In this document: positions 1-6,943 of the stretch, in pieces
How the letters are laid out: each line of letters begins with the position of its first letter
How positions within the stretch are numbered: position 1 is the stretch's first letter
Virus record (IMG/VR): IMGVR_UViG_648276647_000010
Coordinates: 1 to 6,943 of that record
Reading direction: 5' to 3' (one strand)
Length of the DNA stretch: 6,943 nucleotides
Source: a virus
Taxonomy: Duplodnaviria; Heunggongvirae; Uroviricota; Caudoviricetes
Program-made: the position numbers and the translations under genes
The notes under the pieces: generated by a model
What the model saw: only the letters and a program-made list of their open reading frames with translations
Database searches by the model: none
Told to the model about the DNA's origin: nothing

Positions 1-254
1 GGCTGATATAGCACCTGTTCTTAAGTTTATAGCGAATGGCCTTAATGGGCCGATATCACCGTTTTCGCCCTGTCCTTCAGCCGTCGGAATGAAATGAAGA
101 AAATCTTCTGAACGACGGAAAATAAGACCGAAGGCATTATTGAAAATTCGCAGCGCATTTATCGCGTCAATTTTCAGTTCTCCGGTCATTTTATCGCCTG
201 AACGCTGAACGGCGTTACCAGCCCTGTTTACCGTTTCCTGTAAACCGAGGTTTT
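1..254 (-). CDS. Phage tail-fibre variable domain (Mu S/S'-type exon inside the invertible G segment), partial; no own start codon, runs off the window edge
   Basis: Hand translation of the minus strand from 254 downward gives an uninterrupted frame to position 1 (NLGLQETVNRAGNAVQRSGDKMTGELKIDAINALRIFNNAFGLIFRRSEDFLHFIPTAEGQGENGDIGPLRPF...). It contains the SGDxMTGxL-type motif typical of phage tail-fibre proteins. The frame begins inside the gix site, as expected for a variable exon that is only expressed after inversion fuses it to a constant 5' part. Not in the supplied ORF track because it lacks a start codon. Confidence 0.55.
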
Positions 255-260
255 AGATAA
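235..260. other. gix-type 26-bp recombination (crossover) site for the Gin invertase; right boundary of the invertible G segment
   Basis: The sequence ttcctgtaaacc-ga-ggttttagataa (235-260) is an imperfect palindrome of two 12-bp half-sites around a 2-bp core. It matches the Gin/Hin/Cin/Pin crossover-site family and sits immediately upstream of the invertase gene, as in phage Mu. Confidence 0.7.
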
Positions 261-314
261 TGGCTGTTTCCGGCCTGCATGGCATGATTTGCGCTTTTAA
301 ACGGGAGATCCAGA

Positions 315-908
315 GTGCTGATTGGCTATGTAAGGGTATCAACAAATGACCAGAATACAGACCTGCAACGAAACGCTCTTGTTTGTGCAGGATGTGAACA
401 AATATTTGAAGATAAATTAAGCGGAACAAGGACAGACAGACCTGGATTAAAACGCGCTTTAAAGCGCCTTCAAAAAGGTGACACACTGGTTGTCTGGAAA
501 CTGGATCGCCTCGGGCGAAGCATGAAACATTTGATTTCTCTCGTAGGGGAATTACGAGAGCGAGGGATTAATTTTCGCAGTCTTACTGACAGTATTGATA
601 CGTCATCTCCAATGGGGCGTTTTTTCTTCCACGTTATGGGTGCCCTGGCTGAGATGGAACGAGAACTAATCATCGAGCGAACGATGGCAGGACTTGCTGC
701 CGCCAGAAATAAAGGCCGTATTGGTGGGCGACCACCTAAACTAACCAAAGCGGAATGGGAGCAGGCCGGGCGTTTATTAGCACAAGGAATCCCCCGCAAG
801 CAGGTTGCATTGATCTACGATGTGGCCCTGTCAACTCTGTATAAAAAACACCCCGCGAAACGAACGCATATAGAAAACGACGATCGAATCAATCAAATCG
901 ATCGGTAA
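315..908 (+). CDS. gin: Serine-recombinase DNA invertase Gin (G-segment invertase, Hin/Gin/Cin/Pin family)
   Basis: 197-aa ORF starting at GTG 315, with GGAGA Shine-Dalgarno at 304-308. N-terminus MLIGYVRVSTNDQ carries the catalytic Ser9 of the resolvase/invertase domain, and the C-terminus has a helix-turn-helix (GRPPKLTKAEWEQAGRLL...). The sequence matches phage Mu Gin as I recall it. In Mu the Fis-dependent recombinational enhancer lies inside the 5' part of this gene; I could not place it precisely by eye. Confidence 0.9.
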   Translation: MLIGYVRVSTNDQNTDLQRNALVCAGCEQIFEDKLSGTRTDRPGLKRALKRLQKGDTLVVWKLDRLGRSMKHLISLVGELRERGINFRSLTDSIDTSSPMGRFFFHVMGALAEMERELIIERTMAGLAAARNKGRIGGRPPKLTKAEWEQAGRLLAQGIPRKQVALIYDVALSTLYKKHPAKRTHIENDDRINQIDR

Positions 909-916
909 TACAGATC
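882..916. promoter_or_regulatory. Triad of Dam GATC sites upstream of the mom promoter (OxyR/MomR binding region when unmethylated)
   Basis: Three GATC sites at 882-885, 900-903 and 913-916, clustered in the 3' end of gin just upstream of the com-mom promoter. This matches the known Mu arrangement in which unmethylated GATCs permit OxyR repression of mom. Confidence 0.6.
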
Positions 917-965
917 GATTATGCCCCAATAACCACACTCAACCCATGATGTTTTTTAAGATAGT
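917..965 (+). promoter_or_regulatory. mom operon promoter region (Pmom) with putative C-activator binding palindrome and T6 spacer run
   Basis: Interrupted palindrome TTAT-gcccca-ATAA at 919-932 is a candidate C-protein site. A run of six T at 952-957 lies just upstream of the -10-like TAAGAT at 957-962, and the AGGAGG Shine-Dalgarno at 981-986 precedes the com ATG at 991. This matches the described weak, activator-dependent Pmom; exact -35/-10 assignment is uncertain. Confidence 0.5.
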
Positions 966-990
966 GGCGAATTGATGCAAAGGAGGTGAG

Positions 991-1179
991 ATGAAATCAA
1001 TTCGCTGTAAAAACTGCAACAAACTGTTATTTAAGGCGGATTCCTTTGATCACATTGAAATCAGGTGTCCGCGTTGTAAACGTCACATCATAATGCTGAA
1101 TGCCTGCGAGCATCCCACGGAGAAACATTGTGGGAAAAGAGAAGAAATCACGCATTCTGACGAAACCGTGCGTTATTGA
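991..1179 (+). CDS. com: Com, zinc-finger translational activator of mom
   Basis: 62-aa [37 protein letters not shown]... with Cys6/Cys9/Cys26/Cys29 forming the CxxC...CxxC zinc site described for Mu Com. Strong Shine-Dalgarno upstream, and the 3' end overlaps the mom start region as in Mu. Confidence 0.9.
1113..1135 (+). promoter_or_regulatory. mom translation-initiation stem-loop (Com-regulated); sequesters the Shine-Dalgarno and GUG start
   Basis: Perfect 6-bp inverted repeat tcccac (1113-1118) / guggga (1130-1135) around an 11-nt loop ggagaaacauu. The loop contains GGAG (1119-1122) and the stem contains GUG 1130-1132, in frame with the mom ORF. This matches the known mechanism in which Com binds just 5' of a hairpin to unmask mom initiation. 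Confidence 0.55.
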
Positions 1180-1846
1180 GTATGAAGGCCAGATTGTTGG
1201 CTATGGTTCAAAGGAGCTGCGCGTTGAAACCATATCCTGCTGGCTGGCCCGCACAATTATTCAGACAAAGCACTATTCCCGCCGTTTTGTGAATAACTCT
1301 TACCTCCACCTGGGAGTATTCAGCGGACGCGATCTGGTTGGCGTTCTCCAGTGGGGATATGCCCTTAACCCCAACTCAGGTCGTCGTGTCGTGCTTGAAA
1401 CGGATAACCGGGGCTATATGGAGTTGAATCGCATGTGGCTACACGACGACATGCCCCGCAACTCTGAATCACGGGCCATCAGCTACGCGCTGAAAGTTAT
1501 CAGATTACTGTATCCGTCAGTGGAGTGGGTTCAGTCCTTTGCTGACGAACGCTGCGGACGCGCAGGCGTTGTGTATCAGGCGTCGAATTTTGATTTTATT
1601 GGCAGCCATGAAAGCACGTTCTACGAGCTGGATGGTGAGTGGTATCACGAGATAACGATGAACGCGATTAAGCGAGGTGGACAACGAGGCGTGTATTTAC
1701 GGGCTAATAAAGAGCGTGCCGTGGTGCACAAATTTAATCAGTATCGCTACATCAGATTCCTGAACAAGCGAGCAAGGAAGCGGCTAAATACTAAGCTATT
1801 CAGGATCCAACCATATCCAAAATCAATTCTGACTGGTATCAAATAA
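1130..1846 (+). CDS. mom: Mom DNA-modification enzyme (adenine N6 acetamido/carbamoylmethyl modification; acyltransferase-like fold), anti-restriction
   Basis: The ORF immediately follows and overlaps com and has the Mu Mom-like sequence (…[40 protein letters not shown]…). I place the start at GUG 1130, which has a GGAG 7 nt upstream and sits in the regulatory hairpin. The ORF track extends it to ATG 1100, which lacks a Shine-Dalgarno. The exact start and the C-terminus relative to canonical Mu Mom are not verified. Confidence 0.8.
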
Positions 1847-1902
1847 CCTATTTGTTCCTGCTGAAAAACAGCCCCTCATGGCATAAAATTGTTCCCGTGA
1901 GT

Positions 1903-1942
1903 TTAAAATGACCAAGTGGCAGTGCATTATTTGGTCATTTTA
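1903..1942. repeat. Inverted repeat TTAAAATGACCAA-N15-TTGGTCATTTTA (12 of 13 bp symmetric), flanked by direct repeats GTGAGTTTAAAA (1897-1908) and GTGAGTTTTAAA (1947-1958)
   Basis: Seen directly in the sequence. It lies between the mom stop and the next gene. It could be an operator for the downstream gene or a weak AT-rich terminator for the mom transcript; the function is unknown. Confidence 0.4.
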
Positions 1943-1981
1943 TGGGGTGAGTTTTAAAGTCAAAACGATGGTAAGGTGCAT

Positions 1982-2317
1982 ATGAAAAAAATACTCACAG
2001 CAGTACTACTTTGCTTTGGTGTTCTTTCTGCTAATCAGGCAATAGCAGTTGTTACCTTAAGCGGTAAGTATCCAGCATGCATATCTGCTAATGAATTCGA
2101 GCGATTAAGTTCAATTTTGCAACACGAAGATCAAGAAGCATTTGAAGAGATCTTTAAAACATCATGCTTTATGCCTAAAAAGGGGCTAAAAGTTGATAAA
2201 GTGGTTTCTATGGGGTGGACCAGTGGGGTTGCGCATGTCAAAGTTTATGTGAAAGGCAATCTTTACGATCTTTGGACTAACACCGAAAATCTTCAGTCCG
2301 AGAAGGCTGGTAAATAA
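1982..2317 (+). CDS. Hypothetical small secreted protein (Sec signal peptide, ~90-aa mature domain with 2 Cys); AT-rich orphan gene
   Basis: ORF with ATG at 1982 (the track starts it at in-frame GTG 1976) and AAGG at 1973-1976. N-terminus MKKILTAVLLCFGVLSANQAIA is a classic signal peptide with an AxA cleavage motif. GC is about 38% over the first 120 bp versus roughly 50% in the flanking core genes. I recognise no family. Confidence 0.6.
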   Translation: MKKILTAVLLCFGVLSANQAIAVVTLSGKYPACISANEFERLSSILQHEDQEAFEEIFKTSCFMPKKGLKVDKVVSMGWTSGVAHVKVYVKGNLYDLWTNTENLQSEKAGK

Positions 2318-2460
2318 AGCAGTAGTCAACCTGTAATCACATCATCTACCAGCTATCGCCTGATAAAGTTAGGTGATAGCTATTTCAATACTCTCTGGTT
2401 TTACTGGAAGCACGAAACTTAATACTCCCATTCCTGATTGCTTAATAATCAAGCATTTTT

Positions 2461-2526
2461 ATCTTGAATGTTTTTGCTATCACACGCGATAGCCTATCTT
2501 GAATGATTTTCAAAAATATCTTGAAT
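2461..2526. repeat. Three direct copies of ATCTTGAAT(G/A) at 2461, 2497 and 2517, with a GCTATC-N6-GATAGC palindrome at 2476-2493
   Basis: Seen directly in the sequence, in the convergent intergenic region between the orphan gene and the 3' end of opgB. A further inverted repeat AGCTATC-N17-GATAGCT lies at 2352-2382. Confidence 0.35.
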
Positions 2527-2575
2527 AATTTTGCGCGCTTTACGCACCTTATGCGACCTACACATCAGTCAGGAA

Positions 2576-4867
2576 TTACCCTTCACGTTCTACCACTTTA
2601 ATTTCCACCATGCCGATCCCGAGCTTACGCGGCGAGTGCCCGAGGATATTCCCTTCGTTGGTTGAGACAGGTTCCGGCGGCACAATTACCAGTGTGTCGG
2701 CATCGGTTGGGTTATCGAAATGCAGTGTGGTGGTGGTCACTTCATTGCCCAGCACAAGGGTTTGTTCTTCATTGCCTACGCGTACCGGAATAGGACGGCT
2801 GGCGTTATTGCCGTATGCTTTGGCGGTAATCACCAGGTCAAATTTCTTCGGCAGCGGATGCTTGTACTCGATTTTTACTTCATCGCCCAGCTGTGCGTTG
2901 GACCAGCGGCCCCACGACTCTGGACGAGAAATCCCGCTAAACTGTTTCACCTCTTCTGGCGCACCAGCGACGTTAAAGATGAAACTGTCGGCTTTGTAGC
3001 GAATATCGTTATCAACAATCTTTAGCGTATCGACATTGCCTTTGTAACGCGCCATGTCGATGACCGTATCTTTAAATGCCGTTTTGCCCTTCCATATTGC
3101 TTTGTCAACATGCTGAACAATTTGCTGACCGCCAAGCTGCCCTTGCGAGACACACCAGTCGGTGGAGAGTGCCAGTTCCGGAGCCCAGAGTTGTGCCATC
3201 TTGTAGCAACGGTCAACCCAGACGAAATTGTCGCGTGGAGCGAAATCTGCCAGCTGGAAACGCAGCGGTGCTGAGTATTCGCTTTCCGGCAGCGGTTCCA
3301 CGCGTTTGTCTGAAACCCGCAACAGCAGCGGCAAACGGAAATGGCTACCTGAGAAGGCAATCATGTTTTTCTGCTGGTCGATGGTGAACTCTTTCATCTC
3401 TTTAGGGAATTTCCACAGGCGGATGATATCCGGCTTCCACGCCAATGTTTTCTCTTTGATATTGAGGAAGATTTCCGACATTGACTGCCCGGATAAACTG
3501 CTACGGCCAAGTCCGAGATAGTTATCGCCACCGAGAATGTCCAGCACCGTCGCGCCGTTATCCATCGTATTACGCTTCACTGCCAGCGTCTCTTGCTGCG
3601 GCTTGTCGCCACGGATGACAAAAAACAGGTTATTGCGATCCTGCTTATTAAGGTATTTCCACGCCGTATTGTTCATCGCTAAATGGTCAGAAGAGACGAC
3701 GATGACGGTATCTTTAAACCACGGTGACGCTTTGATTTTGTTGATAAACGTCGCAATATTCTCCTGGCTGCAACTTACCGCGCTGAATGACTGATTCGGC
3801 TTACCGTCAAAATCATATTTTTTGCGGTTACAGGTGCGCGAGATAAAACCATCCGGGTGATGGGTATCGACTGTCAGGGTAAACAGTGAGAATCGCTGAC
3901 CTGAGCGGGAAAGCTCTTCAAATTTTTTCCACGCTTCATCGAGAACGGTATCGTCGTAGAATCCCCAGTCGTTGCGATAGTGCGGGTCGGCCACCACGCT
4001 TTTCAGCTCTTCTGAGCCGTATAAGTGGTCGAAGCCGTGCGATTTCAGGAACACATCTTTACCGGCAAAACGCAGATTCGCGCCCTGCACGAAATAGTTC
4101 TGATAACCCGAGTTTTTCAGAATATCGCCCAGACAGATGTTCTGCGGGAAGAAGCTGGAGACAGAGGCGGAGGCGTTGCCTTCAAATGGGGCAAACAGCG
4201 GTATGCCGCACTGAGAAGCTACCATGCCCGCAATCGTGTAATCCGTTCCCGGCAGTTGCTGCGTGTGGCTGAAATCCAGGCCTTCATTTTTCAACGCGCC
4301 CAGTTCAGGCGTGAGATCCGGGAAAGCCTCGTTATCAAAATAGGTCCGCTCGAGACTTTCGCCGTAGATATAAACCAGGTTGAGTTTCGGGTCAGGGATA
4401 GTTCTCGACGGCTCTTTATAATAAGCCGCAAAGTCCGGGTCGCCGTCGCGTGACTGGGATTTCACCAGTTCCGTTATCTGACGAAATGCCGGGCTGGCAT
4501 CCACTGAACCCAGCGCCAGTAAGAGTGCCAGCAGGCTGTAACCAAAATGGTGCGGATGATGGCGACGACGGCGCAGGATCCAGCCCAGCGCACCGAACAC
4601 CGCCGTCAGCCCCAGCACAATGCCGATACCCGGCAGGATGTATTTGCTGACGCCAGCACCGGTCAGGCTGTTGGTTAAGGTATAGAGAACCGCGTCGTTA
4701 ATACCATCGCCAGTAAAATAGTCGCTGGCAAACAGGGTGATATTTAAAACGACAAATAGCCCCAGCACCGTTAACGTGGCTGCAAACCACCAGGTGTTAC
4801 GTCCCGCTTTCCATGCGTAAATCAGCACAGAGGCGAGAAAAAGGGCGAAAGAGAGTAGTTCTGACAA
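2576..4867 (-). CDS. opgB: Phosphoglycerol transferase I (osmoregulated periplasmic glucan biosynthesis; sulfatase/LTA-synthase-like membrane enzyme)
   Basis: 763-aa ORF with N-terminal transmembrane helices ([20 protein letters not shown]..., [15 protein letters not shown]..., [19 protein letters not shown]) followed by a large periplasmic sulfatase-type domain. Length and sequence match E. coli MdoB/OpgB as I recall it, and the position downstream of yjjA-dnaC-dnaT matches the E. coli gene order. Confidence 0.9.
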
Positions 4868-5120
4868 CGGGCGATCCTCACTAAACCGGGCCGTTTAGCC
4901 AACGTTTAAGCTTTTTGAGAAGCACAATGTAATGGCGTCGCCATATTGCTGCAATTCTAGTGTCAAAAAAATGCGACGTTGTTAGGAATTAGTTTATAAA
5001 CAGACTTTTTTGATCGCGGTCGCTTCCCGTGTAACAGGGGTAAAACCGTCCAGGAGCAGGGAAAAGGGCAGGAGAGAGCCGCGTCAGCCGGGTAACAGCT
5101 AAAACGCGGCGTTTCGCGGT

Positions 5121-5618
5121 TCAGGAAATGAAGTTCAGCCCCTGCTTTAATACTAGATCGCAGGCTTTGGTTTTCACCTTTTCTGCCAGCGGAGTCGTTC
5201 CAATATTATCCAGATTGAGTTGCTGACCATCTTTGGTTTTCAGCAAACCCTGAATGCCATCCAGATAGTTGGTGTCTTCTTTTTGCTCTTCACTGTTCAG
5301 GCCCAGTTTTTCCAGTACCTGATTCTTGATGTTTTCGGCATCGGTTACCGAAGCCAGCTTTTGCTTCGCACAGTATTGCAGAATGCCTGCGGCGTTGTTC
5401 ATGTTATCTGCGCTTAAGGCCTGGTTCCCGCTGCTAAGCAAGTTAGTTAATGACGCGAGCGACCAACCGCCTTCCTGTGTCGTGTTGTTTTGGTTGCCAA
5501 GTTCGCTGGCGGCGCTGGAGAGCGCATCTTTCCAGGACGCAGCATGCACCCCGGTGGAAATTAATGCGCTGGCGGCAATGGCACAGCACAGAAGATGTTT
5601 AATAGTTTTCATCATCAT
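5121..5618 (-). CDS. yjjA: Conserved secreted protein YjjA (DUF2501 family)
   Basis: 165-aa ORF with signal peptide (MMMKTIKHLLCCAIAASALISTGVHA). It lies between dnaC and opgB as in E. coli. The true start may be the 2nd or 3rd of the three tandem ATG codons. Confidence 0.75.
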   Translation of the reverse strand: MMMKTIKHLLCCAIAASALISTGVHAASWKDALSSAASELGNQNNTTQEGGWSLASLTNLLSSGNQALSADNMNNAAGILQYCAKQKLASVTDAENIKNQVLEKLGLNSEEQKEDTNYLDGIQGLLKTKDGQQLNLDNIGTTPLAEKVKTKACDLVLKQGLNFIS

Positions 5619-5663
5619 TACTCAAGGTTGAATTGTGTCGCAGTATACCGCCAGAAACGGGGA

Positions 5664-6401
5664 TTAATACTCTTTACCTGTTACACGGCTACGGTAGCTA
5701 TCCCAGTTGAAGATCACCCACAAACTGTTACCCAGGCGCATACGGTCCATCACGCGTTCGCCCAGCAACTTGGTCATCTCTTCCATATTACTGTTGGTCA
5801 GCATCCCGGTTGGGCGTTTGGAAGAAGAGCGGCGATCGACGATCTGGTTGATGATCACTTTTTCGTATTTCGATTCGGTCTGCACGCCGATCTCATCGAT
5901 CACCAGCAGATCAACGTTACTCAGATCGTTAAGCAGTTGTTCTTCGCTGGTACCGCTATTCCTGAAGGTATCTTTCATCGCCGACATAATATCGGCCACG
6001 GTGATGATCAATACGGATTTACCGCGTAGCAGCAGCTCGTTGCAGATTGCCGCCGCCAGATGGTTTTTGCCGGTTCCTGGCTTGCCAGAAAAGATGAAGC
6101 TGGCGATGTTGCCGTCAAACTCTTCGACATACTGGCGCGCTTTGCTTAACGCATTCATCTGCCCTTCACACTCAACGCGATAGTTCTCAAAGGAGCAGTT
6201 CTGATGCAGTGGACGAATACCGGAGCGGTTAAAGGTGCGCTGCATTTTCATCGCCCGATTTTCACGTTCGAGAGCGGCGGAGCGGATCGCCCCTTGTTCT
6301 TTCTGCCAGGCCAGTAATTCTTCACCCGTTTTGAACGCAGGTTTGATATGGGCAGGCATCATTTTTTGCAGGCGTTGCATCAGGTCGCCAACGTTTTTCA
6401 T
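5664..6401 (-). CDS. dnaC: Replicative helicase loader DnaC (AAA+ ATPase)
   Basis: 245-aa ORF with Walker A motif GKPGTGKNHLAAAI and Walker B-like LLVIDEIG. The sequence matches E. coli DnaC, and the start lies 2 bp from the dnaT stop, indicating an operon. Confidence 0.95.
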   Translation of the reverse strand: MKNVGDLMQRLQKMMPAHIKPAFKTGEELLAWQKEQGAIRSAALERENRAMKMQRTFNRSGIRPLHQNCSFENYRVECEGQMNALSKARQYVEEFDGNIASFIFSGKPGTGKNHLAAAICNELLLRGKSVLIITVADIMSAMKDTFRNSGTSEEQLLNDLSNVDLLVIDEIGVQTESKYEKVIINQIVDRRSSSKRPTGMLTNSNMEEMTKLLGERVMDRMRLGNSLWVIFNWDSYRSRVTGKEY

Positions 6402-6403
6402 CG

Positions 6404-6943
6404 TTACCCTCTGAATCCTGGTGGAATTTGGCTGTCAGGTTCACTGACCGTATTCACATCTCGTTTCGGCAGTCCGCCGTTGCTGGCACGACCGATTTGC
6501 AGGCTGCGCGCCAGTTTTTGTTGCCACTGCACATGGTGAAAGACTTTGCCTTCCGCCTGCCAGTAGGCAATGAATGACGCCAGTTCTTCGGCGGTCACCG
6601 GCTCTCTTAGTGCCACGCCCCATAGCGCCGCCAGGCGGATAAAGTCGGCATCGGGTTGCCAGTCCGGATACATGGCAAATTTCCCCATGGGTACGGCAAC
6701 GGGAGCGGTTTGCGGTTCCTGATAGAGTTGATCGTCCAGGGCCACGTCACTTCCCGGACGCGCCAGCTTTTCTTCCAGCGCCAGCAGTTCAGCCAGGCGT
6801 GCAGGCGTGATGGCATAAAACGCCGGGGCATTGTTAGCAAATACGGCAACCACACCGCCTTCAGCTTTTGCCAGAACGGTTTGGTGATCGTGTACCAGGG
6901 CGTCAATACCAACGACGTCCGGGGTCAAAACTCTGGAAGACAT
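6404..6943 (-). CDS. dnaT: Primosomal protein 1 (DnaT)
   Basis: 179-aa ORF ([30 protein letters not shown]...) immediately upstream of and co-directional with dnaC. Its ATG is the reverse complement of the last three bases of the window, so the CDS is complete but its promoter is outside the window. Confidence 0.9.

Follow-up and report, generated by a model that had tools for sequence, protein, structure and literature searches.

In the right-end region of the phages Mu and D108 (Muvirus mu), gene order, coding strands and regulatory DNA are the same as in the 6,943-nucleotide stretch of DNA analysed here (the window). Mu generates a 5-bp target duplication and ends with a terminal CA, a dinucleotide often used by related DDE transposases and integrases. 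A second enterobacterial family of Mu-like elements ends in TA and duplicates 4 bp of its target, the corresponding reconstructed empty sites matching at 100% in a single piece, and for the STEC346-type end a duplication of 5 bp was rejected on these grounds. In the prophage of STEC346, the transposase shows 29% identity to MuA, the ends are TATGAC...GCGCGCTTTA and a TTCAAGATA motif is found 17 nt from each terminus. Cognate transposases of this second family comprise 695-698 aa, and the type of end repeat varies together with their end-binding region (residues 50-200). Prophages of the STEC346 and FDAARGOS_943 type from E. coli and Shigella are inserted in unrelated genes (fliH, yhfX and others), with a 4-bp duplication in the case of STEC346; look-ups for the STEC346-type transposase clusters P0015, P0016 and P0017 gave other insertion sites, and STEC388 is an example of a remnant in this family. 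A second-family transposase in combination with Mu-type late genes including gin-com-mom is present in the E. coli RM8082 prophage and in the Yersinia phages vB_YpM_5 and vB_YpM_6 (MT374853, MT374854; PMC10434027), which exist as isolated phages, so that a hybrid of such kind is viable. Termini and duplication length are not dealt with in the publications about SuMu, the vB_YpM phages and the Mu-like prophage of O157.

Between positions 223 and 1846, the window shares 97-98% of its nucleotides with the right ends of Mu, D108 and SfMu, with individual matches of 223-1815 for Mu (97.8%), 206-1815 for SfMu (98.4%) and 223-1846 for D108 (96.9%) when comparing window positions 1-2575 with phage records by megablast. 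The same Mu-like stretch as in the phage records is matched by 847 of the 5426 complete E. coli genomes. On the minus strand, positions 1-247 represent a silent exon of the S' type, an alternative variable segment of the tail fibre, which reads leftwards from the gix crossover in a frame staying open up to the window edge. Its translation (NLGLQETVN...GDKMTGELK...), continuing from gix, resembles Mu S' at the start. Bases 1-205, however, are not of the Mu type but constitute another variable segment than in Mu and D108, matching other Mu-like prophages such as H31 and the sister copy at locus L010 (97.8%). The adjoining recombination site gix (gixR, TTCCTGTAAACCGAGGTTTTAGATAA, positions 235-260) is, by alignment, identical to D108 in all of its 26 bp and to Mu in 25 of them, and it lies beside gin, bordering the invertible segment.

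The gin gene itself (315-908, plus strand, GTG start) encodes the serine DNA invertase of the G segment, a protein of 197 aa that is completely identical to D108 Gin (197/197) and shares 192 of 193 residues with Mu Gin. It possesses the resolvase catalytic domain (Pfam Resolvase, E = 7e-50) and the C-terminal helix-turn-helix (HTH_7, E = 2e-17) of small serine recombinases as well as a catalytic serine near residue 9 (MLIGYVRVSTNDQ). At locus L008, the tail-fibre variable segment occurs in the opposite orientation, joined to the constant S part, so both orientations of the G segment occur among sister copies (L008 versus L010). This is counted as indirect support for activity of Gin, with inversion itself deduced from comparing sequences. 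The other, inverted gix of such systems (Mu, D108, P1 Cin, Hin family), some 3 kb distant, would be gixL, to the left of the window. Flipping of the tail-fibre segment by Gin would result in a host-range switch.

Downstream of gin, the control region of the mom operon (880-990, plus strand) was located by alignment with Mu and contains the Dam/OxyR switch with three GATC sites (at 882, 900 and 913), the C-activator site and Pmom, the functional assignment being taken from studies on Mu (PMC3378877, PMC4461284). Compared to Mu, only 3 substitutions in 281 nt are found over a stretch spanning the C-binding/Pmom and mom translation-initiation regions, none of them in the GATC sites, and the C-site/Pmom stretch is identical. 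The com gene (991-1179, plus strand; Pfam Zn_ribbon_Com) encodes a zinc-ribbon translational activator of mom with 62 aa, 61 of which are identical to Mu Com, and it overlaps mom, whose start region aligns with Mu without a nucleotide difference. Hence, the upstream overlapping com, the Mu-type mom initiation region and the Dam-GATC/OxyR and C-dependent promoter are all in place. The adenine N6 hypermodification enzyme Mom (1100-1846, plus strand; Pfam Mom, E = 2.5e-75) corresponds to a 248-aa ORF when starting from ATG; gene callers set the start at the GTG at 1130, resulting in 238 aa. Identity to Mu Mom is 239/241, so that Com and Mom deviate from the Mu proteins by one or two residues, and a 7-aa C-terminal extension distinguishes Mom from its Mu and D108 counterparts. 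Conserved are W48, H58, Y59, R111, S124, D149, R151, Y159 and W181, among these the residues essential in the GNAT-fold enzyme (R111, S124, D149 and R151), with residue roles and the recently solved Mom chemistry as described in PMC13219725. Accordingly, the initial annotation was right in recognizing a silent tail-fibre exon, gix, Gin, Com and Mom with intact regulation, and the protein alignments and Pfam assignments clearly place Gin, Com and Mom in the Mu family.

Transcription of com-mom would be controlled by Dam/OxyR and the phage C protein, Com would unlock mom translation, and Mom would glycylate the N6 of adenine using Gly-tRNA, giving rise to restriction-resistant DNA late in lytic growth. 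The proposal that a chromosomal mom copy could alter the restriction sensitivity of host and phage DNA is in line with standard Mu biology but overstated, as mom is silent in lysogens and requires the phage C activator. The C activator gene falls outside the window.

The collinearity with the outermost right part of Mu claimed at the outset extends up to 1815/1846, but the terminal part of about 115 bp bearing attR is absent. Even when allowing 3 mismatches, the terminal 18-mer of Mu attR has no match in the window, and the right-end features of Mu sensu stricto, that is, the MuA sites R1-R3, ...CGTGCGCCGCTTCA and the terminal CA, are missing; an alignment to Mu attR reveals parallel architecture only. 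The approximately 700 bp between mom and opgB, previously regarded as a non-core spacer, turned out to be phage DNA (1847-2542) that bears an accessory gene and the true right end.

The predicted product of this accessory ('moron') gene (1982-2317, plus strand) is 111 aa long and has a signal peptide of the Sec type, two conserved cysteine residues, two helices and a small SH3-like barrel. The gene is framed on the plus strand by a hairpin 3' of mom (1904-1942; 12-bp perfect stem, z = -2.9) and a second one 3' of the accessory gene, likely its terminator (2351-2381; 14-bp, -19.8 kcal/mol, z = -4.2). In D108, a different gene (gp56) occupies this slot between mom and attR. The protein has no match in Pfam, NCBIfam and PHROGs, Foldseek against the PDB found nothing significant and matches in BFVD are unnamed proteins only, while homologues in IMG/VR reach 52-70% identity. 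Bases 1847-2542 are absent from the phage records and plasmids searched, and neither the accessory gene nor the exact right end is present in any of the sequenced phage records. Among the 5426 complete E. coli genomes, the accessory gene is found in a single one, where it sits inside a canonical Mu attR. The exact 111-aa protein, however, is encoded in at least 24 contigs, each time downstream of com-mom; these contigs break in the G segment or extend into 10 kb of flank only. In Citrobacter freundii, the final gene of a P2-like prophage, located behind ogr, encodes a homologue with 65% identity. The likeness to such prophage-end morons lies in a small, self-contained gene with hairpins on either side, whereas the carrier phage and the mechanism of integration differ from the situation in the window. 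The lysogen presumably expresses the accessory gene, and the secreted SH3-like protein may be a lysogenic-conversion or exclusion factor.

The right end of the prophage (2460-2542, plus strand) consists of three direct repeats of TATCTTGAATnnTTTTnn at 2460-2477, 2495-2512 and 2517-2534 (the TATCTTGAAT repeats), and its last phage base is 2542, finishing with ...GCGCGCTTTA. In this order, the repeats would correspond to R3, R2 and R1, the sites at which the transposase binds. The terminus ...TTTTGCGCGCTTTA, a first repeat beginning 17 nt from the tip and two more repeats inboard are characteristic of the second family, the spacing of 17 nt being also found at STEC346-family left ends. Moreover, the end can be aligned repeat for repeat with the right ends in STEC346 and STEC388, and its terminal 50 bp are 86-88% identical to those of the Mu-like prophages which interrupt yhfX, fliH and other genes in STEC346, STEC388 and other strains. 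In prophages of the STEC346 and FDAARGOS_943 type, three TATCTTGAA repeats are placed in the same register, the terminal 26 bp are identical to the window and com-mom is likewise directly upstream of the right end. In contrast to the window, these prophages lack gin, the G segment and the accessory gene, and the nucleotide sequences of their late genes do not resemble Mu; Com is identical in 46 of 61 residues and com-mom at about 90% of nucleotides. The right termini of vB_YpM_5, vB_YpM_6 and the RM8082 prophage (the latter with a 4-bp duplication) also end with ...TTTTGCGCGCTTTA, and their gin-com-mom region is 96-97.5% identical to the window. However, their end repeats are GTATCAAA/TTTGATAC instead of TATCTTGAAT, the end-binding domain of the transposase is another allele, and the accessory gene is missing, leaving only about 80 bp from mom to the terminus.

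Ten loci (L008-L017) all break at the same terminal base of GCGCGCTTTA, where the identical terminus abuts nine different, unrelated host sequences, one of them plasmid-like, with bases 1847-2542 travelling together with com-mom to these nine other insertion sites. A search of genome contigs with the terminal 26-mer retrieved just two solo ends, both truncated by IS1 (Shigella flexneri SFBU1023 and E. coli ECMA0423). Interpreting the three repeats as arm-type sites of a tyrosine-integrase att site was rejected in view of random targets, short duplication and no integrase alongside; neither Rfam families nor tRNAs are found in the window, which thus is not a tRNA-targeted integrase island.

E. 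coli core DNA begins exactly at position 2543, within the intergenic hairpin of lgoD and opgB and 33 bp beyond the stop codon of opgB. The core part (2543-6943, minus strand) comprises the remnant of this hairpin followed by opgB (2576-4867), yjjA (5121-5618), dnaC (5664-6401) and dnaT (6404-6943), all on the minus strand and with 100% identity to E. coli strain Rb-23 and a further two strains. In agreement with the initial annotation, order (as in K-12) and strand of these four genes are those of E. coli. The empty site is observed in Rb-23, and at locus L002 it reads ...gtgtgtaggt immediately followed by cgcacc. The insertion destroys this hairpin, which follows opgB, and probably produced a 4-bp duplication CGCA, its predicted right copy being at 2543-2546, as relatives with the same end type make duplications of this length. 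The left junction is predicted as lgoD...GTGTGTAGGT(CGCA) and should have, beside lgoD, the form ...GGTGTGTAGGTCGCA followed by TATGAC(C/T)A(A/G)GTAA(A/T)TTATTCAAGATA.

Consequently, the window very probably represents the right junction of a naturally transposed mosaic prophage of the Mu family located between lgoD and opgB, in which a late module of the Mu/D108 type is joined to an end of the second family. The mosaic would be composed of the Mu/D108-type late end with invertible G segment, gix, Gin and com-mom, of the accessory gene, a self-contained unit encoding a small secreted protein, in the slot of D108 gp56, and of a right end derived not from Mu but from the second enterobacterial Mu-like family. 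Calling the element Mu-type therefore remains appropriate for the late, host-range and anti-restriction module but not for the transposition end. The end repeats are expected to bind a STEC346-type transposase encoded at the left end beyond the window. In the sister copies, the late genes do not resemble those of STEC346 but share 97-98% identity with late genes of the Mu type. With left end, transposase, C gene and left duplication copy all lying beyond the window, the prophage is presumed to be complete and its transposase to be of the STEC346 type.

The existence of IS1-cut solo right ends in SFBU1023 and ECMA0423 means that the copy in the window could be a remnant, that is, properly transposed in the past and afterwards deprived of its early and left part, for example, by IS-mediated deletion, with gin-com-mom orphaned. 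Family remnants do occur, as also seen with STEC388, and the G segment is where the window breaks off, as does the matching Logan contig L015 (SRR024152), which contains the identical junction. However, every ORF and regulatory site within 1-2542 is intact and 97-100% identical to active relatives, and five sister copies (L008-L011 and L017) have intact tail genes over at least 10 kb. The copies at L012-L016 break, like the window, at or right of the G segment, which is found in both orientations between copies; with breaks falling at a segment of variable orientation, the break itself is no sign of truncation. A remnant is hence considered unlikely. Still less credible is a decayed prophage once resembling that of 2014C-3075, where the accessory gene, followed by a variant-end relic and a true Mu attR, is indeed present inside a canonical Mu, and from which deletion of attR plus host DNA would have fused the relic to the opgB flank. 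Although IS1-truncated solo ends are known, such a deletion must have stopped exactly at the terminal base of nine independent insertions, and the end in the window has the full three repeats versus only one in the 2014C-3075 relic. That a canonical Mu-type prophage ends just past mom at about 1846, followed by 700 bp of unrelated strain-specific DNA, would agree with the fact that neither Mu, D108 nor any other phage record is similar beyond 1815/1846, but is highly improbable considering that no Mu attR is found 3' of mom, that 1847-2542 moves with com-mom to nine other sites with a constant final base and that core homology starts from 2543 only. Genetic tools do employ Mu ends and mom-proximal DNA, but a mini-Mu or Mu-derived vector in a laboratory strain can practically be dismissed, since mini-Mu constructs require the Mu attR absent here, the tail-fibre segment is non-Mu, and the accessory gene and variant end occur in many wild isolates with different host backgrounds, as expected for the native prophage DNA assumed initially.

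Beyond the single junction, the mosaic prophage might belong to an undescribed and currently mobile chimeric lineage, a proposal that we make tentatively and hold to be somewhat short of probable. Such a lineage would combine the host-range switch and anti-restriction module of Mu with a non-MuA transposition characterized by 3'-TA termini, 4-bp duplications and matched-pair swaps of end-binding domain and repeats, and would spread a secreted SH3-like protein. The gin, com and mom genes are near-identical to textbook Mu genes of established function and add little new. For annotation, the prophage boundary has to be set at 2542 rather than after mom, and the presumed spacer is cargo plus transposon end. 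The small secreted ORFan found at the ends of Mu-like and P2-like prophages is a candidate for a phage exclusion or envelope function. The 'Mu-like' prophages of E. coli comprise at least two transposition systems exchanging late modules, and the second one, with its TA termini, 4-bp duplications and co-varying domain and repeats, was unremarked in the papers searched and should be of interest to transposition biochemists.

The window represents an ordinary prophage junction, but its boundary has to be corrected to position 2542. As proposed in the initial annotation, the right part carries the E. coli core block opgB, yjjA, dnaC and dnaT (2543–6943), which strain Rb-23 and two further strains share at 100% identity. 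However, core homology starts only at base 2543 and not just after mom, where the phage end had been placed, and sequence comparison shows the intervening 1847–2542 block to be phage DNA. It comprises a hairpin (1904–1942), an ORF encoding a 111-aa accessory protein with a Sec-type signal peptide (1982–2317), a strong hairpin (2351–2381), three direct repeats of the form TATCTTGAAT(n2)TTTT starting at 2460, 2495 and 2517, and the terminus GCGCGCTTTA, whose last base is 2542. The assignment follows from at least 24 public contigs that encode exactly this 111-aa protein, every time with com-mom immediately upstream, and from ten fetched loci sharing the sequence through GCGCGCTTTA and then continuing into nine different host or plasmid flanks; one of the ten (L015) shares its opgB junction with the window. 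One terminus recurring at unrelated targets marks the end of a transposable phage. The uninterrupted locus reads ...gtgtgtaggt|cgcaccttatgcgacctacac (bar, insertion point), the site being a perfect 14-bp hairpin that separates the convergent lgoD and opgB genes (window 2543–2575; 2993–3023 in L002, the locus with the empty site). This hairpin, probably a bidirectional terminator, is split by the insertion (−27 kcal/mol intact versus −15 kcal/mol), and opgB transcripts may now run antisense into the prophage end.

On every testable feature, the gin-com-mom module belongs to the Mu/D108 family, as the initial annotation had suggested. In megablast comparisons, similarity extends to 1815 for phage Mu (from 223, 97.8%) and SfMu (from 206, 98.4%) or to 1846 for D108 (from 223, 96.9%) and several Yersinia Muvirus isolates (from 223, about 97%); a similar left-part stretch is present in 847 of 5426 complete E. 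coli genomes. The gin product (315–908) is exactly D108 Gin and matches Mu Gin in 192 of 193 residues, while com (991–1179) and mom (1100–1846) encode proteins identical to Mu Com and Mom at 61 of 62 and 239 of 241 residues, respectively, in agreement with the Pfam matches (Resolvase plus HTH_7, Zn_ribbon_Com and Mom). At its 3' end (1816–1846), mom departs from Mu at 1815 and has lost the Mu stop codon, adding the seven C-terminal residues SILTGIK; this read-through region is common to D108 and the Yersinia phages, with differing C-terminal tails. The gix site (235–260) is the same as in D108, and an open tail-fibre frame on the minus strand (1–247) starts at gix as Mu S' does, the exon shown being the gin-proximal, non-expressed one and its variable segment (1–205) being of a non-Mu type. 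The tail-fibre segment (1–260) also adjoins gin in sister contig L010 (8024–8339), while in L008 (5240–5495) it is inverted and joined to the constant S part. Finding one variable segment in both orientations is evidence, from natural copies, for flipping of the G segment in this lineage.

Since the three proteins are nearly identical to those of Mu, functions can be assigned. Gin would invert the G segment between gix sites, which exchanges the C-terminal exon of the tail fibre together with its assembly gene. Transcription of mom is restricted to the late phase; it needs Dam methylation of three GATC sites, which keeps OxyR from binding, and also the phage C activator (PMC3378877, PMC4461284). 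In the window, these sites lie at 882, 900 and 913, and the control region differs from Mu at 3 of 281 nt, none of them in the GATCs, the C-site/Pmom stretch or the mom initiation region. Com switches on mom translation (PMC6483171), and Mom moves glycine from Gly-tRNA(Gly) onto adenine N6 in double-stranded DNA, with rearrangement to 6-NcmdA, requiring residues R111, S124 and R151 (PMC13219725), all of which are retained in the window Mom.

The previously proposed collinearity with the extreme right end of Mu holds through gin-com-mom but not beyond, as the terminal ~115 bp (attR) are missing and the terminal 18-mer of attR is unmatched even at three mismatches. The right end is thus not a Mu attR but shows the end features of a second Mu-like family, represented by the complete STEC346 prophage (L007, 8847–44090; transposase only 29% identical to MuA), RM8082 (L026, 2537–39825) and vB_YpM_5, whose transposases show about 29–33% identity to MuA. 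The last 50 bp are 86–88% identical to right ends of Mu-like prophages in STEC388, STEC346, FDAARGOS_943 and others, which interrupt fliH, yhfX and other genes, and the three window repeats align in register with the STEC-type right ends. Termini of this family read 5'-TATGA...GCGCGCTTTA-3', with TA instead of CA (vB_YpM_5: L029, 4575–4760), STEC346 having TATGACTAGGTAATTTATTCAAGATA at the left and ...TATCTTGAATAATTTTGCGCGCTTTA at the right; at both STEC346 ends, as in the window, the first repeat starts 17 nt from the tip. When empty sites were rebuilt assuming a 4-bp duplication and aligned to intact genes, those of STEC346 and RM8082 matched yhfX and ybjS, respectively, at 100% in one piece of 296 nt. 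Accordingly, the second family has TA termini and a 4-bp target duplication, not a 5-bp one, unlike the true Mu/D108-type prophage of E. coli 2014C-3075 (MuA 94%) with TG...CA ends and the 5-bp duplication TTCAG. By analogy, the window repeats are likely the transposase-binding sites R1–R3 and CGCA the target duplication.

Solo right-end remnants of 204 bp are found in Shigella flexneri SFBU1023 (L040, 5569–5772) and E. coli ECMA0423 (L041, 2072–2275). They are 99.5% identical to window 2339–2542 and sit inside an AcrB-family gene, severed from the remaining phage by IS1. Because such IS1-truncated ends of the same type exist, the window copy could likewise be a right-end remnant only, which we consider unlikely; presumably, the prophage is complete.

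Tail and baseplate genes of the sister copies share 97–98% identity with their Mu-type counterparts in 2014C-3075 and RM8082 and are unlike the late genes of STEC346. The window element is thus a further recombinant, made up of a Mu/D108 late end, the accessory gene and a right end of the STEC346 type. The recombination joint at which Mu-type sequence passes into the non-Mu right end lies at 1816–1846. RM8082 and the isolated phages vB_YpM_5 and vB_YpM_6 (PMC10434027) demonstrate that the combination of Mu-type late genes and gin-com-mom with the alternative transposase family is viable; these hybrids carry the other repeat allele and lack the accessory gene. In D108, the slot between mom and the end is instead occupied by the unrelated gp56. 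In the 2014C-3075 prophage (L001, 14094–14413), the accessory gene is accompanied by a relic of the variant end with a single repeat, and directly behind these come the final 19 nt of Mu mom and a canonical attR. Such an arrangement would be expected if a window-type right end had landed in the mom of a resident Mu, with subsequent resolution by homologous recombination. The locus resembles a fossil left when the end of one transposable phage landed inside another phage.

For the accessory protein, 12 homologue clusters were found among 5.8 billion proteins, all source-named ones from Enterobacteriaceae. In Citrobacter freundii (L030–L033), homologues sit behind ogr at the end of P2-like prophages, one of them being 65% identical and the final prophage gene, and 52–54% homologues occur in other Mu-like contigs. 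In the Mu-like IMG/VR contigs L023 and L025, homologues are located some 7 kb away from the transposase. The gene moves between different temperate phages. The AF2 model (pLDDT 78, core >90) predicts a signal peptide, two helices and a small beta-barrel. The protein may be a periplasmic moron, possibly acting in exclusion or on the envelope.

The second-family transposase occurs as two alleles differing only in the end-binding region (residues ~50–200; about 50% identity there, 94–100% elsewhere; L007, L026, proteins P0013–P0132). Allele and repeat type co-vary, the end repeat being either TTCAAGATA or TTTGATAC (as read at the left ends of L034, L026 and L029). The window has the TTCAAGATA type, and in both types the first repeat always starts 17 nt from the terminus. 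The TA termini, the 4-bp duplication and this paired exchange of domain and repeat may merit specialist attention.

Follow-up and report, generated by a model that had tools for sequence, protein, structure and literature searches.

The stretch of DNA analysed here (the window, 6,943 nt) is best explained as part of a locus at which a tail-fibre segment is inverted by the serine invertase Gin acting at gix sites, as in phage Mu, a reading to which we assign a probability of about 0.93. The locus is the known G-segment switch of Mu with a non-Mu fibre allele, and nothing in the switch itself is new. The window corresponds to positions 3-6945 of GL883893.1 (GCA_000176555.2) at 100% identity. Alignment of window positions 223-1815 gives 97.8% identity with phage Mu and 96-98% with D108, SfMu and Mu-like Yersinia phages; from these identities and the Pfam calls, the window can be identified as the right arm of a Mu-like prophage plus the junction with its E. 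coli host. The features are as follows, in window coordinates, with strand where assigned and basis in brackets.

1-252, minus: start-less open frame of 84 codons (translation), read as the 5' part of a silent variable tail-fibre exon, S'v-type (PHROG match, open codons, fibre of the relative L016)
206-260: right copy of an extended inverted repeat of about 55 nt, with gix at its outer end (comparison with L016)
235-260: gixR, imperfect palindrome of 26 bp (25/26 match to Mu gixR)
247-248: central GA dinucleotide, putative strand-exchange point and right boundary of the invertible segment (Mu alignment)
253-255, minus: in-frame TAA immediately ahead of the silent exon, in the outer, non-inverting gix half-site (sequence; a minus-strand ORF in the ORF list ends at 253 in this frame)
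315-908, plus: gin, serine DNA invertase of 197 aa with a GTG start (Pfam, alignment with Mu Gin)
991-1179: com (Pfam Zn_ribbon_Com)
1100/1130-1846: mom (Pfam Mom, E 3e-75)
1982-2317, plus: ORF of 111 aa, or 113 aa if a GTG start is used (ORF list; no family match)
From 2543 on: E. coli chromosome with opgB, yjjA, dnaC and dnaT (100% identity to several E. coli genomes)

The site at 235-260 reads TTCCTGTAAACCGAGGTTTTAGATAA and the right gix of Mu, taken from the Mu record, reads TTCCTGTAAACCGAGGTTTTGGATAA; the sole difference is at position 255 (A for G), leaving 25 of 26 positions identical. The two half-sites, 12 nt each, agree at 7 of 12 positions, and the imperfect palindrome is centred on the GA at 247-248. 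With up to 3 mismatches allowed, the window contains no other match, and 200 dinucleotide shuffles yielded none at all; a second gix was absent from the window even at up to 5 mismatches. A chance palindrome was considered and is ruled out by the match to Mu gixR and the result of the shuffles. In a base-by-base alignment (Mu coordinate = window coordinate + 34777) the GA core falls on Mu 35024-35025, and 35025 is annotated as “G-segment boundary” in both Mu records. With this agreement in sequence and position, the original prediction that the 26-bp palindrome is a Gin crossover site is confirmed. The identical 26-mer lies upstream of gin in 15 related loci.

The site had also been placed directly upstream of gin, and this holds: 54 nt separate it from the gin start at 315, and the adjacent gene encodes a protein that agrees with Mu Gin at 192 of 193 residues, keeps Ser9 in MLIGYVRVS and matches the Pfam families Resolvase (E 7e-50) and HTH_7 (E 2.4e-17). 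Relative to Mu Gin it has four extra C-terminal residues (QIDR; 894-908), and the public collection contains exactly this 197-aa protein in 2538 indexed blocks. Of the 18 nucleotides at which the window departs from Mu over positions 223-920, 10 are concentrated in the 54 nt that separate gix from gin. Within gin no base differs from Mu over the first 123 nt (315-437), and up to 652 there are just 2 differences. The Fis-dependent enhancer of Mu is said to lie within gin (work ascribed to Kahmann et al. in 1985); as the 5' part of gin is nearly identical to that of Mu, whatever Mu carries there is conserved in the window. A scan of this region with the Fis consensus gave loose matches at 348, 385 and 408 and no clear pair spaced by 48 bp. 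No gin promoter was found in a simple sigma-70-like scan, which is too crude to show absence.

On the other side of the site lies the exon. The minus strand had been predicted to be open and start-less from 254 to 1. The missing start stands, but the coordinate does not: frames opened from 254 or 253 are both full of stops, and only the frame 252 to 1 is open in translation, with its first in-frame Met at codon 22 and thus no start of its own. Bases 1-248 of the exon lie inside the invertible segment, and the exon runs on past the left edge of the window. Its translation (NLGLQETVNRAGNAVQRSGDKMTGELK...) matched phrog_6859 (“tail fiber protein”, E 3.9e-44) and phrog_454 (E 3.6e-22) among the PHROGs, and a search of the 84 aa against Pfam gave no match. 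Alignment to the fibre proteins of Mu and P1, which had been proposed as a check, supports the predicted tail-fibre character as well: the exon is identical to residues 169-197 of Mu S, the stretch directly after the left gix of Mu, at 19 of 29 positions, and to the start of Mu S', again directly after gix, at 12 of 18 positions. Past the first ~29 aa the similarity to Mu S falls to just 34% identity over 62 aa. For the full-length variable part, taken from the closest relative (L016), identity is 91% to a protein encoded by vB_YpM_3 and vB_YpM_23, Mu-like phages of Yersinia pestis, 55% to some P2-like prophage fibres, and ~33% to P2 H and P1 S.

The single substitution in the site bears on the expression of this exon. 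On the minus strand, A255 in place of the G of Mu creates the in-frame TAA at 255-253, directly in front of the exon. Among 14 distinct relatives, gixR has A at 255 in 13, the exception being Mu itself, with G in both sites; gixL keeps G at the equivalent position in all 14, and the fibre gene reads CAA (Gln) there. Since the outer half-sites stay put on inversion, and gixL has G where gixR has A, the fibre always reads through CAA, and the parked exon always follows TAA. The exon can be identified as the start-less variable part of a tail fibre, apparently silent in its present orientation, and it would stay silent until the segment flips because it lacks a start codon and has an in-frame stop in front of it. 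A simple sigma-70 scan, too crude to show absence, detected no minus-strand promoter for the exon.

A programmed inversion would involve a second, inverted gix, which had been predicted about 3 kb to the left, outside the window. The source scaffold GL883893.1 starts only 2 nt left of the window and thus ends inside the invertible segment; with the left gix and the constant part of the fibre gene off the source scaffold, the intactness of the switch in the source genome is something we infer. A junction 40-mer had 0 matches in an exact scan of the genome contigs. The prediction was therefore tested in relatives, which were gathered by exact-protein look-ups (Gin, the 111-aa ORF and Mom) and by BLAST. 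An inverted gix was present within the fibre gene, 2834-3220 bp left of gixR, in all 14 distinct intact relatives (in the Mu record, the reverse complement of TTCCTGTAAACCGAGGTTTTGGATAA lies 3058 bp left of gixR). In the same 14 the segment contains two fibre 3' parts in opposite orientations, as well as a pair of oppositely oriented Caudo_TAP chaperone genes, and it is in these relatives only that the constant part of the fibre is seen. The closest of them, L016, is 98.4% identical to the window over positions 5-2543; its left and right repeat copies (the right copy corresponding to window 206-260) align over 55 nt with 2 mismatches, and the left-gix regions of L013, L015 and Mu likewise match window 206-260 in inverted orientation.

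The relatives also provide direct evidence of flipping. In E. coli Esc30 and Esc31 the prophage is inserted at one and the same position, in ldtD, and both strains encode the exact 197-aa Gin of the window. Their flanks are 100% identical (3.0 kb on the left and 6.7 kb on the right), and from one gix core to the other the 2985-bp stretch is 100% identical only if one of the two copies is reverse-complemented, vs 29% in direct comparison. Both orientations thus occur in otherwise identical genomes, and the inversion switch that had been proposed is borne out by a real flip, the observation being limited to relatives. The exon of the window adjoins gin in L016 and in Esc31 (L003), and Esc30 (L008), L010 and L014 have it at the left gix, joined to the constant fibre head. 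When the L016 segment was inverted in silico between the cores, the 460-aa fibre was replaced by an intact 511-aa fibre in which the exon follows ...LFIQ in frame; over the matching part of this simulated fibre the exon of the window is identical at 82 of 84 aa. Both the Esc30/Esc31 flip and the simulated flip of L016 fit an exchange at the GA core.

The same comparisons bear on an alternative in which gix, gin and the exon are real but the left part has been lost or disrupted in the source genome, so that neither inversion nor expression takes place. Exactly such decay is seen in two Shigella chromosomes (L007, CP026777.1; L009, CP000034.1), which have the exact Gin of the window with com and mom but IS elements in place of the segment; in both the second gix is absent, and an orphaned invertase is left with a single site. 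Moreover, a relative on an ENA metagenome scaffold (L006) has a rearranged tail region, about 4.5 kb (5456-9936) being rearranged compared to L011, and the source scaffold itself ends inside the segment. Against this, the 84 visible codons are intact and nearly identical to those of the closest intact relative, and gin, com and mom are each intact. Scaffold breaks at inverted repeats are, furthermore, expected for intact segments too. We therefore regard a decayed remnant as improbable compared to a working Mu-type switch. As to L006, its joints fall at the gix core and within the baseplate-J gene (...GTATCC/TCGG..., the slash marking the joint), and the rearrangement fits either a Gin inversion at a secondary pseudo-gix followed by a normal flip of the G segment, or a misassembly.

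Assemblies tend to break at the gix inverted repeat, which is why the source scaffold ends near the left edge of the window. Many short-read contigs of related prophages begin in or near the repeat (L021 and L030 at 225, L018 at 219, L033 at 227, L019 at 235 and L029 at 256, in window coordinates). The Logan contig L021 is identical to window 225-2600 and begins at 225. If Logan assemblies use k=31, as we presume, this start may hint at a graph branch against a gix copy that shares 225-254 and differs at 255, a break that would be expected if a second copy with such a difference were present, and one that would speak, if faintly, against the loss of the left part. The start of L018 at 219 fits an analogous branch where gixL differs at 249.

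The inversion of the Mu-type segment would proceed as follows. Gin dimers would bind the gix at 235-260 and the inverted gix about 3 kb to the left, and the two sites would synapse with the help of the host protein Fis, bound to an enhancer that lies in the 5' part of gin. Ser9 of Gin would then cut both sites (double-strand break) at the 2-bp core 247-248, and after a 180-degree rotation of one dimer pair the strands would be religated, so that the segment is flipped. The constant 5' part of the fibre gene, with its promoter and start codon, would sit left of the left gix, and each orientation would join a different 3' variable part, together with its own assembly-chaperone gene, to this constant head; the exon at window 1-248 would be the copy currently parked beside gin. 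A flip would alter the receptor-binding tip of the fibre and, through it, the hosts adsorbed by the progeny phage. The site, the identity of Gin, the fibre nature of the exon and its missing start are read in the window, and the second site, the in-frame fusion and the flip in its relatives; the dependence on Fis and the enhancer, the cleavage chemistry and the effect on host range would follow from established Mu biology (background on Gin, gix, Fis, the catalytic Ser9 and the 3-kb G segment from PMC3575834).

The inversion might also serve mainly the lysogen, the chimeric fibre blocking the adsorption of other phages. Such a role has been reported for PinQ and e14 StfE2, where an invertase of the Gin family, by its action on a prophage fibre segment, gives a chimeric fibre that inhibits adsorption of T2 (PMC12529663). 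The relatives, however, have complete Mu-type virion gene sets with the fibre genes in the late operon, and the window offers no hint of fibre expression in a lysogen. In favour of this role, Gin-family enzymes are known to cross-complement; even so, we consider a role mainly for the lysogen extremely improbable and retain the reading of a Mu-type switch of the phage fibre.

The right end of the prophage, beyond mom, is not that of Mu. The prophage ends at window 2542 (...TTTTGCGCGCTTTA) and host DNA follows from 2543, where independent insertions lose similarity. The junction 2542/2543 lies 33 nt downstream of the stop codon of opgB (2576-2578), and from 2543 the window is 100% identical to E. 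coli Rb-23, TUM14697 and 1002W03, which are without a prophage at this site. The canonical right end of Mu (attR with MuA-binding sites, terminal ...CGCCGCTTCA) is absent from the window. Instead, three TATCTTGAAT repeats precede the prophage end; the direct repeats TATCTTGAATnnTTTTGC occur three times, at 2460, 2495 and 2517, and the element ends in TA rather than the CA of Mu. Window 1847-2542 gave no match in searches of 50,697 phage records, the Yersinia phages among them and a sensitive search included, and it matches just 1 of 5426 complete E. coli genomes. We considered whether 1847-2542 might be a short insertion in an otherwise normal Mu end and rejected this for the present lineage, as at least 10 independent host insertion sites end exactly in ...GCGCGCTTTA without a Mu attR beyond. 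Two IMG/VR contigs from unrelated phages end in the same terminal 26-mer, and one of them has com-mom 89% identical to that of the window; no gix site was found in these two contigs. The TATCTTGAATnnTTTTGC repeats are probably binding sites for a transposase that is not of the Mu type.

Taking this non-Mu right end together with a late, gin, com and mom region that is 97-98% identical to Mu, we identify the prophage as a Mu-like mosaic and not as Mu (Muvirus sensu stricto) itself. Judged from the genomes compared, the lineage joins the Mu tail, G-segment, gin, com and mom module to a non-Mu end and a small cargo gene with a putatively secreted product, a combination that appears to be absent from the deposited phage records. 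The parked fibre allele is otherwise seen in phages isolated on Yersinia pestis. That the flip lets the phage alternate between host genera, and that the lineage transposes by means of a transposase and an end specificity unlike those of Mu, is a tentative and rather doubtful extension.

Several further observations concern this arm. At the C-terminus of Mom (1816-1846) there are 7 extra residues where Mu Mom ends in QPYPK, and the extension coincides with the end of the similarity to Mu. Between mom and the prophage end, the 111-aa ORF (1982-2317, plus) has a signal-peptide-like N-terminus, is preceded by a sigma-70-like site at 1861-1889, and belongs to no Pfam or PHROG family; just 24 contigs have the exact protein in the index. 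The ORF resembles a cargo (“moron”) gene with a putatively secreted product. In E. coli 2014C-3075 (NZ_CP027447.1; L002 8240-8413, L023) the non-Mu arm is present in a shortened version that has a single TATCTTGAAT repeat and the terminal GCGCGCTTTA. On one side of it lies mom; on the other come a second mom 3' remnant and then a canonical Mu attR. The attL of this prophage is canonical too, and its target duplication is TTCAG. The arrangement suggests a scar of past recombination, or of a nested insertion, involving two types of transposable phages.

Gin-mediated inversion of the G segment ranks among the founding examples of programmed DNA inversion, and the significance of a near-identical copy of this switch lies mainly in its correct annotation. 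In E. coli 2014C-3075 the parked fibre exon (L002 5148-6044) has been called a pseudogene by PGAP (“incomplete; missing N-terminus”). A parked exon should not be annotated as a pseudogene, and the PGAP call is a systematic mis-call for invertible fibre segments. The fibre alleles of such prophages, moreover, form a natural catalogue of receptor-binding modules common to Mu-, P2- and P1-like phages.

Among known systems, the G segment of Mu (S/U vs S'/U') is the closest. The gix sites agree at 25 of 26 positions and share the GA core located at the annotated boundary, the invertases agree at 192 of 193 residues, and the order silent exon-gixR-gin-com-mom is the same; the segments of the relatives (2.8-3.2 kb) contain two opposed exons and two chaperone genes as in Mu. 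The window differs in that its variable exon is neither S nor S', only the first 18-29 aa after gix being conserved, and in that A255 in gixR places a TAA before the silent exon, whereas the frame of Mu is open there. The 4 extra residues of Gin, the 10 substitutions in the spacer and the non-Mu right end of the prophage also set it apart. The Yersinia phages vB_YpM_3 and vB_YpM_23 share its fibre allele (91% aa identity) and the same gin, com and mom, and so do Esc31 and L016, in which the allele is 95-98% identical at the nucleotide level. Esc30 and Esc31, however, are without the arm of the window past mom (the Esc31 match ends at 1846), whereas L016 has the right end in common with the window, the match extending to 2543. 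In Esc30, L010 and L014 the same exon is in the other position, beside the constant part.

The more distant systems (Cin/cix of P1, Pin of e14, Hin/hix of Salmonella and the segments of P2-like prophages) share the principle of a serine invertase acting on two inverted 26-bp sites; in P1 Cin, e14 Pin and the P2-like segments it is C-terminal exons of fibres that are switched, Hin being the exception. P88-like and other P2-like phages match window 206-670 with 92-94% identity in their invertase regions. All of these systems are embedded in other backbones, and both the site and the enzyme of the window are far closer to those of Mu.

Follow-up and report, generated by a model that had tools for sequence, protein, structure and literature searches.

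The region at positions 866-990 of the window is, with a probability of roughly 0.9, the Pmom (momP1) control region of the com-mom module, and it would work as it does in phage Mu. The window is the whole stretch of DNA that was analysed, 6943 bp in length. The region carries the Dam sites, the activator site, and the poor promoter of Mu in the same order and at the same spacing, and no evidence contradicts the Pmom explanation. The feature is already known and is textbook biology, not a new control region.

The control region is composed of a cluster of three GATC sites, a TTAT-N6-ATAA inverted repeat, and a promoter with poor hexamers (Table 1). The original prediction placed such an arrangement at 882-965, and this span was accurate. 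Three GATCs within 35 bp, starting at 882, 900, and 913, were confirmed by reading the sequence and by regular-expression search; they occupy 882-916, lie upstream of the activator site, and have the sequence and spacing of Mu. The palindrome that had been described after the GATCs, together with the T6 run and the weak -10, is likewise present. The palindrome occurs only once in the 6943-bp window by regular expression. Both promoter hexamers are non-consensus (ACCACA and TAAGAT) and are separated by a 19-bp spacer containing T6, so that the features of an intrinsically poor sigma-70 promoter are present in the sequence. A scan with the sigma-70 consensus called no promoter in the Pmom interval, which is expected of an activator-dependent promoter. 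A search of Rfam at gathering thresholds returned nothing in the window.

Table 1. Features of the window, with positions relative to a transcription start (+1) inferred at about 969
Feature	Position	Strand	Relative to +1	Remarks
gin, G-segment invertase	315-908	+		197 aa; GTG start as in Mu; from the list of open reading frames; Pfam Resolvase and HTH_7, E=7e-50
Upstream negative-control region, putative OxyR operator with three Dam sites	866-917		about -103 to -52	
GATC I	882-885		-87 to -84	Within CGATCG; sequence reading and regular expression; invariant in 15 intact natural copies
GATC II	900-903		-69 to -66	Within CGATCG; starts 18 bp after GATC I; invariant in 15 intact copies
GATC III	913-916		-56 to -53	Sequence reading and regular expression; invariant in 15 intact natural copies
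TTAT-N6-ATAA inverted repeat (C box)	919-932		-50 to -37	TTATgccccaATAA; predicted site of the late activator C; abuts and overlaps the -35
Pmom (momP1) -35 hexamer, ACCACA	932-937	+	-37 to -32	Poor match to TTGACA; same as Mu
T6 run	952-957	+	-17 to -12	3' end of the 19-bp spacer; invariant in all copies compared
Pmom -10 hexamer, TAAGAT	957-962	+	-12 to -7	Regular expression
com, zinc-ribbon translational activator of mom	991-1179	+		62 aa; Pfam Zn_ribbon_Com; PHROG 'gpCom control of modification', E=3e-45
mom, DNA adenine modification enzyme	1130-1846	+		Overlaps the 3' end of com; Pfam Mom, E=3e-75; PHROG 1384
Cargo open reading frame	1982-2317	+		111 aa; hydrophobic N-terminus; variable slot after mom
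Prophage right end	2460-2542	+		Three 18-bp direct repeats and terminus ...GCGCGCTTTA at 2542
E. coli chromosome	2543-6943			
opgB	2576-4867	-		
yjjA	5121-5618	-		
dnaC	5664-6401	-		
dnaT	6404-end	-		

Alignment to the gin-mom intergenic region of Mu, which had been proposed as a check, found the GATCs, the half-sites, the -35, the spacer with its T6 run, and the -10 to be Mu base for base. Positions 800-1010 align to Mu without gaps and with two differences, at 864 and 894, and only the latter lies inside 882-965. Within 866-990 the single difference is C894, a T in Mu, and 909-990 is 100% identical. Every defined element of the Mu promoter (three GATCs, TTATGCCCCAATAA, ACCACA, the 19-bp spacer with T6, TAAGAT) is matched in sequence, order, and spacing, and the com Shine-Dalgarno sequence and the com-mom overlap are also the same. 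Mu differs in the T at 894, in another base at 864, and in the C-terminal tail of Mom. In the Mu GenBank record AF083977, the equivalent of 916-982 (35693-35759) lies between gin and com and is labelled 'late promoter'. The similarity extends well beyond the control region: by megablast, 173-1846 matches the gin-com-mom block at 97-98% identity in Mu, D108, SfMu, and related Yersinia phages, and the gene order gin, com, mom is shared with Mu, D108, and SfMu. Over 204-1821 there are 46 mismatches to Mu.

The single features are not rare. When the window was shuffled 2000 times with dinucleotides preserved, about 10% of the shuffles had a cluster of three GATCs within 35 bp and about 10% had a TTAT-N6-ATAA. 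Three further such clusters, overlapping one another and all inside dnaC, are present in the window itself. The joint arrangement, in which the cluster is followed by the palindrome within 30 bp and then by T6 within 40 bp, was found in 0 of 5000 shuffles. The decisive evidence is the alignment to Mu, not these statistics.

Transcription from Pmom of Mu is under the control of Dam and OxyR (PMC3378877). The promoter has a poor -35 and -10, suboptimal spacing, and a stretch of T that curves the DNA, and it depends on the activator C as a result (PMC3378877; PMC4461284). C binds a site overlapping the mom promoter, unwinds the DNA for RNA polymerase, and then aids promoter clearance; the C-dependent late promoters of Mu are lys, I, P, and mom (PMC4461284). 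C also requires the sliding clamp, according to a 2025 preprint (bioRxiv 10.1101/2025.01.04.631326). When C is absent, polymerase occupies the divergent promoter momP2 (PMC3378877; PMC4461284). Fis represses through sites centred at -123, -98, -49, -38, and +3 (PMC3378877), and translation of mom requires Com (PMC3378877; PMC4461284). The architecture that had been predicted for the window, in which Dam and OxyR act on a poor promoter remodelled by C, matches this published model, and all of its elements are identical to Mu Pmom. Fis repression and the competing momP2 are two known layers that were absent from the prediction.

Applied to the window, the published model would give the following switch. 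The core promoter, with ACCACA, TAAGAT, and a 19-bp spacer distorted by T6, would be crippled, and RNA polymerase could not use it unaided. A dimer of C on TTAT-N6-ATAA, overlapping the -35, would unwind the DNA, realign the promoter elements, recruit polymerase, and promote its escape. Dependence on C would confine transcription to late lytic growth. Host OxyR lying across the three GATCs would repress the promoter when they are unmethylated or hemimethylated, and full methylation by Dam would exclude OxyR. Fis and the competing momP2 would add further silencing. Com would be the first product translated from the transcript, and the toxic Mom could not be translated without it. The likeness to Mu thus predicts, for this copy, dependence on methylation and binding by OxyR, C, and Fis.

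Positions relative to the transcription start were obtained from a published primer. The complement of the mom reverse primer of PMC3378877, which is reported to anneal downstream of +56, is window 1025-1044, and this puts +1 at about 969. The derived coordinates fit the restriction and Fis sites of the same paper: the BstUI site CGCG at 855 and the PvuI site CGATCG at 881 lie downstream of the Fis sites at -123 and -98, respectively, and the C box coincides with those at -49 and -38. The placement of the OxyR and C footprints was taken from secondary descriptions and these primer coordinates.

The best match to the OxyR consensus in the whole window lies at 879-915, over the GATC cluster, and is weak, with 13 of 20 specified positions matching. 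This consensus is reportedly ATAGnTnnnAnCTAT-N7-ATAGnTnnnAnCTAT, as described by Toledano et al. in 1994. The agn43 (flu) switch of E. coli likewise has three GATCs inside an OxyR operator, and there, as at Pmom, methylation shuts out OxyR and bound OxyR shuts out methylation. The agn43 switch acts on a host gene and gives heritable phase variation, whereas Pmom also requires a phage activator and is not known to phase-vary. The idea that the GATCs stay persistently undermethylated in a dam+ lysogen is speculation, and this is not a known property of Pmom.

The genes around the control region are intact, and the Pfam and PHROG assignments of Gin, Com, and Mom are in agreement. The final 27 nt of gin overlap GATC I and GATC II, and the substitution at 894 lies in this overlap: compared with Mu, T894C turns the gin stop codon TAA into CAA, which adds four codons (QIDR) and moves the stop to 906-908. 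D108, a Yersinia phage, and most of the prophage copies also have C at 894, and Mu is the outlier; gin is likewise annotated with 594 nt in D108 and APEC E19057. Weakening of the OxyR site by T894C was considered and rejected, as the base falls at an unspecified position of the consensus, leaves the score unchanged, and is the majority allele. com is preceded by a Shine-Dalgarno sequence, GGAGG, at 982-986, and its product differs from Mu Com by one substitution, K52E. The mom start given here is the GTG annotated in Mu, at 1130, while RefSeq-style annotations take the ATG at 1100. Residues 1-225 of Mom are identical to Mu Mom, and the C-terminal tail is like that of D108. All open reading frames of the gin-com-mom block are intact, and annotation of the locus as an intact com-mom module is sound.

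Natural variation in the region was compared across 16 copies, made up of Mu, D108, a Yersinia phage, E. coli prophages from complete genomes, and eight contigs with the same cargo open reading frame. The window is the consensus of these copies, and over 850-1000 it is matched at 100% by three complete E. coli genomes. With the relic of phage SJ46 left out, 13 of 137 columns are variable, and none of the 13 falls in the 36 element positions, defined as the three GATCs, the two half-sites, the -35, the T6 run, and the -10 (hypergeometric P=0.015). The variable columns lie in the stop codon of gin, in the spacer between the -35 and T6, and, within the C box, at N6 positions 924, 926, and 927; the half-sites of TTAT-N6-ATAA are invariant in 15 intact natural copies. 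In the prophage of E. coli S6, which has no gin, homology is kept from about 860 onward. D108 shares C894 and the 197-aa Gin and has two changes in the C-box N6 (924 and 926); its mom is followed by gp56 and its right end is a Mu-type attR, in contrast to the different cargo open reading frame and the non-Mu end of the window. The Pmom regions of SfMu (from Shigella), the Yersinia phages, and the E. coli Mu-like prophages also have C894 and the 197-aa Gin.

The SJ46 relic provides a contrast. SJ46 is a P1-like Salmonella phage with a stretch 3' of its invertase gene that is 85% identical to the window over 850-1000. Its GATCs are mutated to GCTC, GGTC, and GATT, its half-sites read TTGT and ATAG, and its -10 is changed. 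com ends after 8 codons, and there is no mom. Judged from its sequence, this relic is what decay of the Pmom region looks like.

A competing account of the likeness to Mu is passive conservation, in which the block diverged so recently that the switch need not function or be under selection. Identity of the 84-bp stretch is expected from recent ancestry alone, because the gin-mom block as a whole has 97-99% identity to Mu. The flanking coding DNA is 97.5-98.9% identical, so one mismatch in 84 bp is about background, and the region is present in 46 of 5426 complete E. coli genomes, always at 96% identity or more. Near-identity to Mu alone therefore proves little. The pattern of variation speaks against this account, as the variable sites of the 16 copies all avoid functional positions, although the selective signal is modest (P about 0.015). 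The copy in SJ46, detached from mom, has lost its GATCs, half-sites, and -10, while here com and mom are whole. In a second Mu-like lineage, described below, GATC I and GATC II survive at their 18-bp spacing although the remaining upstream region has been rewritten. Taken with the agreement between the variation and the published elements, these observations leave passive conservation unlikely, and a Pmom region that works as in Mu is the preferred reading.

The prophage that carries this Pmom does not end as Mu does. Its late genes (tail, invertase, and com-mom) are closely related to those of Mu, and longer contigs have a full Mu-type tail module upstream. A Mu-type attR, with MuA-binding sites whose consensus contains CGAAA and a terminal ...CGCCGCTTCA with 3' CA, is not what follows mom. 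The right end finishes with ...TTTTGCGCGCTTTA at 2542, has no similarity to the right end of Mu or D108, and contains repeats of the form TATCTTGAAT(G/A)(T/A)TTTT(G/C)(C/A) starting at 2460, 2495, and 2517. Eight loci end at exactly base 2542 and continue into seven different host sequences, and seven distinct insertion sites indicate the transposon-type end of a phage that is active now or was recently mobile. One of these loci, from SRR024152, is 100% identical to window 225-6943. From 2543 onward the window is 100% identical to several complete E. coli genomes, and the prophage sits 33 bp past the stop codon of opgB. An exact-match scan of genome contigs for the junction between prophage and host found none.

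The slot between mom and the right end is variable. Its 111-aa cargo open reading frame has a promoter-like site upstream, at 1861-1889, and no family match in Pfam or PHROGs. A protein identical to its product is found on 24 contigs, and an exact 43-mer of the reading frame is absent from IMG/VR. The 696-bp segment after mom (window 1847-2545) has no match in phage or plasmid collections and was found in just 1 of 5426 complete E. coli genomes.

The tip and repeats of the window also make up the right end of a second lineage of E. coli Mu-like prophages, referred to here as lineage 2. These prophages have their own Mu-family transposase, termini of the form 5'-TATGACTAGG...GCGCGCTTTA-3', and ATTCAAGATA repeats at both ends. 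On either side lies a 4-bp duplication, which reads ATTC in STEC346 and GAAA in FDAARGOS_943; for STEC346 the empty yhfX site was reconstructed, and a 100% match to it confirmed the duplication. The termini of Mu are TG...CA and its target duplications are 5 bp long, whereas lineage 2 has TA...TA termini and 4-bp duplications.

Upstream of com-mom, lineage 2 (STEC346, FDAARGOS_943, and the IMG/VR UViG 2513237361) keeps TATAG-N7-GACGATCGA...ATCGATCG, with GATC I and GATC II at the same 18-bp spacing, and com and mom follow, with a right end of the same type as in the window. GATC III, TTAT-N6-ATAA, ACCACA, T6, and TAAGAT are all missing, and com lies 11 bp closer. A different activator presumably acts on this region.

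The tail genes of the phage type found in the window, examined on locus L009, are 98% identical to Mu-type genes and have no blastn similarity to lineage 2. Mu-type tail genes joined to a lineage-2 right end make the phage a chimera, and by inference the transposase and left end of the prophage in the window come from lineage 2 as well. A related arrangement is found in E. coli 2014C-3075, where a collapsed copy of the window-type end lies in a canonical Mu prophage and is followed by a 3' remnant of Mu mom and by attR. In our reading, an element inserted into mom, and the two copies of mom then recombined.

A chimeric origin raises the possibility that the switch has been orphaned. If the phage had taken its transposition module, and possibly its middle region, from lineage 2, it might have no C for TTAT-N6-ATAA, and mom would be permanently silent. 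The lineage-2 right end in place of a Mu attR is in keeping with this, as are the single annotated Mor-family gene in each of the two lineage-2 prophages examined and the different promoter-proximal sequence that lineage 2 has upstream of com. The related Mu-type prophage of 2014C-3075 has two Mor-family genes. Against an orphaned switch, the tail and baseplate genes on L009 are of the Mu type, at 98% identity and with no blastn similarity to lineage 2, and the seven distinct insertion sites argue for a viable phage. Since the late operons of Mu are C-dependent (PMC4461284), a phage whose late genes are of the Mu type would have to supply a C of that type to be viable. Permanent silence of mom is accordingly very improbable. 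The window contains neither dam nor oxyR nor the gene for C, and because the prophage is chimeric, with a right end and presumably a transposase from another lineage, the cognate Mu-type C gene elsewhere in the prophage is one that we infer rather than see.

That the gin-com-mom block is part of a truncated or decaying prophage, stranded by a deletion that removed a Mu attR, would fit the lack of a Mu attR after mom in a window that shows just the right 2.5 kb of the element, but this was rejected and keeps next to no probability, given a precise repeat-bearing terminus common to eight loci with seven flanks, the homology of that terminus to the right end of complete lineage-2 prophages, the full Mu-type tail module upstream on longer contigs, and the intact reading frames of the block. 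The view that the Pmom module is still regulated rather than decaying, put forward in the original prediction, is supported by intact com and mom, by variation that spares the elements, by the contrast with SJ46, and by the seven insertion sites.

A broader interpretation is tentative and on balance doubtful. It holds that a Mu-type switch sits in a chimeric, TA-ended phage whose late genes are 97-98% Mu, that the silencer formed by Dam and OxyR is ancient and portable and has been retained irrespective of the activator box, which is specific to each lineage, and that the TA-ended system may be undescribed. A literature search found no relevant description of the TA-ended lineage, which is not proof that it is undescribed.

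The finding re-identifies one of the best-characterised phage promoters and matters little in itself. Pmom is the classic example in which Dam methylation counters OxyR and an activator reshapes a distorted promoter. The 16 natural copies and the decayed relic form a small natural-variation data set that agrees with the published functional map. The surroundings are of modest value for research on Mu-family transposition and phage mosaicism. The only unusual aspect lies near the finding and not in it: a late region of the Mu type is linked to an end that has a TA terminus, goes with 4-bp duplications, and occurs at many insertion sites.

Copies of the mom control region (window 866-990) are found in other phages and prophages (coordinates in the table). 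SJ46, a P1-like Salmonella phage, carries a decayed control region followed by com codons 1-8. This relic is found downstream of pin, an invertase gene; every GATC in it is mutated, as is the C box, the TTAT-N6-ATAA motif predicted to bind the late activator C. A Mu-like prophage of E. coli S6 has lost gin, and its tail-fibre assembly gene is truncated, yet the control region is retained, with homology beginning precisely at about window 860. In L010, a contig with the window's phage type, the gin product is called at just 98 aa, and gin is probably disrupted; the control region and com-mom are unchanged except for one upstream base.

The gin stop-codon position (window 894-908) is polymorphic. 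Mu has TAA and some prophages have TGA; the window and D108 have CAA, so that Gin is either 193 or 197 aa. L009 and L012, also contigs of this phage type, possess a further T-to-C change at window-equivalent 906, which lengthens the called product to 205 aa. This longer ORF would run through the C box.

GATC sites are also clustered in the chromosomal gene dnaC (minus strand, 5664-6401), where seven occur within 94 bp of coding sequence, a higher density than in the mom control region.

The right end of the window's prophage is non-Mu in type. It contains three 18-bp repeats of the TATCTTGAAT type, terminates in ...GCGCGCTTTA, and has no Mu attR. In public assemblies the same right end is seen at seven different insertion sites, and it has no match in the phage and plasmid collections searched. 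The variable slot after mom is occupied by a 111-aa cargo ORF, accompanied by a promoter-like site. Its product has a hydrophobic, signal-peptide-like N-terminus and no match in Pfam or PHROG. In D108, this slot holds gp56, which is unrelated.

A collapsed copy of the foreign right end, with one repeat, is located within a canonical Mu prophage of E. coli 2014C-3075. It is bordered on one side by a hybrid mom and the cargo ORF, and on the other by what is left of the 3' end of Mu mom, together with attR. The arrangement looks as though the other phage had inserted into mom and the two mom copies had then recombined.

Coordinates of features in the window and in related loci
Feature	Locus	Position
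GATC cluster in dnaC	window	5834-5927
Prophage right end	window	1847-2542
Cargo ORF	window	1982-2317
Promoter-like site	window	1861-1889
Control-region relic, SJ46	L003	2495-2680
Control region, E. coli S6	L006	1375-1640
gin called at 98 aa, one copy	L010	8631-8927
gin stop-codon region, extended Gin	L009, L012	about 8925-8951
Collapsed right end, 2014C-3075	L002	about 41260-41400
Second-lineage ends, STEC346	L019	10847 and 46091
Second-lineage ends, FDAARGOS_943	L020	1126 and about 35830
Second-lineage end, other locus	L017	307
Second-lineage end, other locus	L018	4432
Second-lineage com-mom upstream region	L019	45020-45135
Second-lineage com-mom upstream region	L017	1265-1387 (- strand)

Some E. 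coli Mu-like prophages form a second lineage, whose termini are TA...TA, with ATTCAAGATA repeats at both ends, and whose members are flanked by 4-bp target duplications (ATTC, GAAA). The ATTC duplication was checked and confirmed against the empty yhfX site. Mu, in contrast, has TG...CA termini and 5-bp duplications. No description of this TA-ended lineage turned up in the searchable literature.

Upstream of the com-mom operon, members of this lineage keep TATAG-N7-GACGATCGA...ATCGATCG. Two GATCs are present at the 18-bp spacing of Mu GATC I and II, whereas GATC III, the TTAT-N6-ATAA box, the T6 run, and the Mu -35 and -10 elements are absent. This pattern of shared and missing motifs suggests that conservation of the Dam/OxyR half does not depend on the activator half of the switch.

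Follow-up and report, generated by a model that had tools for sequence, protein, structure and literature searches.

A probable two-hairpin translational operator at the com-mom overlap of a Mu-like prophage in Escherichia coli

Phage Mu com-mom control and the setting of the prophage

The closest described counterpart of the locus examined here is the com-mom operon of phage Mu, for which a control model was worked out by Wulczyn and Kahmann (1991) and Hattman et al. (1991) and reviewed by Hattman (1999), all cited in PMC6483171. According to this source, the translation inhibition structure (TIS) of mom has the GUG initiation codon within its stem, and the binding of Com makes this structure less stable and leaves the start signals exposed, with the hairpin of the Com site adjoining the TIS and the Com target partly overlaying it. 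The same paper gives the native 19-mer Com target as GAAUGCCUGCGAGCAUCCC and the region overlapping the TIS as GAAUGCCUGCGAGCAUCCCACGGAG (matching positions 1098-1122 of our sequence), describes the Com motif 5'-CC(N)2-3GAG-3' together with its C-G closing pair, and gives GUG as the mom start in a literature statement. Binding data for Com exist with Mu RNA that is identical to that of our locus (PMC6483171), and in that paper's own work with truncated Com, melting of the TIS was not observed. In the curated Mu record AF083977, com is annotated as a "translational activator", and the mom coding sequence (CDS), for a Mom of 231 aa, starts at the equivalent of our position 1130, with its ribosome-binding site (RBS) at the equivalent of 1119-1122.

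The window, by which we mean the whole 6,943-nt stretch of DNA that was analysed, is identified from its sequence as the right end, with gin, com, and mom, of a Mu-like prophage next to opgB in the E. coli chromosome, because of its identity with Mu and D108, its Pfam and PHROG calls, and its flanking E. coli genes. The genes and the promoter region of the prophage part are as follows.

315-908, + strand: serine invertase open reading frame (ORF), from the ORF list
916-982, + strand: predicted Pmom late promoter region, corresponding to 917-983 of the AF083977 locus
991-1179, + strand: com, a 62-aa ORF, from the ORF list
1100-1846, + strand: mom ORF as called, 248 aa, overlapping com
1976-2317, + strand: 113-aa ORF, from the ORF list

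In fact, positions 300-1815 share 98.4% identity with phage Mu, and positions 300-1846 about 97% with D108 and related Mu-like phages. By Pfam and PHROGs, the three phage proteins are a Gin-type resolvase, Com, and Mom. Here, Com matches PF10122 (Zn_ribbon_Com, E 2.4e-9) and PHROG 13819 ('gpCom control of modification', E 3e-45), whereas Mom matches PF25680 (E 2.5e-75) as an adenine-modifying GNAT-like enzyme and is near-identical to the 'Methylcarbamoylase mom' chain of PDB 8bv8 (E 4e-158). A CCCC zinc-ribbon gene is thus found directly upstream of mom, which it overlaps by 50 nt when mom is read from 1130. The NCBI annotation pipeline (PGAP) names Com a 'DNA-binding transcriptional regulator', though the evidence favours an RNA-binding translational activator. 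Moreover, positions 900-990 show no difference from Mu and, by alignment and by the AF083977 annotation, contain a C-dependent late promoter that is predicted from sequence. Three GATC (Dam) sites (882-885, 900-903, and 913-916), the same as in Mu, lie upstream of or at the edge of Pmom, and their position matches that of the Dam/OxyR-controlled region of Mu mentioned in PMC3378877. On the - strand, E. coli chromosomal genes follow, of which opgB is the first (RefSeq annotation).

Past mom (1847-2546), the element is unlike Mu. The C-terminus of Mom itself leaves Mu after about position 1815 and takes a D108-type ending (1815-1846). The 113-aa ORF has neither a Pfam nor a PHROG match, and its N-terminus resembles a signal peptide. 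The Mu attR sequence is absent from the right end of the element, where an 18-nt direct repeat, TATCTTGAAT(G/A)(T/A)TTTT.., instead occurs three times (at 2460, 2495, and 2517), just ahead of the opgB junction at about 2543. Further - strand genes past opgB are ones that we take to be yjjA, dnaC, and dnaT. In E. coli 2014C-3075, the segment of mom plus the ORF occurs at another chromosomal site, near ddpX, with 94.9% identity. Given this second chromosomal site and the non-Mu right end, the element is probably a transposable phage that has Mu-like gin-com-mom genes and other end sequences.

The two hairpins and the start of mom

We regard it as very probable, on the strength of the nucleotide sequence and its comparison with Mu, that positions 1098-1135 constitute a two-hairpin translational operator of the Mu-type com-mom operon, at which Com would unmask GUG 1130. 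Its elements are these.

1098-1116, + strand: putative Com target RNA, equal to the native 19-mer of the binding studies
1100-1113, + strand: putative Com-binding hairpin, with arms AUGC (1100-1103) and GCAU (1110-1113) and loop CUGCGA (1104-1109)
1113-1135, + strand: TIS, with a Watson-Crick stem (1113-1118/1130-1135) plus the G·U pairs 1119/1129 and 1120/1128
1119-1122, + strand: Shine-Dalgarno (SD) sequence GGAG of mom, 7 nt ahead of GUG 1130, annotated as the RBS in AF083977
1130-1846, + strand: mom CDS as read from GUG, 238 aa here and 231 aa in Mu

All of the sequence-level defining features of the Mu com-mom operator are present. Between positions 900 and 1200, the window differs from Mu at two sites (1077 and 1144), and none of the differences from Mu or D108 falls within 1093-1135.

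An earlier, sequence-only reading of this DNA had proposed a perfect 6-bp stem in the 3' part of com, with GUG 1130 in the stem and GGAG in the loop. The stem is borne out by the letters themselves, TCCCAC (1113-1118) and GTGGGA (1130-1135) being perfect reverse complements. As proposed, GUG 1130-1132 is located in the 3' arm, and the entire hairpin lies within com (991-1179). Between the 6-bp arms, the loop (1119-1129) reads GGAGAAACATT, but the placing of GGAG there holds only in part. Because G1119·U1129 and G1120·U1128 extend the helix, the first half of the SD (1119-1120) is in the stem, and the rest shares the loop with the spacer. RNAfold of 1108-1140 accordingly gives an 8-bp stem (1113-1120/1128-1135) at -9.5 kcal/mol, an energy not near zero, compared with -3.8 ± 1.8 kcal/mol for dinucleotide shuffles of the same segment (z = -3.14; 1 of 200 as stable). 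The RBS and the GUG start annotated in AF083977 coincide with 1119-1122 and 1130, and we identify the hairpin at 1113-1135, by its sequence, as the published TIS of mom. As another candidate function, a transcription terminator was rejected, as the stem is followed by AAAAGAG with no U-run.

Stem length alone says little here. On the + strand of the window, perfect 6-bp stems with loops of 4-15 nt number 21, against 19.5 ± 5.1 after shuffling, and when 66 nt are folded the hairpin is again predicted, though with a whole-segment z of only -0.74. Both figures would suit an account in which the stem has arisen by chance, or as a by-product of the overlapping frames, and has no regulatory role; moreover, as the segment codes for both Com and Mom, constraint on the proteins could account for its conservation. 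Since 6-bp stems occur at chance frequency, the significance of the hairpin comes from its position, its conservation, and published experiments. As to position, 1113-1135 is the sole stem of the 21 that combines an SD-like tetramer with a start codon in the 3' arm. As to conservation, the stem is invariant in the Mu clade, except for a single C-to-U substitution at 1118, which still allows a G·U pair, and the loop varies among relatives both in sequence and in length (11-17 nt). An RNAalifold alignment of the Mu clade recovers both hairpins and contains no compensatory changes in the TIS stem, because this stem hardly varies there. As to experiments, the literature deals with an identical Mu sequence.

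The second, upstream hairpin (1100-1113), the actual site of Com binding in Mu and the predicted one here, was missing from the sequence-only reading. It, too, falls in the 3' part of com. Its CCUGCGAG conforms to the Com motif as CC(N)3GAG and has the C-G closing pair. A covariance model built from relatives has its sole match in the window at 1095-1116 (22.5 bits, E 0.0017; the next scores 10.7 bits), though the window sequence is itself among the 33 rows on which the model was trained. Two AUGC copies contend for the one GCAU, and the ViennaRNA minimum free energy (MFE) structure of the 66-nt context prefers a pairing of 1093-1097 (AUGCU) with 1109-1113 (AGCAU) to the published Com hairpin. 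This upstream pairing was rejected as a probable artefact of prediction, since close variants do not conserve its 5' arm, while 1100-1103/1110-1113 covaries.

Where mom starts is annotated in two ways. Naive ORF calling, the D108 GenBank record (GQ357916), and PGAP (NZ_CP027447) all begin mom at ATG 1100. Were this AUG the true start of a 248-aa Mom, or an additional one, the hairpin would lie within the CDS and could at most modulate elongation. There is indeed no interruption of the mom frame from 1100 onwards, and AUG initiates more strongly than GUG. Moreover, a 2026 structural paper in Nat Commun (PMC13219725) numbers from the AUG and calls the resulting 241-aa form 'full-length', and its Y28, W48, and S124 fit that form only. 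However, no SD is found within 18 nt upstream of ATG 1100. The 5' arm of the Com hairpin begins with AUG 1100-1102, so Com would cover the very codon that it was to activate. In addition, this codon varies as bases in a stem would, being GTG in six close viral variants and GGG, AGG, ACG, or GCG in distant relatives. Most of the non-Mu variants lack the TGA of 1097-1099, so the "longest ORF" start shifts among them, whereas GGAG-N7-GUG stays fixed.

In two relatives, an upstream stop closes the frame between the AUG equivalent and the GUG. The stop-to-stop frame of Scandinavium (L047) begins only 12 nt ahead of the GUG equivalent, which is the sole start candidate, and that of Apirhabdus (L062) begins 3 nt ahead, leaving as candidates only the GUG and an adjacent UUG. 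Here, therefore, the GUG equivalent (or the UUG of L062) is the only possible start. In an alignment of 24 Mom sequences, many called N-termini, such as MGKQKKSR, MGKENKSR, and MAQKLSR, line up with that of the GUG form, and the 10-residue extension of the AUG form recurs in one close relative only. The extension is also dispensable, since the GUG form, called 'delta10', is active and is the form that was crystallized (PMC13219725); in fact, the first residue of the PDB 8bv8 chain is the one encoded at 1130. Furthermore, the mass reported for recombinant Mom without Met (27,050 Da; PMC7261163) fits the 27,041.7 Da that we calculate for the GUG form minus Met. With GUG given both by AF083977 and in the literature, initiation at AUG 1100 appears highly unlikely.

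Taken from a secondary literature statement, a curated record, and comparative data, the evidence thus favours GUG 1130 as the start of mom, as the sequence-only reading had proposed, and what follows from it is a valid point of annotation. Mom in this prophage would be 238 aa long rather than 248, ten residues fewer than in the ORF list. The correction also concerns the D108 record and the NCBI pipeline, as well as the 2026 paper, in which the probable native Mom is still labelled "delta10".

Com-mom junctions in related loci

To place the operator among its relatives, we made a search with Mom that returned 848 homologues, 24 of which were aligned and used to seed a scan of one genome per species. 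This gave 80 mom loci, comprising 54 with a Com-like ORF just upstream, 2 with a truncated or interrupted com, and 24 without com. In these loci, a hairpin of the form NNGC-C(N2-4)GA-GCNN recurs 3-41 nt (mostly 12-24 nt) upstream of a start in the mom frame that has an SD before it. Such a Com-type hairpin is present in 48 of the 56 com-bearing loci and in none of the 24 com-less ones (Fisher p about 6e-14, with kinship ignored). Its density is 7.38 per kb in the junctions compared with 0.112 per kb elsewhere (66-fold), and matches of the covariance model within the loci fall almost only just upstream of mom and on the coding strand. As for its range, the com-linked hairpin extends from Enterobacterales to Desulfovibrionales, Rhodospirillales, and Pseudomonas.

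The arms of the hairpin vary together (AUGC/GCAU, GGGC/GCCC, AGGC/GCCU, ACGC/GCGU, and GCGC/GCGC), with the two outer pairs being of the types AU/GU/GC/CG/UA and CG/UA/GC/AU across 33 relatives. For these 33 distinct examples with a 6-nt loop, the covariation score was 0.651 against 0.171 in shuffled rows (0 of 500 as high) and was lost when the partners were slid, though the rows had been chosen by a regular expression that demands pairing, which makes the "100% paired" count among them circular. Because of this selection, an anchor-only test (GCC-N2-3-GAGC) was run as well, and here both outer pairs were found in 42 of 50 distinct sequences, compared with 12.9 ± 2.8 when the partners were re-dealt.

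Masking of the RBS was tested on 44 distinct com-mom junctions from diverse Proteobacteria, with accessibility statistics used because the TIS stems of distant relatives cannot be aligned. The median MFE z-score of these junctions was -2.81. For the RBS (-14 to +3), the mean unpaired probability was 0.38 in the native junctions and 0.46 after shuffling of the 5' part, the native value being the lower in 40 of the 44. With the Com hairpin forced, it rose to 0.52, and with the 6 nt 3' of that hairpin also blocked, to 0.63. In every one of the 44 junctions, the SD or the start codon was more than 50% paired, and in 23 of them both were. In these models, masking of the RBS is therefore kept as structure and not as sequence.

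The relatives bear directly on the chance or by-product account. GAGCATCCCACGGAG and ATTGTGGGAAAAGAGAA are invariant where the flanking com codons differ heavily, and this despite a poorly conserved C-terminal tail of Com. An overlap of 6-88 nt between com and mom is found in most relatives, but five (L088, L094, L103, L108, and L110) have the end of com about 60 nt ahead of the mom start and the hairpins in the non-coding spacer, where coding constraint cannot account for them. When taken together with the masking of SD or start by unrelated sequences in all 44 junctions, the covarying outer pairs of the Com hairpin, and the lack of the motif from com-less mom loci, these observations make a stem without regulatory role extremely improbable.

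In 21 of the 44 junctions, the RBS is predicted to pair with the nucleotides of the Com site themselves, as for example in L076 (CCAAGAGCGUC with GACGCUCUUGG) and L085 (GCGCCUUCC with GGAGGGCGC), so that the two folds would be mutually exclusive. According to these predictions, Com would capture one of two exclusive folds in about half of the junctions, acting on a two-state switch, whereas Mu uses an adjacent stem. Moreover, in about 16 loci (L064, L075, L077, L078, L084, L087, L088, L089, L094, L102, L103, L106, L108, L110, L114, and L119) the proximal Com-type hairpin has another of its kind upstream, at a start-to-start distance of 21-25 nt, which is exactly 22 nt in 12 of the 16. Since 22 nt is not a multiple of three, the tandem hairpins are no repeat within the Com peptide, and the arrangement suggests the binding of two Com molecules. 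Only one Com-type hairpin is present in the window and in Mu.

Two further observations concern com itself. In a Pseudodesulfovibrio metagenome-assembled genome (L082, about 170-330), the com homologue has an in-frame stop in its zinc ribbon (..ELDI*CPRC..), which could reflect a pseudogene, a sequencing error, or recoding; the Com-type hairpin upstream of mom still scores 26.6 bits there. The 24 loci that have neither a detectable com nor a Com-type hairpin (L049, L052, L053, L057-L061, L070, L098, L105, L109, L111-L113, L115-L118, and L122-L126) include Yersinia, Serratia, and Sphingomonas, and mom must be under some other control in all such loci.

An Rfam 15 scan of positions 900-1300 (E up to 10) returned only chance-level hits to ES056 and ZFAT-AS1_2 and no operator family, and in open-access text we found no published account of this comparative picture. 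Tentatively, and with rather less than even confidence, we raise the idea that the Mu operator is a derived version of a wider, uncatalogued RNA element without an Rfam family, characterised by the com-linked hairpin, an exclusive switch in about half of the cases, and tandem sites.

Predicted unmasking by Com and its comparison with known systems

Mom is toxic if produced early. In the free mRNA, the TIS would pair GUG and the first half of GGAG with CCCAC(GG), and ribosomes would be blocked from initiating mom for as long as it stays closed. Com, made from the same late transcript, would then occupy the 5' hairpin (1100-1113, with its CC-N3-GAG motif) along with the bases just 3' of it, and by taking the CCCAC strand from the TIS would expose GGAG-N7-GUG, after which Mom would be translated from GUG 1130 (238 aa here). 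We infer these events for the prophage from Mu by sequence identity, and the exact way in which Com melts the stem is likewise a presumed one.

Accessibility modelling of the window is consistent with this scheme. In the free RNA, the RBS (-14 to +3) has an unpaired probability of 0.41, which forcing of the Com hairpin leaves at 0.41; with a further block on the 6 nt that lie 3' of this hairpin, it becomes 0.96. From this pattern, which agrees with the published overlay of target and TIS, the inhibitory strand of the Mu clade is, in the model, the CCCAC directly 3' of the Com hairpin. Com-dependent unmasking of the RBS and translation of mom in this prophage are thus predictions that the accessibility model and the Mu literature support.

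Alternatively, the TIS might be opened mainly by ribosomes translating com, as in translational coupling, with the Com protein as an accessory. The com ORF does pass through the whole TIS, continuing to 1179, and its ribosomes must unwind the structure; the overlap of com and mom in most relatives fits with this as well. In the five loci where the hairpin and the masked RBS lie in an untranslated spacer past the com stop, however, coupling cannot act, as the whole architecture sits downstream of that stop. A covarying Com-site hairpin would also be needless under pure coupling, and according to the literature (PMC6483171, PMC3378877), mom translation requires Com, an activator that binds RNA. 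We therefore consider coupling very unlikely as the main mechanism, though some contribution from it in Mu is possible. Unmasking by the Com protein is the preferred reading, and it would make the operator a classic safeguard, in which a toxic DNA-modifying enzyme is delayed until late in the lytic cycle.

The hairpin of the sequence-only reading is not new, since this switch has been understood in phage Mu for decades. The finding is supported as correct, and it is a rediscovery of the Mu TIS. What the comparison contributes is independent support for a 35-year-old model, in the form of covariation, the strict link with com, and RBS masking in every relative examined. What remains novel is how widely the module of Com hairpin and masked RBS occurs, that it has two architectures, and that in about 16 distant loci the hairpins stand in tandem at about 22 nt, and these comparative data could seed an RNA family that is missing from Rfam.

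Among more distant systems, hairpins that sequester an RBS are familiar, as in the rpoS mRNA, which is opened by the small RNA DsrA. The com-mom operator is like this type in keeping SD and start in a stem until a trans-acting factor removes the inhibitory strand. It is unlike it in that the factor is a zinc-ribbon protein from the same transcript and not a small RNA or metabolite; moreover, the Mu factor attaches next to the inhibitory stem and not to an anti-SD strand alone. A resemblance to HIV Tat-TAR has been noted by Hattman and in PMC6483171. In both systems, expression is activated when a small protein recognises a short hairpin whose hexaloop is of the CC...GAG type and closed by C-G. 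However, Tat and Com are evolutionarily unrelated, and the step affected is transcription elongation for Tat but translation initiation, through the unmasking of an RBS, for Com, so the likeness is a functional analogy only.

Closest of all are the Mu-like phages themselves. Phages D108 and SfMu have the same operator sequence, and the 3' end of mom in the window is closest to that of D108, whose ATG start for mom is a difference of annotation in the same sequence. With phage Mu, the prophage shares the gene order (gin, Pmom, com, and overlapping mom), the GGAG-N7-GUG, the 19-mer, the TIS stem, and an operator (1093-1135) that is identical throughout. Only further downstream does it part from Mu, in its D108-like Mom C-terminus, its 113-aa ORF, and its TATCTTGAAT-type repeats in place of the Mu attR.

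Follow-up and report, generated by a model that had tools for sequence, protein, structure and literature searches.

The window, the whole 6,943-nt stretch of DNA analyzed here, very probably contains the right 2.5 kb of a mosaic transposable phage, in which a Mu-type body is joined to the right end of a second transposase and end specificity class. The left 2.5 kb of the window correspond to the right-hand part of a Mu-type prophage, and the right 4.4 kb are core Escherichia coli chromosome (opgB, yjjA, dnaC, and dnaT). The prophage extends 560 bp beyond the interval where a first-pass annotation had looked for its end, and it terminates at position 2542. The gin, com, and mom genes share ~97% DNA identity with those of Mu, D108, SfMu, and several Yersinia Mu-like phages. 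Downstream of mom, the order would be a leader with a palindrome, a gene for a 111-aa secreted protein, a terminator hairpin, a dead Mu R3 site, and the right end at 2460–2542. The features are as follows:

1..250, − strand: 3′ part of the S′ tail-fibre segment of a Mu-type phage, with the edge of its invertible G segment; 97% DNA identity with Mu, D108, and SfMu, where it is annotated as tail fibre or S′
315..908, + strand: gin, the G-segment invertase (Pfam Resolvase and HTH_7); 97% DNA identity with Mu and D108 gin
991..1179, + strand: com (Pfam Zn_ribbon_Com; matches annotated Com)
1100..1846, + strand: mom with a D108-type C-terminus (Pfam Mom, E = 2.8e-75)
1836..1847, + strand: GGTATCAAATAA, overlapping the mom stop; apparent remnant of the right-end site that lies innermost in a third end class (comparison with L049 and vB_YpM_5)
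1861..1889, + strand: promoter-like site, CTGAAA-17 nt-TAAAAT (consensus scan, weak match)
1897..1958, + strand: palindrome with flanking direct repeats (arms 1904–1915 and 1931–1942, 15-nt loop)
1982..2317, + strand: accessory gene (putative moron) for a 111-aa protein (exact protein on 24 contigs)
2351..2381, + strand: likely terminator hairpin, located 3′ of the cargo gene (−19.8 kcal/mol, z = −5.0, followed by ATTTCAAT)
about 2386..2418, + strand: putative vestigial Mu-type R3 site with upstream context (alignment to Mu)
2460..2481, + strand: innermost putative transposase-binding repeat, core TATCTTGAA 75 nt from the terminus (repeat search, geometry)
2495..2516, + strand: middle repeat, core TATCTTGAA 40 nt from the terminus (repeat search, geometry)
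2517..2542, + strand: terminal repeat, core 18 nt from the terminus, with the terminus ...TTTTGCGCGCTTTA-3′ (junction comparison)
2543..2546, no strand: CGCA, where host DNA begins; expected to be the right copy of a 4-bp target duplication (K-12 empty site)
2543..2575, no strand: lgoD/opgB intergenic terminator hairpin, of which the insertion left one half here (K-12 comparison)

Comparison with the insertion-free E. coli locus, which the first-pass annotation had proposed as a check, set the prophage boundary at 2542/2543. A comparison covering 5426 complete E. coli genomes found 5392 in which similarity to this region begins at window position 2543 and not before. The empty site in K-12, within the lgoD/opgB terminator hairpin, reads ...GTGTAGGT|CGCACCCTATGCGACCTACAC, with CGCACCC after the junction. 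The window junction reads ...GCGCGCTTTA|CGCACCTTATGCGACCTACAC, with the break after 2542. The left copy of the predicted CGCA duplication lies outside the window.

The last 83 bp of the prophage contain the exact 10-mer TATCTTGAAT three times, in the same orientation, with starts at 2460, 2495, and 2517. All three copies lie within 2460–2526 and are followed by ...TTTTGCGCGCTTTA, and the right terminus at 2542 reads 5′...GCGCGCTTTA-3′. With a terminus of the form ...TTTT(G/C)CGCGCTTTA and TATCTTGAA cores at 18, 40, and 75 nt, the window has the features of a right end of the TTCAAGATA class (RM9088 type); this core geometry was found in 11/11 right ends examined. As a side observation, TATCTTGAA resembles TATCGTGAA in Mu R2, but in a different register. 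In a MuA-type attR, three 22-bp MuA sites with the consensus ...AARYRCGAAAR lie within ~100 bp of the terminus. The window has no such three MuA sites near its terminus, and the terminus is not the canonical ...CGCCGCTTCA (CA). When scanned with RAARYRCGAAAR at up to one mismatch, the prophage part matched only at 2407–2418 and at the terminus itself (2530–2541), the latter match being at chance level. The terminal repeats were also considered as diverged MuA sites, and this was rejected because the last 83 bp gave no significant alignment to the attR of Mu or D108.

At least 18 unrelated flanks adjoin this terminus, each directly after the same final A. In the cargo-bearing phages, ...TTTTGCGCGCTTTA is followed by different DNA in the window and L022 (the window's own insertion site), in L015–L021, in L008/L009, and in L023. 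The terminus was also found with different flanks in L006, L007, RM9088, STEC388, L060, L063, VL40, and STEC346, with L060 and L063 carrying the TTTTCCGCGCTTTA variant. Relatives that have this terminus and no cargo gene comprise IMG/VR contigs and the finished genomes RM9088, STEC388, VL40, and STEC346, and the terminus also occurs in Shigella flexneri and in another E. coli genome. The phages encoding the exact cargo protein are near-identical in sequence and occupy ~10 different sites, including a Plug-domain receptor gene, fliK, a position near gyrA, eutC, and the tra region of a conjugative plasmid. As part of the explanation as a whole, the last 83 bp are with high probability a functional transposition end of a non-Mu type. 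The suggestion of the first-pass annotation that this could be a Mu relative with a different end was therefore correct, except that the end is located at 2460–2542 and not within 1847–1981.

Complete members of the class carry a matching left end, TATGAC...TTCAAGATAA, with the terminus TATGAC(T/C)A(G/A)GTAA(A/T)TTATTCAAGATAA. The sites are asymmetric between the two ends, at 18, 40, and 75 nt on the right (window) and at 18, 89, and 140–141 nt on the left (class members); the left-end positions, with TTCAAGATA cores in the opposite orientation, were found in 12/12 left ends. Target duplications of 4 bp (TTCA, ATTC, TAAG, GATA, AGGA, and CTTT) flank 6/6 complete elements, the six for which a single contig or genome supplied both ends. 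The possibility that the duplication is 5 bp long and the terminal base miscalled was rejected: every junction has the same T before ATGAC and the same A after TTT, and the six pairs cannot all be read with 5 bp. H1, a canonical Mu-type prophage, differs in both respects: its ends are TG...CA and its duplication, TTCAG, is 5 bp long. Mu itself generates 5-bp duplications and has CA ends, and its canonical attL reads TGTATTGATTCACTTGAAGTACGAAAA.

The transposase of the class is ~695 aa long, contains the Pfam domains Mu-transpos_C and HTH_Tnp_Mu_1, and is 24% identical to MuA. Its gene lies next to the left end, follows homologues of c and ner, and precedes a gene for a MuB-like ATPase (RM9088, VL40, STEC346, and L039–L048). 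More than 1300 relatives of this transposase occur in E. coli, Shigella, and Salmonella, and the nearest ones from named phages are those of vB_YpM_5/vB_YpM_6 (80%), a Klebsiella phage (55%), and SuMu and Mannheimia phages (44–46%). This transposase would bind the TTCAAGATA sites at both ends and pair the ends. Cleavage would then occur after ...TTTA-3′, followed by joining to the target with a 4-bp stagger through the replicative or integrative pathway of Mu. Binding, TTTA-3′ cleavage, and the 4-bp stagger are deduced from the junction sequences, and the terminal TA in place of the CA of Mu, which is unusual, rests on the constancy of the junction bases. The class end sequences had no match in the literature searched, a metagenome scan for the class left end returned no match, and a looser right-end scan of viral contigs gave nothing further. 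The end class looks undescribed; its site sequence, terminal dinucleotide, and duplication length all differ from those of Mu.

In window-type contigs, the 10 kb upstream of the cargo gene share ~98% identity with a canonical Mu-type prophage and are unrelated to the RM9088-type phage, com-mom excepted. Therefore, the phage of the window is interpreted as a Mu-type body with a foreign right end. In the single-contig mosaics L048/L060 and L045/L063, which have both ends, Mu-type genes occur together with the left end and transposase of the TTCAAGATA class. Similarly, contig 2850808358_000012 contains the ends and transposase of the class together with 98% Mu-type early genes. The phage of the window would carry its cognate left end and transposase ~37 kb upstream, with the predicted left junction ...GTGTAGGTCGCA|TATGAC(T/C)A(G/A)GTAA(A/T)TTATTCAAGATAA. 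We infer this cognate module from three observations: the phage has evidently moved recently with this terminus, the class geometry does not vary, and mosaics with both ends exist. A full-length transposase search found, among the clusters listed, none traceable to cargo-bearing contigs, and an N-terminal-only search yielded truncated proteins only. As candidates for the transposase of the cargo phages, P0008, P0003, and P0001 were rejected as IS-truncated Shigella remnants, P0010, P0005, and P0004 as lying in fully RM-type phages, and P0119 as belonging to the third end class.

The third end class has TTTGATAC/GTATCAAA cores and the left end TAT(A/G)(A/G)AGAGGTAAAT(T/C)ATTTGATACT. Its transposase differs in the N-terminal third and has the last ~30 residues of MuA, and from B onward these phages are 98–99% Mu. 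The right end, as found in L049 and vB_YpM_5, consists of three GTATCAAA sites with 35 and 22 nt spacing and ends in ...TTTTGCGCGCTTTA. The first of the three sites is AGTATCAAATAA in both of these phages and overlaps the mom stop codon; the mom stop of the window reads GGTATCAAATAA (1836–1847), which matches this innermost site and holds the only GTATCAAA in the window. A second apparent vestige lies at ~2386–2418, where 24/31 columns match Mu AATACATCTGTTTCATTTGAAGCGCGAAA, a score reached by 3/500 shuffles, and where 2407–2418 is a one-mismatch match to a MuA half-site in R3 orientation. As judged from these resemblances, two other end types have left relics between mom and the terminus, next to the presumed active end.

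The end of mom itself differs from that of Mu. Homology to Mu stops at 1821, 25 nt short of the mom stop, and D108-type homology continues to the stop at 1846; this D108-type C-terminus is common to D108 and vB_YpM_5. The first-pass annotation had anticipated C-terminal Mom residues that differ from canonical Mu, and this was borne out. It had also placed the breakpoint in the last codons of mom, which holds relative to Mu, but the D108-type C-terminus shows that no deletion is involved.

The commoner cargo variant (P0166, 612 contigs) occurs in phages arranged like H1. The order in H1 is a D108-type mom end, the cargo gene, the R3-like vestige, and a single TATCTTGAAT repeat ending in ...GCGCGCTTTA, directly followed by the last part of a Mu-type mom (tcagccataccctaagtga...) and then by a canonical Mu attR. 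In this lineage, ...TTTA is precisely fused inside the mom of Mu, the 3′ end of mom is duplicated, and the canonical attR adjoins 10/10 different flanks. The junction in H1 may have arisen when the right end of a window-type phage inserted into a resident Mu prophage, with homologous recombination then completing the arrangement. The MuA ends would thereby have taken over in the H1 lineage, and two of the three repeats would have been lost.

Two other explanations of the segment beyond mom were weighed. The prophage could be decayed, its Mu attR having been deleted or replaced by unrelated DNA to leave an immobile remnant, as the first-pass annotation had suggested. This reading would account for the absence of MuA sites at the terminus and for the single vestigial R3-like site left at 2386–2418; IS-truncated remnants of related phages do exist in Shigella, and the rest of this prophage lies outside the window, where the intactness of the present copy would be visible. 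Nevertheless, we consider it highly improbable and, for the right end, largely refuted, as the same junction base recurs in at least 18 independent contexts, the last 83 bp share the exact 18/40/75 geometry of complete, duplication-flanked elements, and the near-identity of the cargo-bearing copies at ~10 sites indicates recent movement.

Even less probable is that 1847–2542 represents an independent small mobile element or cassette that landed 3′ of mom, so that the terminus would belong to this element and not to the phage. The presence of the same segment inside a canonical Mu-type phage in the H1 lineage and the occurrence of the cargo family in other phage types are consistent with such a cassette. 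However, no inverted counterpart TATGAC...TTCAAGATAA lies at or near 1847, and in the cargo-less phages the same three repeats directly follow mom. The matching left ends are 34.6–43 kb away and the target duplications span the whole phage. The H1 junction is explained by insertion of the right end into the mom of Mu and subsequent recombination. A mosaic phage with an active right end of the TTCAAGATA class remains the preferred reading.

The interval 1847–1981, which the first-pass annotation had singled out as lacking a recognizable Mu right end, is the 135-bp spacer between mom and the cargo gene. Its description was accurate in most respects: the RAARYRCGAAAR scan at up to one mismatch found no MuA-type half-site in the interval, and the inverted repeat with 12-bp arms and a 15-bp spacer is present, although it starts at 1904, one base later than claimed. 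The arms, TAAAATGACCAA (1904–1915) and TTGGTCATTTTA (1931–1942), are perfect and 15 nt apart. They are flanked by the reported direct repeats, GTGAGTTTAAAA at 1897–1908 and GTGAGTTTTAAA at 1947–1958, which are 11/12 identical. A perfect inverted repeat of at least 12 bp did not occur in any of 3000 mononucleotide shuffles or 3000 first-order Markov resamples of 1847–1981. As + strand RNA, the palindrome folds with −21.1 kcal/mol (z = −3.3). Between the two lineages, the interval contains 9 substitutions, of which 3 fall in the 15-nt loop and 0 in the 24 arm bases; this conservation of the arms is suggestive but falls short of statistical significance. Other phages with cargo homologues lack the palindrome upstream of these genes, and an Rfam search with it returned only a far sub-threshold chance match. 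The palindrome is judged to be neither an attR substitute nor a transposition site.

The palindrome most likely serves the cargo gene as a leader or operator element, or else forms a hairpin that terminates or stabilizes the mom transcript. Of these, the reading as a terminator or 3′ stabilizer for com-mom mRNA, which would insulate the cargo gene, as opposed to an operator or 5′ leader element, is possible but somewhat doubtful. Such a role would fit the stable + strand hairpin located 57 nt past the mom stop, the A-rich tract before the stem and the T-rich tract within or after it, and the conserved arms around a variable loop. However, the loop is large, no uninterrupted T-run directly follows the full stem, and a terminator scan of the region found nothing. 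In addition, if transcription began at the promoter-like site at 1861–1889, which lies just ahead of the palindrome and the cargo gene, the hairpin would fall at the 5′ end of the cargo transcript; this site is a weak consensus match, and both of its hexamers are kept in the H1 lineage.

The first-pass annotation had referred to the ORF at 1982–2317 as the next gene and had missed that it belongs to the phage. Because the foreign DNA runs to 2542, this ORF lies inside the prophage and is phage cargo. A good ribosome-binding site (AAGGTG) precedes its ATG at 1982. The exact 111-aa protein was found on 24 contigs, always 3′ of mom, and it has two conserved cysteines and an N-terminus that resembles a signal peptide. 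A moron would be an additional gene, variably present between conserved phage modules, with a promoter and terminator of its own. The gene is variably present among related phages and is followed by a hairpin; its putative upstream promoter is a weak consensus match. The protein family is confined to Enterobacteriaceae, occurs in other phage types as well, and every member is named hypothetical. Searches of Pfam, PHROGs, NCBIfam, PADLOC, and PDB returned no match for the protein. The AlphaFold2 model is confident (pLDDT ~90 over residues 30–100) and predicts two helices packed on a sheet of four to five strands; this fold is unmatched in the PDB and is shared only by unnamed phage proteins of similar size. 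The segment 1847–2542 had no match among phages and plasmids, and only H1 matched it among the 5426 complete E. coli genomes. D108 has a phage-specific gene between mom and attR, and the cargo slot is therefore already known.

Taken broadly, we lean towards the view that Mu-type phages of E. coli and Shigella share what is essentially one body and combine it with at least three transposition modules that can replace one another, namely those of MuA (CGAAA sites, CA terminus, and 5-bp duplication), TTCAAGATA (the class in this window), and TTTGATAC. The latter two would form an undescribed branch of the Mu family with TA termini and a 4-bp stagger; the window would then record serial end replacement, and H1 the reverse swap, by insertion of phage into phage. 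Replicative DNA transposition has Mu as its standard model, and textbooks treat the end sites, the CA terminus, and the 5-bp stagger of this phage as constants. In the present case, the same type of phage body would be run by a distant Mu-family transposase with other end sites, a TA terminus, and a 4-bp duplication, and the end swap would have occurred repeatedly in nature. Such phages could serve as a comparative system for how Mu-family transposases set end recognition and target stagger. The class may also offer orthogonal transposition tools: if the classes are orthogonal, they are natural parts for independent Mu-style transposition systems. For annotation, searches for Mu attR alone cannot define the boundaries of Mu-like prophages, a prophage seemingly without attR is not necessarily defective, and small genes 3′ of mom may be phage cargo and not host genes.

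The right end described here resembles the attR of Mu (R1, R2, R3, and ...TTCA) in its position after mom and in having three transposase sites within ~80–100 bp, the outer two being contiguous with 22-bp spacing. As in Mu, the partner left end is asymmetric, with one terminal and two distal sites, and insertion is random with a short target duplication. In contrast to Mu, the core is TTCAAGATA instead of ...RCGAAAR, all three right-end sites have one orientation, the terminal dinucleotide is TA instead of CA, the duplication in class members is 4 bp instead of 5 bp, and the transposase of the class is only 24% identical to MuA. D108 resembles the window in the type of its mom C-terminus and in carrying an accessory gene that separates mom from the right end. 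However, gene 56, the cargo of D108, is unrelated to that of the window, and D108 keeps the canonical MuA-type R1–R3 sites and the ...CGCCGCTTCA terminus.

Outside E. coli and Yersinia, the nearest named transposases are those of SuMu (Haemophilus parasuis) and of Mannheimia and Klebsiella Mu-like phages, with 44–55% identity over >90% of the length. These phages, compared by transposase only, have different hosts and genomes. The SuMu paper gives no defined ends or duplication length, and the SfMu paper defines no such ends. The Yersinia phages vB_YpM_5 and vB_YpM_6 (MT374853 and MT374854) have been treated as close relatives of Mu, D108, and SfMu, with their ends and transposase type unmentioned (PMC10434027). 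Both are isolated, viable, plaque-forming Mu-type phages, and their gin-com-mom region is 97.5% identical to that of the window. Their repeats have GTATCAAA/TTTGATAC cores, which places them in the sister (third) specificity class; they have no cargo gene, and the N-terminal third of their transposase differs from that of the RM9088 type. Nevertheless, this transposase belongs to the same non-MuA family, with 79.8% identity to that of RM9088, and the right end shares with that of the window both the 35/22 spacing and the final TTTTGCGCGCTTTA.

The sister lineage with canonical Mu ends (H1) and the window both carry an accessory gene:

1982–2317: cargo gene, encoding a 111-aa putatively secreted phage protein of unknown function

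The cargo ORF begins with GTG 1976 in the ORF listing, and the RefSeq annotation of H1 uses ATG 1982 as the start, with AAGGTG just before it. The protein family is confined to Enterobacteriaceae, and 612 contigs carry the protein's own 90% cluster. An alpha/beta fold was confidently predicted for this protein, and a PDB search with the predicted fold returned no match. In the cargo-bearing phages L023 and L024 (CAMGOA010000046.1, 37,242 bp), the last end repeat is the variant TATCGTGAATGATTTTGCGCGCTTTA. The tail-fibre module of L024 is also of a non-gin type, and the L024 contig ends one base past the phage terminus, as would be expected if the phage in culture had many different flanks.

The sister-lineage loci (L003/L005, NZ_CP027447.1, and L097–L106) have the cargo module in common with the window, but contain only a single repeat of the TTCAAGATA class, the non-Mu end class of the window. 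Their ...GCGCGCTTTA terminus is joined to an internal point of a second mom 3′ fragment, this one of Mu type, after which comes a canonical Mu attR. Because this arrangement was present at 10 of 10 different sites, it suggests insertion of one transposable phage into a second, with later recombination between the two. An inserted Mu-like phage is also annotated in two Stx-converting phage records (LC727881.1 and LC727895.1), where its transposase is 73% identical to that of the RM9088 type; members of this family thus insert into other prophages. Fixed remnants of TTCAAGATA-class phages were found in S. flexneri (L031–L034, L037) and S. boydii (L094–L096). These remnants, truncated by IS elements, retain only the left end, c, ner and the transposase gene, in some cases with B, and many Shigella genomes have them at one and the same place in the chromosome.

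A third end class, with cores GTATCAAA/TTTGATAC, was found in L035, L049 and L091 (phage vB_YpM_5, MT374853.1, about 4560–4760). Its final TTTTGCGCGCTTTA is the same as in the TTCAAGATA class, and the innermost of its right-end sites overlaps with the stop codon of mom. The vB_YpM_5 record has a stretch of about 80 nt between its right end and its left end that does not come from the phage, which would fit packaged host DNA. The host DNA immediately left of the L035 left end (about 725–745) reads ...cacggcgcgcttt|TATAGAG and is similar to the right-terminal GCGCGCTTTA; this likeness could be a coincidence or the trace of an adjacent end.

At the chromosomal junction of the window, the insertion split the stem of the terminator hairpin shared by lgoD and opgB (GTGTAGGTCGCA...TGCGACCTACAC; window 2543–2575 compared with 1490–1530 of locus L004). 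Therefore, opgB transcripts may read through into the phage end.

Exact 4-bp target duplications flanked all six TTCAAGATA-class elements compared, namely RM9088 (L011/L013), VL40 (L092), STEC346 (L093) and the IMG/VR contigs L044/L006, L048/L060 and L045/L063. The termini of this class are TA...TA with a 4-bp duplication, whereas those of Mu are TG...CA with a duplication of 5 bp.

Follow-up and report, generated by a model that had tools for sequence, protein, structure and literature searches.

An orphan gene at the right end of a Mu-like Escherichia coli prophage, a probable moron for a small exported protein

Next to opgB in Escherichia coli, a short AT-rich open reading frame lies downstream of a Mu-like gin-com-mom module, and it raises the question of whether this orphan gene belongs to the host or to the phage and what kind of protein it encodes. 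The window considered here is the whole stretch of DNA that was analyzed, 6,943 nucleotides from IMG/VR record IMGVR_UViG_648276647_000010. Positions 2543–6943 hold the opgB-yjjA-dnaC-dnaT region and are 99.4–100% identical to the best-matching complete E. coli genomes. DNA at about 206–1846 matches the gin-com-mom DNA of phages Mu, SfMu, and D108 at 97–98% identity, as it does that of Yersinia Mu-like phages (Table 1). The equivalent of com carries a Com annotation in Mu and D108, and the mom gene of the window has a C-terminal extension like that of D108. The start of mom was set at 1130, in a frame open from 1100, to match the equivalent start in the gene calls of L005–L023.

Table 1. Features of the window around the orphan gene
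Feature	Position	Strand	Basis
gin-type DNA invertase of Mu-like prophage	315..908	+	Pfam Resolvase 7e-50 plus HTH_7
com, translational activator of mom	991..1179	+	Pfam Zn_ribbon_Com 2.4e-09
mom, DNA modification gene	1130..1846	+	Pfam Mom 2.8e-75, PHROG 1384
Only sigma-70-like promoter match 5' of orphan gene, CTGAAA-17-TAAAAT, 9/12	1861..1889	+	Weak
Inverted repeat 3' of mom and 5' of orphan gene, perfect 12-bp arms (TAAAATGACCAA, 15 nt, TTGGTCATTTTA)	1904..1942	.	
Shine-Dalgarno-like TAAGGTG, just 5' of ATG	1972..1978	+	Read from sequence
Orphan CDS, 111 aa, identical to WP_000722923.1	1982..2317	+	ORF, homologue, and codon analysis
Predicted Sec/SPase I signal peptide, residues 1–22, cut between AIA and VV	1982..2047	+	Inspection, hydropathy scan
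Mature domain, 89 aa: beta strand, two helices, four-strand SH3-like barrel (predicted)	2048..2314	+	
Stem-loop 3' of CDS, AGCTATCGCCT / AGGTGATAGCT, candidate terminator, poor T-run	2351..2381	+	
Three direct repeats of TATCTTGAATnnTTTT (2460, 2495, 2517; spacing 35 and 22 bp)	2460..2534	+	Repeat scan
Prophage right terminus, ...GCGCGCTTTA	2535..2542	+	Ten host junctions in L005–L014; core identity from 2543
Host intergenic DNA, remnant of 12-bp-stem hairpin split by insertion	2543..2575	.	Uninterrupted Rb-23, L004 2990–3030
opgB, E. coli core gene outside the element	2576..4867	-	Pfam and core-genome identity

An earlier reading of the sequence alone had proposed a small gene for a protein of ~111 residues here, and its coordinates and length are borne out; the gene has an ATG start and a Shine-Dalgarno motif. 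The reading frame opens with the ATG at 1982 and closes with a stop codon at 2315–2317; a GTG at 1976 is another possible start and would give 113 residues. The low GC content that had been remarked upon (~38%, below the flanks) is also real, with 38.7% measured for the orphan gene and 37.8% for the whole 1847–2542 segment against 49–52% in the flanks (mom 49.1%, opgB 51.7%, dnaC 50.7%). The composition also differs from that of the neighboring phage gene gin, which has 46.8%. The protein has an exact match in RefSeq, WP_000722923.1, recorded as "hypothetical protein [Escherichia coli]." Comparison with six homologues from other phages gives dN/dS values of 0.08–0.24 (Nei-Gojobori, where dS is not saturated), and the gene differs from its counterpart in a second Mu-like lineage, described below, by 10 synonymous and three nonsynonymous changes. 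Because an exact RefSeq protein exists and dN/dS is this low, the frame is more than a chance ORF, and the codon comparisons indicate a real gene under purifying selection. At 90% identity, the protein clusters with entries from E. coli, Shigella flexneri, Shigella boydii (often truncated), Salmonella, and Cronobacter. Many of the S. flexneri and S. boydii entries, including that of S. flexneri 5a M90T, are truncated or partial (67–78 residues), which would fit decay of a prophage remnant in that lineage.

The gene had been described as wedged between the phage module and opgB. That placement needs correction, as the element runs to 2542 and the gene therefore lies inside the prophage. Ten contigs that encode the exact orphan protein all have gin, com, and mom directly upstream of it, and all finish in ...TATCTTGAAT(x3)...TTTTGCGCGCTTTA before running into ten different host sequences, which include a TonB-receptor gene, fliK, gyrA, eutC, a conjugative-plasmid tra region, and opgB. 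Wherever a contig is long enough, baseplate and tail-fibre genes are found beyond gin-com-mom, and a Gp48 gene is also upstream. The second lineage, with a 97%-identical protein (P0001, 612 contigs), was seen at 11 further junctions with a variant end, for 21 distinct host junctions in total. Because the core genome resumes at 2543 and the same end abuts ten sites, the orphan gene is the last gene of a Mu-like prophage, and this carrier has what a Mu-like transposable prophage should have: Mu-type late genes, a constant terminus, and many unrelated sites of insertion. Horizontal acquisition, which had been argued from composition, is supported both by the low GC content and by the absence of the 1847–2542 segment from 5,425 of 5,426 complete E. 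coli genomes.

The right end of this prophage is not that of Mu. The canonical Mu end, with MuA sites and a final ...CA, is absent from the window, which has no Mu attR and in which the element stops with ...GCGCGCTTTA after the TATCTTGAAT repeats. The terminal dinucleotide is TA, versus CA in Mu (...CGCCGCTTCA), and is constant over 10 independent insertions. The same type of right end is found at 2460–2542 of the window, in L005–L014, and in three other contigs (L076 4860–4949, L054 996–1090, and L055 2899–2946). The TATCTTGAATnnTTTT repeats are presumed to be transposase-binding sites of a non-Mu-type end. Together, the constant TA end and the divergent repeats suggest that the transposase of this Mu-like lineage differs in its site specificity; the late region next to this divergent end shows 97% identity to that of Mu. 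An assignment of the TATCTTGAAT repeats as arm sites for a P2-type Int was considered and rejected, since the same repeats terminate Mu-like prophages at random sites.

The second lineage includes strain 2014C-3075, the only complete E. coli genome (1 of 5,426) with the segment. Its end (L001 12469–12760 and L015–L024, at the same offsets) was compared with that of Mu (L033 1685–1818). A single copy of TATCTTGAAT is present. Directly beyond ...GCGCGCTTTA come the 3'-terminal 15 nt of a Mu-type mom, then the spacer of Mu, and finally a canonical Mu attR, which ends in ...CGCCGCTTCA. As judged from this alignment, the junction resembles a scar left when a window-type phage transposed into the 3' end of mom of a resident Mu, with homologous recombination between the two phages, it would seem, coming afterwards. 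A 57-bp deletion between TTTTGC direct repeats accounts for the one repeat that is left.

Comparison with close relatives indicates how the gene sits in the phage. Mu, SfMu, and D108 do not have it despite the 97–98% identity of their gin-com-mom DNA, and in Mu and SfMu the distance from mom to attR is covered in about 115 bp. Two IMG/VR Mu-like prophages (L076 and L054) have the TATCTTGAAT-type right end and are likewise without the gene, with mom followed by a canonical terminator and then by the three repeats. Because the repeats terminate these prophages too, they are the native right end of a Mu-like lineage, which confines the cargo proper to about 1847–2459. These two prophages (L076 3424–4950 and L054 1122–2521) also seem to be without gin between a G-segment tail-fibre fragment and com, and that in L076 adjoins a P2-type terminase gene and so appears to be inserted in another prophage. 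D108 has gp56 ("D108-specific protein," L034 1798–2244) in this slot; its start directly follows the D108-type mom stop codon, and a Mu-type right end comes after it. Like the orphan protein, gp56 has a signal-peptide-like N-terminus (MKKSKLLISTIISLFVLTASSVNHA), but it is longer (148 residues) and unrelated in sequence. This shared feature suggests that the slot collects exported-protein cargo, and from these sequence comparisons the mom-to-right-end interval of Mu-like phages behaves as a cargo slot. The earlier suggestion of a phage moron or cargo gene downstream of mom is thus well supported, since the gene always follows gin-com-mom in the Mu-like prophages of the two lineages (21 junctions) and close relatives (Mu, SfMu, D108, L076, and L054) do not have it at the same position.

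The gene is not confined to Mu-like phages. In P2-like phages, the interval from ogr to attP/int contains homologues of about 50–70% identity; the carriers identified, with 57–70% identity, are Yersinia phage vB_YenM_42.18, an IMG/VR contig, and prophages of Rouxiella and Kosakonia. Another homologue (P0013, 53% identity, 878 Salmonella contigs) always has gemA on one side and mor on the other in a Mu-like prophage and is encoded on the opposite strand; a further 53% homologue, in IMG/VR, shows the same arrangement. Remote members, of about 30% identity, are found on a siphovirus-like contig and on a primase-bearing element beside csrA. DNA similarity between these contexts is confined to the ORF, and the comparisons indicate that the family moves between unrelated temperate-phage backbones. 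Whether the gene travels with Mu-like phages had been posed as a check; it does so in the two lineages with the window protein or its 97%-identical counterpart, and the family is also carried by P2-like and other phages. Of similarly remote identity are two 234-residue paralogues in one metagenomic phage (L088 4828–5532 and 5946–6650), antisense in a portal-protease head module, that combine the SH3-like domain described below with a C-terminal extension of ~120 residues without a Pfam match.

Searches beyond these contexts show how the family is distributed. A profile search of 1.84 billion cluster representatives returned at least 150 clusters of the family (E ≤ 1e-3); almost all have 95–120 residues and match over their full length, and a few have an added C-terminal extension. 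Among 185,579 GTDB species-representative genomes, the close subfamily was found at a single locus, in Kosakonia, which fits a sporadic, phage-borne distribution. The phage collection gave no DNA match to 1847–2542 and one real match by protein, a P2-like Yersinia phage; a Vibrio phage protein was disregarded as nonsignificant (E = 0.3). No copy of the segment was found in the plasmid collection.

No known family had been recognized in the protein, and the searches agree: the orphan protein has no significant family in Pfam, NCBIfam, PHROGs, or PADLOC, and a profile of the family found nothing among PDB sequences. When 89 relatives were compared with Pfam and NCBIfam, matches were limited to the N-terminal zinc ribbons of fused members and scattered noise. 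The nearest described group is PHROG 29411 (function unknown), which is matched by 41 of the 89 members (best E = 2.9e-18). The window protein itself aligns to it at E = 0.13, with residues 2–103 on profile positions 2–105 of 107. The two are alike in having ~100 residues with a signal peptide and in aligning end to end; they differ in that the enterobacterial subfamily of the window protein is a divergent branch. No homology to known superinfection-exclusion or defense families was found in PADLOC or PHROG, and five family members gave no PADLOC defense-model matches. The only "Sie-like" PHROG match is weak (E = 4e-4), comes from one distant fused member, and falls largely on its membrane anchor, extending into the first part of the domain. 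Neither Rfam nor a tRNA scan, run on 1700–2650 and on the window, gave anything above noise (tsr1, 19 bits against a gathering score of 235). In the literature, no paper naming accession WP_000722923 was found, and keyword searches, with term look-ups in the SfMu and prophage-transcriptome papers, gave nothing on the mom-to-right-end slot or on the orphan family. The family is uncharacterized; a prophage moron for a small exported protein is, as a kind, well known.

The clear signal peptide that had been noted is upheld by inspection and hydropathy. The N-terminus reads MKK-ILTAVLLCFGVL-SANQAIA before the predicted cleavage site and VV after it, with recognizable n-, h-, and c-regions and alanine at −3 and −1, that is, an AXA site. 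An N-terminal Lys/Arg and a hydrophobic stretch are features of 85 of the 89 family members. We strongly infer from these features that the 111-residue precursor passes through Sec and is cut after AIA22 to give a ~10 kDa periplasmic protein (predicted mature form 89 residues, 10.0 kDa, pI 6.9). A lipoprotein was also considered. Inspection of the N-terminus showed no lipobox, and the third cysteine of the protein, Cys11, which sits in the signal peptide, is not conserved, and this reading was dropped. In a few family members, a zinc ribbon and a membrane-spanning anchor take the place of the signal peptide, an arrangement that would still put the domain outside the cytoplasm.

The mature part contains two cysteines, as had been stated, and both are nearly invariant in the family (Cys33, 2078–2080, and Cys62, 2165–2167, each kept in 87 of 89 members, or 98%). 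Other conserved positions among the 89 relatives are Asp50 (93%), Trp98 and Thr99 (87% each), and Tyr89 (82%); residue 87 is lysine in the window protein and arginine in 88% of relatives. Asp50, Lys87, Tyr89, Trp98, Thr99, and Glu102 count as conserved residues of the surface. The resulting family signature consists of the signal peptide, L-K-G-G-Y-x-A-C-x-S-E, a first helix, and D, followed by a second helix, G-C, K-V-R-x-Y, and L-W-T-x-x-E-N. Structure prediction, which had been recommended as a check, gave a confident AlphaFold2 model from the 89-sequence alignment (mean pLDDT of 89, core 94–98), with a short strand, helices at residues 36–47 and 51–60, and a four-strand barrel that is SH3-like. 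In this model, Cys33 and Cys62 sit on two-residue strands (32–33 and 62–63) that probably pair with each other, which would bring the cysteines side by side and fits a disulfide. On the basis of secondary structure and conservation, a Cys33–Cys62 disulfide probably staples the base of the two-helix hairpin.

The structures closest to the model are the SH3b domains of NlpC/P60 murein endopeptidases and autolysins (Protein Data Bank codes 3h41, 3m1u, 6sqx, 6bim, and 7pj3), at a sequence identity of 8–18% and with no match to a Pfam SH3 family. The window protein has no match to Pfam SH3 families at E ≤ 1, and the conserved domain of the 89 relatives has none at E ≤ 0.01. Because the sequence falls outside these families, we call the protein SH3-like and stop short of assigning it to SH3b. 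Two further differences stand out: SH3b domains pack against NlpC/P60 catalytic domains, whereas the window protein is a lone domain without a catalytic partner, and only the orphan family has the helical hairpin and, with it, the conserved pair of cysteines. The model thus portrays an SH3-like module that stands alone, has a hairpin of helices peculiar to the family, and shows no sign of a catalytic site, and a role for it as a binding module is reasonably probable.

Signals for expression of the gene are weak or ambiguous. The one promoter match upstream compares with 2.8 in shuffled sequences and is not significant on its own. The operator-like inverted repeat that had been noted between mom and the orphan gene is present, with an RNA fold of −17 kcal/mol (z = −2.6). 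In the second lineage, its arms are identical and its 15-nt loop has three substitutions, a pattern that suggests selection on pairing or on half-sites. Weak termination of mom, a hairpin in the 5'-UTR, and an operator are the candidate roles for the repeat, so the operator stands as one among several. The stem-loop downstream of the gene is more stable (−22.5 kcal/mol, z = −4.0, with 0 of 200 shuffles as stable) and is identical in the second lineage; a terminator scan did not call it. The orphan gene has the same orientation as mom, 135 bp away, with no canonical terminator between them, and in this prophage it could therefore be expressed late in the lytic cycle. Homologues that lie antisense to lytic operons, on the other hand, would need a promoter of their own in those phages.

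Taken as a phage moron that encodes an exported protein, an identification we consider very likely, the orphan would be a self-contained accessory gene located after mom and before the right transposition end, and its absence from Mu and D108 suggests that it is dispensable for lytic growth. Its product would be a periplasmic protein of ~10 kDa with one SH3-like β-barrel and a disulfide-stapled two-helix hairpin; moron, export, and SH3-like binding module taken together are favored with moderate confidence. With low confidence, we propose that the protein acts as a nonenzymatic binding module on the cell envelope of the lysogen. As the nearest structures are peptidoglycan- or stem-peptide-binding SH3b domains, the target could be murein or a periplasmic protein working on murein, and binding would alter events in the periplasm. 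The most likely outcome would be that superinfecting phages are blocked at cell-wall penetration or DNA delivery, although superinfection exclusion as the phenotype is a tentative suggestion that may well prove wrong. HK97 gp15, T4 Spackle, T5 Llp, and Cor are also small, envelope-targeted products of single genes at variable phage positions; no relationship in sequence or fold was found between them and the orphan protein.

Two other roles for an exported protein deserve attention. The product could act in lysogenic conversion, shielding the host wall against peptidoglycan hydrolases that come from outside (lysozymes, type VI amidase effectors, or bacteriocins) or raising envelope stress tolerance or virulence. 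The SH3b-like fold, the export, and the probable disulfide would suit such a protein, and the closest structures are SH3b domains packed on NlpC/P60 catalytic domains, the superfamily to which known type VI amidase effectors belong. The gene is also widespread in the pathogen lineages E. coli, Shigella, Salmonella, and Cronobacter. Homology to known lysozyme-inhibitor or immunity families is absent, however, no effector or partner gene is consistently adjacent, and truncation in many S. flexneri genomes means that the gene is dispensable there, so we regard this role as unlikely. Less likely still is a late lytic protein, made by read-through from the C-dependent mom promoter and acting in the periplasm at lysis or release, for example on endolysin or spanin action or on lysis timing. 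The arrangement with mom described above would allow it, in relatives without the gene a strong terminator immediately follows mom, and the SH3b fold is typical of the cell-wall-binding domains of endolysins. Yet homologues run antisense to lytic operons in Salmonella and other Mu-like prophages, and to a structural module, and Mu, D108, and SfMu lyse without the gene.

The remaining explanations would deny that there is a cargo gene at all. A spurious or decaying ORF in AT-rich filler DNA by the prophage end would account for the missing family annotation and for the truncated Shigella copies, but it is hard to reconcile with the dN/dS values, the number and divergence of the family clusters, the retention of both cysteines and of Trp98 and Thr99, and the confident fold prediction, which effectively refute it. 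That the gene is a core E. coli periplasmic gene merely neighboring the prophage is the least credible reading of all. Only its position next to opgB would favor it; in uninterrupted strains, lgoD runs to opgB without the gene, nearly all complete genomes are without it, and it travels to 21 sites, and this candidate was rejected.

Superinfection exclusion, immunity, and virulence are functions that the exported products of prophage cargo genes are proven to supply, and this family is compact (about 89 mature residues), sits in accessory slots of several temperate-phage types in E. coli, Shigella, Salmonella, Cronobacter, and other bacteria, and carries no annotation. It is a cheap, well-defined candidate for plasmid-expression screening against phage panels and cell-wall stresses. 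If murein or a murein-acting protein is bound, the family might provide a new kind of envelope-level protection against superinfecting phages or peptidoglycan-hydrolase toxins, with Mu-like, P2-like, and siphovirus-like temperate phages exchanging the genes as cassettes. It is speculative, and on balance improbable, that this amounts to a widespread and unrecognized class of phage-borne periplasmic SH3-like envelope-protection proteins, swapped as single-gene cassettes. The cargo slot and the divergent transposition end of the Mu-like lineage should both help in calling prophage boundaries.

The insertion may also have affected the host genes that flank it. In Rb-23, a strain in which the site is uninterrupted, the gap between lgoD and opgB is a short spacer that holds a perfect hairpin with a 12-bp stem. 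The hairpin lies between the two convergent genes and consists of GTGTAGGTCGCA, CCTTA, and TGCGACCTACAC. In the window, the foreign DNA stops inside the left arm of this hairpin, with host identity from 2543, and the insertion probably destroys a terminator common to lgoD and opgB. With this shared terminator lost, transcription from opgB may enter the end of the prophage, antisense to the orphan gene.

Follow-up and report, generated by a model that had tools for sequence, protein, structure and literature searches.

What is a dense cluster of direct repeats and palindromes doing between two convergent genes? The question was raised by a viral DNA stretch of 6,943 nt (hereafter the window). 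An orphan gene (ORF 1976-2317, + strand) and opgB (2576-4867, - strand) converge here, as stated in the initial annotation, and both of the GCTATC/GATAGC inverted repeats listed there were recovered (palindromes 1 and 2 in Table 1). The three direct repeats were also found, but their start-to-start spacing was measured as 35 and 22 bp rather than the 36 and 20 bp originally given. Copies of TATCTTGAAT start at 2460, 2495 and 2517, and ATCTTGAAT occurs on the + strand exactly three times (2461, 2496 and 2518), with no further mismatch-free copy in the 6,943-nt window. The repeat unit is longer than a 9-mer: an 18-nt version, TATCTTGAATnnTTTTnn, is shared at 72-100% identity from the same three starts (2460/2495/2517), and each TATCTTGAAT copy forms the conserved core of a unit of approximately 22 bp. 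First-order Markov simulations of 6,943-nt sequences yielded a 9-mer three times within 100 nt in none of 1000 runs with the composition of the whole window, and in one of 1000 with that of the AT-rich island.

Core E. coli homology begins at 2543 in approximately 5,330 of the 5,426 complete genomes, and all three repeats were located within the final 83 bp of the inserted DNA. None of the 5,426 complete E. coli genomes compared holds positions 2300-2600. The comparison with the opgB-downstream region of other E. coli, proposed in the initial annotation, placed the repeats with the prophage: they are absent from genomes that do not carry it, and the empty site downstream of opgB in one of these (L001) is without them. 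The L001 empty-site sequence folds into a 14-bp stem (centroid -23.4 kcal/mol) that is gone from the window version: the prophage inserted into this native hairpin downstream of opgB and broke it. The outermost repeat unit, R1, ends 4 nt before the junction, and the site block directly abuts host DNA.

Three copies of TATCTTGAA at 35/22 spacing, ending in ...GCGCGCTTTA, were also found to terminate Mu-like prophages at unrelated sites. The block was located at fliH, yhfX and vgrG, beside the molR pseudogene, on a plasmid, beside nrfB (nrfA/B) and on two IMG/VR contigs, with all flanks different. Related ends all stop at ...GCGCGCTTTA and then run into unrelated DNA, at least 10 different, unrelated flanks being represented for the right end, several of them inside genes. 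The left ends of the relatives carry three inverted copies (ATTCAAGATA); the inverted-site layout at both ends was checked in five complete or paired relatives. The target-site duplication was 4 bp in each of the four intact prophages, and reconstruction of the empty yhfX site gave a gap-free match of 236/236 nt, confirming the exact terminus. A 5-bp duplication with TG...CA termini was considered and ruled out, the four intact pairs sharing exactly 4 bp and the reconstructed yhfX being gap-free. A candidate left end for STEC388 at 1.966-1.986 Mb was also rejected; because the genome is rearranged, this interval contains unrelated DNA (a Tn7-like element and sil genes), and the left end lies at 2.85 Mb.

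A complete relative of 46 kb (L007) encodes a repressor, a ner-like gene, a transposase with Mu domains, an AAA ATPase, gam, mor, late genes, com and mom. The transposase of the relatives matches Pfam HTH_Tnp_Mu_1 and Mu-transpos_C, has an Ialpha match to PDB 1TNS and contains an integrase-like core. An AAA ATPase (MuB-like) adjoins this MuA-family transposase; neither gene is visible for the prophage of the window itself. No integrase was found in the complete relatives.

Because the same block recurs in these relatives together with inverted left copies, a target duplication and MuA/MuB-like genes, and because the window-type end is found at further loci, the repeats are read, by analogy with phage Mu, as very probably the R3, R2 and R1 transposase-binding sites of a Mu-like prophage attR with its terminus at 2542 (...TTTTGCGCGCTTTA). 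Of the functions originally suggested, recombinase sites thus provide the best fit among sites for a DNA-binding protein, at the expense of arm-type integrase sites and operators. A recombination site at the island boundary was likewise correctly suspected, the repeats occupying the last 83 bp of the insert, but it is no remnant, the end being intact.

Table 1. Sequence features between mom and the host junction, in window coordinates.
Feature	Positions	Strand	Remarks
mom, last conserved Mu-type gene	1100-1846	+	Pfam Mom
Orphan 'moron' gene, 113 aa, signal-peptide-like N-terminus	1976-2317	+	Between mom and the right end
Palindrome 1, 14-bp hairpin	2351-2381	+	34 nt after the orphan stop codon
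Match to canonical phage Mu 22-bp MuA-site consensus, Mu R3 orientation	2397-2418	+	3 mismatches
R3, third putative transposase-binding site, direct orientation	2460-2481		35 bp from R2
Palindrome 2, GCTATCACACGCGATAGC, GCTATC..GATAGC	2476-2493		Overlaps the outer half of R3 and the 13-bp R3-R2 spacer
R2, second putative transposase-binding site	2495-2516		Directly abuts R1 (22-bp register)
R1, terminal putative transposase-binding site of ~22 bp, TATCTTGAATAATTTTGCGCGC (+ strand)	2517-2538		Identical in 9 independent right ends
Terminal tetranucleotide TTTA	2539-2542		Prophage-host junction between 2542 and 2543
Predicted right copy of 4-bp target-site duplication, CGCA	2543-2546		Predicted from relatives
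Surviving half of 14-bp REP-like hairpin downstream of opgB	2543-2565	-	Split by the insertion

Read inward from the terminus, R1 is GCGCGCAAAATT-ATTCAAGATA. Its core, TTCAAGATA, starts 18 nt from the terminus, at the same distance as that of L1 at the left ends; the left-end cores are found at nt 18, 89 and 140-141, and those of the right end at 18, 40 and 75. This core was invariant over 22 distinct site variants, and six of the seven exact TTCAAGATA copies in L007 are located at its two ends. The 22-bp offset of R2 and R1 is kept in all relatives and in the class represented by Yersinia phage vB_YpM_5, and the 35-bp offset of R3 and R2 is kept in all relatives. In the window, R1 and the prophage terminus show no difference from those of complete prophages, and R2 and R3 have kept their cores and spacing.

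The window-type end was found at two further loci, mdtE and a PTS operon. In S. flexneri and in E. coli ECMA0423, mdtE is split by a 204-bp segment of 99.5% identity; in S. flexneri only this relic, cut by IS1, is left. At the second locus, a 663-bp segment of 100% identity adjoins PTS genes on a metagenome contig, and this identical copy at a different place suggests recent movement. Strain 2014C-3075 carries the same segment as a relic with a single site, internal to a true Mu prophage. Positions 1847-2542 (the orphan gene plus the end) had no match among 50,697 phage records, so this segment is in no deposited phage genome. No match to the window-specific sequence from R3 to palindrome 2 was obtained in the IMG/VR scan, and the records examined hold no end annotation for this E. 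coli/Shigella Mu-like prophage family.

The window has neither the transposase gene nor the left end, and the source contig (GCA_000176555.2, GL883893.1) begins inside the prophage, with the left junction on another contig; the window copy may therefore be incomplete or without a cognate transposase. A CGCA duplication directly after the terminus is predicted because the duplication was 4 bp in all four intact relatives. The left junction would accordingly read ...GGTCGCA/TATGAC..., with ...GGTGTGTAGGTCGCA/TATGAC on the lgoD side and inverted ATTCAAGATA sites further inward. The predicted junction sequence (GGTGTGTAGGTCGCATATGA) had no match in the metagenome scan.

The initial annotation held that the interval contains more structure than convergent terminators need. 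This applies to the repeats but not to palindrome 1, for which the simplest reading is a terminator-like or RNA-stabilising hairpin that belongs to the orphan gene and has no good U-tract. Its arms are AGCTATCGCCT (2351-2361) and AGGTGATAGCT (2371-2381), and its fold (-19.8 kcal/mol, z = -6.0) was equalled by none of 200 shuffles. The tail, UAUUUCAAU, has too few U residues, and no call was made by the terminator scan; palindrome 1 is identical in L002. Palindrome 2 folds weakly (-7.2 kcal/mol, z = -2.1; equalled by 10 of 200 shuffles) and is confined to near-identical copies of the window-type end, being absent from L003-type ends, in which the spacer differs, and from the L002 relic. The two palindromes have similar arms of 8-11 nt in inverted order. 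Four of the five GCTATC hexamers in the window fall within a 140-bp stretch; 2.5 copies were expected, and five were reached in 11 of 200 shuffles. When 1900-2900 was scanned for promoters and terminators, neither was detected within the region.

Searches with the orphan protein gave no match in Pfam, PHROGs, NCBIfam or PADLOC. Homologues at 52-70% identity were found in other viral contigs, and in IMG/VR each homologous gene is followed by a hairpin terminator. Further upstream, gin, com and mom are 97% identical to those of Mu, SfMu and D108, gin being the serine recombinase gene that acts as the G-segment invertase of Mu-type phages. Across the mom region the identity to Mu, D108 and vB_YpM_5 is 97% and extends as far as 1821 or 1846. 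The final 12 nt of mom (1835-1846, GGTATCAAATAA) match the core of R3', the counterpart of R3 in the vB_YpM_5 end class. The element is considered mosaic because the DNA upstream of 1846 resembles Mu and vB_YpM_5, whose ends have sites of other classes.

Recognition by MuA of Mu sensu stricto was rejected for the three repeats, which fail the 22-bp MuA consensus and adjoin TA...TA rather than TG...CA termini. The pattern YGTTTCAYTNNAARYRCGAAAR, the 22-bp MuA-site consensus, has its sole match in the window at 2397-2418, with 0.02 expected. In the Mu prophage L009 this site shows 2 mismatches, and the pattern otherwise detects only the true L1, L3, R3 and R2 sites there (0-1 mismatch). The 2397-2418 site is probably a vestige of an earlier Mu-type end. 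Because Mu R3 (TGTTTCATTTGAAG) resembles TGTTTTATCTTGAAT, it was also considered, but not adopted, that the repeats might be diverged + strand copies of the Mu consensus.

Phage Mu carries three MuA sites at each end (PMC3145075, which summarises Craigie, Mizuuchi and Mizuuchi, 1984, for attR). The prophage end in the window resembles Mu attR in the position of its sites at the extreme right end, after mom, in having three sites of approximately 22 bp in a span of about 80 bp, R1 and R2 being contiguous in a 22-bp register, and in the terminator-like hairpin just inside R3. As in Mu attL, the left end has three sites with a long L1-L2 spacer, whose proximal part can be aligned with the Mu one. 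The family also inserts at random, duplicating a short stretch of target, and the relatives encode a MuA-family transposase and a MuB-like ATPase, as does Mu. The inner half-site is W-TTCAAGATA in the window family and RCGAAAR in Mu, the termini are TA...TA as opposed to TG...CA, and the transposase of the relatives is only about 25% identical to MuA. R3 is direct in the window family, whereas in Mu it is inverted, as Craigie et al. are said to have reported in 1984. The duplication is 4 bp in the window family and 5 bp in Mu (PMC5357137).

Yersinia phages vB_YpM_5 and vB_YpM_6 (Muvirus, MT374853 and MT374854) have gin, com and mom 97.5% identical to the window; the paper on these phages gives no description of their ends (PMC10434027). 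The right end of vB_YpM_5 shares the terminal TTTTGCGCGCTTTA and three sites at 35/22, and the left terminus, TATGA..., is also the same, but the inner half-site is GTATCAAAT in place of the TATCTTGAAT of the window, and the orphan gene is missing. The transposase of vB_YpM_5 is 82% identical to that of the L007-type prophages and differs sharply only across approximately aa 60-190 (30-55% identity, against 95-100% beyond about aa 200).

The Mu-like prophages of E. coli STEC346, STEC388, VL40, RM9088 and FDAARGOS_943 and of plasmid pCFSAN004178P_01 belong to the same end class as the window, with R1 and the terminus identical and with the core, spacing and 4-bp duplication shared. These prophages differ in the outer halves of R2 and R3 and in the R3-R2 spacer. 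They have no gin and no orphan gene, neither of the palindromes nor the Mu-type site is present, and a canonical terminator and R3 come directly after mom. Tn7 and CRISPR-associated transposons also have multiple sites of approximately 22 bp (22-bp TnsB sites) for a MuA-like DDE transposase with Ibeta/Igamma-type domains (PMC9371665). They differ in having TnsA, TnsC, TnsD or TniQ, 5'-TGT ends, a 5-bp duplication and target selection, whereas the window family has a phage context with com and mom and inserts at random. Most likely, then, the repeats are an ordinary component of a mobile virus of a familiar type, here in a variant that has been little described and that is characterized by TA termini, a 4-bp duplication, all-direct right sites and mosaic end-site classes.

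On the model of phage Mu, each site of approximately 22 bp would be bound by a single monomer of a DDE transposase of the MuA family. The monomers would pair with those at the three inverted left-end sites to form a transpososome, which would nick after the terminal A and join the ends to the target with a 4-bp stagger. The Ibeta and Igamma subdomains bind the ends of Mu (PMC3362531, PMC5961161), and in the MuA-like TnsB, Igamma and the linker contact nt 5-19 while Ibeta contacts nt 20-30 (PMC9371665). Here an Ibeta-like subdomain probably recognizes the invariant inner half-site (ATTCAAGATA, nt 17-26 from the terminus), and an Igamma-like one probably the looser outer half-site; Ibeta was mapped by position in an alignment of 25% identity, and the Ibeta/Igamma geometry was taken from PMC9371665 and PMC5961161. 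Half-site and transposase covary, the inner half-site of vB_YpM_5 being different and its terminus the same, and its transposase diverging across about aa 60-190. Readthrough transcription interferes with assembly of the Mu transpososome (PMC3145075). The hairpin at 2351-2381, together with a weak hairpin and T-run just before R3, probably stops orphan-gene transcription from entering the end.

A genuine Mu-type end by descent could nevertheless be dead in this copy, its sites unused, either in a recombinant with a Mu- or vB_YpM_5-class transposase or after truncation. The mosaic structure of the right end, with a vB_YpM_5-class core at the mom stop codon and a Mu-class site at 2397-2418, points in that direction, as do the single-site internal relic of 2014C-3075, the IS1-cut 204-bp relic of S. 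flexneri and the location of the left end of the window prophage outside the source contig. However, the host junction falls exactly at the terminal nucleotide of the family, which indicates that the right end was used for insertion. R1 and the terminus match those of complete prophages, the cores and spacing of R2 and R3 are preserved, and a 663-bp copy at 100% identity stands at another locus. On balance a dead end was judged unlikely, though deserving of some weight. If the GCTATC/GATAGC palindromes were instead operators of a dimeric regulator for the orphan gene or for use of the end, four hexamers in 140 bp and shared palindrome arms of 8-11 nt would be accounted for. This was considered improbable, as neither the L003-type ends nor the L002 relic have palindrome 2, palindrome 1 is downstream of its gene in a terminator position, as in the homologues, the half-site spacing differs (9 nt vs 6 nt), and no candidate regulator is nearby.

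Less probable still is a small-RNA locus, also raised in the initial annotation, or a plain convergent terminator pair in which the repeats are incidental. Palindrome 1 does form a very stable hairpin after the orphan gene, and the insertion destroyed the native hairpin after opgB. But the only Rfam 15 match in the whole window at E <= 1 was tsr1, at 18.9 bits against a gathering score of 235, and 1900-2900 contains no promoter-like site. An RNA model also leaves unexplained why the repeats are conserved as DNA at a fixed distance from the terminus, with inverted copies 35 kb away. The least credible explanation was an attachment site used by a tyrosine or serine integrase, with the repeats as its arm-type or core sites or as remnants of it. 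Direct repeats beside an island boundary are typical of arm-type sites, and a serine recombinase gene, gin, is present 1.6 kb upstream; this gene, however, is the G-segment invertase, and the complete relatives encode a DDE transposase and no integrase. At least 10 unrelated targets, a 4-bp target duplication and no shared att core also stand against an integrase.

With the repeats taken as transposase-binding sites of a Mu-like right end, an odd repeat cluster becomes an exact annotation, with a junction at 2542/2543, three predicted transposase sites and a predicted CGCA duplication. End sequences are thereby defined for a Mu-like phage family of E. coli and Shigella. The signature ...TATCTTGAA-N13-TATCTTGAA...TTTTGCGCGCTTTA, with an inverted left TATGAC...ATTCAAGATA, delimits such prophages and their relics, for example that in S. 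flexneri mdtE. The exchanged Ibeta-like region and the exchanged half-site provide a natural test of modular end recognition in MuA-type transposases, which is relevant to the engineering of Mu- and TnsB-based insertion tools. One tentative reading, to which we give slightly less than even weight, is that of a reprogrammed Mu-like lineage, with a transposase of about 25% identity to MuA, TA termini, a 4-bp stagger and all-direct right sites. Its specificity would have been switched between sublineages by exchange of only the Ibeta-like region and the inner half-sites (ATTCAAGATA vs CATTTGATAC). The 700-bp stretch downstream of mom would then preserve, layer by layer, three successive end classes, represented by the vB_YpM_5-type core (1835-1846), the Mu-type site (2397-2418) and the L007-type R3-R1, the last of these being the active one. 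If this is true, transposable phages swap their ends by recombination yet keep Mu-type late genes.

The 9-mer ATCTTGAAT was found on the + strand at 2461, 2496 and 2518, exactly three perfect copies in the whole window. A repeat finder extended each copy to 18 nt (TATCTTGAATnnTTTTnn), with starts at 2460, 2495 and 2517; the three repeats of the initial annotation were thus confirmed, but at start-to-start distances of 35 and 22 bp and not 36 and 20 bp. In first-order Markov simulations, three copies of any one 9-mer fell within 100 nt in 0 of 1000 runs using whole-window composition, and in 1 of 1000 using that of the AT-rich island. Both GCTATC/GATAGC palindromes described earlier were present, the first at 2351-2381 instead of 2352-2382.

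As the initial annotation had proposed, the region downstream of opgB was compared with E. coli genomes (5,426 complete sequences). The window from 2543 onward was matched in essentially all of them, and 2300-2600 as one piece in 0 of 5,426. The empty site in strain Rb-23 (...GGTGTGTAGGTCGCACCTTATGCGACCTACAC..., with lgoD upstream) lacks the repeats; since core homology begins only at 2543, the repeats are part of the insert. They fill its final 83 bp, and the outermost unit, R1, stops 4 nt short of the junction ...GCGCGCTTTA/CGCACC. Between lgoD and opgB, the insertion split a REP-like hairpin with a 14-bp stem (GTGTAGGTCGCA...TGCGACCTACAC) in the upper part of that stem (window 2543-2565; 5990-6020 in the empty-site locus L001), and a terminator structure of opgB was probably lost through it. 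A preference for such palindromes as targets has been reported for some transposable phages (PMC5977238). The source scaffold GL883893.1 (GCA_000176555.2; L010) starts 2 nt before the window, within the invertible G segment/tail-fibre region of the prophage, so that the left end and transposase gene of this copy fall outside the scaffold, and the predicted left junction of this insertion was not recovered in a metagenome scan.

Features of the window, of the host loci carrying the same end, and of related prophages
Feature	Location	Details
Tail-fibre gene 3' end	left part of window	inserted Mu-type DNA
gin	315-908	Mu-type phage gene
com	991-1179	Mu-type phage gene
mom	1100-1846	Mu-type phage gene
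Orphan gene	1976-2317 (+)	
Palindrome 1	2351-2381	GCTATC/GATAGC; 14-bp hairpin, -19.8 kcal/mol, z = -6.0
Repeat unit R3	2460-2481	read as transposase-binding site
Palindrome 2	2476-2493	GCTATC/GATAGC; marginal fold, -7.2 kcal/mol, z = -2.1
Repeat unit R2	2495-2516	read as transposase-binding site
Repeat unit R1	2517-2538	read as transposase-binding site
Core stretch	from 2543	opgB 3' flank, opgB, yjjA, dnaC, dnaT
Host locus, strain STEC388	fliH	
Host locus, strain STEC346	yhfX PLP enzyme gene	
Host locus, strain VL40	vgrG gene	
Host locus, strain RM9088	adjoining nrfB	
Host locus, strain FDAARGOS_943	adjoining molR pseudogene	
Host locus, strain 06-00048	plasmid	
Prophage pairs behind TA termini and 4-bp duplication	L007 10847 and 46091 (STEC346); L016/L013; L018/L015; L019/L005	
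STEC346 prophage regulators	L007	CI-type repressor, ner-like HTH protein
STEC346 prophage transposase	L007	695 aa; Pfam HTH_Tnp_Mu_1 + Mu-transpos_C
STEC346 prophage AAA ATPase	L007	MuB position
STEC346 prophage, other genes	L007	gam, mor, Mu-type head and tail genes, com, mom

The tail-fibre 3' end, gin, com and mom of the window are ~97% identical to Mu, SfMu, D108 and Yersinia Muvirus isolates. Positions 1847-2542, holding the orphan ORF and the repeats, matched no deposited phage genome. The orphan product (113 aa) has a Sec-type signal-peptide-like N-terminus (MKKILTAVLLCFGVLSANQAIA), and no family was assigned to it in the four libraries searched. Homologues (52-70% identity) were found in unrelated IMG/VR phage contigs, each with a hairpin terminator after it; phage 'morons' are typically arranged in this way, and the orphan is therefore a mobile gene of that kind.

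A sensitive search with 1847-2542 recovered the terminal 50 bp of the insert in seven other E. coli genomes, each at a different place. Every matching copy was the right end of a Mu-like prophage, located after com and mom and interrupting a host locus. Three TATCTTGAA copies with 35/22 spacing were present in all these ends and in two IMG/VR contigs, and all the ends terminated in TTTTGCGCGCTTTA with unrelated sequence beyond. In strain 06-00048 the right-end flank on plasmid NZ_CP012497.1 (136 kb) and the left end were also located in chromosome record NZ_CP015229.1 (1823872-1925310), 101 kb apart and permuted (right, then left); this distance equals the plasmid length minus the prophage, and the arrangement may be an integrated plasmid or an assembly artefact. 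The two prophage ends were likewise far apart in STEC388 and FDAARGOS_943, which suggests rearrangements at prophage copies.

Exact 4-bp flanking repeats (ATTC, TATA, TAAG, TTCA) were found in all four prophages with both junctions intact. Removal in silico of the STEC346 prophage and one ATTC restored 236 nt identical, without gaps, to the uninterrupted yhfX of many genomes; the termini are therefore TATGAC...CTTTA and the duplication is 4 bp. The true Mu prophage in ddpA of strain 2014C-3075, which has Mu attL and attR, gave TG...CA termini and a 5-bp duplication (TTCAG) when analysed likewise. In both Shigella flexneri SFBU1023 and E. coli ECMA0423, the multidrug efflux membrane-fusion gene mdtE is interrupted by a 204-bp relic (203/204 identical to 2339-2542), cut on its inner side by IS1, which replaces the rest of the prophage (L020 5365-5594; L021). 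In a metagenome contig, 663 bp 100% identical to 1880-2542 extend to the same terminal A, where E. coli PTS IIB/IIC genes take over. The end in the mdtE and PTS copies includes both palindromes. Joining of the window-type end to at least three different targets at exactly the same nucleotide is a hallmark of insertion by a transposase.

The block of repeats forms the conserved end of a transposable prophage. Among the options offered in the initial annotation, sites for a DNA-binding protein agree with this result, the repeats being most probably recombination sites that a transposase binds. A recombination site at the island boundary was correctly placed, but it is not a remnant, the phage end being intact; arm-type sites and a small RNA give way to probable transposase sites of that intact end. 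That the prophage end in the window is nevertheless now dead we consider unlikely.

The STEC346 prophage is complete (~35 kb). Its transposase matches the MuA Ialpha structure 1TNS at the N-terminus and retroviral integrases in the core; MuA- and MuB-type proteins are thus encoded in relatives. The left end of this prophage starts with TATGACTAGGTAATTTATTCAAGATAACCGGG and carries three motif copies in opposite orientation, and six of the seven exact 9-mer copies in the 46-kb locus lie at the two ends. Five left and nine right ends yielded 22 distinct versions of the site, all with the core TTCAAGATA unchanged. Counted from the left terminus, this core starts at nt 18, 89 and 140-141; counted from the right terminus, it starts at nt 18, 40 and 75. 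The terminal site is therefore equidistant from both tips, and R1 and R2 follow one another without a gap, in 22-bp register. The spacer between left-end sites L1 and L2 begins with a stretch (AACCGGGAGGA.ATTGGA....CGGGAT.TGATGGGAT) that aligns with its counterpart in Mu attL. Homology of these ends to the Mu ends follows from this, although the sites have diverged.

In Mu, three differently spaced MuA sites are present at each end, and the right end follows the last gene (PMC3145075, PMC5977238). Ends of the class shared by the window and STEC346-type prophages have the same layout, with three sites per end, unequal spacings and a right end after the last gene. Unlike Mu, however, their repeats fail the MuA consensus, their termini are TA...TA and not TG...CA, their target duplication is 4 bp and not 5 bp (PMC5357137), R3 of the window is direct, and the transposase of relatives is ~25% identical to MuA. 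A Mu end in the strict sense is ruled out by these five differences. By position, architecture, mobility and associated genes, the block belongs to the broader class of Mu-type transposable-phage ends, and by analogy it would work like Mu attR. One transposase monomer would bind each of R1, R2 and R3, the bound monomers would synapse with L1-L3, and the subunits at the terminal sites would make their cuts 3' of the terminal A and link the ends to target DNA 4 bp apart. No description of ends of this class was found; the vB_YpM paper is silent on ends, and the records examined, that of vB_YpM_5 included, carry no annotation there.

Palindrome 1 lies 34 nt 3' of the orphan stop codon; the related segment of strain 2014C-3075 carries it unchanged. 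Given this position and the hairpin terminator after each homologue, it is most simply the terminator or 3' stabiliser of the orphan gene; it has no good U-tract and was not called a terminator by the scan. A weak hairpin with a U-run (2439-2460) immediately precedes R3. At the equivalent position a canonical terminator is present in L003-type prophages (relatives whose right ends have neither the orphan gene nor the palindromes), and a short inverted repeat, read by eye from the sequence, in Mu. Assembly of the Mu transpososome is reported to be disturbed by readthrough transcription (PMC3145075), which provides a rationale for these hairpins. Palindrome 2 runs from the outer half of R3 into the 13-bp spacer before R2. 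The fold is weak and absent from ends other than the window type, and its arms resemble those of palindrome 1 in inverted order.

Homology to vB_YpM_5 reaches the mom stop codon at 1846, and the last 12 nt of mom (GGTATCAAATAA) match the core of R3', the R3-equivalent site of that phage. The canonical 22-bp Mu consensus for MuA sites has exactly one match in the window (2397-2418, +, 3 mismatches, 0.02 expected), 15 nt after palindrome 1 and in the orientation of Mu R3, with a counterpart at 46186-46207 of the 2014C-3075 locus L009; the same consensus recovers the true L1, L3, R3 and R2 of the Mu prophage with 0-1 mismatch. Lying in an end built on another site class, the window match may be vestigial or serve as an accessory site. 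With R3, R2 and R1, traces of three end classes are therefore present in the 700 bp after mom. In the Mu prophage of strain 2014C-3075 the orphan segment is flanked by a variant mom on one side and by the last 15 nt of Mu mom on the other, with an intact Mu attR beyond (L009 45669-46400 = L002 5550-6330), and it ends in a single fused site (TATCTTGAATGTTTTTGCGCGCTTTA) joined to those 15 nt. The arrangement seems to be left over from recombination, or nested insertion, involving a window-type phage and Mu, with what looks like a later 57-bp deletion between R3 and R1. In a relative, contig L023 (IMGVR_UViG_2636415416_000005), the terminator-R3-R2-R1 module is the same, but the cargo preceding the terminator (330 nt before the end) is not mom. 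Immediately inside the right end there seems to be a hot spot for accessory genes.

Phage vB_YpM_5 (L011) shares the terminus (TTTTGCGCGCTTTA and TATGA...) and the 35/22 layout, with GTATCAAAT as inner half-site in place of TATCTTGAAT. Its deposited 'circular' genome (MT374853.1; L011 1755-1836) holds ~82 nt of non-phage DNA between the right terminus ...CTTTA and the left terminus TATGAAG..., which presumably stems from packaged host DNA and was linked in during assembly. The transposases of the STEC346 prophage (L007 12060-14147) and vB_YpM_5 (L011 3031-5124) are 95-100% identical from ~aa 200 on and only 30-55% identical across ~aa 60-190, a stretch that comes after the Ialpha match and that, by position in the 25%-identity alignment, would correspond to the Ialpha-Ibeta linker and Ibeta of MuA. 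Bipartite end sites are recognised by Ibeta and Igamma in MuA (PMC3362531, PMC5961161), and in the structurally similar TnsB complex Igamma and the linker cover nt 5-19 from the end and Ibeta nt 20-30 (PMC9371665). From this geometry and the positional match, the invariant ATTCAAGATA at nt 17-26 is probably an Ibeta-type half-site. The aa 60-190 region and the inner half-site (ATTCAAGATA versus CATTTGATAC) appear to have changed together while the termini did not, and this looks like a natural exchange of an end-recognition module.
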